Of a DNA stretch of 64,000 bases, positions 1 through 64,000 are shown in pieces. Both the position numbers and the translations under genes were made by a program. How positions within the stretch are numbered: position 1 is the stretch's first letter; each line of letters starts with the position of its first letter. This DNA comes from Euglena gracilis. Its lineage: Eukaryota. Where the stretch lies: the NCBI GenBank assembly GCA_039621445.1, contig CP154954.1, positions 41,843,572 to 41,907,571 on the forward strand, in the 5' to 3' direction. The notes beneath the pieces are model-generated. The model saw only the letters and a list, made by a program, of their open reading frames with translations. It made no database searches and was not told the DNA's origin.

Positions 1-168
1 ACGCTCCAATTTCCTGTTGATTTTCCCAGGTCAATGCTGGTCGGCAGCAAGCCAACCACAATGCACGCAGCCAGAGCTCACAAGAGCACCCAAGAGCACA
101 CACAAGCACCCTATAGCACCCATCCGACCCCCCCCCCCCCGGGGGTAGATGTTCCCCTGGGCTCCTGT

Positions 169-240
169 CATGCTTGTGCTTACCGACCGGGGGGTGGGGG
201 TGCCATAGGGTGCCTGCCTTTAGCAGGCACCCCCCCCCCC
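169..240 (+). mobile_element. Left end of a second copy of the 54151 hAT MITE family
   Basis: catgcttgtgcttaccgaccggggg...atagggtgcctgcc shared with 54151-54205; right TIR not found. Confidence 0.75.
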
Positions 241-3200
241 GGGGGGGGGTCCGTGGGGGACGCAGAAAATTTTCATTGAAAATGGCCTTTTCCAGGCCCC
301 CGGCGCCGAGGTCGGGGGGGGGGAGTACCTGGTATGGGCAGGCACCCCCAAGAATCCTCCGAGGCGGGAGGATTTGAATTGGACACGGCAACCACGTGCC
401 CATCCATTCCCAGGGTCGCGTGCACAGCCAAAAGGACGGGTAAAAGGAAGCGGAATTGTTGAGGGTTTTCATTTTGACCCCCCGTGTTTGGGCAGTTCTC
501 TGAAAAAGATGCGGGAGAAAATAATCTGGGAGAAAGTTGCAGCTTCAAGGACCTTTTCTCACCTCTTTTGAACAAATTCTGGGAGCCGGAGTTTTTTCAG
601 GAGTCCCAATACCCGGTGATTTTGCAAAAAAAAATCCACCATTTGTCCACCGGAAATTTGTTTGGACCCCTCCTGCAAGCCATGGTCTGGTGGGCGCTGC
701 GGGCAGCATCGGTGAAAACGTGGAGCCCGCCTCCGTGAAGTTCAGCGGCAGCACCCCCAAGGATTTGTGAGCGGCTGGCCCGCTGTGTTTCCGCATTTCA
801 CTTTCAACCCGCTGTCTTTCACACTCGGCTTTTCCACGCCTTTCTGGAGACCAACCACCAAGTGAGTTTTCCAGTGGTGTGCATTTTCCACACGGTTGTT
901 TGCAGTTGTGTGGTTTGGAAGCGCTGACAAAAGCCCCAACTGCTTTGGGGCAGGGTGGGGAGGCTCAACAGGAGCATATGTGCGGGTCAGCGGTCAGGCC
1001 AAGAAGAGGGAAAAGAGCCAGAGAGAGGCATCACAAGCACATCAGGATTTGTAAAAGGAGTTTGGGTCCCCTGCCCCAGGACACACTGGCAAACGTTCTT
1101 TATGATGTTTGCTCTTATTCCTGGGAAGATACTGGCAGTCCGAAGTTCAGTGGCATCACCCCCAAAAGATTCAGTTGGCCTCAGAGCATTGGTTTTGTAC
1201 AGGGGGAGGGGGTATGGCCCAGTATTGCTGTTTAAGGCAACAGATTTTTTAAAAAAAGATTAAGGCTTTTGAAGGCGCTATTTTCCAGCGCGGTTTCAGA
1301 GCTGTCCCAGTCATCAAGCCAATGCTTTTTGGTTTTGTGTGTGGTCCAAAATCAAAAAGTCATTTTTTAAGTTTTGGTTGGAAAGGCAATGATGTTTCAG
1401 GGGTGCGGAAGTAATTTAACTTCCTGCAGCCTGTTTTTTTTGCCGAGATTTTCTGTGTACATTTTTGCTCAGTTGGATCTCATTTTTCCTGTCAGAATTC
1501 TTAAACAGCATTTTCAGGGATTTGGGTTAAAGTCTTTCAGGCGCATTTGAAGGCATTTTAATGTTTGTTTCAAGGCGCGTTAATAAATAATAACGATTGG
1601 GACCCCACCAAGGGGTGCCTGTGTCCGACCTGGGTGCTTTAAGCGACTGAGTTATTTTTTGGCTCCAGAACCCCCCCAAATTCTCCAGCGTTTTGCGCCA
1701 GGGGGTGACTTTCCACTTTCAAAGCACCAGTCAATCATTTTTCAAAAATAAAAAGTCACCCACTTCCACCCCTCCGCCTGGGAGGAAAGTGCCAATTGTC
1801 TGGTCGGACCCCCCCGGATCATTTTTCTTCTCTGGCACTTCATGTCACAAAATGCATGTTTTTTTGTCATCTGTTTTCGTCAATTTGAAAGTCATCCGAA
1901 AATGCAATTTTGGGCATTTATTGAAGCCCCTGAAAAAATTTCCTGCGCTCCCCCCCCCCCCAACCGCTTTGGGGGCAGGTGGGTGGGGTCGACCCCCCCC
2001 ACCCTGCATCTGCATGGTGGGCGGGGTCCCCCATCACCTCTTCCCATTGTTCCGGAAGCACCAATTTTTGCACCCCCAAAATTTTTTCCCAGCGCTTTCG
2101 GCAGTGGGTGTGTTTCGACCCATTTTGGGGCCCACATGGGAGGTCCCCCCAAACCCCATTTTTTCACACTTTCCAAAATTTCAACATTTTCTCAAAATTT
2201 TGATTTTGAGAGGTTTTTGAAGCAAAAAAAATGCCATTGAAAACCCAAAAAATTCCCAGAGAAATAATTTCAGTGAAATTTAATTGTGCCAAAATTTGGT
2301 CAAAAATTTTTGAGTTTTGTTTCCCGGGTGGGGGTCGACCCCGCCCCACCCGGGAGGTGGGGGGTGGGTCGACCCCTGGACCCCACCACCCTTTCCTTTT
2401 TTCCCAGTGTCGCTGATTTATGGACTGAAACTCTCCCGAAAGTGGAAATGGAAATTTTTTTGTGCCAGAAAGATGGGGTTTGTGTGTGGCCCCCCAAGCG
2501 ACCCTGGCCGTCGGGGCAAGGGCACCTGAGGTGTGGAGAGGGGGGTCTCCCTTCTGGGCTGAACGATGGGGTTCATCCAGCGGGACACCCAAAAGGTCAG
2601 TTTTTGGCGGTTGGTCGCCTTGCGCTGAAAATTTTGGCATTTTTTCCCCCGAAAAGCTTTTTTGGCAAATTTGGGGGCAAAAGTTTTCGGCCCGGCGCTT
2701 CGCCTCGCTGAAAATCGTTCACCCACCAGCCATTGCACAGGAGGGGGTTGCTGTCCTGCCATACTGGACCGGGGGGGTCCTAAAAACAGCCAGGCAAGAA
2801 GAAGGGATAAAAGGCACCAAACAAACAGCCACAGTGCACACAGGGGGGCCTCCCCTGTCTTCGAACACCTCTACAACCACAGGCTGACAGGCAACCGGCC
2901 AGGGGCCAGAGTATTTGCAAGAAGAGGTTGGGACACCCCACCCCAGGACACACTGGCAAACGTTCTCATAATGTTTGCTCTTATTCCTGGGAAGATGTTG
3001 CAACGCCAACCATATTTTGACCTCTTCTGATCACCCAAATGATGCCCACCCTCCACCACATGGGGATTCTTCATGGTTCGACAGGGACAACCCGCACCTA
3101 AAGTCTGGACCCAGACCATGGATTCATTTTAGAGACCCCAGACCCACCCACCCACCCATTTTTTTTCCCCCCCCCCCCCCCCGGTGAACCCATCAAGACA

Positions 3201-4077
3201 GACCTTTTTTGTATCAGACCCCTCCAGGCAGGCACGTCGTGGCTGATTCCATCTGCTGGCGTTGTGCATCCTTTTTGTCTCCCAATTTCGCGTGAGGCAC
3301 GTTCCTATAAAAGCCTCGTGTATTGTTCTGAAGTTGTTCGCTGTTCACATGTGGATTCAAAGTGCATAAGAGCACAGTTGACATGTTGATACACTGCTTT
3401 TTTTTGCGTTTTCCTCTGGAAAAGGCATGATTTTTTTTTTGAAGAATTCCCTTGAGGGAATTGAACGAACTGAACAGCAGCGACCTGCTGAGCTGCTCAT
3501 TGCACGGGATGGGCGGTATAATTGGGGACCCGGAGCTTGGCCAGCCCTCTTCTTGCCGGTTCGACTGACTCCCTGTTCCTCCTCGTTTCAGGAGATGGCC
3601 ACCCGCATTGCTGGCAAATCCAGCTTATTGTGCAGTTGTTTTGTTTCGTCAGACCATATATTAGTGTTTCGGGTTGTCCATCCCAACCTCTTTGGGGAGT
3701 GTGATTGACTGATTTTTGGCTCTAGACCATGCCATTGTTTAAGCTGTGCCTGACCCCACCCTCTGGGGGGGGGGGTGACTGGCTGGTTTTTCGGAGTGAC
3801 TGGCTGGTTTTTGGCTCCAGACCCCCCCCCCCCCCCGCGGGGGTTGGCGTCGACCAGGATTTGCCAAAGGCGCCGCAAAATTTTTGGACTCTTGACCAAC
3901 ATCTTTTTTTCCATTTTTTGTTTCAATTTTCTTTTCGTTTCGCCGACTGGACAAAGTGACCGACCCCCCCGTGTTGATGAGCAATGGTGTGCTCCAGACC
4001 CCCCGAAAGGTGGAAAGTGCCCACCAGACGCTTTTTTAAATATTGGCTAATATCCATTGGTTTTTGGATGACTGGCC

Positions 4078-4329
4078 AAGGTGATCGACCTGGCGACTGG
4101 GGCGGGGTGGCCACGGTGGTGAGGGCATCCCCACGCGGGACAACAGGAGGGGTGGCCGCAGTGCTCAGCCAGCATCCAAGGCAATCGTTGTCCTCCCTCG
4201 CTAACCTATATCTGGGAGGCAGGAAGGAGGTGACTGTGACACCGAAGCATTCACAGCTTGAGGAAAGAATGGAGTTTAGGTTCCGGGCGACAGGTGGAGG
4301 GGTGGTTGAAAGTGAGCATGAACCCCGAC
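4078..4329 (-). CDS. Candidate exon left of the DIRS cluster
   Basis: 252-bp open segment bounded by CCCTG-caact| and |ggc-CAGTC, the same intron geometry. Confidence 0.4.
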
Positions 4330-5562
4330 AGTTGCAGGGTTTTGGCTGTATTTTGGCTTTTTTATTTCCGGCACAAAGCCCTGACAATTTTTGATATGAC
4401 CCCCAAAAGTGGGTCCCGCAGACATAGATTCATTTATCACCGTGACCCACCCCCCACCCGGGTGTGTGCCCCCCATCCTGGCGGCAGGGGGTCCGACCAC
4501 CCCAAGCCTTCCCGCATTCCAGGGGCGCCGATTTTTAGGTCCAAACTTGCTTTCGGTGCGAAGGAAATTTCTATGAGCGGGTCCCATGGTGCCCTCCCCC
4601 ACACTCCGGGTCCAACCCCCTGGGGGGGTCACCAAGTGAATCGATGCCCCAGCCCCCTCCTGAGAGGGACACCAACACACAGAGGTCATATTCACCACCT
4701 GCATCTGTCTGTGGAGTTGCATTGTCTATCCCTTGATTGACTGGCTTCCCCATGAGAGCTGCCTGTGTGAGCCAGGGAACAGCTTCCTTTTTGCAGACTT
4801 TTGTGTGTGCAAAATTTTCAGAGTTTCAACAGAGTGCTGGTGGCCGAGAAGGGGTTCCCTACGGGCCATGACGAGAAATCGCCAATGGTGCAGTTGATTG
4901 TGGCATATCGCAGGGGGGGAGAAAATTGCACGTGCAATTTTTGCAGTTTTGTGCAATTTTCGATTTTCCTGAAATGTGCAATTTTTTTGCAATTTTGTGC
5001 AATTAATTGCACATGGTCCAGGACATTTTGTTTTGGAAAATGTCAGTTTTTGATACAATTGAGAACTTACCGGGGTTTGTTTGCTAGGAAACTGGTGTGC
5101 GTAGTGAAAATTTCTGTTCAAAGGCTGTTTATTGTTGGTCTACTCAGTGTGCAAACCGATAATTGAATGACTTAAGCATGACAAGTATGAAATGTGGTGC
5201 TTTCCCCTGGATGATGAACAAATTTAGGATGAATGGAGTAAGCACTGCCAACGCATATTGTCACTGATTGTGTTGCAATTTTTGTGGCGAACCGACCGGG
5301 TAAATTGGCAGAATATGCGGCCGGTCTAGTTTCTGGCATGGCTTTCTGGTATGTGTAATTTTGTGCGATTTTTTTGCACTGCAATTTTTTGTGCAATCCC
5401 CCCCCCCCGCATGTCGCCCTTTGCTCTTCGGTTAGTGAGAGAGAGAGAGATAAAGAAAATGGACAGACCATTCCGCGACATTGTGTTTCGGGAAAAGAGC
5501 GTGGGAAACCACAAATCGCGCCCTTCTATTTTTTTGAATTCACAGCAGGAGGGCGGAGAAAA

Positions 5563-5718
5563 CTCGGACTCCCACGACAGAGGTAGGGGGAGGAAGGGAC
5601 CAAGAGGGCGAAGCACAAGAAGATGGTGAGGTCCTGCTTTCTTTGCCGGCTGCTCTGTTCTGGTGTTTGTGCGTGCGCGGGGGGTGCTTCTTAATGCTTT
5701 TTGTTGCCGGAGTTGGCG
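5563..5718. repeat. Copy A right ITR plus right extension
   Basis: Inner part is the reverse complement of the left ITR; outer part is the reverse complement of the first half of the ICR. Confidence 0.9.
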
Positions 5719-5928
5719 ATGTTGAGGCCTCCTCCGACACCTTGGCGACGCTGAACCGTCGTGGCCATTCCCCCCCCCTCTCCCTTGGTCGCTTGGTGGG
5801 CCCCCCCCCCCTTGATGGGGATGGTGGTCTCTTTCTGTGTTGCTGGGTGGGTGGTTGGGGCTGCCTGGTCCCCTTTCTGGTTGGGATGTTTTTCTTTTTC
5901 TGCCGATTTTTTGGGCGGGAGGGTTGGG

Positions 5929-6030
5929 CTCACCATCTTCTTGTGCTTCGCCCTCTTGGTCCCTTCCTCCCCCTTCCTCTGTCGTGGGAGTCCGAGACCA
6001 TTCGGGCTCCGCACTGCGAGATGGTGAGGT
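5929..6030. repeat. Copy A ICR, encoding the circle junction gggagtcc-GAG-accattcggg
   Basis: Joins the two element ends around GAG at 5994-5996. Confidence 0.92.
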
Positions 6031-6979
6031 ATTGTGCACCCCCCTTTGGGCCATGATATTTTGGAATTTTGAAACGACACCCAGCCTCAAATAATGAGCT
6101 TGGAAGGCCCCAAAATTTTTCCACTGACCCAGTTGCTGGACTTCTTCCACTTGCAAACCAGCATTTTTCCACCATACAAACCCCCGCCCCTCTGGTGCTG
6201 TGGGGTTTCCAGTGGGTGGTGTCCACCCCCCCCCTCTTGCAGAATTTCTCTGGTCAGGGAATTCACCCTTTCTGATGTCAAAGGTCTTTTACCATCCAAA
6301 GACCATAACAAATTATTTTTGTGTCCAATCATGTGGGCTGTCCTTTCCACATACTCTTTCAATAAATGCCAGGGGCTGATGAGGGGGGTGTGTGTGGCAA
6401 ATTCAATACTTCTTCCCATCTTGGGAATTGCCACCCTTTCCTTTGCAATAAAATAAAAAATTTTTCTCCCACAAAACTGATTTTTCGCTGTGTCCTGGCT
6501 AGATCAACCCCCCTGTGGAGGGCCAAAAGCCTCCAACAGATGATGAGTCTGTTTCTGAGCTCTTTCACAGATAGGTCTGAGAGGGGTGTGGAATTCCTCA
6601 TGATGTTTTCTAGGAAATCAGTGGGGTCCCAAAAGTGGGCATACTTGCAGACATTGGCATTCCACTTCCTTTTCAATGGAGCCAGAAGAGGTGAAAATCT
6701 CAAAGACCCAAACCCTGGGAGTAACAATGCTGCTGCATATGCATTTCGTGCAGTATTGGTGCTATGAACAGCAAGATCAAGGATGGCTTCAGCCATCTTG
6801 TGGACTGTGCAATCCTGCAGGGGCACCCCTTTGTGCAATAATTGGCCCACCAATGCCCTGAAGGCTGAGTCATATCTTTTGACATTTCCCAGATTTTTTA
6901 TGTAAGTGTCGATACTGGACACCGAAACTTCCTGGGATTGTAATATTTGCCTGACACAATCAAGCAGGCCAAATTCCAC
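5930..6979 (-). pseudogene. Tyrosine recombinase of copy A (frameshifted)
   Basis: ORFs 6359..6979, 6087..6434, 5930..6226 and 5326..6156 together supply R, K, HxxR, W and Y catalytic positions. Confidence 0.9.
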
Positions 6980-9682
6980 CTTGGGGGGGGGGCATCTCCT
7001 CCCCCCAGCAGTTGGTGAACAGACCCCATTGGGGGGGTACCAGCAAAACTCTGCTGCCTGGCTGCCTGATTGACATTAATTGGCGCCACCATGATGTCGA
7101 AGCCCAGTGGGGTACGATCAACAGACAATGCAGGTCTGGGTTTAACATTAATCTCTGAACCCATTGGGGAATGATGCTCCAGGGGGGGTTTGCATAAAAT
7201 GGGGGGAGACCCCTTAAATCTGCCCTCAAGGCATCCACCAGCAAAGCCCCTTGGTGGGGGTGTCGACAAACAAACTTGGGGAATTTTTTGTTGCTGGGTG
7301 TGCAAAACATGTCCACCTCTGGGGATATGTCTTTTCTGAAAAATTGAACAATTTGGTGAAAGATGTTCAGGTTTAGGGTATAATCCCCTGGGTCCTTTTG
7401 TTCTCTGGTCAAGGAGTCTGCCAATTGCTCCTTTGTGGGAACCCAAACCACCTGCAAGTTGATTTGCTTTTCTTGGCAATGATACAGCAGGGGTTTTAAG
7501 ATGGAATTTAAATATGGCTTTCTGCCTCCCCATTTTGTTAAATAACTCACAGCCACCTGGCTGTCCACATGAAGCACAATTGTTTGTTTTGGTTTGGCCA
7601 GTGCTTTGACAGTTTCCACTGCAGCTTGCAATTCTTTTTGATTGATATGAAGGACATGCAGGTCCCTCCAAAAATCCTGCACCTTTTGGCCTGAAGCCTT
7701 GTCCAGCCCCCCCCACTGCCAGGTGCTGCTGTCTGAAAAGAGATTCTGAGTGGCCTGGGATTGAAATGCCCTGCCAACCCCTGGCTGCAAAAATGCCTTT
7801 AATTCCACAATTTGATCCTTGACCCCCTGGGGAATGGTTAGGGTGTGGTCCCAACCCCACTTTGTGTGCAGGTCCACCATTTTGCAAAGTTGATCTGTCA
7901 GAATTCTGAGAAATGGCATTTAGACTAAATAGCTTCTGACTTGACCCACAATCGAACTGAGTTTTCTGCAGCTCATTTTTTGTGCTGTGAGCACCTTGCC
8001 TAGCTCCTTTCTGAGGGATTTCAGCTTTTCTTGAGGAATTTCTAATTGGCCTTTTTTCAGATTGATCCACTGGCCCAAATGTTTTATTTCCTGTGTTGGT
8101 TCCAGACAGGATTTGGGGAGGTTTAATCTGAAACCTGCCAACAAAAGGTCTCTTTTTACCTCTGCCAAATTTTGGGCTGCTGTCTTTTTGCTGGGGGCTA
8201 GCAGCAAAATGTCGTCCAGGTAGATGAAAACTACCTTTCCCTCCTTTCTCCACTTCCTTTCCCAGACTCTCATGAGAGTCATAAACTTTTGTGGCAGGCT
8301 GCTGATGCCGAAGCATGCAGCCTGAAACTGCCACGTTTCCCCCCCACCTGCATGCAAACATGTTTTTCCAGGCTGCTGTGCAGCTTTAGGTGAAAATAAG
8401 CATCTTTCAGATCGATTTTTCCACAGAACCAACCCTTTTTAAAATATGGGAAAATGTTTCCCATGTGTTCCAGTCTGAACTTCTGGGGGGTGAAGTGGAG
8501 ATTTAATTGTCGACAATCTGAGATTAATCTTTCTTTTGTCTTTTCCCCCTCTTTTTTGGAAATGATGAAATAAGGGACAAAATGTTTTGCCTCCTCTGGG
8601 GGGATTTGCCTGGTTGCCCCTGCACATTCGTATTCCCTCAGAATTTTTTGGGCAGTCATTATTTCTTGGGGTGTCTTGAAGGGAACTTTTAATGACATCT
8701 GAGGGGGGAGGGGGAGATCTGCCATAACCCCTTCCCTTATCAGGTTTAATACCTCTCTGGTGGCTCCTGCCTTGACCCAATGGGGGATACTGGCCTGCAG
8801 GGCCTTGTAGGGGGGCACCCCTGGGTGTAATGTATCTGGGGATTCCACAGGCCCCATCACAGGGGCCCTTCCCCTGGGCTGCCCCATCACTGGGGGCCCC
8901 TCTGGGTGCCCCATCACTGGGGCTGCAGCTGGCCCTGCCATAGGGCTTCTCAAAGACAGGCTTTCCCCTTGTTTTGGAATGATGGGGGAAGGTCTGTGGT
9001 GGGGTGGTACATATAATGCTGGGCTGATTATCTTCTGGGGGGGGCCTGCCTGAGCCAATCTTGGGCCTCCCCCCCAAGGGCTGATGTGGTCTTGATGGTT
9101 TTGGCCACCACTTGCCTTCAGGGCCCTTTGGCATCCAGAGGCACTCAGGCCTGCTTGGCCCCCATTGGCCTTTTCTCCAGGACTTCTCTGTCCATTTGCC
9201 TCCATCTGGCTGCCAGTGGCACACAGGCCTGCTTGGCCTCCATTGGCCTTCTTTCCAGGAATTTCTCTTCTTTCGTCCTTCTGTGTTCCCAGTATAGGCC
9301 ACCATGGCCTGTATTTGGCATTGGCTTGCTGCTCCTGGGAGGTTTGTGTCTGAAATTGCTGGGGGAAAAGTTGGACATACCTTTCCCCAATGGGATCTTT
9401 CCAGGCTGGGGTACTGGCTGCCATAGCCTTGCCCCTGGGCCCACTGCCCTCTTGAATAATGGCTGCCATAGCCTTGATTCTGGGCCCCAGGCCCTGTTGA
9501 ATGATGGCTGCCATAGCCTTGATTTTGATTTGAATCCTTTGGATTTCTGATCTCCCTTGAGAGGCTGCCATAGCCTGTGCTTCTTCCCCTGGAAGGGGAG
9601 GAACTGAGAAAAAGGGGTGGAGTCTGTTGGACCTGTGATGGTAGTCTCCCTGTGTATTCTCTTCCTGACCACAGTTGTCCAT
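6960..9682 (-). pseudogene. pol of copy A: reverse transcriptase, RNase H, DNA N6-adenine methyltransferase
   Basis: ORFs 8279..9682, 7920..8432 and 6960..7919; RLISDCRQLN, YLDD, FSDSS/HINQKEL/VDSQ/LADSLTR, DMFCT...YANPPW; in-frame TAA at 7920-7922. Confidence 0.93.
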
Positions 9683-10182
9683 GGTCCATGGCCATCATTT
9701 TGAGTGGGGGAGTCTGAAATCTTTGATTTGCTGGGGGGTGGGGGGGTTGCGATGGCCACGGACTGACGTGCTGCTGCCGCCTCATCTCCTTCTGCAGCTG
9801 CCGCTGTGACTTCACCTTCCCCAGCTTCAGTTGACTTCTTGGAAGTTCTTTGCAGTTCTTCTTGAAATTCAGAGTTTCTTTGAAATTCATTCTTCATGGA
9901 AGTCCTTTGTTGATATCTGTGTTTCTGTTCTTTGAATTTCTTGTTCCAGTTGAACTCGAGGCGTTGAATTCTTCCTTCAGGAAGTTGAAGTTCCGAAGAA
10001 AGTTCGGTCCACCAGTTGGTAAAAGTATTGGTTCTCGGGAAGGTAGTACTCCTCGAAAAGCAATTCCACTTGAACTCGTAGCAGTAAAACTCTTTCTCCT
10101 TGAGGTCGAAGGGCAGAATTAGGATCAGCCAACTCCGGCAACAAAAAGCAGTAAGAAGCACCCCCCGCGCACGCACAAACAC
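9145..10182 (-). CDS. gag-like ORF1 of copy A
   Basis: First ORF after the left ITR; DGHGPWxTV motif shared with copies B and E. Confidence 0.65.
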   Translation of the reverse strand: MFVRARGVLLTAFCCRSWLILILPFDLKEKEFYCYEFKWNCFSRSTTFPRTNTFTNWWTELSSELQLPEGRIQRLEFNWNKKFKEQKHRYQQRTSMKNEFQRNSEFQEELQRTSKKSTEAGEGEVTAAAAEGDEAAAARQSVAIATPPPPSKSKISDSPTQNDGHGPWTTVVRKRIHRETTITGPTDSTPFSQFLPFQGKKHRLWQPLKGDQKSKGFKSKSRLWQPSFNRAWGPESRLWQPLFKRAVGPGARLWQPVPQPGKIPLGKGMSNFSPSNFRHKPPRSSKPMPNTGHGGLYWEHRRTKEEKFLERRPMEAKQACVPLAARWRQMDREVLEKRPMGAKQA

Positions 10183-10249
10183 CAGAACAGAGCAGCCGGC
10201 AAAGAAAGCAGGACCTCACCATCTCGCAGTGCGGAGCCCGAATGGTCAC
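10128..10249. repeat. Copy A left ITR plus left extension
   Basis: Inverted match to the right ITR; outer part matches the second half of the ICR. Confidence 0.9.
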
Positions 10250-10453
10250 ATTTGAGACAACTTCAGGGAACCCCATACGTTCCAAGCGGCACCATTTTTG
10301 ACCAGAGCAAAAATCAAGCATGTGTCCCAAAGTTTTTTTGGGGGAAAGCCTCGTACTCCCTCGAGGAAAACCGACAAGGGGGGAGGGACACCGAGGGCGA
10401 AACACAAAGACCTTGTGAGGCCATGCCTTGCTCGCCGGCGGTGTTGTTTGGAT

Positions 10454-10788
10454 TGTTTACACGTTGGTTGTCACGACCCGCCGTTGGACGGCCACGGGGC
10501 AGCTCATACTGCTTGCCGTGGCACGCCCTCAGACGGGGAACTACACCCAAGGTCCGGCCAACCAGTGTCTCGTCCTTGGGCGCAGTTACGCGCGCCGGTC
10601 GATCCCCGCGGTATGCCCTCTGCCCGTACGGGATCGACCAGGACTCACACGGCGGGACCTTGGTCTCGAACCCACGACCTCCCGCGTGCGAGCCCAGCAC
10701 CTTACCGAATAAGCTACTCGAGCGATACTCGGCTTGGTACTACGCGCCGGCTACCAACCTCCGTAGGATCTCCCGTCTGCCGCACACA
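10454..10788 (-). repeat. TRIM 3' LTR
   Basis: Direct repeat of 11146-11480; preceded immediately by the PPT on the minus strand. Confidence 0.93.
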
Positions 10789-10798
10789 CTCCCCTCCC
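10789..10798 (-). promoter_or_regulatory. Polypurine tract
   Basis: GGGAGGGGAG directly upstream of the 3' LTR. Confidence 0.8.
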
Positions 10799-11127
10799 AA
10801 GAGCCTTACTACACTAGCCCACTGCGTCACTATGGCCGTGGCCCCTGCAGCTCGGGTTATGCCTCACACGGCCCTAGTTGGCTGAGTGCTTCTCACGAGT
10901 ACTGCGTCACCAGGCTGCCGACCCCTGCAGCTCGGGTTTGCTATTGCCGGCAGTTTACGTGTTGTCGACTTCCACGGGCTCTGCCGCCTTGGAGCGTCCC
11001 CCTTTGCATCGGCTTGAGACTTTGGAACGGTGTAGGAGTTTCAGTCGCCCTAGACTCGGCGCGTCCGCCTCCGCCTTCCGGGCGCCGTGGGGTCAGGCTC
11101 TGATTTCCCGGTTCGTGTGGCATTGGA

Positions 11128-11145
11128 CGGGTTCCCCTGCTACCA
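11128..11145 (-). promoter_or_regulatory. Primer-binding site, initiator tRNA-Met-like
   Basis: Minus strand reads TGGTAGCAGGGGAACCCG directly after the LTR; TGGTAGCAG is complementary to the ...CTGCTACCA 3' end of many eukaryotic tRNA-iMet. Confidence 0.8.
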
Positions 11146-11480
11146 TGTTTACACGTTGGTTGTCACCACCCGCCGTTGGACGGCCACGGGGCAGCTCATA
11201 CTGCTTGCCGTGGCACGCCCTCAGGCGGGGAACTACACCCAAGGTCCGGCCAACCAGTGTCTCGTCCTTGGGCGCAGTTACGCGCGCCGGTCGATCCCCG
11301 CGGTATGTCCTCTGCCCGTACGGGATCGACCAGGACTCACACGGCGGGACCTGGGTCTCGAACCCACGACCTCCCGCGTGCGAGCCCAGCACCTTACCGA
11401 ATAAGCTACTCGAGCGATACTCGGCTTGGTACTACGCGCCGGCTACCAACCTCCGTAGGATCTCCCGTCTGCCGCACACA
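11146..11480 (-). repeat. TRIM 5' LTR
   Basis: Direct repeat of 10454-10788; followed immediately by the PBS on the minus strand. Confidence 0.93.
11343..11415 (-). promoter_or_regulatory. tRNA-derived Pol III internal promoter in the 5' LTR (second copy at 10651-10723)
   Basis: A box TAGCTTATTCGG and B box GGTTCGAGACC at tRNA spacing; D and T arms pair, anticodon and acceptor stems are decayed; anticodon position CGC. Confidence 0.8.
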
Positions 11481-12667
11481 ATTGTTTGCTGTGTTGTTTG
11501 GATTGTTTGCTGCGTGACTTCTTGCCCCTTGGGGGGTCCCCCCCCTCTCCCCCCCTGGCCCCCACTCTCTGACCAAGGGCTCTTGAACACACATTTTCTT
11601 TTACAGGTGGGGGGGTCGGGCTCACAAGGTCTTTGTGCTTCGTCCTCGGTGTCCCTTCCTCCCTTGTCGGTTTTCCTCGAGGGAGTACGAGACACCTCGG
11701 GCTCCGCACTTTGCCCTTGTGAGGCCTGATTGTGCACTGAAATTAAGAGGGCCAGGGCATTTTCCAGGGCACCTTGGGCACCAAGTCTTTGATAATGGGC
11801 TGTAAAAGCCTCCACCCCCTCCACTGACCAAATTCACAAACTTCTTGGGCAGAAAGGCCGAATTTTTTGAGTAAACCAACTCCTGCCCCTCTGGTGGAGT
11901 GGGCCCCCCACACCTGGGGGGTTACCCAATGTTTGGCCAAAAAATTTTTTGTGATAGAAGCAATGGTGTCTGCACTTATGGCTCTGAAAGGGGGTTTTAA
12001 TGAAATCAGGAGGAGGCCCCCAGGTCTCACGAATAAACGTGTGGCAGCCACATAACCCATCATTAAATGAAAAGGGCTTATTTGTGGGCACTGGGGTATG
12101 GACACAAATCTTTCCCACTTGTGGAATTTTTGGCCCTTACGTTCAATTTTGATGTAGGGTGCCCTACCCAACACACTGGTGGTTCGTTTGACTTGTGCCA
12201 GGTCGGAAGATCTGTATAAACAGAGGATTCGTGAGCAAAAGATCAGTTGTGTGCGCAATGTACAACTATCAGTGGGCAAAGGGACCTTGCTAGCCACAGG
12301 AGGATTGGGAGTGGATCCCAAAATGCCCCATACTTTTCCAGGTTCTGGTTCCAAAGCCTCTTGTAGGGAGTTAACAGGGTGTGGAATCTCAGCCCACCAA
12401 ACCCAGGAATCAACAGCATAGCACTATATGCATCACGGGCTTGGGCCTTGGAAAATTGGAATAATTGAATTAAAGCGTCAGCCACTTGGTCTGTGGTGGC
12501 TTCAGGGGGGGCACCCCCATGTGTTCCAAAATGACCCACAGAAGTGCAAAAGCACTCTGATAACGCTTTAGGCTGGGGTTTCTCCCCAAGAAACCGTTAA
12601 TGGTCTGAACCTGAATTTGTTTCCCCTCCAAAATTTGCCTGAGCAAATCATGCAAAACAGGGGCCAC
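11432..12667 (-). pseudogene. Tyrosine recombinase of copy B (frameshifted)
   Basis: LYRSSDLA, ERKG, HSTRG, FGQW, FTAHY across ORFs 12470..12667, 12243..12539, 11743..12354, 11432..11824. Confidence 0.9.
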
Positions 12668-14463
12668 CTGGGGGGTGGCATTTTTCCCCCCTGCAGTTGG
12701 TGAACATACCGCTGTAGGGGGTGATTTTCAGGCAGGGGGTCCCTGGAACTTTCATTTTTATTAATTCGGGCCACCACGTGGCTGAATCCCAGTAGGGGGT
12801 GACCATCAAAACTTTGGTCTGGGGAAACATTTTCAACCTGGGTAGAAATTGTGGAATTATTGACCAGGGGGGTTTGCATAAAGATCCCCCATGTTGTCCA
12901 GTGGACATTGTAATGCATTTACTGCTGTGGCCTCCCAGTGGGGCCACCTGGCCACAAATTGGGGCAGTTTTTTGTTGCCTGGGGAGGCAAATAAATCTGT
13001 TTCCAGATGTAGGAAACCTTTGAATTGCTTTCTGAGCTATTGAAAAAGTTGGGGGTCTAAGGAGTAATCCCCCCTGTCCATTTCCCATCTGCTTATGGGG
13101 TCTGCCAGGCATTCTTTTGAAGGTACCCAGTTCACTTGAAGGGAAACTTGTTTCTCCATGCACCATTTGAAAAAGGGTCTTAGCATTTTGTTGAAGGGGT
13201 CCTTTCTGCCCCCCCCTTTTGTCAGGTAATAGTAGATTGCTTGGTTGTCCACTGACAAAGAAACAGTTTCCCCAGGTTTGCTCAAACTTTTTACAGTGCT
13301 TATTGCTGCACTCAGCTCCTTTACATTTATGTGTAAAATGGAGCCTTTTCTCCAAAGTTCCTGCACAATTTCTCCTGTGTGGATGTCCAGCCCCCCCCAG
13401 GCATGGGTGCTGCCGTCTGAGTGCAACCCCCTGGTTGCATTTTGGGGGAAGGGTCTGCCCCCCCAGGTGTCCAGCAGAGTTTTTATTTCCCTTAATTGGG
13501 CCTTGATTTCCTGGGAAATGGGGTGTTTTGAGTCCCAGGGGGCTGTGGACTTTGCCACCAAAAAATTTGCCAGGGTGTCTGTAAAAGCCCTTAAAAAGGG
13601 CAGGGCCATTAGGTTGAATCTTATTTGACCCAAAATGGCAGCCAGCTGCCTTTTTGACATGTAATCTTTTTTCACAACTTTTCCTAGCTCCTTTTTTATG
13701 GTTTTGGCTTCTGGGGGGGCACCTGCTGCTTTCCTTCCTGGAAGTTTAGTTGAAAACCCAGATGGGTTACCACTTGGGAGGGCTGGAGGGTGGACTTTTT
13801 CACATTGATTTTGAACCCTGAATTCAGTAAATCTTTGACGACTGTGTTCAGGTTATTTTGTAAAGTGTTTTGGGTGGGGCCACCAGCAAAATGTCGTCCA
13901 GGTAAATAAAGACCTGGATGCCCCTTTTTCTCCACATCTTTTCGAAAGTTTTCATAACTGACGTGAAAATTTGGGGCATTACATTTAGCCCAAAGCAGCC
14001 TGTTTGAAATTCCCAGGTCTGCCCCCCCACCTGATGCCTTAAAAATGGCCTTAGGCCTGGACTTAATGGAATATGGAAATAGGCATCCTTCAGGTCTATT
14101 TTTGCTGCCCAGTGACCTTTTTCCAAAACTGGAAAAATGTGCTGGATATGATCCAGCTTGAAAGGTTTTACCTGAAACTGCTGATTCAGTTCTCTGCAGT
14201 CGCTGATCATTCTCCACTTGGTTGTTCCCCCCTATGGTTTTGAAATTGAAAACCATGGGATCAAATGCTGGGTTTCTGAATCCCAAACTCGTTTCACTGA
14301 CCCAGTTTTTTTCGTAATCCAGAAGAATTTTTTCTGCCTGGTTTAGGTCCAAGTTGGCTCTGGGTTTTGGATGGGTGGACAACTTTGGGGGATTTACCCA
14401 GGGGGGTTGAATCCCATTTTTGATCAATTGACATGTTGCTGGGGGGCATGTTTTGACCACCAT
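12568..14463 (-). pseudogene. pol of copy B (RT, RNase H, MTase; frameshifted)
   Basis: MISDCRELN, IDLKDAYFH, IYLDDILL, LHSDGS, HINVKEL, VDNQ, LADPISR. Confidence 0.92.
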
Positions 14464-15603
14464 TGGAGACTTTTTTGAAGTCTCTGGTACAGGGGGTGTC
14501 TCCCCATTTTTCCTCCATGGAATTTATTTTCCCAACTAGATGATTTTCTGGGGGCTGGGTGGGGGGCGTTGGACATTTCACAGCCCCTAGAGCCCCTAGG
14601 GCTTGAGCCCTTGGAAAAAGAAAATGTTTCTGGGGGGATGTGCACGCACTCTCTCCCTCTCTGCTCACACTCTCTCTGGAGGACCTTGTTGTTGGTTTCC
14701 ATACCATAGGGCTTACTGCCCCGGATTTGCCTGTCTGGCCTTCTTGATGTTGATGGTGTTGGTAGCCATACCATAGGGGGGCCACTGTGGGTCCCCCCCT
14801 TGCTGATTGAGCAGATATAAATGCTGGTGGGGAGTCTTCCCCTTCCTGTTCCTCCTGGGGCTGGGCAGGGGGCTGCCCATTTAAATACAAAGCCCTTGCA
14901 GGGCTGCCCCTTAGCTTCCGGCGGGGCCTGTGATGGACCCCCCTTGTGATCTTGTTGCAATTGATCTGCTTGATATTTCTGGCCCCACTGGCCTTGATGA
15001 TAACTTGAAAGGCCACAAAGGCCTAATTGATTTCTGGGTCGCCATGCCCAATTGAAATCTTGAGGGGTTCTTGGGGCCCAACCCTTGACCCCTGGGGGGT
15101 GGTGTGATTGGGAAATGATGGGGATGGTGTGTCTGACCTTTTCTGCCCCTGCCATGTCCTGTGGGGCCTTGGTGCTGGTGGCAACCTTGGCCTTTGTTCC
15201 AGCGACTTTGGATGGTGTAGATGCCTTCATGGCTGGTTGTGCCGTCATGGCCTTTTTTGCCTCCATGGCCTGTGCGGCTCTGGCTGCAATAGCCCCGCTT
15301 GAACACATGATGTGTTTTGGAAAGTTGGCCACCATGGCCCTGGTTCCAATGGCCGCAGTGGCCTGCTGGTTGTTGCTTCTGCTCCTTGCGGGGTCTTCTG
15401 ACCACTGTCTGCCAGGGTCCGTGGCCATCACTTTCGGGGGTTTGGGTTGTAAAAGTTTCTTTTGGGGAAATTTCTTTTGGGGAAGGGGCAGCCACGGTTC
15501 GCCACAGTCGACCCGCGCTGTCAGGTTGTCCAGGTGCTGCGGTTTCTGCTGCTGCCCCTTGAAGTTCTCCAGCGCTGTTCGTCTTGGAAATTGCATCTTT
15601 CAT
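14424..15603 (-). pseudogene. gag-like ORF1 and overlapping pol N-terminal region of copy B
   Basis: Two overlapping open frames (14911..15603, 14424..15596); DGHGPWQTV motif. Confidence 0.65.
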
Positions 15604-16123
15604 TGAAATCTTTCAGATACTTCAACAATTTCTGTTTTGAGGTTCTGCACGAGCGTCTCTTTCTGGATATTTTGAATTGATTGATTGACTTCTTCTTCTT
15701 CCAATTGATATGGTATTTGACGTTCTTTTCTTCTGGGTGTCGAAGGGCAAATTAAGAATCAGCCAACTCCGGCGAAAAAAAGGCACTAAGCAGGTACTCC
15801 TAACCCAACGCAGCAAACAATCCAAACAACACCGCCGGAGAGCAAGGCATGGCCTCACAAGGGCAAAGTGCGGAGCCCGAGGTGTCCATACTTTTGCTTG
15901 ATAAGGTTGCTGGTGCCCCGGGATGGCAGTGAGGGACGGAGGGCCTTCACGGGCGGGGGAGAGAAAAGGTGTGTCCCCCGGACTGCTTCTTGAAAAGAGG
16001 GGGAAAGCACAAAAAGGCGACAAAACTTACACTCGCGAAGATCTGAGTAAATATAACTATCAAGGCACTTCGGTCTCTGCCATTGTGAGGCCATGCCTTG
16101 CTCGCCGGCGGTGTGGTGTGATT

Positions 16124-16259
16124 GGGGCCATTCGGGCTCCGCACTGCGAGATGGTGAGGTCCTGCTTTCCTTGCCGGGTGGGGGGGTTGGGCCCACCATC
16201 TCCTTGTGCTTCGCCCTCTTGGTCCCTTCCTCCCCTTTCCTGTGTCGTGGGAGGCCGAG
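16124..16259 (+). mobile_element. Miniature non-coding DIRS (family 1) inserted in the left ITR of copy C
   Basis: Copy-A-type left end (ccattcgggctccgcactgcgagatggtgaggtcctgc) joined to copy-A-type right end (caccatc...gtcgtgggaggccGAG). Confidence 0.85.
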
Positions 16260-18636
16260 TTGGAACTTCGTGCCTTGTCGCCGGCGTTGACTGACCCTTA
16301 ACTTTCCCTTCGACGCCCAGAAGAAAGGAAAAGAGTTCACGAACAAAGGAGAACCAAGTCAATATAAATTCAATATCCAGAAGGGCACGAACCACGCAAA
16401 TATCAAATGAAAAGTCAATCATCAAATCTCAATTTTGAATTCAACGAAAATGCTGTGGAAAAAAAATTGGAATTATATGGCCGCGGATGTCCTGCAGCAG
16501 TGGCCGCAGCAGCTGTACAACTTGGGGATGCGGTAGACACGTGGAAACCGGTGGCCGTTCTTCCCCCCCCCCCCCAGACCCCGACGCCAGAAATTTCCCA
16601 GCACAACCCCCCTCCCGAGTGACGGCCGCGGTCTTTGGACCATTGTGGCCAGAAGGCCCAGAAAACAGAAGTCAGCAAGTGGGCAAAGGATGGGCCATAG
16701 AGGCCCAAAATGCTTCACAAATGGACATCCAAAACCCACACATGAAGGGCATTGCCCCCCCAAAGGCGCCCAGTGGCCTGCACACAAATTGGTCAAAGGA
16801 TGGGGAGACGGGATCAATGTCAAGGTGATCACCACTGCAGGGGCGATGGGGGCCACTTTTACAAGCAAATCCCCTCAGGAAGGGGCAGAAGAGGTCTGTC
16901 AAGCCCCCCCCCCAATTCATCTGGCACAACAGCCCCTCTCAAGGGGAAAAGGGGGGGCCACTGCAGCCCCCATATTTACAGTGGTTTTGGAGACCAAGAA
17001 TAACTCAAGACCTGGAAGACCAAAAGGTGGATTATGGAAGTAAATTTGCACAGGGAGACCTTGGAGGACAGCAGGGTGGACCCACAGTGGCCACCAAGAA
17101 GCTAAGGAAGTTGCTGGAGAAACCACCCGAGGGACCCACGAGGCCCTATGTCAAAAAAATGGGAAAAAGGGACCCACGGTGGCCCTTTCAATGCTCCAGG
17201 AAGAAAAGGGACCCACAGCGGCCCTTTTGGAGGGAGGGGAAGTAACCCCTCCAACATTCACTTCTCAATTCCCGAAAATTCAATCAAGGGGGGACCCACA
17301 AGGCCCCCCTATGGTATGCCACCAACCACATCAACATTGAGAAGACCTGAAAGACAAAACAGGGGTATTAAGCCCTGTGGTATGTCCTCCAACAACAAGA
17401 CCCTCCAGAGAGGTGAGCAGAGAGGGAGAGAGTGCATGCACATCCCGCCAGAAAAAAATTCCTTTTCCAAGGGCTCAAGCCCTAGGGGACCTAGGGGTGC
17501 AATGTCCAACACCCCAAGCCCAGGCCCCCCAAAATCATCTTATCCAGGAAAAAAATCTTATCCATGGAGTAAAAAATGGGCAGACACCCCCTCCATCAAC
17601 GATCCTAAAATGAAGGACAAACAATGCCCCGCCCAACAACATGTCAACTCATCAAGGATGGAACCCCTGGGTAAGCCCCACCAAAATTGCCCCACCATCC
17701 AAAAACCCAGAGCAAATTAAACCTTCACCGAGCAGAAAAAACACTGTCTGCAGGATTAAGACACTAATCCCCTGGTTTCTGATCTGAAACCAGAAGGGGA
17801 GCAGACGAAATGGGAGACTAATAAGCCATCTGGGTCTGTCGAGAGGAGATAGAGGGAAGGTTCCAAGTAAAACCTTTCAAGCTAGATCACATCCAGCACA
17901 TTTTTCCAGTGTTGGAAAAAGGCCACTGGGCAGCAAAAATAGACCCGAAGGATGCTCACTTCCACATCCCAGTAAGCCAGGTCTTAAGGCCATTTCTAAG
18001 ACATCGGGTGGGGGGGGCAGACCTGGGAATTCCAGGCAGGCTGTTTTTGGCCTGAATGTAATGTCCCAAGTTTTCATGTCAGTAATGAAGACATTCGAAA
18101 AGCTGTGGAGGAAAAGGGGCATCCAAGTTTTTATTTACCTCGAAGATGTTTTAATGGTGGCCCCAACACAAAACATCTTACAAAATCACCTGAACACAGC
18201 GGTCAGGGATTTAATCAAATCAGGATTCAAAATCAACCTAAAAAAGTCCACCCTGCACCTAAATCGTAAATCATCTTGGGTTTTAACTAAACTTACAGGA
18301 CAGAAAATTATAGGTGCCCCCCAGAAAATTAAGACAGTAAAAAAGGAGCTGGGAAAAATGGGCAAAAAGATTACATGTCAAAAAGGCAGCTGGCTGCCAT
18401 TTTGGGCCAAATCAGGTGCAATCTGATGGCCCCAGCCTTTCCAAGGGCCTTTGTGGATGCCCGAGAAAAATTTTTGGTGGAAAATTCCAAAGCCCCCTGG
18501 GACTCAAAACACCCATTTCCCAAAGAATAAAGGACCAATTAAGAGAAATAAAACTTCTGCTGGACACCTGGTGGCAGACCCTTCCCCCAAAGTGCAACCA
18601 GGGAGTTTTGCTCAGACAGAAGCACCCGTGCCTGGG

Positions 18637-21600
18637 GAGACACCTCGGGCTCCGCACTTTGCCCTTGCGAGGTCATGCCTTGCTCGCCGGCGGTGTTGTT
18701 TTGATTGTGTGCTGCGTTGGGTTAGGAGTCCCTGCTTAGTGCCTTTTTCCTCGGAGTTGGCTGATTCCTAATTTGCCCTTCGACTCCCAGAAGAAAGGAA
18801 CGTCAAATACCTCATCAATTGAGAAAAGAAGAAGACAATCAATCAATTCAAATTTTCCAGAAAGTCACGCTCGTGCAGAACCTCAAATCAAAAGTTGTTG
18901 AATTTTTTGAAAGAAGTCAATGAAAGATGCAACGTCTAAGAAACACAGCGCTGGAGAACTTCAAGAGGGAGCAGCAGCAGCTGGACAACCTGACGACGCG
19001 GGGGGCCAGCTGGAAGGGGGAGACTCCCCACCAGCATTTATTCAGTCAACAAGGGGGGGACCCTCAGAGGCCCCCTAGGGTATGGCTACCAACCCCATCA
19101 ATATCAAGCAGACCAGAGAGGCCAAACAGGGGCAGTAAGCCCTGTGTGGTATGTGTTCCAACAACAACATGCTCCAGAGAGAGGAGAGTGCATGCACACC
19201 CCCCCAGGAACATTTTGTTTTTCCAAGCGCTCTAGCCCTAGGGGCTCTAGGGGCTGTGAAATGTCCAGCACTCCCTACCCAGCCCCTAAACAATCATCTA
19301 ATTCAGGAAAGAAATTCCATGGAGGAAAAATGGGGAGATACCCCCTGTACCAGAGACTTCAGAAATGTACAAAATGGTAGCAACATGTCAATTGATTGAT
19401 CAACGGAATTCAACCCCCCTGGGTAAATCCCCCAAAGTTGTCCACCCACCCAAAACCCAGAGCCAATCTGGACCTGAACCAGGCAGGAAAAATCCTGTTG
19501 GATAACGAAAATACTGGCTCAATAAAACGAGTTTGTGATTCAGAATCCCAGCATTTAATCCCATGGTTTCTAATTTCGAAACCAGAGGGGGGAACAACCA
19601 AGTGGAGAATGATCAGCGACTGCAGAGAAATAAATCAGCAATTTTAAGTAAAACCTTTCAAGCTGGATCATATCCAGCACATTTTTCCAGTTTTGGAAAA
19701 AGCCCACTGGGCAGCAAAAATAGACCTGAAGGATGCCTATTTCCATATTCCATTAAGTCCTGGCCTAAGGCCAATTTTAAGGCATCAGGTATGGGGGCAG
19801 AGCTGGGAATTTCAAACAGGATGCTTTGGGTTAAATGTAATGCCCCAACTTTCATGTCAGTAATGAAAACATTCGAAAAACTGTGGAGAAAAAGTGACAT
19901 CGAGGTCATTATTTACCTGGACGACATTTTGCTGGTGACCTCCACCCAAAACATTTGAACATTGAACAGAGTTGTCAAAGATTTGCTGAATTCAGGGTTA
20001 AAAATCAATGTGAAAAAGTCTACCCTGCAGCCCACCCAAGTGGTAACCCACCTGGGTATCCAACTAAACTTCCAGGAAGGAAAGCTGCAGGTGCCCCCCC
20101 AGAAAGTCAAAACCATAAAAAAGAAGCTGGGAAAAACCGTGAAAAAGGATTAACTGTCAAAAAGGCAGTTGGCTGCCATTTTGGGTCAAATAAGGTGCAA
20201 TCTATTGGCCCTGCCCTTTTTAAGGGCTTTTACAGACACCCTGGCAATTGGTGGCAAAGTCCACAGCCCCCTGGGACTCAAAACACCCCATTTCCCAGGA
20301 AATCAAGGCCCAATTAAGGGAAATAAAAACTCTATTGGACACCTGGGGGGGCAGACCCTTCCCCCAAAATGCAACCAGGGGGTTGCACTCAGACGGCAGC
20401 ACCCATGCCTGGGGGGGGCTGGACATCCACACAGGAGAAATTGTGCAGGAATTTTGGAGAAAAGGCTGGTCGTGATTATTCGTGCTACCCAAAAATCGCC
20501 CGTTTTTTTTTTAACTTATCCTGCCCAGAAAACCAATGCACACTCCTCATCTATTGTGTATCACCTCCAACGGCAGAAATATCAAAAACGAAACTCTATG
20601 ACCACCGAAATTGGACAACAATATTGAACATAAAGCAAAGCTGCAGACAGAAAGTGACAATGACAATAACAAGTGAAAATGACGTTGTTGCTGACGCCCC
20701 CCCGGTCAATAATTCAACAATTTCGGCCCAGGTTGAAAATGTTTCCCCAGACCAAAGTTTTGATGGTCACCCCCTACTGGTATTCAGCCATCTGGTGCCC
20801 CCAATTAATGAAAATGAAAGTGCCAGGGACCTCCTGCCTGAAAATCACCCCCTACATGGGGTATGTTCACCAATTTAGGGGGGAACAAATGCCACCCCCC
20901 AGGTGGCCCCTGCTTTGCATGATTTTTTCAGGCAAATTTTGGAGGGGAAACAAATTCAGGTTAAGACCATTAAAGATTTACTGGGGATAAACCCCAGTTT
21001 AAAGTGTCATCAGAGTGCTTTTGCACTTCTGTGGGTAATTTTGAAACACATGGGGGTGCCCCCCGCTGAAGCCACCACTGACCAAGTGGCTGACGCTTTT
21101 ATAAAATTATTCCAATTTTCCAAGGCCCAAGCCCGTAATGCATACAGTGCTATGCTTTTGATTCCTGGGTTTGGTGGGCTGAGATTCCACACCCTGTTAA
21201 CCCCCTATAAGAGGCTTTGAACTAAAACCTGGAGAAGTATGGTGCTTTTGGGATCCCCTCCCAGTCCTCCTGTGGCTAGCAAGGTCCCTTTGCCCACTGA
21301 TATTTGTACGTTGCGTACCCAGCTGATTTTTTGCTCACGAATTCTCTGTTTATATCGATCCTCTGACTTGGCACAAGTCAAACGAACCACCAGTGTTTTG
21401 GGTATGGCACCCTACATTTAATTTAAACGTAAAGGCCAAAAGTCTCACAAGTGGGAAAGGGTGGTGTCCATTCCCCAATGCCCACAAATAAGCCCCTTTC
21501 ATTTAATGATGTCTCATGTGGCTGCTACACGTTCATTCGTCAGACCTGGGGGCCCCCTTCTAATTTCTTTAAAACCCCCCCCTTCAGGGCCATAAGTGCA

Positions 21601-22235
21601 GACACTGTGGCTTCTATCACAAAAGATTTTTTGGCCAAGCATGGGGTGACCCCCCAGGTGTGGGGGGCCCACTCCACCAGAGGGGCAGGAGTTGGTTTAC
21701 TCAAAAAATTCGGCCTTTCTGCCGAAGAAGTTTGTGAAATTGGCCAGTGGTGGAGGGGGTGGAGGCTTAAACAGCCCACTATCAACGACTTGGTGCCCAA
21801 GGTGCCCTGTAAAATGCCCTGGCCCCCCTAATTTCAGTGCACAATCTGGCCTCACAAGGACAAAGTGCGGATCCCGAGGTGTCTCGTACTCCCTCGAGGC
21901 AGACCGAGAAGGGAGGAAGGTACACCGAGGGCGAAGCACAAACAACTTGTGAGCCCGACCCCCCCACCCGTAAAAGAAAAGCCCTCAGTCAGAAAATGGG
22001 GGCCAGGGAGGACAGAGGGGGGGACACCCCCCCAGGGGCAAGAAGTCACGGCGCCAAGTCGGAGCAGCATCGTCAGCCAACTCCGGCGAGGCGGCGCTAA
22101 GCAGGGCCTCCTAACCCAACGCAGCAAACGATCAAAACAACACCGCCGGCGAGCAAGGCATGGCCTCACAAGGTCTTTGTGCTTCGCCCTCGGTGTCCCT
22201 TCCTCCCTTGTCGGTTTTCCTCGAGGGGGTGCGAG
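18637..22235 (+). mobile_element. DIRS copy D (family 2), internally deleted, nested in C
   Basis: Left ITR from 18637, ICR 21848-21953, right ITR ~22075-22235; RT, RNase H and YR remnants with stops; gag partly deleted; 20470-20697 is foreign sequence. Confidence 0.92.
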
Positions 22236-22710
22236 GGCTGGGCACTCGAATTCATGCGTTCGTTCCATGACCACAAATTCCATGACCACACACTCGTTTG
22301 TTCCCTGGCGTTTTTGGCGAAGGGACAGGCAGGAGGCCTAGAGCTTTCCAGGTCCTTTGCCAAAAACCCTTTCCTCCGCACTTTGTTTGAAGACGCTCGA
22401 TTTAGAGAGGCACGAAAACCCTGAGGACCGAGGAGACACCTCGGGCTCCGCACTTTGCCATTGTGAGGCCATGCCTTGCTCGCCGGCGGTTTGTTGTGTG
22501 ATTGTTCGCTGCGCTGGGTTAGGAGGTCCCGCTTAGTGCCTTTTTTCGCCGGAGTTGGCTGATTCCTAAATTGCCCTTCGACACCCAGAAGAAAGGAAAA
22601 GAGTTCACGAACGAAGAAGAACCGAGAAAAGAAGTCAATATCAATTCAATATCCAGAAGGACACGAACCAGACGAATATCAAATCAAAAGTCAATTATCA
22701 AATTTCAAAT

Positions 22711-23790
22711 TTGACTTCAATGAACAATGCAGTTGAGAAGAAATTGGAATTTCACGGCCGCGGACGTCCTGGAGCAGATGCCGCAGCAGCTGGAGACACT
22801 GCAGATGCGGTCATCACGTGGCAAACCGTGGCCGTTCTTCCCACCCAGCCCCCCACCCCAGAAATTTCCCAGCCCAAAACCCCCCCCAGTGACGGCCACG
22901 GTCCTTGGACCACAGTGGCCAGAAGGCCCAGAAGACAGAAGCCAGCACCAGCCCTTTCTGGGCAAAGAATGGGCCATGGGGGCCCAAAATGCTTCAAATG
23001 CAAAATGCTTGGCCAATCAAAGCCCACACATCAGGGGCATCTCCCCCAAAGGCGCCCAGCAGCCTGGGCACAAATTGGCCAGAAGATGGGGAGATGGAAT
23101 CAAGGCCAAGGAGGTCAACACCACAGGGGCCATGGGGGCCAGTTTTTCAAGCAAATCCCCTCAGGAAGGGGCAGAAAAGGTCTGTCCAACCCCCCCAATT
23201 CATCTATCACAACAGCCCCTCTCAAGGGGACAAGGGGGGGCCACAGCAGCCCCCCCAGATTTCCAATGGGGTTGGAGGCCAAGAAGAAATCAAGGCCTGG
23301 AAGACCACAAGATGGATTATGGAAAAAAATTTATACATGGAAACCTTGGAGACCAGCAGGGTGGACCCACAGTGGCCACCAAGAAGCTAAAGCACCAGCA
23401 GGGTGGACCCACAGTGGCCACCAAGAAGCTAAGGCAGCTGCTGGAGAAATCCCCCGAGGGACCCACAGAGGCCCTCTGCCAAAAATGGGGGAAAAAGGGA
23501 CCCACAGTGGCCCTTTCATTGACCCAGCCCCAGGAGGAAAAGGGACCCACAGTGGCCCTTATGGAGGGAGGGGCAGGAACCCCTCCAACAATTATTGCTC
23601 ACATCCCACTGATTCAATCAAGGGGGGGACCCACAGAGGCCCCCCTATGGTATGTGAACCAACCACATCAACCTGGAGAAGACCAGATAGGCAAAACAGG
23701 GGCATTAAGCCCTATGGTATGTCTTCCAACAACAAGATCATCCAGAGAGTTGAGCAGAGAGGGAGAGAGTGCATGCACATCCCCCCAGAA
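22711..23790 (+). CDS. gag-like ORF1 of copy E with a zinc-knuckle-like motif
   Basis: DGHGPWTTV and CFKCKMLGQSKPTHQGH (copy C ends this motif with HEGHCP). Confidence 0.7.
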
Positions 23791-25961
23791 AAAATTTCTT
23801 TTCCAAGGGCCCAAGCCCTAGGGGACCTAGGGGTGCAATGTCCAACACCCCCAACCCAGCCCCCCCAGAATCATCTTATCCAGAAAATAAATTCAATGGG
23901 GGAAAGAGGGGGAGACACCCCCCTCCATCAAAGGTTGCAAAAAAGCCTAAAATGTCCAACACCCCCAGCCCAGCCCCCCCAAAATCATCTGATCCAAGAA
24001 ATAAATTCCATGGAGGAGAAATGGGGAGACACCCCCCTCCATCAAAGGCTGCAAAACAGCCTAAAATGGTGGACAAAAAATGCCCCCCCAACAACATGTC
24101 AACTCATCAGGGATGGCATTCAACCCCCCTGGGTCAGCCCACCAAAATTGTCCACCCACCCAAAACCCAGAGCCAACCTGGACCTGAACCAGGCAGAAAA
24201 AATACTGTTGGATTACGAAAAAACTGGGTCAATAAACGAGTTTGGGAGTCAGAAACCCAGCATTAAACCCCTTGGTTTCTAATTTCAAACCCAAAAGGGG
24301 AACAACCAAATGGAGAATGATCAGCGACTGCAGAGAATTAAATCAGCAGTTTCAAGTGAAACCTTTCAAGCTGGATCACATCCAGCACATTTTTCCAGTT
24401 TTGGAAAAGGGCCACTGGGCAGCCAAAATAGACCTGAAAGATGCCTATTTTCATATTCCAGTAAGTCCAGGCCTAAGGCCATTTTTAAGGCATCAGGTGG
24501 GGGGGCAGACCTGGGAATTCCAGGCAGGCTGTTTTGGCCTGAATGTAATGCCCCAAATTTTCATGTCAGTCATGAAAACATTCGAAAAGCTGTGGAGGAA
24601 AAGGGGCATCCAGGTATTTATTTACCTGGACGACATTTTGCTGGTGGCCCCAACACAAATCATCTTACAAAATCACCTGAACACAGTGGTCAGGGATTTA
24701 ATCAAATCAGGGTTCAAAATCAATGTAAAAAGTCCACCCTGCAGCCCACCCAAATCGTAAATCATCTTGGATTTCAACTAAACTTCCAAGAGGGAAAATT
24801 ACAGGTGCCCCCCCAGAAAATAAAAACAGTAAAAAAGGAGCTGGGAAAAATGGTGAAAAAAGATTACATGTCAAAAAGGCAATTGGCTGCCATTTTGGGC
24901 CAAATCAGATGCAATCTCATGGCCCTGCCCTTTCTAAGGGCCTTTACGGATGCCCTGGCAAATTTTTTAGTGGAAAATTCCACAGCCCCCTGGGACTCAA
25001 AACACCCCATCTCCCAAAGAATAAAGGACCAATTAAGAGAAATAAAAAACCTGCTGGACACCTGGGGGGGCAGACCCTTCCCCCAAGGTGCAACCAGAGA
25101 GTTGCACTCAGACAGCAGCACCCATGCCTGGGGGGGGCTGGACATTCGAACAGGAAAAACTGTGCAAGAATTTTGGAGGGAAAACTCCATTCTGCACATA
25201 AATGTCAAAGAATTAAGTGCAGCAATAAGCACAGTTCAAAGCCTAAGCAAACCAGGAGAACTGTGTCCCTATCCGTGGACAATCAAGTAATTTACTATTA
25301 CTTAACAAAAGGGGGGGGCAGAAAAGACCCCTTCAATTCCATGCTAAGACCCTTCTTCAAATGGTGCATGGAACACAACATAAACCTGCAAGTAAAGTGG
25401 GTCCCCTCAAAAGAATGCCTGGCAGACCCCATAAGCAGGTGGGAAATGGACAGGGGGGATTATTCCCTAGACCCCCAACTTTTTCAATGGCTGAGGCAGC
25501 AGTTCAAAAATTACATAAGCCTGAAAACAGACCTTTTTGCCTCACCAGGCAACAAAAAACTGCCACAATTTGTGGCCAGGTGGCCCCACTGGGAAGCCAC
25601 AGCAGTGGATGCATTGCAATGTCCACTGGACAACATGGGGGGCCTTTATGCAAATCCCCCCTGGTCTTTAATTCAAAAATTTCTCCCCAGATTAAGAAGG
25701 TTTCCACAAGCCAAAGTTTTGATGGTCACCCCCTACTGGGATTCAGCCACATGGTGGCCCCAGTTAATAAAAATGAAAGTACCAGGGTCCCCCTGCCTGA
25801 AAATCACCCCTTACAAGGGTATGTTCACCAATTGCAGGGGGGAAGAAATGCCACCCCCCAGGTGGCCCCTACTTTGCATGGTTTGCTCAGGCAAATTCTG
25901 GAGGGGAAACAAATACAAAATACATCCATTAGCGATTTCCTGGGAAGAAACCCCAGCTTAA
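22727..25961 (+). CDS. pol of copy E: RT, RNase H, DNA N6-adenine methyltransferase (apparent frameshifts)
   Basis: WRMISDCRELN, IDLKDAYFHI, FGLNVMP, IYLDDILL; LHSDSS, HINVKEL, VDNQ, LADPISR; DLFAS...DAL...LYANPPW. Confidence 0.93.
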
Positions 25962-27087
25962 AGCGTTATCAAAGCGCTTTTACGCTTTTATGGGTGATTT
26001 TGGACAAAATGGGGGTACCCCCCCCTGAAGCCACCACTGACCAAGTGGTTGACGCTTTAATTCAACTGTTTCAATTTTCAAAGGCCCAAGCACGCAATGC
26101 ATACAGTGCTATGCTATTAATCCCTGGCTTTGGGGGCCTGAGGTTCCATACCATGTTAGCACCTTATAAAAGGCTTTGGAACCAAAACCTGGAGAAATAT
26201 GGTGCATTCTGGGATCCCCTCCCAATCCTCCTGGGGCTGGCACAGTCCCCCCTGCCCTCTGATATTTGTACATTGCGTACACAACTCATTTTCTGTTCAC
26301 GCATCCTCTGTTTATACAGAAGTTCAGATTTGGCACAGGTCCAAAGAACCACCAGTGTGTTGGGGGGGGCACCCTACATCAAAATTAAACGTAAAGGGCA
26401 AAAGCTCCATAAGTGGGAGAGAGTTGTCTCCATTCCCCAGTGCCCCCAAATCAGCCCCTTTCATTTAATGATGGCTTATGTGGCAGCAACACGTTTCTTT
26501 ATGAAACCTGGGGGCCCCCTGTTAATTACGTTAAAACCCCCCTACAAAGCCATTAAGGCAGATACCATTGCTTCTATCACCAAAGAATTTTTGACCAAAC
26601 AGGGGGTACCCCCCAGGTTTGGGGACCCCACTCCACCAGAGGGGCAGGGGTTGGTTTACTCAAAAAATTGGGCCTTTCTGCCCAAGAAGTTTGTGAAATT
26701 GGTCAATGGAAGGGGGTGGAGGCTTTCACAGCCCACTATCAAAGACTTGGTGCCCAAGGTTCTTTGGAGAATGCCCTGGCCCCCCTTTTTTCAGTGCACA
26801 ATCTGGCCTCACAATGGCAAAGTGCGGAGCCCGAGGTGTCTCGTACTCCCTCGAGGCAGACCGAGAAGGGAGGAAGGGACACCGAGGGCGAAGCACAAAG
26901 ACATTGTGAGCCCGACCCCCCCACCCACATACGAAAATTTGTCTTCAAACGCCCTCGGTCAGAAGATGGGGGCCAGGGGGGGGCAGAGGGGGGGGGACCC
27001 CCCCAGGGGAAAAGACAGCGCCATGGTCGCCACGTCGGAGACAATGCAGCCAACTTCGGCGAGGCGGCACTAAGCGGGACCTCCTAA
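25361..27087 (+). CDS. Tyrosine recombinase of copy E (one frameshift near 26610)
   Basis: LYRSSDLA and KRKG in 25361..27073; HSTRG, IGQW and FTAHY in the frame ending at 27087. Confidence 0.93.
26805..26910. repeat. Copy E ICR
   Basis: 26805-26842 is the reverse complement of 22433-22470; 26843-26910 is the reverse complement of the right end up to 27206. Confidence 0.95.
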
Positions 27088-27357
27088 CCCAGCGCAGCGA
27101 ACAATCACACAGCAAACCGCCGGCGAGCAAGGCATGGCCTCACAATGTCTTTGTGCTTCGCCCTCGGTGTCCCTTCCTCCCTTCTCGGTCTGCCTCGAGG
27201 GAGTACGAAAAGAGCCTCCCCGTTGTTTAAAACTTGCGGTCTTGAAGAAAAAAACAGGGGTACCCCTTGAAGGCAACCAAAGCTGCCGCAGCTCCCCCCC
27301 AGGTCCCCATTCGCGAGGCCGGGACAGTGCTCCCAGTGGTTTGGTTTTGGTATGCCC

Positions 27358-27420
27358 CTCGCACTCCCTCGAGGCAAAATGCCAAGGGAGGAAGGGACAC
27401 CGAGGGCGAAGCACAACGAC
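27358..27420 (-). mobile_element. Solo DIRS right-end fragment (family 2)
   Basis: ctcgcactccctcgagg...gggacaccgagggcgaagcacaa matches the right extension of B, D and E. Confidence 0.8.
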
Positions 27421-30400
27421 CTTTTGAGAAGGGTTTTCCAGGGGGGGAATCTAAACAATAAAATACCGAAACAACAGTTCACCTAAACAGTTTGGCCCCC
27501 CACGTCCAAAAGTGCCGTTTTGGGCACTTTTTGAGGCAAAAATTTGTCAAAAATGCAAAAAAGGAGGAAGGAAAGTTTTGATTTTTGGGGGGTCCTGGTA
27601 CCCTTGGGAGGTGGGGGGGTCCGGTCCACGGGGGGGTGCCCCCACCAAAACCCGCACACCCTCCTTACATCGAACCCTGAGACCGAAGCCTCGTCTTCCT
27701 TCGGTCTCGGTCAAGGTGGACGTGCTTCGCTGTCGGTGTCCCCATCAACCCTTCAATGCGAGGTCATAATTTCCACAAAATAATTTCCGGTGGGCCAAAA
27801 AAAAAACCCAGGGTGACAGCGACGGGCAGGTGCGAGAACTTTGTCAAATTGGCTGACTTTGCGTTCGGCTTGGTTCTTGCGTTCGAACCGCAACGAAACC
27901 AGAAATGTTTCCACCAATATGAACAAGGAACTGCATGACTGCACGGTGAGCAGGATATCTCCAACACAGGCAGGCAGGCCTGATATGGGCGAGTACAGGT
28001 TTGGATGCAAGCCGAGCTGACCCGGTGGCTGGAGGACATACTTGAATGACCCACTGACCTTTCTGATAATTGCCATTTGCCCAACTGAAGATAAGGCACA
28101 AAGCCACCATGCTGATGTTGCCATTCCACCGCCAGGATGCATTTAAAAAAGGCAAACACAGACAAATTTCCTTCTTTGGAAGGCGGCTGCCCTGCCGTTT
28201 GATGTGGGTGACCGCGACAAAAAAAAGCACATGATTTTCACTATCCAAAGAGCAAATGAGGCTTCCACCGCCCCTCAGGTCCTGCAGACCGCACACTTTT
28301 GCTTGGGGGCATGTTTGTCACCAGTTGCCCCAGTAGTGGTCAGCAAAAAAACAAATAGTTTGCGTGGTCTGCAGTGAGGGCTTTTCAAAAAGGTTTGTGA
28401 ACAACGTGGGGCAACTTTTGACACTCTGGACGACTGGCTCGTGACGTTTTTTAAATCAAAAAAAATTGGGCTAGTGTGGGGGGGGCAGGGTGGCGAATTG
28501 GTGCAAATGGCAGAAACTGGGACGGGGGACATTCACAAAAACCTGAAACATAAAAGCAAGAGGCATGGGTCCGGGGTCTGCAGAGGATGATGGAAGACGG
28601 GAACAAATACAGCAAGTCCTGGCGTCGAACCCTGGGAAAAAAAATAGCAAGCAATATAAAGCAAGCAACACAAAAGTGCGGCTGCGTTGATCCACAGCAG
28701 AGTTCCGACTTCAAAGAACATGAAATCAACGTTCCTTTGATGCATGTCCAGTCATCTCAATTTTCGACCCCCATTTTTTTTTTGCTTTGGCTGGCCGAAG
28801 GAATGACCAATCCCTGACCAAGTCTGGTTTGGTGGTCAACCCTTTGGGAGTGGGGCGTTCAATTCATGTAGCACCCCCCCCCCCCAATAAAGCAACCCCT
28901 TTTTGCATGCAACCCCCAATTATAAACAACCCAATGATGAGCAACCCTCAGAGCCAATTTTCGGAAACCCAAATACACGCCATCGGTTGCTTGCTTTTGG
29001 GGGGTTACATTTCCAGAAGCAAAAAGCAAATACTTATCCTGGTTTGCTGGTTTGGTTTTGAGCCATGCGTGGGATGGGAGAGTTAATGAGGTCAAACCAC
29101 CAGCCATTTTTTTTTAATTGGTTGTGGAAAATTCTGGTTGGTGGTAAATTTTTTGGGGAGGGCTCAATCTTTCCATAGTTTGATAAAGGAAAAAAAAACA
29201 CTGAGAGGCGAAATGCAAAGACCTTATTTGGTAATCATCTGTCCCGCCCTGCTTGTTCTAGTCAGTAAATTTGACTGTGCAATTAGGCAGACAAACAGGG
29301 GGGGGGGTGTCTTTCTACCCAAGGCCTCAAGAGAGAGCGTTCGTGGAGGCAGGCACCTTGGAGAACAAAAATTGGATTGGATTGAGTTGGATTGGATTAT
29401 GACGGCTTCGTCTGAACGAGCAATGCTTTTGCTTTGAAAAAGAGTTACTGCTGTTGAAATCGGGGAAAGACTTTGCAGATATTTCATTCCATCACCTGCA
29501 GAATAAGAATCTTAATACGCCGACCTCATTCTAGCGTCCTGCTGGGAAAGAAACCGCCGGCTGCTAAATGAGGAGGACCCTTTCAGAAAAAAAAACCCAG
29601 TACAAGGCGGTGGAAAAAAATTGGAGATCCAAAAAATCCCAAAATTAGAAAAAAAATGGAGATCCAAAAACGCCCCAAAGTCGTGTTTTCGAGCATTATT
29701 ATTTTTTTAAAAAAATAGGGGTGCGGAAACCGGACCCCCAATTGGGGCCCTTGGGGATGGTCCAACCTCCTGTGCAAAAACAAAGCTCACTTAAAACCTG
29801 GTCCCGATTTCGGAAATCTGCTAGCCGGCGACAGCAGCCACGGGTGCGGGTGCAGGTGCAGGTGCGGAGCGGCGCAAAGGTCACCGCGGTCACGCCCTGG
29901 AGGTCGGGGCTGGCGGCATGGCGTGGCCGCCCCTCTTCCCCTGCCCTCGAGGCGCGTGCAACGCGGGGTTTCCGTTCAAAGCTTTTTTCCACAGTCCCTC
30001 TCTTGGCACCCAAAAGAACCTTGCCGTTGGGGTTTTCCTTTTGAACTTGAACTCAGGCCGCTCAGGCGCGAGGGGGCTCATTTGAAGGGCCTTCGTTGGG
30101 GAATTCACCGCAGGCTGCGGACACCCCCGACGAGTTGGCCCCTCCCTCCCCTGAACCCTGAACCCCCCTCATCACAGGGAAATTGTCACATAACAGGTCC
30201 GGGAACCCTGGCAGTTCCCAGGAGGGACAGACGGCAGTTCCCTTGGGGGGGGGAGTGAAACATCACAGCCAGGGCAAAGAGCCAGGGCCATGGGGGCGTC
30301 CGGACCACGGTCCAGGGGGGCGGGGGCGGCGAGGGACCCAAGCTGCCGGATGTCGTGGATGCTGCGGTGGGGGGGGGCAGGGGAGCTGCAGGGGCAGGTG

Positions 30401-31046
30401 TGGGCTGCTGCGGGCAAGGTTGGCAGGGGTGTATGGGCCGTGGGGCCGCGGTTGACGGCGCGAAAAGCGCACACGTTTCCGGGAGCAGGTTCCGGCAGCG
30501 TAGCTCGGGCCACGAGAGAGGTCATTTCATCGTGCCCATCCAATCGCATGGTTTGGCCTCCACAACCGGTCGGTCACTGCGGAACGTTTCTGGCTCTTTC
30601 GGCATTCTGTCCTTGACAACACCAGCATTCCAGACACAGTCCATGCTGCATTCCTATGCCACGTGCGACGGTGACTGGGGAGCTGGACCAGGGGGGAGCA
30701 ACATGCATACACATACTCGACACATACTCGAACGCGGCGCACAGGGCGATGGTCTCCTCGATGCCCAGGCGGCCCCCGGGGCGCCAGTTCAGGATCGGCC
30801 CCGAGCCGATCGCCGTCTGCCCCCAACAACCCCGACCTGGCGCAGGGGACTTAGCGGCCCCAGCCACTGGTTGCATTCCCCAACCGCAACTTTTTGGAGA
30901 TGGGACTCCTTCGCAATTTCCCCCATGGGCCCCCGTGCATGTGTCTTGTCTTACGTGAAATCCAATAGTCCAAATAGAAGCGCACCCCCTGCCGCCGGGG
31001 GCGGCGGTCCTCTATAAGCGCACCCGTACTTCTATTAGGGGGGGGG

Positions 31047-31240
<194 letters not shown>

Positions 31241-32683
31241 GACTCACACTCAAGGGGGGATGAGGTTTCACTCATTGCCAAAAAAAAGCCCAGGCCCAAA
31301 GGTGCGGAGGGGGTCAGTGCAGTCAACATGGAGCATATAAAAAAAAAAACACAAGCAAAAAAAAACTTGATTTTGTTTTGCATTTTCGGTGGTGCGGGAG
31401 GAACAAAAATGTGATAACGTGTTTTCTTCAATTTTGGAACGTGATGATTTTGAAATCTGCTTTTTTGGCAAAAACTCCATAATAACAAAGAAAATTAAAA
31501 AAAACTTGGTTTCAGGAGAAAACAACATCCAAAATTCGGATTTTCAGAGTCGAAAATGCTTCCCAACTGAATTAAAAAAACACACACCGAAAAACACACA
31601 CAAAACACAAAGAAGCTCAAAAATAAAAATTTTGCAAAAAAAACCAGCAGCAAAACAACACGACAAAAACAACAACAATCGCAAAACGTGAAAATACAAA
31701 AATGTTTGTGGCCATTCCCCTGGCTAACCCCCATAAAAGATTAATTGCTGGAAACGTCCAAAGGAACCTTATTTAGAGAGGGTGTTATTTCTAGATTTTG
31801 GGTTTTGCCTTGACAGACTTGTCACAAAAATCATCATCAAAACCAAAATCATTTTCGAGTTCCCAAAAAAAAAACACGAAGATCTTCCTTCGACTTGTCA
31901 AAGAAAATTGATTTTGAGAACAGAAGACCTAGCTGGGCGGCCCATTTTGTAACCGGTTTTCTGCTTTGGTGTCCTCTGAGCTCGCACCTTTTGTACACAA
32001 AAGAATATGGAAGTTGCTTGAAGTGATTGAATTTGGCCCGGGTTTGTGTGGTTTTTAAAGCAGAAGGTTGATGAAAAGGGAGATAAAACTCAAGGAAGGA
32101 CAATTCTGTTTCTGAGGGTTGAAAAAAGCGGCTTTGTGTGTGGCCCCCTGCGAGTAAAATTGCAGGGTGGGGACTTGGATGCAGGAAGCAGAGAAAACCA
32201 AACAAAGTCAGCATGCAACATAGTTTTTGAACCATGAAGCGAATGAAGAATGGGTCGTTTCAATGGAGGGGGAATCACTCACAAAATAAATGCAAATCAA
32301 ACTTCGATGGGTATGGGTGTGTTTGAAAAAACTGTGTGCAGTCACGTTGCAGGGGAATGCTGTTTGGGACTTCAACACACACACAGACACATATTCATAA
32401 GTTTCAGTGGGCTGGCATTTTTCGGTTGCAAAATCAGGGAAGCCCCTCTCCCCAAAGGTCAGGGGGGCGTGGACAAGCTTCTGCGGCCTCCGGCGGGAGA
32501 GGCTCGGCCGGGTCCCAGCGGGCCATGCGGGCCAGGGCAGCCAGGGCGGAGAACTGCGGCGCCGTCAGCTCCCCCGAGGGGACGTTCTCTGCAGCGAGGG
32601 CCCGGCCGAAACTGACCAACCCCGGGGGCGGGGGGCAGGGGGTCTCGGAGTGCCGTGGAGTGCCTGGGCACGCAGGCAGGCAC

Positions 32684-32926
32684 TAAACCCGCCCCCCCCC
32701 CCCCAACAGAAGCGCGGGGCCGCTACAAGCGCAGGGTCCAAATAAAAGGGCACCCCCCGCCGTCGAAGGCGGCGGTCCACTGCAAGCACAACCCCCATTT
32801 TGATGGGATTTTTTAAAGCAAGTTAACAAAAATCGGGCGGGAAGGGTCCAAATAGAACCGCACCCCCCGCCGCCAGAGGTGGCAGTCCGCTGTAAATGCA
32901 CCCGCGCTTTTATTAGGGGGGGTTTA
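32684..32926. mobile_element. MITE (partial copies at ~30965-31048 and, inverted, ~43728-43812)
   Basis: TIRs taaaccc...aacagaagcgcggg / cccgcgcttttattagggggggttta; repeated gtccaaata(g/a)aa motif. Confidence 0.7.
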
Positions 32927-35399
32927 CCCCCAGCCCGGGGGGGGGGGGGGGTTGTGCCTGCCTGGTCATGGATCTAAACGTGCCCAGAGTGGCCTCTTCT
33001 GGGCTTGCGGCGCCAGAAGCAAAACCAACTTCCTTGAGGACAAATTGGAAAATATACACTTGAAAAAAGAGAAATTTGTCTCAACCGCCCCCAGAAAAAA
33101 GAAAAATCTTGGGGAAAATGCAAAAAACCCACAAACACTCTAGAAAACTGCAAATGAATCCTGGAACACACATGCACACACAAAATGCAGATGTGTTTCC
33201 TATGTAGACCCCAATTCCACTCCAAAGGCTTCATATGGCCAAGTATTCCCCCGGAGATGTTCAACTCAACACTTGAAAGGCAACATTGTGCAAATTGCAC
33301 AAACAAAGAAACAACAGATCCATTCTTTCTATCCCAAGCGTGTGCGCACACACACACACACGCGCGCGCGCGCACGCACACACACACACACAGCAGTCGC
33401 AGAGATAGGGAGTCCACCAGCGATGGAGAAGTGGTGCTGCAGCGCCGTCAAGGGCCTTCCCAGCAGGGGCGGCGAAGAAGTTGGGGGCAGTGAGGTAGCG
33501 CCTTCCACCGGGGGATCGAACCATCCCTTCCCCTGTGGCACAGCAGGCCAAGGCGTCAGGCACGCAAAACGGCCAGTGCAGAGGGGGGGGGTTGTCCCAT
33601 AATAACAATATTTCTCCCCAGGGACTGGTATGGGGACTTGTCCCTGAGACTACTCCCAAGGACTTGGGGGAAACGTCGGCAATTCAGGAATTTCCTTAAA
33701 GATGGGGGGGCCTGTGGAAAAAATGCTTGCTGGACCCCCCCCCCCCCCTGGGGGTGGGTCCGGGGGTGAGTTCCAGCTCTAACCACGCAAATCAGTAGTA
33801 TTCTCTCAAACAGCCTTTCCTTCAGACCCAGGGATGAACGGTTACACTTCCACAAGCCAGATCTGAAAAAAGCCAGATCTGTCCCTGCTGTGAGACAGCA
33901 CCCCAGCCAGGAAGAGCTCGATATAAAACTGGTGCCTCTGGTCAAGGAGGGGGGGATTGCCGCCCAAACCATTGCACAGTGGGCCAAATTGACCAAATTT
34001 CAGCCCAACCGAAAATTTGAAATCAGCCAAGAATGCGATTTCGGGCACTTTTCTTTGGTGAATTTTTGGCCAAAGTGCTGAAATTCTCTGGCGTGAAATG
34101 CTGGAGGGACTTTGGGGTTCCAGAGGGCCGGGGGACACGCCTGCAGGGGTGGGCCGGCACGGGGGGTTGCCGGGCCCGGGGGAGGGGGCAACGCTGTCGG
34201 GAGGACCAGGCCCCTTCCCCGCAGTGGGGGGTCGGGTCCCACCGACCACTGCTCCAGCCCAGTTGTGACTCACTCACCGATCACCGCCAAAGAACCCGGG
34301 ACGGCCGTGGTCCTCGTTGTGTCCTCCAACTGAACCGTTGCATGCATCAGCCGGCAGGCCATGGTTCCCATTGCATTTTCATTTTTGAGAACCGGTGCAC
34401 AAAAAAGGGGTGCTTGGATTTAGGGTGAGAGTCAGGGTTTACTCTCCAATGAGACATTTGGTCTCCTGCAATATATGCAATTGGGCAACGGCCAACTAAC
34501 TAATGCTGACACTGGTTCTGTGAGAGATAATGATAGAAAACAGAGAGCTGATAAACACATTTATTGGTTCCTCAAATGGAACATCAAGCCCTGATGACGT
34601 GAAAACGTTAAAGACGGTAATTGAGCACTTGGTATATTTTACAGGAAGGGGACAAAGCATTTGCAAGGCATAAACCACCCACCCTCCCTCTGCACCCTCC
34701 CAGATTCCACCGCAAGCTGCACAAAGGTCACGGATGCTTTCTTGCCGGGCAGGTCAGGCTTCTTTTTACCAACCCCTGTGGGAGGAGGGGCAGGGTTTGA
34801 TACAAGTCCAGGTGGTGGGTTGGACCCCTCCCCCCGTCTAGGAGGAGTGGGGGGCCATCCCCCCACCAAAACAGTGGCATGGTAAAAGTGACTGATTTTC
34901 GGTTCAGTGCGAAGCGCCGAGAAACAATTGACTTCCAAAACGGCAGTCAGTGCCTTTGGGAAAAAATTTATCGAAAATGCAAAAAAAATTCGACGCAATT
35001 GCCGGAAGGAAAACTTTGACCATTTTGGGGTTGGTACCAGGTACCCCCATGGGGTTGGTCTGGATCCCCCTGGCAGATGGGTGGGGGGGTGGGCCGAATC
35101 CCCTGGTCCAGGGAGGAGCAGTGGAGGGGGGGAGCACCCCCCCCCACCTAAATCCTGTACACACTCCTTATGTCGAATGGGGTGCCTGCCCAGCAGGCAC
35201 CCCATCCCCCGAGAGGGGTTCACAGGCATATTTCCCTTGAAAATGGCCATTTTCAGACCCCTGGGTCTATGGCAGCGGGGGTTTGGCATGACACCCACCC
35301 CAAAACCTTGCCCTCCCGGCAGGGCACCCCCTTGTCTGCTCATAGCAGTCTCTCCCACAAGGAGGTGTGACGTTCCCGAAAGAAAAAAGCATTCCAACG

Positions 35400-35600
35400 G
35401 CAGGCCCGTCTCTTCCCCGACCCCAGCCACGAGCCGCGCCGGCCCTCCATGGTGTGCCCTGGCAGAGGCCTGGGCGGTGGAGGGGCCGAGGCTGGCGGCC
35501 GACCAAGACAGGGCGGCGGGGGAGGCGGCGAGGGGATTTCTCGCACTGAAGGGGTTGGTGCCCGGGGAGATCAGCCGGTGGCCACGCTGGTCCCCAACCC
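35400..35600 (-). CDS. Candidate downstream exon, product unknown
   Basis: GC/CpG-rich island with an open minus frame; similar islands at ~34110-34330, 33400-33510, 32480-32680, 30270-30520, 29810-30130. Confidence 0.35.
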
Positions 35601-36499
35601 CAGGCAAAGCACTGGAGTCCCGGGGTTACAGTTTGGAAGTTGAGAGGTCATGAGAAACCCCCCTCCCAACCCTCAAAGACGCCATTTTGGACATTTTGGA
35701 CCTGGGGATGGGTTGCCCGGCTGGGAGCTGCTGGCTGGTGGCTGCCCCCACCCAAAGTCAGCAAGTGGAGTCCTCACATGATGACAAATCCCCTGGTGGT
35801 GGTGCTGTGTCAGCGGGGGTCCTTTGGCTGGATCGATTGGTGGATGAGGGTGGCCTGTGGCGCAGCGGAGGCAGAGAAGTGGCTGTGTGGAGTCGGTTGG
35901 CGTTCGGTCCAGCACAGTCAGAGTTCCATATTGGATGTCTCCCCTGGCCAATTTGCACTCAAAGCGCTCTGAAAAGAAGCCAGGCCGCATTTCGGAGCGA
36001 GTTTGGTCGAATTGAGGCTGACTTTTGGAGAAATGTCATTGAAAATGTGACCAAAAATTTTTTCTGAAATGGGGACCCAACTTCCAACCTTTCCCTAAAC
36101 GGGGCCAATCCTTGGCGTGCCAATCCTAACCCTAACCTTATTCCTAAGATTCAGTGTGAATCCTCCCCGAATCCAACAACAATTGCCCAGACCAAGCGCA
36201 GTTCCGGCACAAAATGGACCGAAGGATTTGGAACGTCGGACATGGGTGACTCCAACCAGGGAGGCGGGAAACTGCACACGGGACGTTCAAAAACTGCAAC
36301 AAACTTCAAACAACTGCACTCCAACAAAAAATCACAATAAAGAAGCTGAAATGGTGGTGTGAATATCCAAATCAATGTAATTTGCGACCCCATAAGCACC
36401 TCCATTCACATTTAGCATTTTTTTTGCACAGTTTTGAAGCTGCCGATGGCGAAAATGGAAGTAATCAACCAAATCACACTGTACATGTTTTCTTGTCTG

Positions 36500-37420
36500 A
36501 AACATCTTTTTGGAGAAACCATATATTTTGATTGCAAACTTGCTCATCTTCAGTAGTTGTTTGATACGCTTACTGCAGACAAAGTATGTGTTCGATGCCG
36601 GGTTGCCGACTGGTTTCCGAATTATGCCTCACATCGCCTCGGTGTAAAATTAGTGCAAATGTTGTCAGCGTTGGTGACACAGATGGCAAATTATACAGCA
36701 TTGGCAATGCCTTCCAGCTGCTGATGACCTAAAATGTCTTCCAGCGCACCACACGGCTGTCTAAATGTTGGTGAAACAAATTTCAAGTTTAGAACCTTGT
36801 GGCTTCCAAAAGCTTTTCTGATTTTTTTGTCACAAAGAAACTCTAAATCTCTGTAAAAAAGGCATTGGATGACTTCAGGTTTGAACGTTTTCTTTGTGTA
36901 ACGAAATTGCCTGAATTAAATCTTGTTCTTTTGTCATCTTCCTCAAATCCTTCTTCAGTCGCAACCCCCTCAAAGCCAATGCATCCATCTGGGAAAAAAC
37001 CCATAGCTAAGCAAAACATAACATGGGCAATGGCATTCACACACATAACAAACAAGTAATCTGAAAGTGAACCACAAGAACTGCCCTGTATTTGCGTGAT
37101 TGTTTCTCATGTGGAACGCAGTGGGCGATAATTAAGAACTCGAAACTTCTTGACATGCAAACAAGAATGATCTCTTAAATCCCATACGTTTCAATGGGTG
37201 ATGCATTCAGTCTCATTATGACAAATTTCCCATCCAAAAGTTTGTCTGTCACAGTGGCATGGAATCCAGTGTCAACTTGCGTTGTGCAAATGCCAAAAGA
37301 ACTGCAGGGGCACCTCTGAGGCCCGTAGAAACACAAAGAATGGGAAGAGTGCAACTCTCCCTCAACAGCACGTTGAAAATCCATGATTTCCCCAAAAACG
37401 TAAAATATTTCCTCCCACAA
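36500..37420 (-). pseudogene. Possible decayed hAT-family transposase
   Basis: Fragments CVNAIAHVM, TRFNS and ALEDIL...FAICVTNADN recall hAT CxxH, TRW/F and following helix motifs; many stops. Confidence 0.3.
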
Positions 37421-37552
37421 GGATTTTCACAGACACACAAATGCAAAAAGAAAACAAAACCAATCTTGGAAATCAAAATTGACATATGAGAAATTAAAAT
37501 GGGGCTATGTTGCCCTCCTGCGTTGCAAATTAAAAAGCCAACTGGTGGTTAC

Positions 37553-37918
37553 ACCTCCCCCCCTTGTCTAAGCTTGTCTAAGAACTGGAAAAGGTGGGTA
37601 AGGATGGTGCTCAATTTGCCAGAATATGGGTAAGAACCATGGAGATTACACAAGGGGGAAAAGTTTGGCTGAAAGAAAAAATCCGGCCCTTCTCGTAAAA
37701 GCGAAAAAATTCACCGTATTTTGAAGGTCCAGTGTTGAACTTACAGGCTTTTGGGTGCAAAAAAAAGGATTTTCCAAAATTTCGAAAATTTCGAGACATT
37801 TCTCTTAAAAACAGTCACAAACAAAGCCTCCCGGAGGAGATGACCATTAAAATAGATGGGTAAGAACTAGGTGGTTGCTTAGACAAGGGTGGTGCTTAGA
37901 TGGAGGGGGGGGGTAGGT
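37553..37918. mobile_element. MITE
   Basis: Imperfect TIRs acctcccccccttgtctaagc / gcttagatggagggggggggtaggt. Confidence 0.65.
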
Positions 37919-38033
37919 TCCACGCATCATCACACACGAAGGGGAGTGCTATTTTTTGAGGGGAATTAGAAAACCACCACAGTCGGCCGTTCTACCAATG
38001 GAAAGTCAACGAAAAGAACACAACACACTGAAC

Positions 38034-38233
38034 AGCGGTAGGCACTGCGGTGGGGAGCGTTGGCCATTCTGCCTTGTTGCAGCGCCGCTGCTGGACGATG
38101 GACAGCACCGCGAAGTACACCTGCCACACGGCATGGTCCCCGACGTCGACAGGGCGCATGCCTGCCGGACAGAAGGGTCGACAGACCTCGGGGCTTCCCC
38201 GCAAATTCAGTTTGCTGCCTTCTTGGCCGAGCG
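38034..38233 (-). CDS. Candidate downstream exon, product unknown
   Basis: LGQEGSKLNLRG...HAVWQVYFAVLSIVQQRR; flanked by CTG+5 and 3+CAG boundaries. Confidence 0.55.
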
Positions 38234-39119
38234 GTAGCCAGAGTTTTGCTTGGTCCCCCGGGGGATCACTTTTCACAGGCCCACCCATGTATGACCCCCA
38301 GGGGTGGGTGGGTGGGTCGACCCACCCACCCACCTTGGTGCTGGCCACTGAACCACCTCCCTGGGGGGCTGGGGGGGGGTTATGTGGGTCAGTCTGGCCT
38401 GGCCAAATGCCGTGCTGGAATTTTGAACAGTTTTGAACGGTTTGAACGGACACGCCAACCCAATTGAATGCTGATGACTCCTTGGACAGGTTGGAATTAA
38501 TCCCCTGGGCTGCCTGGGCAGCCCAGGCAGCCTTTAACCAGGCTGCTTTTCAAGACCCCTGGAGGGGGGGATCCCCCCACCCAGCCCGGCGCGGGGGAAT
38601 CGGGCCGTCTGAGGGCACTTCCAAAAAAATTTCGATGCAAAGCGCCAAAACCCACACTCAGGCCTCTGGCCCCGGACCCCCTCCCCTGTGTGCACTGTGC
38701 AAGGGTTTTTTATCTTTTTTAAGACCGGGGGGGGGGTCCCCTCCCACCCACCCACCCCCTGGGCTGGGGGGGCCCTGGGGGGTCCCAGGGGACCCACAAA
38801 AAAATGGCCGAAAAATCGCGAAAAGTGCTAAAAATAGCACTTTTTCGGCGCCTTCGGCGCCGAAAAGTATATCCCACCCCCCTCTGGGGGGACCCCCCTC
38901 CCCGGCTCGGCCGGACATACCCCCCTCCCCCCCCCCCGGGGGTCAACGACTAAAAAACCCCTGCCACTGTGGCTGATTGTTTGGTGCCTTTTATCCCTAT
39001 TTCTGGCCTGGTGCTGTTTTTCGCCTCTGGCCCTTTTTGTCTGTGTACGTGGAGGTGGTCAGACTGGCGGGACTTACCTTGTTTATGACGCCGGCCACCA
39101 AGCGCCCGCCAGGCACATA

Positions 39120-39427
39120 CCTACCCCCCCCCCCGGGAAACTGTCACCCGACAGGTTGGCCAGTACCAGGGACCCTGCCAACTTCCTATACTGACAGGTT
39201 GGCCAGTACCAGGGACCCTGACAGTTTCCCGGGCGGGACCCTGACAGTTTCCCGGGTAGGGCATTTCAAGGGAAAGTCAATGAAAAATGACCCTGACAGG
39301 TTGGCCGGTACCGGGGACCCTGACAACTTCCTATACTGACAGGTTGGCCGGTACCAGGGACGCTGACAGTTTCCCGGGCGGGACCCTGACAGGTTCTCGG
39401 GCATGACAGTTTCCCGGGGGGGGGAGG
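39120..39427. mobile_element. Tc1/mariner-type MITE with internal repeats (related fragment ~30160-30257)
   Basis: TIRs cct(a)cccccccccgggaaactgtca / tgacagtttcccggggggggagg flanked by TA; internal ctgacaggttggcc repeats. Confidence 0.8.
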
Positions 39428-39952
39428 TACTCCACTTTAGTTATGGAGGGTCTCCTTCACCGTGACGAAGCACCCCAGACCCCCCCGGGGGGTCCCAGAC
39501 CGAGCCCACCCACCCACTCCCCTTCCCCCCGGGGGGGGGGGGGGAGGAGGCCTTCTGACCTTAACCCAAAACCCTTAAAATTTTTGGCCAAAATGCCTTA
39601 AATTGCCTTAAAATGCCTTAAAGAATTCGGACTGGCAGAATCTGACCAAGCAAAAATGAAAGCGCCAAATCTCGACAAAAAAAAACAGGTCAAGTTTGGG
39701 GGAAAATTATTTCTGGCATCACTGGAACATTGTCCATCCGACCAAAGCTCAAAAAAATGCGGTTATAAACTTTAATTTGATTTTGGCCCACGTGCAAGAT
39801 CAAAAAAGTTGGTTCGATGATGATAGCCCTTCGACCTGGAGGTGGAAAAAAAAACGCTTAAACAGCCTTAAAATGCCTTAAAAGGCTTAAAAAAAATGCA
39901 TTAAAATTCTGAAAAAAAAGGCCTTAAAAATAATTCCTGGCTGCCCGCTGGG

Positions 39953-40297
39953 CAGGTAAACCCCCCCAAATAATAAACCCCCCCAAATAATAACCCCCCC
40001 AAATAATAACCCCCCCCCCCCGAGGACCGACTTCGGCCGCCCAAATAATAAACCCCCCCATCTGGCAGGTGTGAGGCAAAGAAAAAAAGAGTCAAAAATT
40101 AGCAGGAATGTTGCAAAAAATCACAAAAATGGATCAAATTGGTGCAGAAAATACGCCAAAAAAGCACCCAGTTTTCAAAAAATGCCAAAAATGCCCAAAA
40201 AAGTGACCATTGGAGCCTGTGGAGGAGTTTTCGGGACGATTCTTGACTTCGAAAATTTTGCCCAAATAATAACCCCCCCCCAAATAATAAACCCCCC
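39953..40297. repeat. Cluster of CCCCAAATAATAA(A)CCCC motifs, probably MITE subterminal repeats
   Basis: Six same-orientation copies. Confidence 0.7.
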
Positions 40298-41029
40298 TTG
40301 ACCCGACGACGAAGAAACAAACCCCGTCCATGACTGAAAAATCCAGCCCGGAGCGACAAATTCACATCGCATGGCACAATTATGCGCATCTGCACATGCG
40401 GGGGACACACCCATACAATTTTTTCTGAGGGGGGCCCACTTCCACCTTTCCAAAAACCAGCCACTGATTATTTATCGGGAAACCACTCAGTCACAACCCC
40501 TCCCCAAAGTTGAGCAACTCGTTGCTCAAATTTGTATTTTAGCCGATCTGCCCAAGGGGTGCTTAAGTTTGGCGGTTGCTGAAATCTGGGTTTCACCAGA
40601 CACATCGAGGGGTTGTTTGAATTCGAACTAAACGGTCAACAGAAAAAAATGTCTCTTCTTGTTCAAATGAAAGGAGGAGGAGGGTTTCAGAGCGAAAGTG
40701 CATGCGACAACATGATGATGTACCCCCCAAAAGGCGCAGATTCGACAAGTTTGACAAATTCCCTTGAACTTATGCTATTTTTGTTATAATATTTTGTTTT
40801 AATAAAAGCCTGAGAAAGCACCAGAAAATAGTCGCATATTGGAAAATACACATTGAGCAAACCGTCCAAAAATATCACTGCATTCGACATCAAATTTGTC
40901 GTGCCGGATTGTGTTCAACCCCCACCTGAGAAATCACCAGACTGCAATGATCTTTCAAACCTGGTGCGCAGTGGGGCGTTGCATTGGAGTAACACGTCCA
41001 GCTGATTCCTCACAACATGCTTATGCATA

Positions 41030-41300
41030 CGTGACTGCCGGGCCTCCTCTGCCGCCTCGTACTCCACCAGCAGCCGCCGCCACTCCTCCGGGCCCCCCTC
41101 CTCCTCCTGCTGCGGCTGTCGCCCCGCCGGCTCCCTCACACTGGAGGGTGTGGGGATCTCCTCTGGCTCGGGGCTGGGGGCCGGGGGCGGCACCGCTCGC
41201 AGGGTGGGTGGGGGACTTCCCCCCGAGGGGTGGCAGGCGGGACTCTGCAACCGCCAACCGAAGCCTGGCGTGGCAGCGTGCAGCAGACCCGGGGATCTGG
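41030..41300 (-). CDS. Candidate downstream exon, product unknown
   Basis: GC/CpG-rich open frame PEPEEIPTP...EEWRRLLVEYEAAEEAR; boundaries approximate. Confidence 0.5.
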
Positions 41301-42639
41301 AGGTTCCATATGTGTGCCCCAAACGTGTGAGGAATGCCGGGTTTGGGGGTGATGCGAAAGGAGGGAAAACATGACGGGCAGATGGAGAGGATGGGATGTT
41401 AAGAAAAGTGTTTCCTTGCACACATGACCCCCCTCAATCGCTTGCTTATCCAACCAGGAGGGTACTAGAAGCCATTTTGCAGAGGCTTTTTGTGGGAGGA
41501 CACTATTGCCTTTCCTCTTCTCAATTAACGTAATTTGTCCTACCGAGGGGGGAATCTGACCGGGAACATTTGCCGATGGGAAAAATTCTGCCGGGAAAAA
41601 TATTGGACGAATCCTTAAAATGCCGGGAAAAATCCTGAACGCTCGCTTAAACCAGGTGGGAAAAAATATTAGACAGCTGGGAAAAAAGCGCAAAGGTTTT
41701 GCGCTGACCAGCAGTTGAATGAGAAAGCATGGCTGCGCCTGGTGAATCCAAACAGAAACCACAGTCAGTATTGGCTAGTATTGGCTATTGCACAGTATTG
41801 GCACAGTATTGGCTATTGCACCACCACCTCCCTATCCATTGGTGTACCTTCCGCACGAGCACCATCAAAATACTTCCTTAAAACAGCAGTTTCCGACTGC
41901 GTCATCAAACCAGGGCGGCCCACTTTGCCGATACTGTCACCCCTTGCCAACTGGTTACCCAAAAAATGGATGGTTGACTTTGGTTGGTGCTTCCTGCCAT
42001 ACTTCAGCTGCACTGCAAGAAAAAGAAATATTCCTGCTGCAAATTGGCTCGCAGCGCCGAATATTTTTTTGGGGGGTCATTCACTGGAGGAAAATGGACT
42101 TTCCTTAAATCTGCCGGGAAAAATCCTGGACGAATCCTTAAAAAGGCGGGAAAAATCCTGGACAAAATTTCGTCCAGAATTTTTCCCACAACATTTTTTT
42201 TCCCGTACAAGGCCCCCCCCCCCCCCCGGGACTTCCTGGTCTCCTGGGTAATGACAGATGAGTGCACTGAAAACTGGCACGATGCGAAGTTTTCTGCGCT
42301 AAACAACCCAAAAATGATGGGAATTGGGGGGAGGATGAGCCCAGAAAGAGAAAAATAAAGAACCAGGGAGCCTCCAAATGTGCAAGCCTTATGTCACTGT
42401 ACAACTAGGCAAATAATACAATTGTTTCAGGTGCCGCTTTTGCCTTAACAACGCAAACGTTGGTAAACTTTTTAATAATAATTCGGGAATTATGTTAAAA
42501 GTACAACTTCAAAGTTCCAAGGATTGGGGTACTTATTTAAACGCTGTACATTTGTGGAAGGGATGGAGATCACATTTAAATGCAAAATGAAATATGCCGA
42601 AGATTTGGGTTGGAATGAAAACCGCAGAAATCCTTGTGC

Positions 42640-42835
42640 CTCTTGGCTGGCGGGAAGCAAACAGACCCAGCCACTTGGTTTAAAGCCCAACGATGCAAGA
42701 TGAATGTGACGCTCCAAAATTGCCCACCCTGCCCTGGCCTTCCGCTTGCCCTTCTGGTCACCGCTCGGGCGGTGGGCAGTGCGGACGGAATAGTGCGCAG
42801 CGCCTTCCTCCAGCTTCACGCTAGGCGGGGGCTTC
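42640..42835 (-). CDS. Candidate downstream exon, product unknown
   Basis: GC-rich open frame KPPPSVKLEEGAAHYSVRT after a CTG+5 boundary; boundaries approximate. Confidence 0.4.
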
Positions 42836-44399
42836 CTTGGCAGATTAAAGGAAGGTGGTGGGGGGTTTGCCTGGGTGCTGTGTTGAGGTCCTGGACAGGG
42901 CTGTACGGGAAAGCCTGGTGGGGGGGATGGGTTGACCCTCTCACAAAGTTCGTTCGGCGCCAAAGGTGTCGAAGGAAAACTTTGACCTAAAGATTGGCGC
43001 CCCCGGAAATATGGGGAGGCCAGGTGGGGGGGGGGGCGGTCGGACCCCCCGCCAGCATGGGGGTGGGGGGGGGGGGGTGGTCGACCCCCCAACACCCATG
43101 GGGTTGCAGGGATTCCCATACAGCCATGGTCCCGACGTACACCATATTGAAGCCTGTGAACTACCCATCAAAAAAAGGTTTCCACTCATTTTCCTGAATT
43201 CCCCCTCCTTCCTGAGTTTTGAGCCCCTCAAAATCTAAATGGCCCACAACTCCGGAATCCCGAGGAGTTGTGGAACTTGGTGCCTTGAATTGCCCATGAA
43301 AACAAGATGTCCAGATCAAAGCTAGCCATTTGGACACCCAGAAAAAGTTATTTTACGATCTTGCTACCAGCTCAGCCCCATTATGTTTGGGAAGACACAA
43401 ATTCCATAAAAAATGCAGCTTTTTTGCAGAGTTGGCATCAATGCAGCACACAGCCAACGTCACATTGGCGTCAATAAGGCAAAAAAAATCAGGGGACCTC
43501 GTAAAGACTTTTGTACCAGTGTGTTGTAAAGACTTATGCACCAGACCACCGCCGCCATAAGCAGCGGTCCGCTACAGTCTGGCAGGCTGTATTTTGGTCA
43601 GGTGCCGACCCCACCCCGAGGGGGGGGGGGGGCGGGGCGAGGTGGGTGCTTTGGACGCGATCACGCAGGTGGGTGCTTTGGAACCCACCTGCGTGATTCT
43701 TTTTGTCATTTTCTTCATGTTTTCTTGCCATCAAAATGGGGGGGGGGTGCACTTGTAGTGGACTGGAGGGTTCGGCAGCAGAGGGTGCGTTTTATTTGGA
43801 CCCTGTGCTTGTTGAGGCCAGACGTTCATTCTCCAATGCCATGTGATGTACTTCTTGGGACCTCCCCTATGTTGGGGGGAACAAGTTTTTCCAAGCTTTA
43901 TTTGTTTACAAAAAAATCCTTTTGTCCTAAAAATTCCTTTTCCAAAACACAAATTGGCAAAGTTTGCAACCCTTGAAAAAACCGATTGCCCCTTTAAAAC
44001 CAACCCTTTTTGGACCGACAAACGACTGAGAGCCACCAAGACCAAAGAAAATGCTTATTGGGGGGGATGTAATGGACATTTACAATCATTCAACGACCAC
44101 TGGCTTGTTGCAAAAAAGTACAAGGTCTCATGGTCAAACAACTCATGCACTTACCATTTTCCAAACCGGATATTTTTCGATTCCAATCCTTGAATTTTGA
44201 AAAGCTTGTGCGAGTCTAGATTTTTGATGAGAGTCTCTCAAAGTGAAAATTGTTCACCTTCAACTCCATATAAAAAGCTTCATGGTTTGTGCTCTCGTTT
44301 GTCCACCAAAAAAGCATCTACATTTTCAATACAAATTAAAATTGAATGGAAAAAAAGATACAAAATGAAGCCCCTGTGGAGGAAGCAGTCATCATCACC

Positions 44400-44755
44400 A
44401 GAGGCTTCTCTTCGGCTGCACCGACATCAACGTCTGTAACTGGGAGTCTGCGAATAACAGGGCCGACGTCGGCCCCCAGCAGGTCCGCCCAGTACGGGTG
44501 GTTTACCGGCACGCGGTGGCGGAAGAAGAAGCCCCGCAGCAGCTGCTGCCGCCGCAGCGTCTCCTCCGGGAACGACGATGCCTTGCCGTACGTCATGCTG
44601 GCCGGGCTGTGGCGCGACATGCTGCGATATCGGTTGCTCACCACTGCAGCGGTACGGTGGGGCAGCAGCGCCGTGACCGTCTTCCAGTCGATCGGTCCAC
44701 TCTGCGATTCCACAGCACTGAGAATGGTCTGGTCCTCCTCCGCCGTGAACGCGTC
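44400..44755 (-). CDS. Host gene exon encoding a Myb/SANT DNA-binding domain (3' boundary approximate)
   Basis: FTAEEDQTILSAVESQSGPIDWKTVTALLPHRTAAVVSNRY at ~44627-44749 fits the Myb repeat consensus. Confidence 0.82.
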
Positions 44756-44811
44756 GGGGCCAGGCTGCCACCCACGAGGGCACCCATATGGTATCCGTGC
44801 GCAGCCTGGGC
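44756..44811 (-). other. Nonconventional intron, 56 bp
   Basis: gcc-CAGGCTGC...GCAGCCTG-gcccc (perfect 8-bp stem); removal resolves the apparent frameshift to FCSY|DAFTAEED. Confidence 0.85.
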
Positions 44812-45081
44812 GTAGCTGCAGAAGACCCGCCGGAAGATGTCACCGACGAGGTGAGTAATACGTTTCTTCTTGCTGCACAGTGTCTGCGCCGTTGGCCACA
44901 GCTTGTCCAGGTCGAGCCAGCCCTCCTCCTGAAGGCAGTCGGCGATGCACCGGACGACGGCCTCGAGGTGGCCCTCCTCCGGGGTGGCGGGGGTGATGTA
45001 GGGGACGGGGGCCAAATATCGCAGTGACTGGGGCTGGGCCAGAGGGTACTCCACCGTTCCTCTTAGGTTCAGCCCATATTC
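44812..45081 (-). CDS. Host Myb/SANT-domain gene, exon (90 codons)
   Basis: EYGLNLRGTVEYPLAQ...IFRRVFCSY, in the frame of ORF 44638..45054. Confidence 0.8.
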
Positions 45082-45169
45082 CCTGACAGGCCTTTCTGAT
45101 CTTTGAACTGAATGCCGCCCAAAAACAAACGAGAGACTTAAAAAAACAACTGTATACCTATGGAAGGCC

Positions 45170-46405
45170 TAACCCCCCCAAAAAATAAGACCCGGGTCTT
45201 ATTTTTGGGTCCTTTTCTGGAGACCTCCAGGGGGGGTCATATATTTTGGGGGAGTCTTATTTTTGGATTTTTTCTTGACCGACCCGGGCCCGAAAAAAAT
45301 GTCATTTTTCAGGTTCCAAAAAGCATCAAATATTTTCCTTTGGCGCTGCGCCATGTGGTGTGAGTTGACATTTAGCATGTTTTTTTGCACCCCAAAGATC
45401 AGAAATTTTTTGAAATTTCATCATTTTTGTAATTTTTCAGGGAAAATCTTCGGCTCTTCGCGCCGTCAGGGGGGGTAGCCTCCAGCCACCCTTTGGGCAG
45501 GGTCCAAATTAAAAAAAAAACTCGTCGATGGTCGATGGAGGGGAGTCCGGGGCAAGAAAAAGGCTGCTGGCTGGACCCCCCTTCCTGGGGATGGGGTGAC
45601 ATTTAGCATGTTTTTTTGCACCCCAAAGATCAGAAATTTTTTGAAATTTCATCATTTTTGTAATTTTTCAGGGAAAATCTTCGGCTCTTCGCGCCGTCAG
45701 GGGGGGTAGCCTCCAGCCACCCTTTGGGCAGGGTCCAAATTAAAAAAAAAACTCGTCGATGGTCGATGGAGGGGAGTCCGGGGCAAGAAAAAGGCTGCTG
45801 CTGGCTGGACCCCCCTTCCTGGGGATGGGGTGCTCAAGTGACGCCCTGATTGGAGGACCTTTTTTGATTTTCTTTTGGGGTTGTCAAACTTAGAAGACCT
45901 GCTTTCCACGCAATTTCTCCTCAGCGGCAAAAAAAAAACTCACGTGGTTCTTGGTGGTGTGAAGAAACACAAACTCTGTGGAAACCCCATTTTTTCGATA
46001 GGGTGGATTCACTGAGGTTTTGCGATGGATTTGACCCCCTTTGAACGCAGGCGAGGGGAATCCCCAGCATGTGCACACAGTGCACATTTTTCGAGGGCGA
46101 TTTTTCGATTTCCCAGTGAATTTTTAGGACAATTTTATGTGGAGGCCAATTTTGATATTGCAAAGCCATGTCCTGGGAAGTTGCCACTGAGGACTGTGCC
46201 TCATGGGTTGACATGAACATCAAAAGGACGGTCCGTTCCGTCTGGATCTGGGGGGACGTTCATCGGGTATGGGGTGCATTTTGTGTTTGCATTTTGCTTC
46301 AAAGGTGACAAGCACGACAGTCCGGGGGGTCTTATTTTTGGGGGGTCTTATTTTGGTTTTCTGCTCGATCGGCCCAGGGTGGGGTCTTATTTTTGAGGGG
46401 GTTTA
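45170..46405. mobile_element. Non-autonomous TIR element with subterminal GGGTCTTATTTT repeats
   Basis: taacccccccaaaaaataagaccc / gggtcttatttttgagggggttta. Confidence 0.6.
45366..45832. repeat. Tandem duplication, ~231-bp unit x2
   Basis: 45366-45596 nearly identical to 45597-45832. Confidence 0.95.
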
Positions 46406-49400
46406 CCGCAAGTTCCTACCACGCAATTATTCCCAGACATTCTGAGGGGTCACTTTCCACTTTAAAAAAAAGCCTATCCAGGTTCTCATATAAAAGCGTC
46501 GGTCAGGTTGTGCCATGCACATAAATTGCAGCCATAAATTCGGTGGGGAAATGAAAAAAATCTAAAGAAAAGTATAATAAATTGGGCCGGGCGGCCTAGG
46601 GTTGGGGACTGGGATCACCAGTCTGCTGAGGGGATTGGACCATCCATTTTATGGTAAAACCGTCAAATTCCTCTTGTGTTCTCATTGGTCATGACAAAAC
46701 CATCGATTTCTCATTTTCCCCGCAAAATCCTGGGAAGTCTGGGTCATGCATAGGATTAGGGTTTGGGTTCGGATTTGGCCCAAAACCAAACTGAGGACTG
46801 AACTTGGCCAAAATTTGGGCCTGATTTTGAACTTTGTTAGCCTGAAATTAGGCACAACTGCCTAAATTCAGCCCAAAATTAGCGTCACCCTAAACCTATT
46901 CCAAACCCTGATCCTATCCCCAACCACCAACCCTGTGTGCTGTGTGGGCACCATGAATCCTTGGGTCATCTCCGGGTGGCGGGGCGTTGCCAGCCTGGGT
47001 GTGGATCTCAGGCCCACTTCGTTACCCAGGCGGGTCTCACTGCCCCCTCCACAACGAAGTGGGACCCCCCCCAGAGAGTCTCACCAGTTCATGGCTGCCG
47101 CTTAGGTGGCCTAACTTGCCTTAATGTTGGAAATGGCTGGGGCATTGCGCAAATGCACAACCTCCAAAAATTTTCCAATCTCCAATCCCGAGTTGTGATT
47201 TCCAGGAAAACCCATGTTGGTGTGCTGGATGCCCTCACAGCCTGGCATGAAAGCAACAACTTAGAACTTTTCTGTCTGTGGGCATAGGTCTCCCAAGGTC
47301 CATTGTGCATGAACCTGACAGCGCTGGGCAATGAAATGAGTGGACTCCATTGAAAAGATTCTGTGTTTGCGCAACGGAGAACCTAAATTTTGAATTGCAA
47401 AAAATAGAAATATTGTGCATTTGCAAAATGTTTTTTAATTAGGTGTAACTCTGAATGTGGGTGATCATTGCCCAAAATCATTGCATTTGCGCAATAATAA
47501 TAAGCACCTTCATACTTAAATTTGTTTTTGTTGTGTATCTGTGCAATGGGTGTCAGACCTTTTTCTTTTTATCAACCCTGGGGCTACTCTTGTCTGTGTG
47601 GTGCAGACAGTTAAATATGAGCTCTGCATCACCCTCTGGGGGGGGGGGGCTGAAAAACAAGCTCCACAGACAAGTCAGCGTGGGACGGAAGAATGGTTCC
47701 ACCACCCATGGGGCACCCTCTGGGACAGGGGATGCCTTGTGGTATGGAGAGCCTGCCCATATGTTGTTCATCTGCACAACGGCCACGCGGATTTAGAATT
47801 TAAAAATTCCATGTCCATCGTGTATTTTTGCATTGAAACATTTAAACTTTCGTTCTAAATCAACTTGCTTTCTTTTGAAAAAAAAAGTTTGCACCCTCCA
47901 AGGGTGGGTGCTGGGTATTTTTTTTTTAAGTTTGGACCCCCCGAGGAGGTTCAAATTTGGTCAGGTGGAGTGGGTCTCCTGCCGGGGGCGGGGTTTGCTT
48001 CTTTTTCGACGCGAAGCGCCAAAATTTTTTGGATCCCAATTTCCCCCCCCCCCCCCCCCAAAAGCACCCCCTCAAGGGGTCGGGGGTGGGTGGGTCAGTT
48101 CAGGTCTCCCCTGAGTCTTTAAAAAGAAACCCCTGGCAGGCCGGGGGTGGGGCATTTGCAACCCGGGGGGGGGGGGTTGGGTTTTGGAATGGTTGCGCTG
48201 TACATGCACACCCGGGCATTGAAGGCACCGAGGGCCCGAAAATGGTCATTTGGAAGAGAAAGGTGGCTTGGTTGGCAGGCACTGGGACCCAAAACCGATC
48301 CCGGGGGGGGGAATCTCACCTCACAACAAAATATATTATCTATTTTCTCATTTTCTGTGCCGATTACACATATGTGCAACAGAAACACATATTTCAAAAT
48401 GCAAATTAGCTTGGTCATTGGCAATTGCGCAACAATCACCAATTTTGGCATCACTGTGGGCAGGAGAACGTTCCTGGAACCATCTCAACTCCAGAGCAGA
48501 CAAAATTGAAACGCAGAACAGCCTTGCTTGGGACAGGCAAACACCACCCTGGTGTGTGTCTGGACCCGGGAGGGAGAAAGCTCTGGAGCTTCCACAAACG
48601 ACCCCGAACGACCCTCGGGGAGGCTCTAGATGCGCCTTGAACGTTGTTTGAGGAAGCTCTATAACCTTCTCATATGTCGTCAGAGGTCTTTCGAGGAGGC
48701 TCTAGAGCCTCCTCCCACGTCCATGCATGCACGTATCACGAGACCCGGGACATCAAATGGGGAAGCGGAGGCAACAAAACGTTTTTGGTACACGACCCTC
48801 CCTGTGTCATGTCAAACTCACCCCTTTTGCGTGCATGTTGACCTAACACTATCTGTTCAAATAGCAACGTCAGAATACATGATACTGGAGTGGATGCTCT
48901 TAAGGCAACAACCACCCCTGCGCACTCCAGTGTTTCCAGTTCCAATACTTCCAAAAACACCTTGGATGGCCAAAGTGGCACTTAAGGATATCACCAAAGC
49001 ATGCACCCCAGGCGGTCCGTGGTCCGGGACCTGGCGGTGCTTGAAACCACCAGCCGGAGCGACATGCACACACCGCACGCACGCACGCACGATCCCGCGC
49101 ACCTGCGCACGTAAGAACACCCCCCCCCTTCTCTGGCGCAATTGCGCCCGTTTTGACCCCCAATCGCACGCATTTGAGGGTGAGTTCAGGCGCAACTGAA
49201 TGCGACCTGACCCCTCCAGTGTGTCGCGTGCCTCGGCACTGGGGCACCCAGAACAAGCGGCGACACTGAGAGAACCAACAGGGACACGCACTCTTCACCA
49301 CTAACATCCAGTGGTTGCAGAACAATGAATCGACCACCGAAAAACTGTGGAACACACACCAGGTGACAAGAACTCGAGCCCTCCGCCGCCCCTGTTCGAG

Positions 49401-51676
49401 ACCCCGAGCCAGAGGGAACACCACTCAGCACCAAACCACGCGCACCTACGCCTGCGGATGTACACACTCCGTGCGCACTTGCGTGATTAAGAGATGGATG
49501 AGGGACCCTGTGGCCCGGGATGAAAACGCAGAAAGAGTGAGGAAACACATTGTGCCGAAGCGCAATAGCCCATATTAAAAAAGAGAAATGAAAACACGCG
49601 GCTAACATGCAATCTGAATGAACAAGCAGTGCATTATATAGGCATACTCACCAAGCCCACACACAGGCTTTGCAGAGAGGCCCCTGACACACCGTAACAC
49701 ATCAATGGAACCCAATGCTCAGCACAAATGTCGTATGCATGTCATGTGTGTTGGTTATCAGCTCTTCGTCTGCGTAGCCCCTATTTTGAAGCCCCTGCCA
49801 ACAGACACTACGCAGGGAGGCCACCACTGTCCCCAGGCGCAGCACCAGGAGGCTGAGGCCTTGACTCTGGCCATGGGAGAGGGGTCTTTGGTGGTCGGGG
49901 TCGCGCGCATGTGCGCCAGATTGGGGATCTCTGAGGAGAGAATCACACATCTGAAAACGTGCTGAACGAGGGGGGTTAAACCTCATTGAGCTGCACGGCG
50001 AAAACATAATGCACCCTTGGTTCTGAAACACACCCAAACCGCCCTAATTTATTGCGATGGCTGACAACTGGTACCACAGTCGGCAGGTCTGATTTTGAGA
50101 TCCCTGAAATAAACCCCCTCCACAGACCTGGTTTCTGGATTGCACGCAACATGAACACGAGTCGAAAATGGACTTGCCAAAAACAAGAGGGCATCCTGGA
50201 CCCAAATTCAAAAAAAACGAGGCCTTGTCCATATAATTTCCTTTGGAAACACGCGTAACACTGCCAAAAAAAGGTCATCATTTCTGGAGTTTCTGGGGCG
50301 GCAGAGCAGCACCGTGCCCAACAAACACTGTGCCATGAAGCGAGGGTGATGGAGTCTCCATTCCTAAAACACGGACGCAGTTGTGCAGGCGGCCCACCTC
50401 ATGGGGCGCTGTAGACCTCTCACGCAGTCGCACTGAAGGTTTCCAAAGAGGGGCTGCAACAGGGTTTTGAAGGCGAGCCTGAAAACTACCCTCAGGTGCG
50501 CACGGTCCTGCGGACCAGTCGATACATCGCCTCCGGATACAAGCCCTGGGGTACCCCCTTCCAGACATCAACTTCCGTTCCCTTGAAAATCCTCCACTGT
50601 TCTAAGACCAGAGGCATTGCCTTCTCCTCTGTTTCCCGGTGAAAGCAAACCCTCTGCCTAGTGCAAACAGCCATGCCATCTGGAGGTTCTTCTGCCTGAG
50701 ACTGTCACATTGACAAGCTAAATGGGGGGCTCATTCATCACTTTCTAAACCCAACACCCTCCAGCCCAGGGGCACATCTGCGCGCGCCTCATGTACCAGC
50801 GTTTTCCACTGGCGTTCAGCATCGGAGACGCTGCGGGACGACTTTAACACCCTTCCCACAAAGCACCGCAACCGTCGCCTCACCCTGGCCATGCTCACAG
50901 GGCTGGAGGCTGCACACCCTCTCCCTGTCAACAGCCCCAGATCGTGCGTAGATGCGCGCGCTTGTTGTGTTTAAACGGGTGCACCTGGTGCGTGGATTGA
51001 CTGGAGGGGCACACTCAGCTTACCCCACGTCAAACCACCGGTTGGGAGTGTCCTCATCTGTCTTACCAACTGTGGGCAGATGCAGGGTCTGTACCACGGC
51101 AGGGATCACGCATCTCCTCCCGCCAGCATGCACACACGACGTCATCCAACGCATCGACACAACTCCAGCCCCACTACTGCACGCATGTCCAAAATGGCCC
51201 TCAATGATCATCCGCACACCCTCTGCGGCGCCCAAAGCTCCCAACGCTCCAACCTAATGGCACCCTGCACAGCACACCCCACGCCTTGCACAGCTGCGGC
51301 ATTTGGGGGGAGGGTTTATTTGAATGAGAAGCTTATCAGGATGTGATCAGCCTAACACGGGGAAAATGCACTACTATTAGCCTGTCGTAAAAATGCACAA
51401 AGGTATGCAAAAATGTGCAAAATCTGAACAGAGAGAGAGAGAGAGAGGGAGATAAAACACAAAAATCACAAAAAAATGCAAAATCGCCAAAAAAAGCAAA
51501 AAAATAGAAAGAAGAAATCATATGGAGATACGAGGGCGGGAAGAGGAAGCTTTCAAAAAAGGCCAACAAATTTCAAAGAAAGAAAACGCAAAAAAAAAGC
51601 CCAAAATGGCCAAAAAAACAAGGTCAAAAATTGGGCAAATCACAAAAAAAGGGTGTGCCGAAAGCAACACAACAAA

Positions 51677-52748
51677 CACTGAAAAAAAACCGATACAAAA
51701 CGGCCAAACTGCCAACAAAGCAAAGAAAAAAAACTTGTGCGAAAAATGCACGAAAAAATGTGAAAACACATTGCCCCTGATTCGTGACCGGTAGTCTCTT
51801 TGTTATCAAAAGCAACCTGCCTCAGCCCGGCCTTGCCCGGCCAGGTCTCCCCGGATGTCCGGGCGGTCCAATGGCCCGGCCCGGCCTGGGCTTAATTTAC
51901 CTTCTCCAGGCATTTTGCTTGATTTTGCTTCTTTCGAGGATTATTATGGGGATTTTGCGGGTTTTCGAGCCTAAATATGGCCAAAAAATGGGCCGAAATT
52001 GGCCGTTCCTCAGGGCCAGGTGGTTGATTTGGAAACAGGTAAAAGTCACCACACAATGTGGGAGCGGTTCCCAGGGCTTGGCTTTTAGGTCGCCGAACAT
52101 TCATCCTTTGATTTCTGCGATTTTAATAAACACTGGACCAAATGACAAAATCGATTTTTGTGGGAAAACGGTATAATAAAAAGCCCGGAGGATTGTTTGG
52201 GCCGTAAATGGCCACATCTCGTGCTAAAAAGCACTGAAAAAAACCGAAACAAAACTGCCAAAAAGCAAAGAAAAACTTGTGCGAAAAAATGCACGAAAAA
52301 TGTGAAACACATTCCCCTGATTCGTGCTGAGCTCTTTGTTATCAAAAGCAACATGCCTCAGCCCGGCCTTGCCCGGCCAGGTCTGGAGGCCGGGCGGTCC
52401 AATGGCCCGGCCCGGCCTGGGCTTAATTTACGTCTCCAGGCATTTTGCTTGATTTTGCTTCTTTTCGAGATATTTGGGATTTTGCGGGTTTTCGAGCCTA
52501 AATATGGCCCAAAATGGGCCGAAAATTGGCCGTTCCTCAGGCCAGGTGGTGATTTGGAAACAAAAGTCACCACACAATGTGGAGCGTTCCCAGGGCTTTC
52601 TTTTAGGTCGCCGGACATTCCTTTTGATTCTGCGCCATTTTTAATAAACACTGGACAAATCGATTTTTGACCCAGAAATGGTGGAAAACGGTATAATAAA
52701 AAGCCCGTGAGGCTGTTTTGGGCCGTAAATTGGCCACATCTCGTGCTA
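51677..52748. repeat. Tandem duplication, ~550-bp unit x2
   Basis: 51677-52226 repeated at 52232-52748; second copy has many small deletions. Confidence 0.9.
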
Positions 52749-53906
52749 GGTGGAGAGTTGCGGGAAATCAAAATATCGTCAGATAAAGCCTTTTTAAGGG
52801 CTTCAATTAGACAACCGTTAGATAAAGCCTTTAATTCAGATTTCTGGACATTTTGTTTGGTTTTGCTTCATTTTTGAGATGTTTGGCATTCGCGATTTTC
52901 TGGTCCAAAAAAAAAAATGGCCCGAAATGGGCCCGAAAATGGCCGTTTCTCAGGCCAAGCGGGGAGCTATGGGAAAATCAAAATACAGTTAGATAAAGCG
53001 GTCTAAAGGCTTTGTTTGATGTCACAAACATTTCCTTTCATTTTTGGCTTCTTTTCCAAGTTAGTTTGAAAGGGGTTTTTTTGCCCATTTTGGCTTAAAT
53101 GGGCCGAAAAACGTGTCAAAAATCGAGGCTGTGGATTTGGGGCGTAACTTTTGCCAGCCGAAGATGCCGGGAAAGCCAGGTACCGCAAGCAAGCAAACAT
53201 GATGTAACCTCCCATGTAATTTACGTAATATTGATGACGTGATAATTTTAGATGGAGCTCCCCTGGTCCAACTAGTTTGTTCGCCGGGGGCCTTCAGCCG
53301 ACTGAATTTTATTGCATTTTCCTTGGTTCCCCAAGCCACCCTGGAGGGGCGGTGTGCCGGAGGGGTGGTTATTTGATTAGGGTTAAAATAGGTCAGGGAG
53401 GTCCTTAAGCATAAAAAGGTTCCCAGCACATTCAATGAAAAAACCACAGGAAAAATGGTCCATATTTTGGCAAAACGGGTCGACTTCGAGGGGAAAACAT
53501 GATTTCTGGTATTCTTGGACCATCGCCCATCCATCCAAAATGTCAAAATTTTTTTTTTTCAACTTTTTCATATTTTTACTCCATTCGAGCCCTTGACCAT
53601 CGACCGGCCCTTGGGCCCAAGGGCGATCCTAAAGCGGCGGTCCTTAAACAAAAAAAATCATCCAAAAGAATCACCCGTCCCTTGTGGACCGCCCTGGTTA
53701 GGGTTAAAGTCAGTGTTAAGAATGGGGTAAGGTCACGACCTTCTATTACGCTTCAGGACTAATTTACAATGAAATTTCGGCCCGACTTCGGCCTCACTTT
53801 TGGCCTAAATACCAGCCATAATCTGAACATGTGTTGTCTTTTCCCTTAAACAGGAGTGGCAGGAGGTTCCAATCAAGACATTTTGTTTCTGCAGAAAGCA
53901 CTGGTC

Positions 53907-54145
53907 GCGCTGTAGCTCACCGTCCATCCAGCGGGCCCAGTACTGGCTGAAGAGGCCCAAGGCGAATGCCCGGGAGCGTGCGGACGCCACAGGCTTCTGA
54001 ACCTTCTTTCCGGCGACCCGCCGGGCGAAACATCTCTTGACAAGCTTCAGCTGCAGGCCTGGCAGTAATGAAAAGATTCTCTGCTCCGGCAGACCCCGCC
54101 GGTGCAGGTCGTAAAACACCTCAGACGTGCTGCCGAACACAGAGT
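53907..54145 (-). CDS. Host Myb/SANT-domain gene, exon
   Basis: SVFGSTSEVFYDLHRRG...QYWARWMDGELQR; bounded by two CAG/CTG-type introns. Confidence 0.75.
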
Positions 54146-54263
54146 CCGACCATGCTTGTGCTTACCGACCGGGGGGGGGGAGGTGGGTGCTATAGGGTGC
54201 CTGCCCCTAACACCCCCCCACCCCCTCGGTGGGGTAGGCACCCGACTAAGCACAAGCCTGAGT
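54146..54263 (-). other. Nonconventional (non-GT-AG) intron, 118 bp: a MITE plus one target-site copy
   Basis: act-CAGGCTTGTGCTTA...TAAGCACAAGCATG-gtcgg; removal gives LQGWSDSVFGSTSEVFYD in frame. Confidence 0.75.
54151..54260. mobile_element. hAT-type MITE, 110 bp
   Basis: 14-bp TIRs catgcttgtgctta / taagcacaagcctg (1 mismatch); perfect 8-bp TSD agtccgac at 54143-54150 and 54261-54268. Confidence 0.92.
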
Positions 54264-54444
54264 CCGACCATCCCTGCAACACGTGAATTCTCTCGGTCGA
54301 TGTCAGGTCCTTCGTCGCCTCGGCTTTCGCAGTGACTGGCTGTCCAACGTGCACGTTGGTGGCCGCCGCCGCCGCCACCACCACCTGCAGCCGTGCCTCC
54401 CGGACGGTCTCGGCGGCCAGCAAGGGGCAGCAGAAGATGTCCAT
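54264..54444 (-). CDS. Host Myb/SANT-domain gene, first recognisable coding exon
   Basis: ATG at 54444 (start uncertain), GC-rich codons, pyrimidine tract plus CAG acceptor at 54480; joins the next exon in frame. Confidence 0.7.
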
Positions 54445-55424
54445 TTGTGAGGCGATCAGCTTTAGGTTTTGCAGGGCACCTGTGGGCGAAAGACAAACTC
54501 TTGCGGGGGCCCACACTAAGGGGAAAAGCATGGAGGCACATGTTTGGAAACAGGCGAAAGTTTGCAAAACCGGTGGCTCACAGGCGCATTTTTAGCACTG
54601 CTGTTGGCACGCGGACAGTTCAACGATAATCACGTCAGGGAAGATGATAGAAATCCTTCAAATATAATATCACCCGATTTTTTTTTGAACCCCTCCCAAA
54701 CAGCATGGCAGGCAGGGGTCCTTGAGAAACTCCCTGCCCGGCGTCATAAATGGATCCATGCGTGAATTTTTCAGAAACAAACACAACTTGAACGCTCTTT
54801 TGTGTCGTCGTCACATGCTTTCTTTAAGGAGGGGGGCCTGTCCAACTGAGGGGGTGGGGGTTGGAAAGGCAGCAATGACCAAGGGCAAGGGAGCCCATAT
54901 GGCTGGAAGTGTTGTTCCATTTAAAGGGGGGTGTCCAGCCGGTTGCTGGCTGGGCCTCCTCCCCACTAGGGGTGGGGCGTCTGGTCCGACCAAATACTGG
55001 GCTGGGCACAGCTGGTGCCCAAAAACTTTCAAAACAACCCAAATCCAGCTTGGTTGGCATTTTCAGCCAAAATTTTGGACACTCACCTTAAACCTCTGTT
55101 CAAACTTTTTATGCTTTGGGCCGAAATTTTGTCAATCCAGCCTGCCTCCGCCAGGCTGGAAAAACCAGACTCGCCGGGGTGGAAAGACTCGCCGGGGGGG
55201 GGGTCCACAGCCCAGCTGGAAGGTGTTGGCTGGAAAAAAAAAGCTACTGGACCCCGGGTTCCGGATTAAGGGATTCCTTGCCCTGAGAAATTTACACATT
55301 TTGAACACAATATTCTGAAAGACCAGAATAAATAGAGCCTGCTGACACGAACAGAACTTTTGTGGGGGGTCAGGGATAATAAGGGAAACCAGAGGAGGGG
55401 TTTGAACCCCCTCCCAACGCAAAA

Positions 55425-55634
55425 GCACAAAGGGGGTGGGGATCCCAAAAGGCGCCATACTTCTCCATATTTTGGTTCCAAAGCATTTTGTAAGAAGCTA
55501 AAACGCCATGGAACTTCAGGCCACCAAAGCCAGGGATTAAAAGCATAGCACAGCATGCATTACGGGCCTGAGCCCTTGAAATTGAAAAAGTTGAATTAAA
55601 GCGTCAACCACTTGGTCAGTGGTGGCTGCAGGGG
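55425..55634 (-). pseudogene. Isolated fragment of a family-2 DIRS YR N-terminal region
   Basis: Nucleotide similarity to 12310-12510 (TTDQVVDALIQLF; WNQNMEKYGAFWDP). Confidence 0.85.
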
Positions 55635-58600
55635 AATCGGAGGCCCCTTGTTGACCCCCCCCCTCAAAACTGACAACGCCTATTTTTCATTTGGTTTAAG
55701 AGCCAACCGAAATTGAAAATAAATGCGAGAATTTGTTGGAAGAACCCTGATTTCCTTGAGAAATTACCGAAAACTGCTATATTATGCACTTTTTTCATCT
55801 TTCTCCAGGGAAACACGATGATACAAAAAACACAAGCAAGAAACCCAGCGGCAATTCAGTTTGGAAAGAATACCAAAACTGTTGGCCACCAAAAAAGATA
55901 CAATTACACAAATTCACCTACCCTTTTCCCCACACTGTTTGCTGTAGAATTGCAGCAAAAAATAATTGACATCTATTTCTCCTTAAAAATACATTCAATA
56001 AAAATATTAAAACAAAAAATTCCTGTCATTCCTGCTCCTCGTACTTCTTATCGCTCTTTCCAAAATGGGGCTGACAAAAAATTATGGATGCATTTAATTT
56101 CCATAACTGCTTTCAAATGTCGACAAGGAAACAAGAAAGCAAAAAAAAAAAACTGGGAAACTGAGAAAAATGATTTTGGAGAAATAGGCTTTGCATTTCA
56201 TTCCAAAAAACTTTTGGACAAAAAATAATCTGCAATTTTGTCACGTGGTTTTTGCCAAATATGGCGAAGAAATGTTTTCAAAAAAGCACTTCTTTTCCAA
56301 AAAAAACTCTCTGTCTCACTCCTTTTGGGGAAAAAAGAACGACACAGAGCTACACACTATATTTTTCTTCTTCAAATTTTCATTATTGGAAACACATCGT
56401 ATGCCGAAAAGCAACCGTCTTTTTCGAAAACTTCTTTGCAAAAAATCACCAAGATTCCGCTTTTCTGTAGAGAAAAATCCCCTGGGAGCTCATGAACAAC
56501 TGAAAGAAAAGCAAAATATTTGCATATATGTGTATATATAATATAATAGGAAAAAAGAAATCAGTCCCAAGAAAAGACAAAAAAGGATAAAACATTGAAA
56601 GTTCACAAAAAATAAGTTTAATTGCCACAGAATATGCAATGAGCAAATGAGCGAAATTTGAAGGTGATGTGAAAAACCTGGAAAAATTGCGATTTTCACA
56701 ACCTATCTCTGACGCTCAACAGCGGAAGAGAATATTTCATGGCTTTAGTTTTCTTCTTAGGAGGGGAACATCTCAATTCGGAGTTGTTGTCGACCCCCCC
56801 CCACTTGGGCATCACTTCGATCACTGAAAGAACGTCTTCATTTCCCAAGGAAAATGGTTATTTTTTTCGTACCAGGCTTCTTTTAACTTGGAAGACCCCC
56901 GGGGGTGTTCCAAATTAAAAGAAGGCTCTGGTATGAGAAAATAAACACATGTTGCGCAAAACAATTGCAAACCTTGGGACCAGATGAAAATGAAAAGGAA
57001 ATGTGAAGAAAATGTTCCGTGTATTACAGACATTGCGCCATGATGCAAACAATGCAACAATATTTTTGTTTGTTGGGATTCGCTGGATTGCTGTGGGACA
57101 GAAAGAATAAGGTCTCTAATCAACATCCGAAGCTGCCGAGGACTCACCTTTTAGAATGAACTCTGGACTAAGCCCTCTTGCTGGGTTAAAAAGGCAGCAA
57201 AACTTAAGACTTCAACTGAATTGTCTCATGTAACCACTTGCAGAAAAAAAATGCAAAAATCAGGACTAAAATCACACCATTTGGTCCAGCAAATGAAGCA
57301 AATGCAAACAAGAAAACTCGGGGGTGAGGTCAAGGAGGGGCCTGGCTGGCCAAAGACGCAGCAGGCAAGGGCAGGCTAACGCAGACAGAAAACCATCATC
57401 GGTGGCAGTCAAACATAAAATCATTCAGGCCGCAGGTGGCTTGTGACATGAGAAATGCTGCAAACCCGCCTGAAATAATCGTGGCCATCCTTGGGGTCAC
57501 AGAACCCTCTCTTCAAACACTTACACGGCCGGGAATGCACTTTTCTTTACGAGTCACAAAATTTAGGCAGTTTTATTGAAAATGCGCATCCGCGCATTTC
57601 CGAAGCGGAGTGCGCAGGTGCGCATTTTGGATGGCTTGTCTCTTCGAGACTGGGTGTGAACACCACAAAAATGAGCTGATTGGATTTAACACGACCACAG
57701 GGACAACCCCTGTTTACTGGTTCAACTACATATCATGTTGTTTACAGCTGTTTCATGACGACTGTGGTACAGTGCGTGGCTGGACACACACTGGGCACAC
57801 TCCACACGACATGTGGAACACGGGTGACGCAGGACAACCTGGATCTGGGTGTGCCACCTTGTGTTCACAAATGCGTGCTGATGGCTCCTGGGGGCAGGGC
57901 CTGGCGAACCTGGGATGAGCATGGGAAGGAACTCTTTGCAGCCACAGAGACACAGCCCTCCCCAGATCGAAACATTTGGGGTGTTACCGAGTATCAGGGC
58001 TGACGAATGTGCACCTGCGCATTTTTTGGAAACCTCAAAGAATGCGCAGGTGCGCATTTTTTTGGAATGGACACAGGCTGTGGGAAGGGGGGGGATATGC
58101 ACACGCGCATTGACTATGAAGGACACACTGGGTATGGCCTGTTGTTTGCCTGCCATGGATGCCAGCTGTGCACCGCTATGATGTGGTTTCGGGCTTGTAG
58201 AACATGGGTGTGTGGGGGGGATGAACCAACAGAATCACCCTGGGCAACCATGTCGCGGTACCAGACCACACCCTGAAACATGGCACCTGCAGCAGCATGG
58301 AAAACCCTGGGCCTGGCGATGGCAGGTGCCAAGGCACAAATTCATGTCCTTCAGTGACAGGGGAACTGCCCCCCTGCAGCTCAAGTCATTGAACAAATCA
58401 GAATGCGCACCTGCGCATTCGACTTGCCGCTGCAGTCCAGTGCCCAGCCCAGCCTACGCTGCTCTCATAAACGTGTGGAGCACGTCACAACGCACAGGCA
58501 ACGGTCCCCCACCCGGCGGAGGTGATGGGCAGGTTGCTGCCAGCGTTGTCCGACCCCACGCCCCAGAGCGTGCATGGCAGCACACAGCCAATGGCCGCAC

Positions 58601-61600
58601 TGAACAACCTTACATTGGGCTGCAGTACACGGTGCCAGGAGCACTGTGCCCCACAATTAGGGTCAACGCAGGGGGTTGTGTCTGGTTCCACACACAGTGC
58701 TCACGGGGTTGGCACCCCGAGAGCGAAACACGCCTGTCACCACCTTCGGCATCATTCCCAAAAAACGGTCTGTAAACACAGAATTAATTCACAATCCAAA
58801 TGGACTCAAAGAAGCGAACACCACTGGTTAGTCCTTGCCCAGTCCCTGCCCAAATTTTATCCAGGCCCTTGAGACCGTGAGACGGGCACAAACACACCAC
58901 AACAAAAACTTGCCGATAAACCCAGAATTTTTTCCGTTCTGCTTTTTCTGTGTATTCCACTGTGTCGTACCAAGGGAAAATGGATGAGAAAAAGACTTCA
59001 GTGCCCGAGGAAATTCCTCAGTGACGGGCACCCTAATTCCCAACTGCAGTCAGCAGTCTTTCATGGCATGAGTGAAAAGCTGGTGAATGCGTAGATGCGC
59101 AAGAAATCGTCCTGTGCCTTTCTTTGAATGACAGCCACACCGTCGAATATTCACTCCCAGTTGGTTATTCCTCTACCCACGCCAACTCCCCCCCACCTGG
59201 CCTGGGTTTGAAACCACAAGGCTGAGGTGTGACCTCCCTGCGAGGATCGAATGGTGTCCGAGGACGAGGCAGCCCTGGAGCGAAGCACGGCAGAGGAGGA
59301 CCACCACCTGTGGCCTTGCTGGCAACAAACGTCACCCACCACACAGAACCCTTATTTATCATGAACTCAGAGTCGACGCTCCAACACTGCAAACTACACA
59401 ACCCCTGGCAAAGGGACCAGGGAAAGCACATATGCACACACCTTCTCCACACACCCCATCCGCAATGGCTGCAGTCAAACATGGCACATCGGGGTGAATG
59501 CGCACATGTGCATTCCCTTCTTGTGTCTCCCCTTAAAGCACCCTGGTGGGAGGTTGCTACGCAGGGCCATGTCAAACAACTCAGCACACAAGGTGGAGGC
59601 ACAGCCCAGGAGACATACACCCTACTCTGGCGGGCATCCTCCTGTGCAATGAGATGCCTCTGAAATCGTTGACAAAAAGGCCAGTAGTGCACCATGGGGG
59701 TGGCCCTGCCACAATGCTGTGCTGGCACTGGGTTCAAGGGTGCGAGACACAGCTCCCCTCAACACAGAGCATGCGCACCTGCGCACTCCTCCTCATGAAA
59801 TGCGCAGTTGCGCACTATTGTGGATCCCCAGCCCTGCTACCCTCCTCATCTCCTGCAGATAGAATCACACAGCCAGCGAGGTTGCATATGGCTTCGAATT
59901 GTTTGATGCCGAAAAGTCAGCAATTTTGGCCAATTTTGGCGTGGTATCTGGACCATTGCCCGGCCACAAAACCGAAACCCGGCCCCCCTTCAGTTTCGAG
60001 GCGGGAGAGGGGGGGGGTCGACCCCCCCCCCCTCAAGGCTTTCCATACATCCCTGGGTGGGGGAGGGGAGGCAGTTGCGTTTCGATCAAACGTCCCAATG
60101 AGGCCCAACCCAGCCCTACGCCAGAGTCCTCAATGTGACATTGCGACACACAACACGGGGGCTGAGCGGGGGCTGCCACCGCCACTGACAAGCCTCCCCC
60201 GGCGGTCCCTTTCCGACCAGTGCCTGCCTCTCCGTGTTGTGAATGGGGGCACTGGCTGACTGGCCAACGGGGGGCCCCCCCCCCCCCCCCCGGCAAGGCC
60301 TCGCTGGGCCCAAGGAGACGCGGGACGCCTCGATGCGGCTGCTGTTCCAGCCTTCCACCTCCCTGTCCTACAGCCTGGCCCCCAACTCACAGGCGCCCTT
60401 TTCTCCCGCCGCCTCACCCACCCCCCCCCCCTTCCGGGGTGTGTCAGGGTCCCTATTGTAAGGCCTGTCTGATGACAGTTTTCTGGGGGGGGTCTGGCTA
60501 AATTTCTATTTCAGCCATCCCTTTCTGCATGTATGGCATGCAAACAGTCTCAGCCTGCTGCCTCATTTTATTCGGATTTTTTTTGACAATTTTGGTGTGG
60601 ATCGTAAATCAAGGAGTTGTTGGTCGAAATCCAAACTCCGAATGCCCTCCTGGCGATTTTTTTTGGAAATCTTCAAAACACAGTTTCTTTTTATGGAAAC
60701 AGGGTATCAACAAGGAAGGGGTCCAAGAAACCGGTGTTGTGTTTTTTTGGGGTTACCCACCCTGAAAAATCAAATTCTCTGGGATTTGGGTGTTCTTATC
60801 CCCCACCCACCCGTGCTACAAAGGATCAGCAAAATCTCTGGGTGGACTGGTTGACATACGGGCAGTTGAGGGGGCGATTGCCAAGGGGTAATCCCCTCCA
60901 AATATAACCAATTTTGTAACCGATTTTCGGTTTAAGGGACGGCGCAAAGCGCCAAACTGAAGTCCCCCCCCCCCGATCAGCAAAACTGTGAAATCGCCAG
61001 TTTTGGGCACATCCCCTCCCAAATGGCACAGGCTGGACCATCCAATGGGGAATTAGAAGACTGGACCACTGACAGCTTCCTTTCCGCTTGAGGTATTTTT
61101 GTGGATTTCGTGAAAACTGATTTTGGTTTTTTTCTTATTGTGTCATTCTTGGGGGGACCTGTGTTGCATGACGTTTTCTTTCGTTGGAGAAAATGTTTTT
61201 TCCATGTCTCTGCCAACATAATTTCGAACAGCCAAAATTTTCGCTCAGGGTCCCAATTTTTTGGGGCTGTTATTGAAACCCCTCTCTAATGCAAAAGCAA
61301 GGCCAACTTTGACAAGCCTTTCAACCCAGCCAATCCCAAGCCAGGGGCCAGCCAGCAACGCCTCCGTAACGTACCCCGTGGTCAGGGAGGCCCCCGCCAG
61401 GGCGGGCCGGCTGGGGGCGGGCCGGCCTCCCTGCCGCCGGCGTTCGGCACGCCGTGGGAGGCGCCGTGGCACGCCGCGGTCTGCCGGCAGGGCGGGCGGG
61501 ACGCCCCGTGCCTCAAGCCACGGGTGGCGCGCCTCAACTTCGACGGCTCGGCGGACTCGCTGCCCCGGATCCTGCTGAGAAGCCGCCCAGGCGCTCCCCT

Positions 61601-62793
61601 CGACCCATGGCCTTGGCAAAGCACCTGCCGGGGTTCAAGCAGCCAGGATATCACTTTTTGTGGAGTGCCAACTCTGCTCTGCAGCATCCAAGAAAAATGA
61701 ATTTGGCCAAAAACTTCACGGCTGATGGCTAAGTGGATGGACATGGGCGCATTCAAAGATTTGATGAGTCACTCCCAGCTCCCGAAGTCGCGGTTCAACC
61801 TCCCGAGCAATGCGCACGCGCATGTGTGTGCCAAACTGCAAAGTCAAGAAAAACACAGAAACAATCGCAGAGACGTTTAGAAAGACCACAGCCATCTGCA
61901 CCCTTTCCAAGGCTCTGGTGCAATTGTTGCTTTTGGTGTGAGCAGAGCTCTTCCATTTCCGGCTGGCACGATTGCTCTTGGTACCTCCGCAAGATGGCTC
62001 GGCCATAGTTTCAAAATAGGTGCCCACCGCACATTGGTGGGTGCCGAGAGTATTAGCCACCCATGGACAGGCGTCATATGACGCGCACCACACAGTGGTC
62101 CCTTCGTTTCGGCCTCATTCAAGTGCCCCGGCTTTTCATCATGTGTGGGCCGGGGGGTGCGGGCCCGGACGCATTGGGGGAAGGGGCCTGCCGGTGATGC
62201 AGCTCCGACGCCATCCTGACGGGCAACTGTGCGCGGGCAGCAGAGATGACGCCCAGGGGTTCCGGGTACGGAACACAGACGCACAGAGAGGGTGGGGTCG
62301 CTTTTCCGGGGTGGTTCCCCATGTGTTGCACATACACATGACCCTGGCGATGCGTCCCAGACGAACGCAATGTGTCGCAGGGGGGGGTTGGAGGTGTGGC
62401 TGGAGGGGGGCCGTGGGCGGAGAGCGCAAGGTTCACAAGTTCCAGCGCCCGGCCGGGCGAGCCGCCCCCCCCCCCCCGGCCCCTGCGACCGATGCAGTGG
62501 TCGCGCAAGGTCGCTCGGGCCCACGCCCTCCCCGCCTCGGGCCCGTCCACCGCCTCCGACCGCGGGGCTGCCTAGTGGCACAGCGGCTTCAAACGAGCCA
62601 AACAAATGGTGGGTCACGCCACCTGGTGTTGGGGATCACGCCACCTGGTGTGGGGGTCACGCCACCTGGTGTGACCCCACACCCCTGTTCCATTGGGACA
62701 GGGTCGAGCCTTGACGTTGGGCCACCCAAAGCCGCAGCCTGTCGAGTGCTGGCGGAATTGCCGGGCTTTTGACTGGGGGGTGGGGGGGGGCAG

Positions 62794-62890
62794 CCCGGCT
62801 CCCGTGACGACCAGCTGCGGGCCCTCCTGCGGCGGCGGGCCAGCCCGGACGGGGTGGTCATGCTGACGACGTCCACCATCGGGTACCTGG
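62794..62890 (+). CDS. Candidate exon, possibly a nucleotide-diphospho-sugar transferase (GT77-like)
   Basis: DQLRALLRRRASPDGVVMLTTSTIGYL recalls the start of that family's catalytic domain; another GC-rich plus-strand candidate exon at ~61345-61584. Confidence 0.3.
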
Positions 62891-64000
62891 GGCCAGCCTC
62901 CGGCCTGGAAGCGGATGGGCTCTGCAGAATGGAGTCAGCGGAGGATCAACATAAAATTCAGCACACGCCCACATTCACGCATTCATGCGCACACACGCGC
63001 GCACACGCACATACACACACAAACACACACGCGCGCGCACACACACCCATGCACAGACACGTATTACGCACGCACGCACGCACACGGACGCCCATGCGTG
63101 CGCACACACAGATAACCATGATGTGAGTTGTCATCCCTAGATTCAAGGTTGGGAACGATGTCCCTGCAGTGTCCATGTCCACATCACGGCAGAGTTATCA
63201 AATTGGATTTCATTTTCTTATTTGCCCATTTCTGTCACCCTTTCAGCGCCATTAGCCCTATCAGCACTATCACCCTGTGTGTTTAATTCCCTTTTAACCC
63301 CCAGAACAACGGGAAGAGAATCCATGGCACCAGCATCGCCTCCACGTTAGGTTTGATACGACCAATGACGTGTTTATTTTGAGACTTTTGTTGATTTTGT
63401 TGTCCTTCTCCGCCATCTTTTTCTTCGCGACTTGTCCCCCCCAGAAGCGTCTTTGAAAAAGCTTGTGCAGTTGTTGGCTTATGTTGTTCACCACACAGGC
63501 TTCTTTCGGATTTCCTCTGGCTTCAGTGTACAAGCAGGGCAGATGGATGTCACAGCAGATGACGTAAGAATGCGAAAACAATTTTTGGCAAAATTGATTT
63601 TTTCTTGTATTTCCCCTTGTCTGGTGACTTTTTCCCTCGCTTTCATTTTTTTTTCAATAGTTTTTCATTTCACTTGCACAATGTTGCATTTATCCCAGTC
63701 TTTCACAATTCCCTCCAAAATGTTCAATTTCCCACAATTCCCTGCAGTTTTTTGAAATTTCCGAAATTTTTTGGAAGATTTCTATAAGTTCTCCCAATAA
63801 ACGGCCATTTTTTAATACTTTCCTCACATTTTGTGTGTGTTTTTTTTGTCCGCTTCCTTAGCGCGATTATGTGGGTCCAAACATGCCCAAACTCACATCC
63901 AACCAATTGTGCCTGTGTTTTGAGGGCTCACCCACACCCCAAATGGAGCGGCAACAGCCACCAATCAGCCAGAGCGGAAGTTGGGAGGTTGTAAACCCCC

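Follow-up and report, generated by a model that had tools for sequence, protein, structure and literature searches.

The window analysed here, a stretch of 64,000 nucleotides from Euglena gracilis, contains on its minus strand a TRIM-type element with two LTRs, an iMet-like PBS, a PPT and, within each LTR, a sense-strand module with A and B boxes. This element is very probably one copy of a high-copy, non-autonomous TRIM-type family of the Helenus/TRIMp3 kind, in which the A/B-box module of the LTRs is derived from a tRNA. Helenus was defined in 2024 as TRIMs that carry tRNA-derived sequence in their LTRs (Kojima 2024, Biology 13:119, PMC10886601), and the element is therefore a further example of a described group and not a new class; a preliminary description of this DNA, which held that no described family was like it, was wrong on this point.

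Read along the minus strand, which is the sense strand, the element occupies positions 10454-11480 and its 1027 bp divide into 335, 357 and 335. The 5′ LTR (11146-11480, minus strand) and the 3′ LTR (10454-10788, minus strand) are direct repeats of each other, both run from TG to CA, and they are 98.8% identical, with mismatches at four of 335 positions (LTR positions 128, 173, 256 and 314); a divergence of 1.2% indicates a fairly recent insertion. Downstream of the 5′ LTR on the minus strand, and beginning with the first base after it, lies the PBS TGGTAGCAGGGGA (11133-11145), which is of the initiator tRNA-Met type and shares 12 of 13 bases with the start of the PBS that an excerpt of PMC1797187 prints as complementary to human tRNA-Met(i). 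Extended by the neighbouring CA, the PBS pattern has a single occurrence in the window, where 0.03 would be expected by chance. At the other end of the internal domain the PPT GGGAGGGGAG (10789-10798, minus strand), as read from the sequence, abuts the 3′ LTR with its last base. The 357-nt internal domain itself (10789-11145, minus strand) is non-coding and contains an imperfect direct repeat of 38-43 nt (10821-10858 and 10901-10938), and a Pfam scan of the stop-to-stop ORFs across the element returned no match. The 335-bp LTRs, the iMet-like PBS and the PPT named in the preliminary description thus all stand. Queried by blastn with the full element and with its LTR and internal domain separately, the window yielded no second copy and no solo LTR.

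Outside the window the picture is one of abundance. The element or part of it is present in 20 of the 24 listed sequencing runs, and 18 runs contain at least half of 78 sampled words; the 20 element-positive runs come from 16 studies and bear four organism labels, to which a leaf-litter metatranscriptome is added. Copies were aligned from four of these runs (X1, X7, X15 and X19) at a likeness of at least 85%, all records being contigs. Run X1 alone yielded 23,862 contig records on a 1427-nt stretch that includes the flanks, of which 3715 are at least 99% identical, 7712 fall at 95-99%, 9711 at 90-95% and 2724 below 90%, and the aligned records of the other runs number 10 (X7), 7 (X15) and 40 (X19). 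Runs X15 and X19 come from RNA libraries and are represented by contigs. The family is very high-copy, with dispersed copies and tandem arrays not separable from contigs. One contig each in X7 (689 nt) and X19 (661 nt) consists of exactly one LTR plus the internal unit, and such one-period contigs may reflect RNA, DNA, tandem arrays or LTRs collapsed in assembly; the last of these is what a repeated TRIM would be expected to give. Some contigs of X1 leave the match at the LTR end and continue in other sequence (records 7 and 8). Exact patterns for the B-box region and for the A-box and upstream region each retrieved 0 loci from JGI metagenome contigs, and a blastn search of phage records gave no match.

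The surroundings of the element belong to DIRS1-like retroelements, and this raises the question of whether the repeats are part of them. The left flank (10100-10453), which is the insertion target, is terminal, non-coding sequence of a DIRS1-like retroelement, and this terminal region continues in the right flank (11512-11850). Inverted repeats of 73 nt, made of DIRS terminal sequence, frame the element. The left flank recurs without the element at 22236-22131, 27208-27113, 15862-15820 and 18663-18705, and at these four paralogous DIRS-like ends (~22.1, 27.1, 15.8 and 18.7 kb) the flanks are joined and the entire 1027 bp is absent; in run X1, moreover, 272 records that reach 10457-10458 continue as the empty site. 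These empty ends and empty-site records lead us to conclude that the element is an insertion and not DIRS architecture. The place of the element between two DIRS1-like copies and the framing inverted repeats might suggest that its repeats are instead terminal or internal complementary repeats belonging to a DIRS1-like element. This is extremely unlikely in view of the same data and of the PBS and TG..CA LTRs, since DIRS elements rely on a tyrosine recombinase and require neither a tRNA PBS nor LTRs of the TG..CA form.

The insertion left an imperfect site. The candidate TSD, ATTG, has its left copy at 10452-10455, where the last two bases double as the terminal TG of the LTR, and a matching right copy at 11481-11484; if the LTR is taken as complete, the duplicated target shrinks to AT (2 bp). 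A loss of 2 bp in the CACA context after a normal 4-bp duplication could explain the ambiguous ATTG. In addition, a 21-bp target stretch has a second, intact copy at 11491-11511, its first copy being split between 10441-10453 and 11481-11490. This 21-mer is single-copy in the paralogous ends, and the right flank is short of ~70 nt that are found in two paralogues. The want of a clean TSD of 4-6 bp, with a 21-bp duplication and a deletion at the site, would suit a different account in which there is no retroelement at all and a 692-bp segment containing a SINE was duplicated 1.5-fold in tandem; the single copy in the window and the one-period contigs of X7 and X19, which also suit tandem arrays, could be read in the same way. 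We nevertheless regard such a duplication as very unlikely, since the repeats end in TG..CA, an iMet-type PBS and a PPT abut them exactly, the paralogous DIRS ends cleanly lack all 1027 bp, very many copies of the unit occur under several different organism labels, and some X1 contigs pass from the LTR end into other sequence.

The feature that sets this TRIM-type insertion apart is a tRNA-like cassette that begins ~65 nt into each LTR, in sense orientation and on the same strand as the axis from PBS to PPT. In the 5′ LTR it spans 11343-11415 (minus strand, LTR positions 66-138), as placed by a match to Rfam RF00005 and a motif scan, and the motif scan puts its A box at 11408-11397 and its B box at 11364-11354, both on the minus strand. 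The same scan locates the cassette of the 3′ LTR at 10651-10723, with the A box at 10716-10705 and the B box at 10672-10662 (all minus strand) and with one change (C to A) just past the B box. The A box, TAGCTTATTCGG, has the form TAGCT..CGG and covers LTR positions 73-84; the B box, GGTTCGAGACC, is perfect and covers positions 117-127, 44 nt from the A box when measured start to start. A sense-strand tRNA-like cassette with boxes at tRNA spacing, as first noticed in the preliminary description, is therefore present in both LTRs, and within the window the combined A..B pattern occurs only there. The B box alone occurs four times, against 0.43 expected, and the two extra motifs of B-box type, at 33522 and 28631, are unrelated.

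How much of a tRNA the cassette represents can be judged from covariance models. A search of 131 nt across 4227 Rfam families aligned the tRNA model (RF00005) over its full length, model positions 1-71 of 71, at a score of 15.0 bits that falls below the gathering score of 29; the E-value was 0.89, or by hand calculation ~2e-4 for the tRNA family alone. A search of 3 kb with E-values up to 10 listed no tRNA, which is consistent with the 131-nt result because the E-value scales with search length. In the alignment the model is matched in the D-arm and T-arm but not in the acceptor and anticodon stems, which are broken, and the minimum-energy fold of the cassette is a pair of hairpins with no cloverleaf. 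ARAGORN found 0 tRNAs over the whole window, and Rfam reported nothing there at any family's gathering score. A tRNA gene is rejected by the low bit score, the ARAGORN result and the missing cloverleaf. The partial fit to the model, the broken stems and the A and B boxes point instead to a degraded tRNA-derived module of the kind found in the heads of SINEs. A hammerhead-type retrozyme was also considered and is rejected, as the Rfam searches gave no ribozyme match. By analogy with Helenus, for which no complementarity was found between cassette and PBS (PMC10886601), the tRNA-like stretch of the LTR is unlikely to serve as the primer, and we set this idea aside.

Degradation of this kind leaves room for the main rival to a role in transcription. 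On that account the element is an ordinary Pol II TRIM, the cassette is a dead SINE fragment or a tRNA pseudogene carried as a passenger, and the boxes are idle in the synthesis of template RNA; we regard this as possible but doubtful. The weak tRNA match and the broken acceptor and anticodon stems speak for a dead passenger; against it stand a perfect B box, with the A box placed at tRNA spacing and both facing in the sense direction ~65 nt into the LTR, and the persistence of the same boxes in many independent Helenus families (PMC10886601).

Variation among the aligned copies speaks less clearly than the boxes themselves. Among 40 of the 50 rows of the difference table, two positions are listed within the 73-nt stretch of the cassette. 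At 10661 the 3′ LTR of this element alone differs from the letter found in three other runs and in about half of the small depth of X1, and at 10689 and 11381 nearly all of the depth has T where the element has C. The remaining 262 LTR positions contain seven polymorphic sites in the same 40 of 50 rows, and the resulting comparison for the cassette, 0 polymorphic sites against ~2 expected, is not significant (Poisson P ~0.14, 40 of 50 rows). Conservation of the cassette among copies is thus not statistically borne out in those rows, which is a point in favour of a passenger cassette.

A second argument for Pol III was the absence of TTT from the sense strand. The count itself is correct, with 0 TTT in 1027 nt and eight AAA, but it is only marginal for a sequence of this composition. 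Composition-preserving shuffles of the whole element contained 3.9 TTT on average and 2.65% of 2000 were without any (P 0.027); for the non-redundant 692-nt unit the mean was 2.3, and 12% of shuffles had none. Absence of TTTT, the usual length of a vertebrate Pol III terminator, is expected from composition, as shuffles averaged 0.62 occurrences and 58% of 5000 lacked the motif altogether. TTT was present in all 2438 other windows or strands of 1027 nt, whose median T fraction was 0.24 as compared with 0.158 in the element. From the shuffles and this T fraction we conclude that the depletion is real and goes barely beyond the low T content. An idle cassette in a Pol II TRIM gains from a depletion not clearly in excess of composition, and has at the same time to accommodate a sense strand that is in fact free of TTT throughout. 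The first T4 past the element lies in flanking DNA at 10367-10370 (minus strand), 84 nt beyond the 3′ LTR.

Signals of Pol II transcription were sought as well. Neither strand of the LTR contains TATA, AATAAA or ATTAAA, which counts against an ordinary Pol II TRIM. RNA folding adds an asymmetry between the strands: for the LTR the predicted energy is -180.5 kcal/mol in sense (z -7.0, with 0 of 100 shuffles as stable) and -142.4 kcal/mol in antisense (z -3.2), and the RNA of the internal domain has no excess structure over shuffles (z +0.8). As a prediction from a single sequence with no covariation, this asymmetry would fit an LTR that acts as a structured sense RNA. Taken together, the boxes and their orientation, a sense strand free of T runs, an LTR free of Pol II signals and a strongly folded sense RNA make it plausible, with the chances roughly even, that Pol III makes the template RNA.

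In the mechanism that we envision, TFIIIC and Pol III would bind the A and B boxes, and transcription would start at about LTR positions 55-65. The RNA would then span the rest of the 5′ LTR, the PBS, the 357-nt internal domain, the PPT and the 3′ LTR; the proposed read-through of the whole element would be possible because the sense strand is without a T run, and the RNA would end in flanking DNA where the first T4 occurs, which for this copy is 84 nt beyond the element. Reverse transcription would be primed by the host initiator tRNA-Met, with strand transfers through an R-U5-like part of the LTR, and Gag, reverse transcriptase and integrase would be supplied in trans by an autonomous LTR retrotransposon. 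The transcript, at ~1.05 kb, would be long for Pol III, whose weak processivity is remarked on in PMC10886601; according to the same paper, transcription of Helenus by Pol III still lacks validation, so that Pol III use is unproven for the group at large, and both considerations favour the Pol II account. The module itself probably came from a tRNA-derived SINE that entered the LTR of an ancestral TRIM, as has been proposed for the origin of Helenus (PMC10886601).

Several features tie the element to Helenus. In Helenus elements box A (TRGCY, YGG) is conserved, as is box B (GGTTC), and the LTRs enclose both a PBS and a PPT (PMC10886601). The present element is likewise short, non-coding and equipped with LTRs, PBS and PPT; each of its LTRs contains a tRNA-like sequence that has both boxes and is unlikely to be a working tRNA, and its total length of 1027 bp lies within the reported range of 311-1263 bp. 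Known hosts are Pucciniales, some Agaricomycetes, six animal phyla and Selaginella, and the animals include coelacanth, sturgeon and paddlefish, and ostariophysan fishes, with named families such as LTR-11_DR of zebrafish, LTR1_LCh and LTR2_LCh of coelacanth and further families of sturgeon and paddlefish (PMC10886601). The zebrafish family LTR-11_DR, with its tandem arrays and 5575 LTRs, resembles the present one in its high copy number and one-period contigs. TSDs of Helenus measure 4 bp in animals and 5 bp in fungi and the plant (PMC10886601), and the possible 4-bp ATTG duplication would suit the animal families on condition that the LTR's terminal TG is assigned to the target. Two features differ: the PBS is of the iMet type, which has not been reported from any animal family (those of vertebrates are primed by tRNA-His, Leu or Lys, and other animal families by further tRNAs), and the LTR, at 335 bp, exceeds the longest reported one of 323 bp (PMC10886601). 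By comparison with the published descriptions of families, the element is possibly a new Helenus family. Later mentions of Helenus, in the excerpts of PMC12859917 and PMC13570524, merely cite Kojima 2024. We put forward more tentatively, as a combined reading that is rather unlikely to be right in every part, an undescribed, iMet-primed, very high-copy and recently active Helenus lineage with the longest known LTRs, at home in a DIRS-rich and probably very large genome; in this lineage Pol III would transcribe a template of ~1 kb free of T runs and the structured LTR RNA (z -7) would aid RNA stability or packaging.

The design of this element, a TRIM whose LTRs contain an internal Pol III-type promoter module taken from a small RNA gene, is shared with Cassandra. 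In Cassandra the module is of the 5S type (box A, IE and box C), in contrast to the tRNA-type module with A and B boxes described here, and Rfam searches of 3 kb and 131 nt with E-values up to 10 gave no match to 5S rRNA. To our knowledge Cassandra occurs in plants only; the PBS of the present element has the metazoan form. It has been described as a plant TRIM with 5S rRNA-derived LTR sequence (Kalendar et al.; excerpts of PMC7215508 and PMC10853983), and its PBS is also of the iMet type, the site TGGTATCAGAGC forming part of the search pattern in an excerpt of PMC7215508. The same excerpt reports Pol III terminators in Cassandra LTRs, unlike the LTR of the present element, which has no T run. 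Ajax, a TRIM of nemerteans whose LTR includes part of a 5S promoter, follows the same TRIMp3 design and differs in its 5S-derived module, its tRNA-Leu PBS, its 5-bp duplications and its length of 421-434 bp; Helenus, Ajax and Cassandra together make up TRIMp3 (PMC10886601). With the tRNA-derived SINEs, or SINE2, the element has in common a tRNA-like head with A and B boxes and degraded stems, but SINE2 lack LTRs, PBS and PPT and are mobilised by LINEs. A free-standing SINE2, with its tRNA-derived head and a LINE-related or A-rich tail, was rejected, because the head here forms part of a 335-bp LTR and the element has both PBS and PPT; a search of the window found no related SINE copies.

Helenus suggests that the Pol II promoter of an LTR retroelement can be swapped for a SINE-like Pol III promoter, although actual transcription by Pol III is unproven. 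A family that is young and abundant, has kept its boxes intact, is free of T runs and gives hits in RNA libraries would be a practical test case for Pol III, and if the reading as an undescribed lineage is true it would be a good system in which to obtain the first proof of a tRNA-type promoter driving an LTR retroelement. Elements of the Helenus type also inflate predictions of tRNA genes and spread Pol III and TFIIIC binding sites across the genome. The present copy is properly annotated as a Helenus-type TRIM nested in a DIRS1-like element; labels such as tRNA gene, SINE or new class would be wrong.

The autonomous partner for which the preliminary description had suggested a search is absent from the scanned part of the window: of its 87 ORFs (stop to stop, 150 aa or longer), 69 were scanned with Pfam, and none of the 69 has an integrase or other LTR-retrotransposon domain; the only domains found were of the DIRS type. 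These belong to the cluster of DIRS1-like retroelements that makes up the first 28 kb of the window and between two copies of which the element lies. The cluster contains RVT_1 matches with E-values of 6.1e-21, 2.5e-9 and 7.6e-9 (Pfam), together with weak, sub-threshold matches to RNase H and to a Dam-like methyltransferase. For the C-terminal DIRS ORF, Phage_integrase is present in 11-29% of the members of the nearest protein-atlas clusters. The atlas clusters retrieved are most frequent in Chordata, Mucoromycota and Mollusca. A DIRS ORF of 608 aa has 18 homologues, all at or below 61% identity.

The RNA of the sense LTR (11146-11480, minus strand) is predicted to be unusually structured, with a computed fold of -180.5 kcal/mol and a z-score of -7.0; the predicted fold of the antisense LTR strand has a z-score of -3.2, and that of the internal domain a z-score of +0.8. 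Perfect hairpin stems of 10 bp and 7 bp lie 3' of the tRNA-like part in the predicted sense fold. The B-box consensus is also matched beyond the LTR cassettes, at 33522 and 28631 (minus strand). When examined, these two matches showed no A box and no likeness to the LTR cassette, and they are probably chance occurrences or unrelated fragments.

Two contigs, one of 689 nt from sequencing run X7 and one of 661 nt from run X19, a leaf-litter metatranscriptome, each correspond to exactly one period of LTR plus internal domain (on 10461-11150). The X19 variant is missing 29 nt of the internal domain (10940-10968). This domain also carries an imperfect direct repeat of 38-43 nt, spaced 80 nt apart (10821-10858 and 10901-10938).

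The junction of the element is untidy for an insertion made by an integrase. Target sequence is duplicated over 21 bp at the insertion site (10441-10453 and 11481-11511), the LTR end and the target share five identical nucleotides (TGTTT), and the site itself (about 11514) is without approximately 70 nt that are present in two paralogous DIRS ends. At least four DIRS1-like retroelement copies are clustered, on both strands, between 5300 and 27100. These copies have matches to reverse transcriptase, together with weak matches to RNase H and a Dam-like methyltransferase, and their C-terminal ORF is tyrosine-recombinase-like; the majority are disrupted by frameshifts. Across the stretch of element and flanks compared with the sequencing runs, it is the DIRS1-like terminal sequence that has the deepest coverage in run X1, by a wide margin.

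The sole non-transposon protein domain among the 69 scanned ORFs of the window, matched at E = 2.2e-6 by an ORF at 44336-44839 on the minus strand, is PF00249, a Myb-like DNA-binding domain. Long CA/TG dinucleotide microsatellites occupy about 31000-31200 and 33100-33450, where they appear as His-Thr and Cys-Val runs in translated ORFs, and the window is rich throughout in G, C and T homopolymers.

Follow-up and report, generated by a model that had tools for sequence, protein, structure and literature searches.

The 56-nt stretch at positions 44756-44811 is in all likelihood a nonconventional (NC) intron of the euglenid type and the last of three NC-type introns that interrupt a four-exon, 367-codon Myb-like gene running from 54444 to 44336 of the window, i.e. 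the whole 64,000-nt stretch of Euglena gracilis DNA analysed here. Its excision is predicted from the DNA and from homologous proteins. This intron (intron 3) very probably belongs to a known class, in which it is nothing unusual, and the Myb-like gene that contains it had not been modelled before. What carries the argument for the predicted intron is the junction seen in the homologs, not the match to the published splicing code. The features of the gene are listed in Table 1.

Table 1. Exons, predicted introns and stem arms of the Myb-like gene (positions in the window)
Feature	Position	Strand	Length (nt)	Evidence and remarks
Exon 1	54444-54264	-	181	ATG at 54444-54442; tblastn, P0004 3-64 on 54444-54259
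Intron 1 (predicted)	54263-54146	-	118	Homologs run through WSD, followed by S/T, without gap
Exon 2	54145-53895	-	251	tblastn, P0004 59-143 on 54158-53904, joint E 1.4e-19
Intron 2 (predicted)	53894-45064	-	8,831	Boundaries inferred; tblastn and mafft colinearity
Exon 3	45063-44812	-	252	Ends ...FRRVFCSY; phmmer match to P0004, P0005
Intron 3, putative nonconventional (non-GT-AG)	44756..44811	-	56	GCC-CAG...CTG-GCCCC, then G; homolog junctions without gap
Intron 3, terminal stem 5' arm	44801..44809	-		CCAGGCTGC, positions +3..+11; CAG motif at +4..+6
Intron 3, terminal stem 3' arm	44760..44768	-		GCAGCCTGG, positions -13..-5; CTG motif at -8..-6
Exon 4	44755-44336	-	420	Includes stop 44336-44338; tblastn, P0004 233-336 on 44755-44441

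The coding sequence of the model comprises 1,104 nt from ATG to stop, and its frame contains no in-frame stop, as compared with eight and five in the two alternative frames. GC3 (0.73-0.84) exceeds GC1 in each of the four exons, and GC1 in turn exceeds GC2 (0.46-0.49); the values for exon 3 are 0.83 (GC3) and 0.46 (GC2). A C-rich pyrimidine tract with an AG is located just upstream of exon 1 and may represent a trans-splice acceptor. The three-intron gene model of the first-pass annotation agrees with the model checked here by homology. An open frame is nevertheless no evidence in this region: of the six frames of 44336-45168, five stay open over more than 140 codons, so that an insert of any length other than a multiple of three would "repair" some frame. 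Therefore, independent evidence is required for the junction.

Such evidence comes from a search with exon 3 alone (44812-45072, minus strand) against 1.84 billion representative proteins, in which three proteins (P0003, P0004 and P0005) were found at E<=0.001; no Pfam family was found in exon 3. P0003, 90% identical, reads through a closely related copy without splicing, whereas the phmmer matches P0004 (428 aa, E 3.4e-6) and P0005 (459 aa, E 3.7e-5) are only distantly related. Residues 4-87 of the query correspond to residues 149-232 of P0004, so that the last residue of exon 3 (query residue 87, Y at 44812-44814) is aligned to P0004 residue 232, and tblastn places residue 233 on 44755. Likewise, residues 255 and 257 of P0005 fall on 44815 and 44755. 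Across the point of intron 3 the homologs read FCSYDGFT (P0004) and FCSAEPFT (P0005) without a gap. The N-terminal 143 residues of P0004 are found at 54444-53904, 9 kb upstream, and a three-way alignment of the model with P0004 and P0005 is colinear throughout, all three junctions being free of gaps. P0005 was called on a contig of 840,740 nt, and P0004 and P0006 on contigs of ~2 kb. Two other intron candidates in this part of the gene were rejected: a conventional GT..AG intron of 59 nt (44506-44448), since its translation, VNHPYWADLLG..., is conserved in both P0004 and P0005, and a 47-nt intron (45075-45029) that would rebuild an ATG, since the alignment with the homologs continues across it and the N-terminus is encoded by the true exons at 54444-53895.

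On the minus strand, intron 3 begins with GCC-CAG-GCTGC and finishes with GCAGC-CTG-GCCCC. Its terminal stem is formed by CAGGCTGC (+4..+11) and GCAGCCTG (-13..-6), perfect over 8 bp from +4 and extended to 9 bp by the extra pair +3:-5; an inverted-repeat search returned the same arms (9 nt, 100% complementary, 32 nt between them). The stem at +4/-6, described in the first-pass annotation, is thus confirmed as a perfect 9-bp stem, and it is present in both the minimum free energy (MFE) fold and the centroid fold. The total folding energy is ordinary in this G+C-rich sequence: the 56-nt intron has a z of -0.83, a stability equalled or surpassed by 36 of 200 shuffles, and a 76-nt stretch has a z of 0.25, with 119 of 200 shuffles at least as stable. 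Removal of 44811-44756 would give ttc tgc agc tac / gac gcg ttc acg, i.e. FCSY/DAFTAEED, and the registers -1, 0 and +1 yield an identical mRNA because of a short c/g repeat at the junction. With the intron retained, the frame would end at a stop 57 codons further on, at the cost of the Myb domain. That excision would turn an apparent frameshift into a junction after FCSY, as had been proposed, is borne out by the sequence and by P0004 and P0005, in which there is no gap. The stem together with its position is beyond chance, as the boundaries set independently by the homologs coincide with the splicing code.

According to knock-in mutagenesis in E. gracilis, NC splicing requires 5'-N3-CDG-/-CH'G-N5-6, followed by R in the exon, together with pairing beside the motif (Nomura et al. 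2025, PMC12501133). In this code, CDG at +4..+6 is complementary to CH'G at -8..-6 or -9..-7 (PMC12501133), and the E. gracilis NC consensus has been given as CCAGG at +3..+7 and CCTG at -9..-6 (Gao et al. 2024, PMC11170887). In E. agilis, NC introns are reported to make up 71.8% of introns, and Euglena genes can contain both conventional and nonconventional introns (PMC12501133). Intron 3 has CAG at 44808-44806 and CTG at 44763-44761 (minus strand) in the places of CDG and CH'G, an N3 spacer of GCC, an N5 spacer of GCCCC, and the purine G at 44755 as the first exon base. Pairing continues past the trinucleotide motif for five further stem pairs, and both CCAGG at +3..+7 and CCTG at -9..-6 are present. 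The borders in the code register are GC...CC, and the other two equivalent registers are also without GT/GC-AG. This exact match to the published Euglena noncanonical code argues for membership in the known class, and it is unlikely to be due to chance, because an 8-bp stem, one of three allowed starts and the exact length are all needed, and hits of this quality are sparse in the window (see below).

Compared with the NC introns described from Euglena and other euglenids (Milanowski et al. 2014, 2016; Gao et al. 2024; Nomura et al. 2025), intron 3 shares the non-GT-AG borders, the CAG/CTG pairing, the 3-nt 5' spacer, the 5-nt 3' spacer and the purine at the start of the next exon. It is also alike in the extended terminal stem and in the "slidable" junction that results from a short direct repeat, and the occurrence of several such introns within a single gene is repeated in this Myb-like gene. 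No difference in sequence was seen; intron 3 is known here from DNA and homologs.

The code alone is no proof of an intron. Hairpins of the code type (N3-CDG...CH'G-N5-6, then R; stems of at least 8 bp; 25-150 nt) gave 56 register hits over both strands of the whole window (128,000 strand positions), about three times the mean of 17.6 (range 7-30) in 10 Markov-1 simulations. This enrichment counts in favour of the NC-intron reading, but matches to the code also arise by chance in this CAG/CTG-rich sequence. One such match, at 44671-44538, likewise has an 8-bp stem but falls within the Myb domain, which excludes an intron there. Other hairpins of this type with lengths of 54-60 nt occur at 48879-48933, 49765-49818, 50078-50133 and 61378-61436; those within 48879-50133 were rejected as introns, the translations around 48.7-50.6 kb not being coding-like. 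In addition, Rfam and tRNA scans gave no match in the window. Indirect signs that would fit a Euglena-like host are the intron type, the large and repetitive genome (~1.5 Gb of unitigs per DNA run, with very high-copy repeats) and the enrichment of hairpins of the code type.

Exon 4 encodes a Myb-like DNA-binding domain at 44621-44752, followed by the conserved block HRVPVNHPYWADLLG. The domain starts at the second residue of the exon, two residues past the junction; residues 2-45 match PF00249 with E 2e-6 and 28.2 bits, above the curated cut-off of 24.4, and the c-Myb structure 1h88_C in PDB is matched with E 1e-8. The homologs match the Myb profile more weakly, under the cut-off. Compared with Myb/SANT proteins (PF00249; c-Myb R1), residues 2-45 of exon 4 fit both the repeat profile and the c-Myb structures, but here there is one recognisable repeat, with F for the first conserved W, and the remainder of the protein represents a family of very few members (three matches in 1.84 billion representatives). 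Intron 3 had been said to hide a Myb domain. This holds insofar as excision would link the upstream exon to the Myb-like exon; the domain itself is located wholly in the downstream exon and is found by Pfam without splicing.

The apparent frameshift can hardly be an assembly or sequencing error with an unreal 56-nt insert, a reading to which we give almost no credence. The first-pass annotation had named a 1-nt assembly error as the observation that would overturn the intron; DNA contigs from two runs of different studies (X1 and X5) are colinear with the window over 44766-44920, across the 5' junction, with no differences and no indel in the insert. Meanwhile, P0003 and P0007, which come from other assemblies and are ~90% identical, are unspliced read-through ORFs carrying an insert of equal length, and a 1-nt error cannot explain 56 nt that are missing from the homologs. 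P0003 and P0007 have Val in place of Ala at the intron codon gcg, which, judged from the proteins, would imply a change of C+11 to U that keeps a G.U pair. The length of intron 3 is thus kept in at least three sequence variants. That intron 3 is a conventional spliceosomal intron, or a multi-copy introner spliced by the ordinary spliceosome, is very improbable, though somewhat less so than an assembly error. Intron 3 is short, and the two kinds of intron are reported to occur side by side in Euglena genes (PMC12501133), but its borders are GC...CC, no equivalent register gives GT/GC-AG, and splicing at internal GT..AG pairs would fail to produce the junction seen in the homologs. As for an introner, no further copy of intron 3 was found in the window, and the DNA depth over it resembles that of the flanks, with no excess.

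The most serious competitor, which we still regard as unlikely, is that the 56-nt hairpin is an unspliced insertion, such as a MITE relic or a hairpin insert, in a dead or silent Myb-like pseudogene and has been kept because the locus is unexpressed. Consistent with this, no RNA read was mapped to 43900-45125 in two raw-read runs, each sampled at ~5-6%; however, this RNA sampling is shallow and covers few conditions. Searches of protein databases found no spliced protein of the gene, only unspliced ORFs. The copy behind P0003 and P0007 differs at 7 of the 19 residues just upstream of the junction. Furthermore, two sequence variants are present at approximately equal depth in the DNA runs (44233-44674 and 45019-45070), which may be either haplotypes or near-identical paralogs. 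Five variant differences fall in the Myb exon, four of them nonsynonymous and one synonymous, and P0001 bears the variant residues; the gene is thus possibly silent or under weak constraint. On the other hand, removal of the three inserts leaves 367 open codons with a uniform GC3>GC1>GC2 order, the insert has every sequence element of the experimentally defined code in the very register set by the homologs, and its length is the same in at least three sequence variants. The reading of 44756-44811 as an NC intron is favoured on these grounds.

If intron 3 is removed in the manner described in published work on Euglena, its ends would pair in the pre-mRNA, with CAG (+4..+6) bound to CTG (-8..-6) and the pairing extended to 9 bp, and this would bring the two junctions together. 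The machinery, probably non-spliceosomal, would then cut 3 nt before CAG and 5 nt after CTG, ahead of a purine. The exons would be joined as ...FCSY/DAFT... and the intron released, reportedly as a circle.

Intron 1 appears to be a good example of a young MITE-like intron, and a much better case than intron 3. It carries terminal inverted repeats (TIRs) of 14 bp with one mismatch (54151-54164/54247-54260), abutted by an exact 8-bp duplication, GTCGGACT, at 54143-54150/54261-54268, and it is slidable in a 12-nt direct repeat (54142-54153/54260-54271). Its fold of -65 kcal/mol has a z of -3.22, and none of 200 shuffles is equally stable. In the code register it reads ACT-CAG...ATG-GTCGG, then A, which is the "CAG-nnn" class that accounts for ~6.6% of E. 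agilis introns (Dataset S7). Partial copies of the element are present at 100-227 of the window, one stretch being 87% identical over 55 nt; the copy has the same GCTTGTGCTTA terminus, preceded by CAT where intron 1 has CAG. Intron 1 thus shows the TIRs, the exact duplication and the further copy by which MITE- or DNA-transposon-derived introns are recognised.

Among the 258 inverted repeats in the window, intron 1 alone has an exact 8-bp flanking repeat. A search for TIRs with exact flanking repeats yielded intron 1 and one 6-bp case only, and shifted controls give similar short repeats. An inverted repeat at 38699-38964, with 14-bp arms and an exact 6-bp direct repeat (cactgt), is possibly a small transposon. 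Another at 26841-27208 has arms of ~70 bp, composed of 54 perfect base pairs from CAG...CTG and a further 16 outward through the palindromic CCTCGAGG. The 8/8 "duplication" around its 54-bp CAG...CTG inverted repeat (26857-27192) was rejected as an artefact, the 8-mer being a palindrome inside the ~70-bp inverted repeat.

The boundaries of intron 2 are provisional, because it has a stem of only 3 bp in the register CTG-CAG...CTG-AACCTA, then A, because an alternative in-frame register exists (53897-45091), and because the only X1 contig at 45070 has G instead of C (plus strand), changing the putative CTG motif to CTC. The same change would be synonymous (Leu) if 45090-45064 were exon. Within intron 2, just upstream of exon 3, lies an extremely high-copy repeat (45174-45320), for which the summed depth of X1 contigs is ~4.4-5.8e5 as compared with ~40-160 on the gene; the few RNA reads mapped are all within this repeat. 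A tandem repeat with a 231-nt unit (2.0 copies, 98% matches) is also located in intron 2, at 45366-45832.

The 8-mers flanking the stem of intron 3 (gctacgcc and gccccgac) match at five of eight positions, those of intron 1 at eight and those of intron 2 at two, so that the counts in the first-pass annotation are reproduced. Its description of the intron 3 flanks as a decayed 8-bp duplication is unsupported as stated. At shifted registers around comparable stems of the window, five or more matches occur in 3.9% of cases, and 4 of 76 de-duplicated code-like stems reach this level in place (P=0.35), without excess, in a test that is weak because most of these stems are probably not introns; with stems of at least 9 bp, the count is 2 of 24 (P=0.25). 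The 5/8 match of intron 3 is real but weak, and not clearly beyond chance. An age series from MITE to host intron had also been suggested, but three introns cannot establish one. A transposon ancestry of intron 3 is possible, and no other copy of it was found in the 64-kb window.

Previous studies have proposed MITE-like elements as a source of NC introns (Milanowski et al. 2014, PMC3935182), described repeats resembling target-site duplications (TSDs) as frequent at NC intron junctions (2024 Mobile DNA review, PMC11282704), and recorded short direct repeats at 84.4% of introns (Nomura et al., PMC12501133). Therefore, the general idea of a MITE origin with TSD-like junction repeats is not new. 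Terminal inverted repeats are common to the inserts studied here and to the MITE-derived introns or introners of Micromonas, Fritillaria and Amoebophrya (PMC11282704). In intron 1 these are joined by the exact duplication at its flanks and by another, partial copy in the window, as in a recent transposon turned intron, whereas for intron 3 the window holds no other copy, the depth shows no excess and the flanks match at only 5/8. In contrast to introners, which are removed by the spliceosome via GT/AG signals, the inserts in the Myb-like gene lack those signals. The spacers of the NC code, 3 and 5 nt, add up to 8 nt, so that cuts at these points remove the element and exactly one copy of an 8-bp duplication. 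The exact 8-bp duplication of intron 1 sits in precisely this register.

The DNA transposons of the hAT superfamily and their MITEs make 8-bp target-site duplications, and several of their termini start with CAG. It is conceivable, if on balance doubtful, that NC splicing is an RNA-level "precise excision" of hAT-like MITEs ending in CAG...CTG, with intron 1 at the young end and intron 3 an old member that has kept its stem, the intronic duplication halves having decayed to 5/8. The likeness lies in the NC spacers, whose sum equals one duplication copy, in the CAG...CTG termini, and in intron 1, where the exact 8-bp duplication stands beside the 14-bp inverted repeats. As differences, no transposase was found, and such a duplication is present at 1 of the 258 inverted repeats of the window. 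A link between NC introns and hAT elements was not found in the papers on NC introns that the literature search listed; published supplements may already hold sliding-distance data relevant to the 8-bp question.

A Pfam search of 30 long ORFs of the window gave only a match to RVT_1 and a sub-threshold match to Dam. The former is a reverse-transcriptase domain (PF00078, E 7.6e-9) in the ORF 17788-18426 (plus strand), probably a fragment of a retroelement. The latter, to the Dam DNA N6-adenine methyltransferase family (E 0.0013, 18.9 bits against a cut-off of 28.1), is in the long ORF 24729-25961 (plus strand). This ORF belongs to a series of long ORFs on the plus strand (22570-27073), in which no other Pfam family was matched.

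That 44756-44811 would be an intron is in itself routine for Euglena. For annotation, the value is that the Myb-like gene can be modelled only if NC introns are recognised, as ordinary gene finders would call a frameshift here. If the 8-bp register holds genome-wide, the MITE-origin hypothesis would become a testable claim on which transposon superfamily seeded the NC introns, and it would also bear on why the splicing machinery cuts where it does.

Follow-up and report, generated by a model that had tools for sequence, protein, structure and literature searches.

At positions 54151-54260 of the window, the 64,000-nt stretch of Euglena gracilis DNA analysed here, a non-coding MITE-like element of 110 nt interrupts the first coding exon of a gene read from the minus strand, with a copy of an 8-bp target-site duplication on either side. 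That this is a real and young MITE insertion, with its duplication, in a real exon is close to certain. The reading adopted here, with a probability of about 0.5, is that of a young "proto-intron", spliced poorly or not at all, in a gene copy that is silent or disrupted, because the base at -8 is an A and no transcript of the exon was seen. An abundant non-autonomous DNA transposon making 8-bp duplications would have inserted recently, in a euglenid genome, into the first coding exon of a gene that is otherwise intact and encodes a Myb-domain protein of 373 aa. Its RNA would fold into a long hairpin whose foot, N3-CAG / ATG-N5^A (the caret standing for an exon boundary), would have the geometry used by the euglenid non-spliceosomal pathway, and cleavage 3 nt ahead of the inverted repeats and 5 nt behind them would take out the element and one duplicate with no scar. 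The third pair, a mismatched G.A (-8 = A), would leave splicing currently absent or poor, and this gene copy, one of several paralogues, would be either silent or the source of a frameshifted message that would be degraded.

The element, its duplication and its family

The element, to which no strand is assigned, is defined by its arms, its duplication and its read depth. On the plus strand its left terminal inverted repeat, CATGCTTGTGCTTA, occupies 54151-54164 and its right one, the reverse complement of CAGGCTTGTGCTTA, occupies 54247-54260; the two copies of the duplication agtccgac, likewise unstranded, are found at 54143-54150 and 54261-54268. The plus-strand layout is thus ...cacag AGTCCGAC, then the element from CATGCTTGTGCTTA to TAAGCACAAGCCTG, then AGTCCGAC catccc.... 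The 110-bp element and its perfect 8-bp duplication are exactly as the first-pass annotation had described them. The 14-bp inverted repeats that it had proposed are both present, with one correction: they are complementary at 13 of 14 positions and not perfectly, the sole mismatch falling at position 3 (CATGC vs CAGGC). The perfect direct repeat extends in fact over 12 nt, GAGTCCGACCAT, at 54142-54153 and 54260-54271, that is one matching base to the left of the duplication and three to its right. The base preceding the duplication is identical to the last base of the element, and the three bases that follow it are identical to the first three; these four extra matches could be due to chance or to a target preference.

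The singularity of this structure was assessed by a census of the inverted repeats of the window, restricted to outermost pairs with 14-nt arms, at most 2 mismatches and a separation of 20-2000 nt. Among the 619 pairs so obtained, the direct repeats at the flanks measured 0 nt in 421 cases, 1 nt in 154, 2 nt in 36, 3 nt in four, 4 nt in three and 8 nt in a single one, which is the element at 54151-54260. Chance therefore falls far short of explaining inverted repeats and an 8-nt duplication at one site. The left-arm 14-mer has in addition four matches in the window with at most 2 mismatches, against 0.32 expected, a number reached in none of 100 shuffles; one of these sites, at 169-182, carries the same 14-mer again. 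It opens a second member of the family (169-247, plus strand), which aligns with positions 1-84 of the element at 81% identity. The first-pass annotation had listed a second copy at 169; it belongs indeed to the family, but it is truncated to its left end and lacks the right arm. A diverged right-end fragment is found at 43583-43632; in all, the family has in the window a full and a truncated copy together with fragments. The left ends in the window read CATGC (2/2) and the right ends CAGGC (2/2), and the mismatch at position 3 of the arms may be, on these few ends, a trait of the family; mismatches situated 3 nt from the end of an alignment are clipped in the read comparison described below, and the indication that this one may be family-wide comes from the ends in the window.

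The abundance of the family was observed by placing the Logan contigs of the DNA run X1 on 53601-54800, in bins of 40 nt. The four bins of the element reach a summed word depth of 125,154-499,212, vs 27-31 in the single-copy flanking bins. The family is very abundant, although summed word depth is not a copy number and a family size of the order of 10^4 is accordingly rough. Altogether 5056 contigs matched, 1661 at 99% likeness or above and 3395 at 95-99%, and the large number of near-identical copies marks the family as young. The sequence beyond the ends of the element is diverse in these contigs (consensus agreement of the loose ends, 0.45-0.56), and the similarity of the RNA and DNA records of other copies stops just after 54260, with loose ends behind 54260-54262. 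Two scans of metagenome contigs returned no locus for the element. Short, non-coding, bounded by inverted repeats and an adjoining duplication, and present in many copies with different flanks, the element has the features by which MITEs are recognized. A transposon is thus supported by a depth ratio of about 10^4, by the inverted repeats, by the duplication and by the 1661 of 5056 contigs at 99% likeness or above.

It could be argued that no transposon is involved, and that the hairpin and the repeat arose by chance or as filler DNA during the repair of a double-strand break. The 12-nt perfect repeat, longer than a standard 8-bp duplication, would suit this explanation, and break repair was proposed for a similar case, a gapC intron, in the accessible part of its report (PMC4770533). 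It is nevertheless scarcely credible in view of the thousands of near-identical copies with diverse flanks (agreement 0.45-0.56) in X1, and of a flank repeat longer than 4 nt in only 1 of 619 inverted-repeat pairs. In DNA run X1, contigs cross the two element-flank junctions at depths of 30.7 and 27.8, vs 27-31 for the unique flanks, and there is no visible empty-site joint, 118-nt skip or empty allele. With a junction depth equal to that of the flanks and no empty-site joint, the insertion looks fixed in the X1 sample.

The superfamily of the element is less clear-cut. Duplications of 8 bp are made by hAT and by P elements, and hAT elements have a terminal motif YARNG and a target consensus nTnnnnAn. 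The right arm (CAGGC) fits this motif and the left arm (CATGC) does not; similarly, position 7 (A) of AGTCCGAC fits the target consensus and position 2 does not. P-element ends begin with CATG, and P elements fit the element as well as hAT elements do. The "hAT-type" label of the first-pass annotation was derived from the 8-bp duplication; the duplication is there, but its length is common to P and Merlin and is for this reason non-specific. The likeness to the three superfamilies consists of the 8-bp target-site duplication together with short inverted repeats. Two Merlin families with 8-bp duplications are described in E. gracilis, with Merlin ends in 5'-GG (PMC8101967, accessible part). The start of the element in CA, against the 5'-GG of that source, ruled out Merlin.

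The interrupted host gene

The element interrupts what is supported, by homology, as a real and otherwise intact gene. The gene model (44336-54444, minus strand) comprises three exons. Exon 1 (53921-54444) opens with an ATG at 54444-54442 and is made of two parts, 54444-54264 and 54145-53921, on either side of the element; it is placed by homology to P0004, P0006 and other relatives. It is followed by a GT-AG intron of 8813 nt (45108-53920; donor G^GTGAGC, acceptor TTCAG^TT, in a phase that fits), by exon 2 (44812-45107, from homology), by a 56-nt non-conventional (NC) intron at 44756-44811 and by exon 3 (44336-44755). The latter encodes a Myb-like DNA-binding domain (PF00249, E = 2.2e-6) and the stop codon, and is assigned by this match and by homology. 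The GT-AG intron and both short introns are deduced from homology alone. This 8.8-kb GT-AG intron is packed with repeats.

The minus-strand frame upstream of the element (54262-54486) and the frame downstream (53922-54152) are offset by exactly 118 nt. Once these 118 nt, the GT-AG intron and the 56-nt intron are removed, the joined model measures 1122 nt and encodes 373 aa with a single terminal stop; with the element retained, the first stop occurs at codon 84. Residues 1-341 of this model align in one matched stretch with residues 3-338 of P0006 (38.6% identity, E = 7e-69), and this single match spans the join over the 8813-nt intron.

The relatives came from a complete search of 1.84 thousand million representative proteins (E <= 0.001), with the downstream half-exon (77 residues) as query. 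Six proteins were obtained, five of which are aligned along 74 or more of the 77 query residues; the match of P0008 was limited to an 18-residue repeat and this protein was dropped as a relative. P0004, a protein of 169 aa from the Logan assemblies, is 88% identical, shares the start methionine and crosses the insertion site uninterrupted. By tblastn, its residues 1-61 fall on 54444-54259 and its residues 56-164 on 54158-53832, the overlap in residues being explained by the duplicated codons. P0006 (428 aa) also aligns with 45126-44435 of the window, in two frames. P0004 and four other relatives are gapless across the insertion point, an empty site at the protein level. The family is small, with members from Logan, ENA, NCBI and JGI/IMG data, none of which bears a functional name, and neither half-exon has a Pfam match. 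Three proposals of the first-pass annotation are borne out by these alignments. The element does lie in a coding frame, since the exon is recognized by homology and the frame is intact once the three interruptions are removed; the scarless removal of the element and one duplicate (118 nt) agrees with the uninterrupted passage of P0004 through the site; and the relatives without the 118 bp, which were suggested as a check, are provided at the protein level by P0004 and the four other gapless proteins.

The exon bins 53841-54000 and 54281-54480 show 2-5 times the single-copy depth in X1, and one X1 contig has a 3-nt deletion at 54362, in a GCC run; the extra depth and the deletion suggest close paralogues or alleles of exon 1. 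At another place of the window, 30673-30813 on the minus strand, a short match (E about 1e-5) was noticed to the twice-repeated C-terminal motif of P0007, and this segment may represent a piece of a further gene in the family of the host gene, to which P0007 belongs.

The 56-nt NC intron (minus strand, GCC-CAG-GCTGC ... GCAGC-CTG-GCCCC^G) was placed by its fit to the published splicing code of Euglena, which it follows at every point (PMC12501133), and by colinearity with P0006, which is lost unless this intron is removed. In the predicted fold its two ends are paired. The window has a euglenid-like character.

Other repeats were noticed elsewhere in the window. Several retroelement copies or fragments occupy both strands at about 5300-27500, with the reverse-transcriptase motif YLDDILL identified by eye, and 26849-27200 contains an inverted repeat of 22 nt, the 8 outermost of which make up the palindrome CCTCGAGG; the retroelement at about 5300-27500 looks DIRS-like. 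A Pfam search of 10 large reading frames elsewhere in the window gave a sub-threshold RNase H match only, in the frames of the retroelement, and Rfam gave 0 matches on the window. Long CA/TG dinucleotide microsatellites are situated at about 31050-31200 and 33200-33300, in which the reading frames spell THTH... and CVCV....

The element against the splicing code

The code of NC introns in E. gracilis was recently defined as 5'-N3CDG-/-CH'GN5-6^R (Nomura et al. 2025, PMC12501133). No change in the length of the 3-nt donor spacer is tolerated; the acceptor spacer is of 5 nt, with 6 nt tolerated, and a purine is preferred at the start of the exon (PMC12501133). Synthetic introns revealed that pairing adjacent to CAG/CTG is needed, and in a knock-in assay with one backbone each single substitution in CAG or CTG abolished splicing; the transcripts of the substituted introns vanished, for which the authors blame nonsense-mediated decay (PMC12501133). 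The full signature is present in 61.2% of the annotated NC introns of E. agilis and missing from 38.8% (PMC12501133). In natural NC introns, CA at +4,+5 and TG at -7,-6 are the most conserved positions, according to the accessible part of Milanowski et al. 2014 (PMC3935182).

Under the N3/N5 rule, the element would correspond to a putative 118-nt NC intron at 54146-54263 (minus strand), ACT-CAG ... ATG-GTCGG, the next exon base being the A at 54145. The coding strand reads ...GGTCGG ^ ACT CAG GCTTGTGCTTA ... TAAGCACAAGC ATG GTCGG ^ ACTCTG.... The donor side conforms to the code, with a 3-nt spacer and CAG at +4..+6 (ACT-CAG, 54263-54258, minus strand). On the acceptor side (ATG-GTCGG, 54153-54146) the 5-nt spacer conforms to it and the first exon base downstream is a purine, as the code wants, but the motif is off: T and G are present and A replaces C at -8. 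The first-pass annotation had brought forward a rule of CAG at +4..+6 and CTG at -8..-6; at the element its first half holds and its second does not, the triplet at -8..-6 being ATG. The conserved CA (+4,+5) and TG (-7,-6) are both intact. The middle A-T pair is kept, the third pair is a G.A mismatch, and an 11-bp perfect stem follows, the predicted fold of the whole element having an energy of -75.4 kcal/mol (z = -3.17). In the opposite orientation the family would read CAT...CTG and would fail at the same pair. The boundary can slide over 13 equivalent placements, each of which gives the same mRNA, and no GT..AG exists among the 13. Only the NC route could therefore rescue the gene.

Transcription of the locus was examined at two levels. 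Among the indexed runs, no RNA run contained the stretch, and 17 runs marked "DNA?" contained it. X19, X22 and X23, three raw RNA-seq runs that carry the same species label, were then compared with 53601-54800, about 5%, 6% and 56% of each being sampled (1934, 1244 and 1780 million letters). In none of the three runs did any of the 26 bins outside the element show a depth above 0. The matching RNA reads (23 + 12 + 15 = 50) are all confined to the element and run on into unlike sequence; all 50 derive from other copies. The absence of exon reads would be expected if the gene were silent, if an unspliced message were degraded or if expression were low. A rough estimate from the read numbers puts expression at less than a few tenths of a transcript per million, and low expression is allowed for because only these fractions of the runs were sampled. 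In the protein collections, P0004 was the only protein found and the junction-spanning, spliced product of this locus was absent. Reads of other loci in the RNA runs fall mostly on the 30-60 nt at the right end of the element (54201-54260). In run X19 the depth reaches 4.5-8.7 there, compared with 0.25-0.45 in the left half, and the start of several reads lies near 54230; some expressed sequences may share only the right end of the element.

These observations bear on the possibility that the element is already a working NC intron, excised with 3 nt of flank ahead of the inverted repeats and 5 nt behind them, in a functional and weakly expressed gene. The N3-CAG ... xTG-N5^A geometry, the 11-bp stem and the intact CA/TG core (the core as defined in the accessible part of PMC3935182) plead for it. 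So do a host gene that is otherwise intact, an insertion at full depth in X1 with no empty allele seen, the lack of a GT..AG placement that makes the NC route the sole rescue, and the code-compliant NC intron of the same gene (44811-44756), which implies that the pathway acts on this type of transcript. It is opposed by the A in place of C at -8, single substitutions of the motif having abolished splicing in the tested backbone (PMC12501133), by the 0 RNA reads on the exon in the three sampled runs and by the lack of the spliced product in the protein collections. A working intron is thus conceivable, with the odds against it.

A second variant would remove the element at other boundaries, for example by pairing its own CAG with the exonic CTG at 54142-54140, which corresponds to N6 and to the removal of 130 nt, with a loss of four codons. 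Four of the 18 code-compliant motif pairs overlapping the element do restore a stop-free frame (145, 136, 130 and 73 nt). Each of these four has however at most 2 base pairs beside the motifs, where pairing is needed (PMC12501133), and each would delete or add conserved residues with respect to P0004 and P0006, which makes such boundaries very unlikely.

The proto-intron remains the preferred reading. Against efficient splicing stand the zero depth outside the element, the ATG motif, the missing junction-spanning protein, the stop at codon 84 of the frame that retains the element and the knock-in results (PMC12501133). The proto-intron has itself to contend with a gene that is otherwise undamaged and an insertion that looks fixed in X1, with a CA/TG core, an 11-bp stem, a 3/5-nt spacing and an exon-start purine that are all right, and with the 38.8% of annotated E. 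agilis NC introns that deviate from the signature (PMC12501133).

Spacer arithmetic and known systems

Beyond this locus, NC introns represent about 70% of Euglena introns, and the arithmetic of their spacers has a wider bearing. When inverted repeats ending in CAG...CTG are flanked by an 8-bp duplication, removing 3 nt, the element and 5 nt restores the exon. The sum 3 + 5 = 8 is correct independently of this locus. The first-pass annotation had equated 3 nt plus 5 nt with one target-site duplication; this agrees with the N3-CDG/CH'G-N5-6^R code (PMC12501133), and the same 8-bp arithmetic also fits a recently gained gapC intron with eight-nucleotide direct repeats, as described in the accessible part of PMC4770533.

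Generalized, this arithmetic leads to the hypothesis that euglenid NC splicing is a precise excision at the RNA level, tuned to CAG...CTG inverted-repeat elements with 8-bp duplications. The 3- and 5-nt spacers would be one duplication split in two, exon insertions would be scarless from birth, and the family of roughly 10^4 copies, or close variants of it in which the third position is paired, would be an intron generator that is still active. The hypothesis is attractive in that it fits the published data, this locus alone being no proof of it; in its entirety it must be considered tentative and rather unlikely. Direct repeats are found at 84.4% of E. agilis introns, and the origin of euglenid NC introns was called unclear (PMC12501133). 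Repeats resembling target-site duplications at NC intron borders are mentioned in the accessible part of a review (PMC11282704). A MITE origin has been a general idea since 2014, with no element family named in the accessible part of that source (PMC3935182). In the literature searched, subscription journals and supplements lying outside the search, no paper was found that states the 3+5 = duplication argument or that ties NC introns to a named family or to hAT.

The CDG...CH'G hairpins of the window were also searched for flanking 8-nt duplications in a decayed state. Of 59 pairs, 8 matched at 5 or more of the 8 flank positions, vs 6 of 177 shifted controls; this weakly positive result carries little weight, because several of the pairs have an arm in common and one pair corresponds to a palindrome within a retroelement. 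In this test the 8-mers flanking the CAG and the CTG of the 56-nt intron, GCTACGCC and GCCCCGAC, match at 5 of 8 positions. The interest of the locus is that it offers a concrete and abundant family, with an intact duplication, in an exon, and with exactly the geometry that the code requires, from whose motif it departs by one base, at -8. This one-base deviation constitutes a natural experiment on the strictness of the code, and the numerical prediction that the spacers 3 + 5 equal a duplication of 8 is testable with existing data.

Besides the transposon superfamilies, three known systems can be compared with this element. It shares with euglenid NC introns the lack of GT-AG, the paired hairpin ends and CAG at +4..+6 (PMC12501133 and the accessible part of PMC3935182), as well as the 3/5-nt spacers, the purine at the exon start and borders that can slide through direct repeats. 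It differs from them by the A at -8 and by a removal from RNA that is putative; furthermore, the published NC introns are untied to a named repeat family, whereas the element belongs to one of very high copy number.

The closest individual case is intron 4 of gapC in E. agilis ACOI 323, which is strain-specific, recently gained and bordered by eight-nucleotide direct repeats (Milanowski et al. 2016, accessible part of PMC4770533). According to the same part of this source, these repeats are longer than those of older introns, and the authors proposed double-strand-break repair (PMC4770533). Both are young, lineage-specific insertions in an exon with eight-nucleotide direct repeats; the gapC intron, compared here by its published description, differs in that its splicing is established and in that the accessible part of PMC4770533 reports neither a repeat family nor an inverted-repeat element for it.

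Finally, the element resembles the introner elements of Micromonas, dinoflagellates, fungi and the tunicate Fritillaria, which are presented as MITE-like intron generators in the accessible part of PMC11282704. Like them, it is short, non-coding, multi-copy and bounded by inverted repeats, and its insertion, together with a duplication, would be removable from RNA without a scar (PMC11282704, accessible part). Introners, however, are removed by the spliceosome, often by means of splice sites supplied by the duplication, as far as the accessible part of that review goes (PMC11282704), whereas only the non-spliceosomal euglenid route would be available to the element described here.
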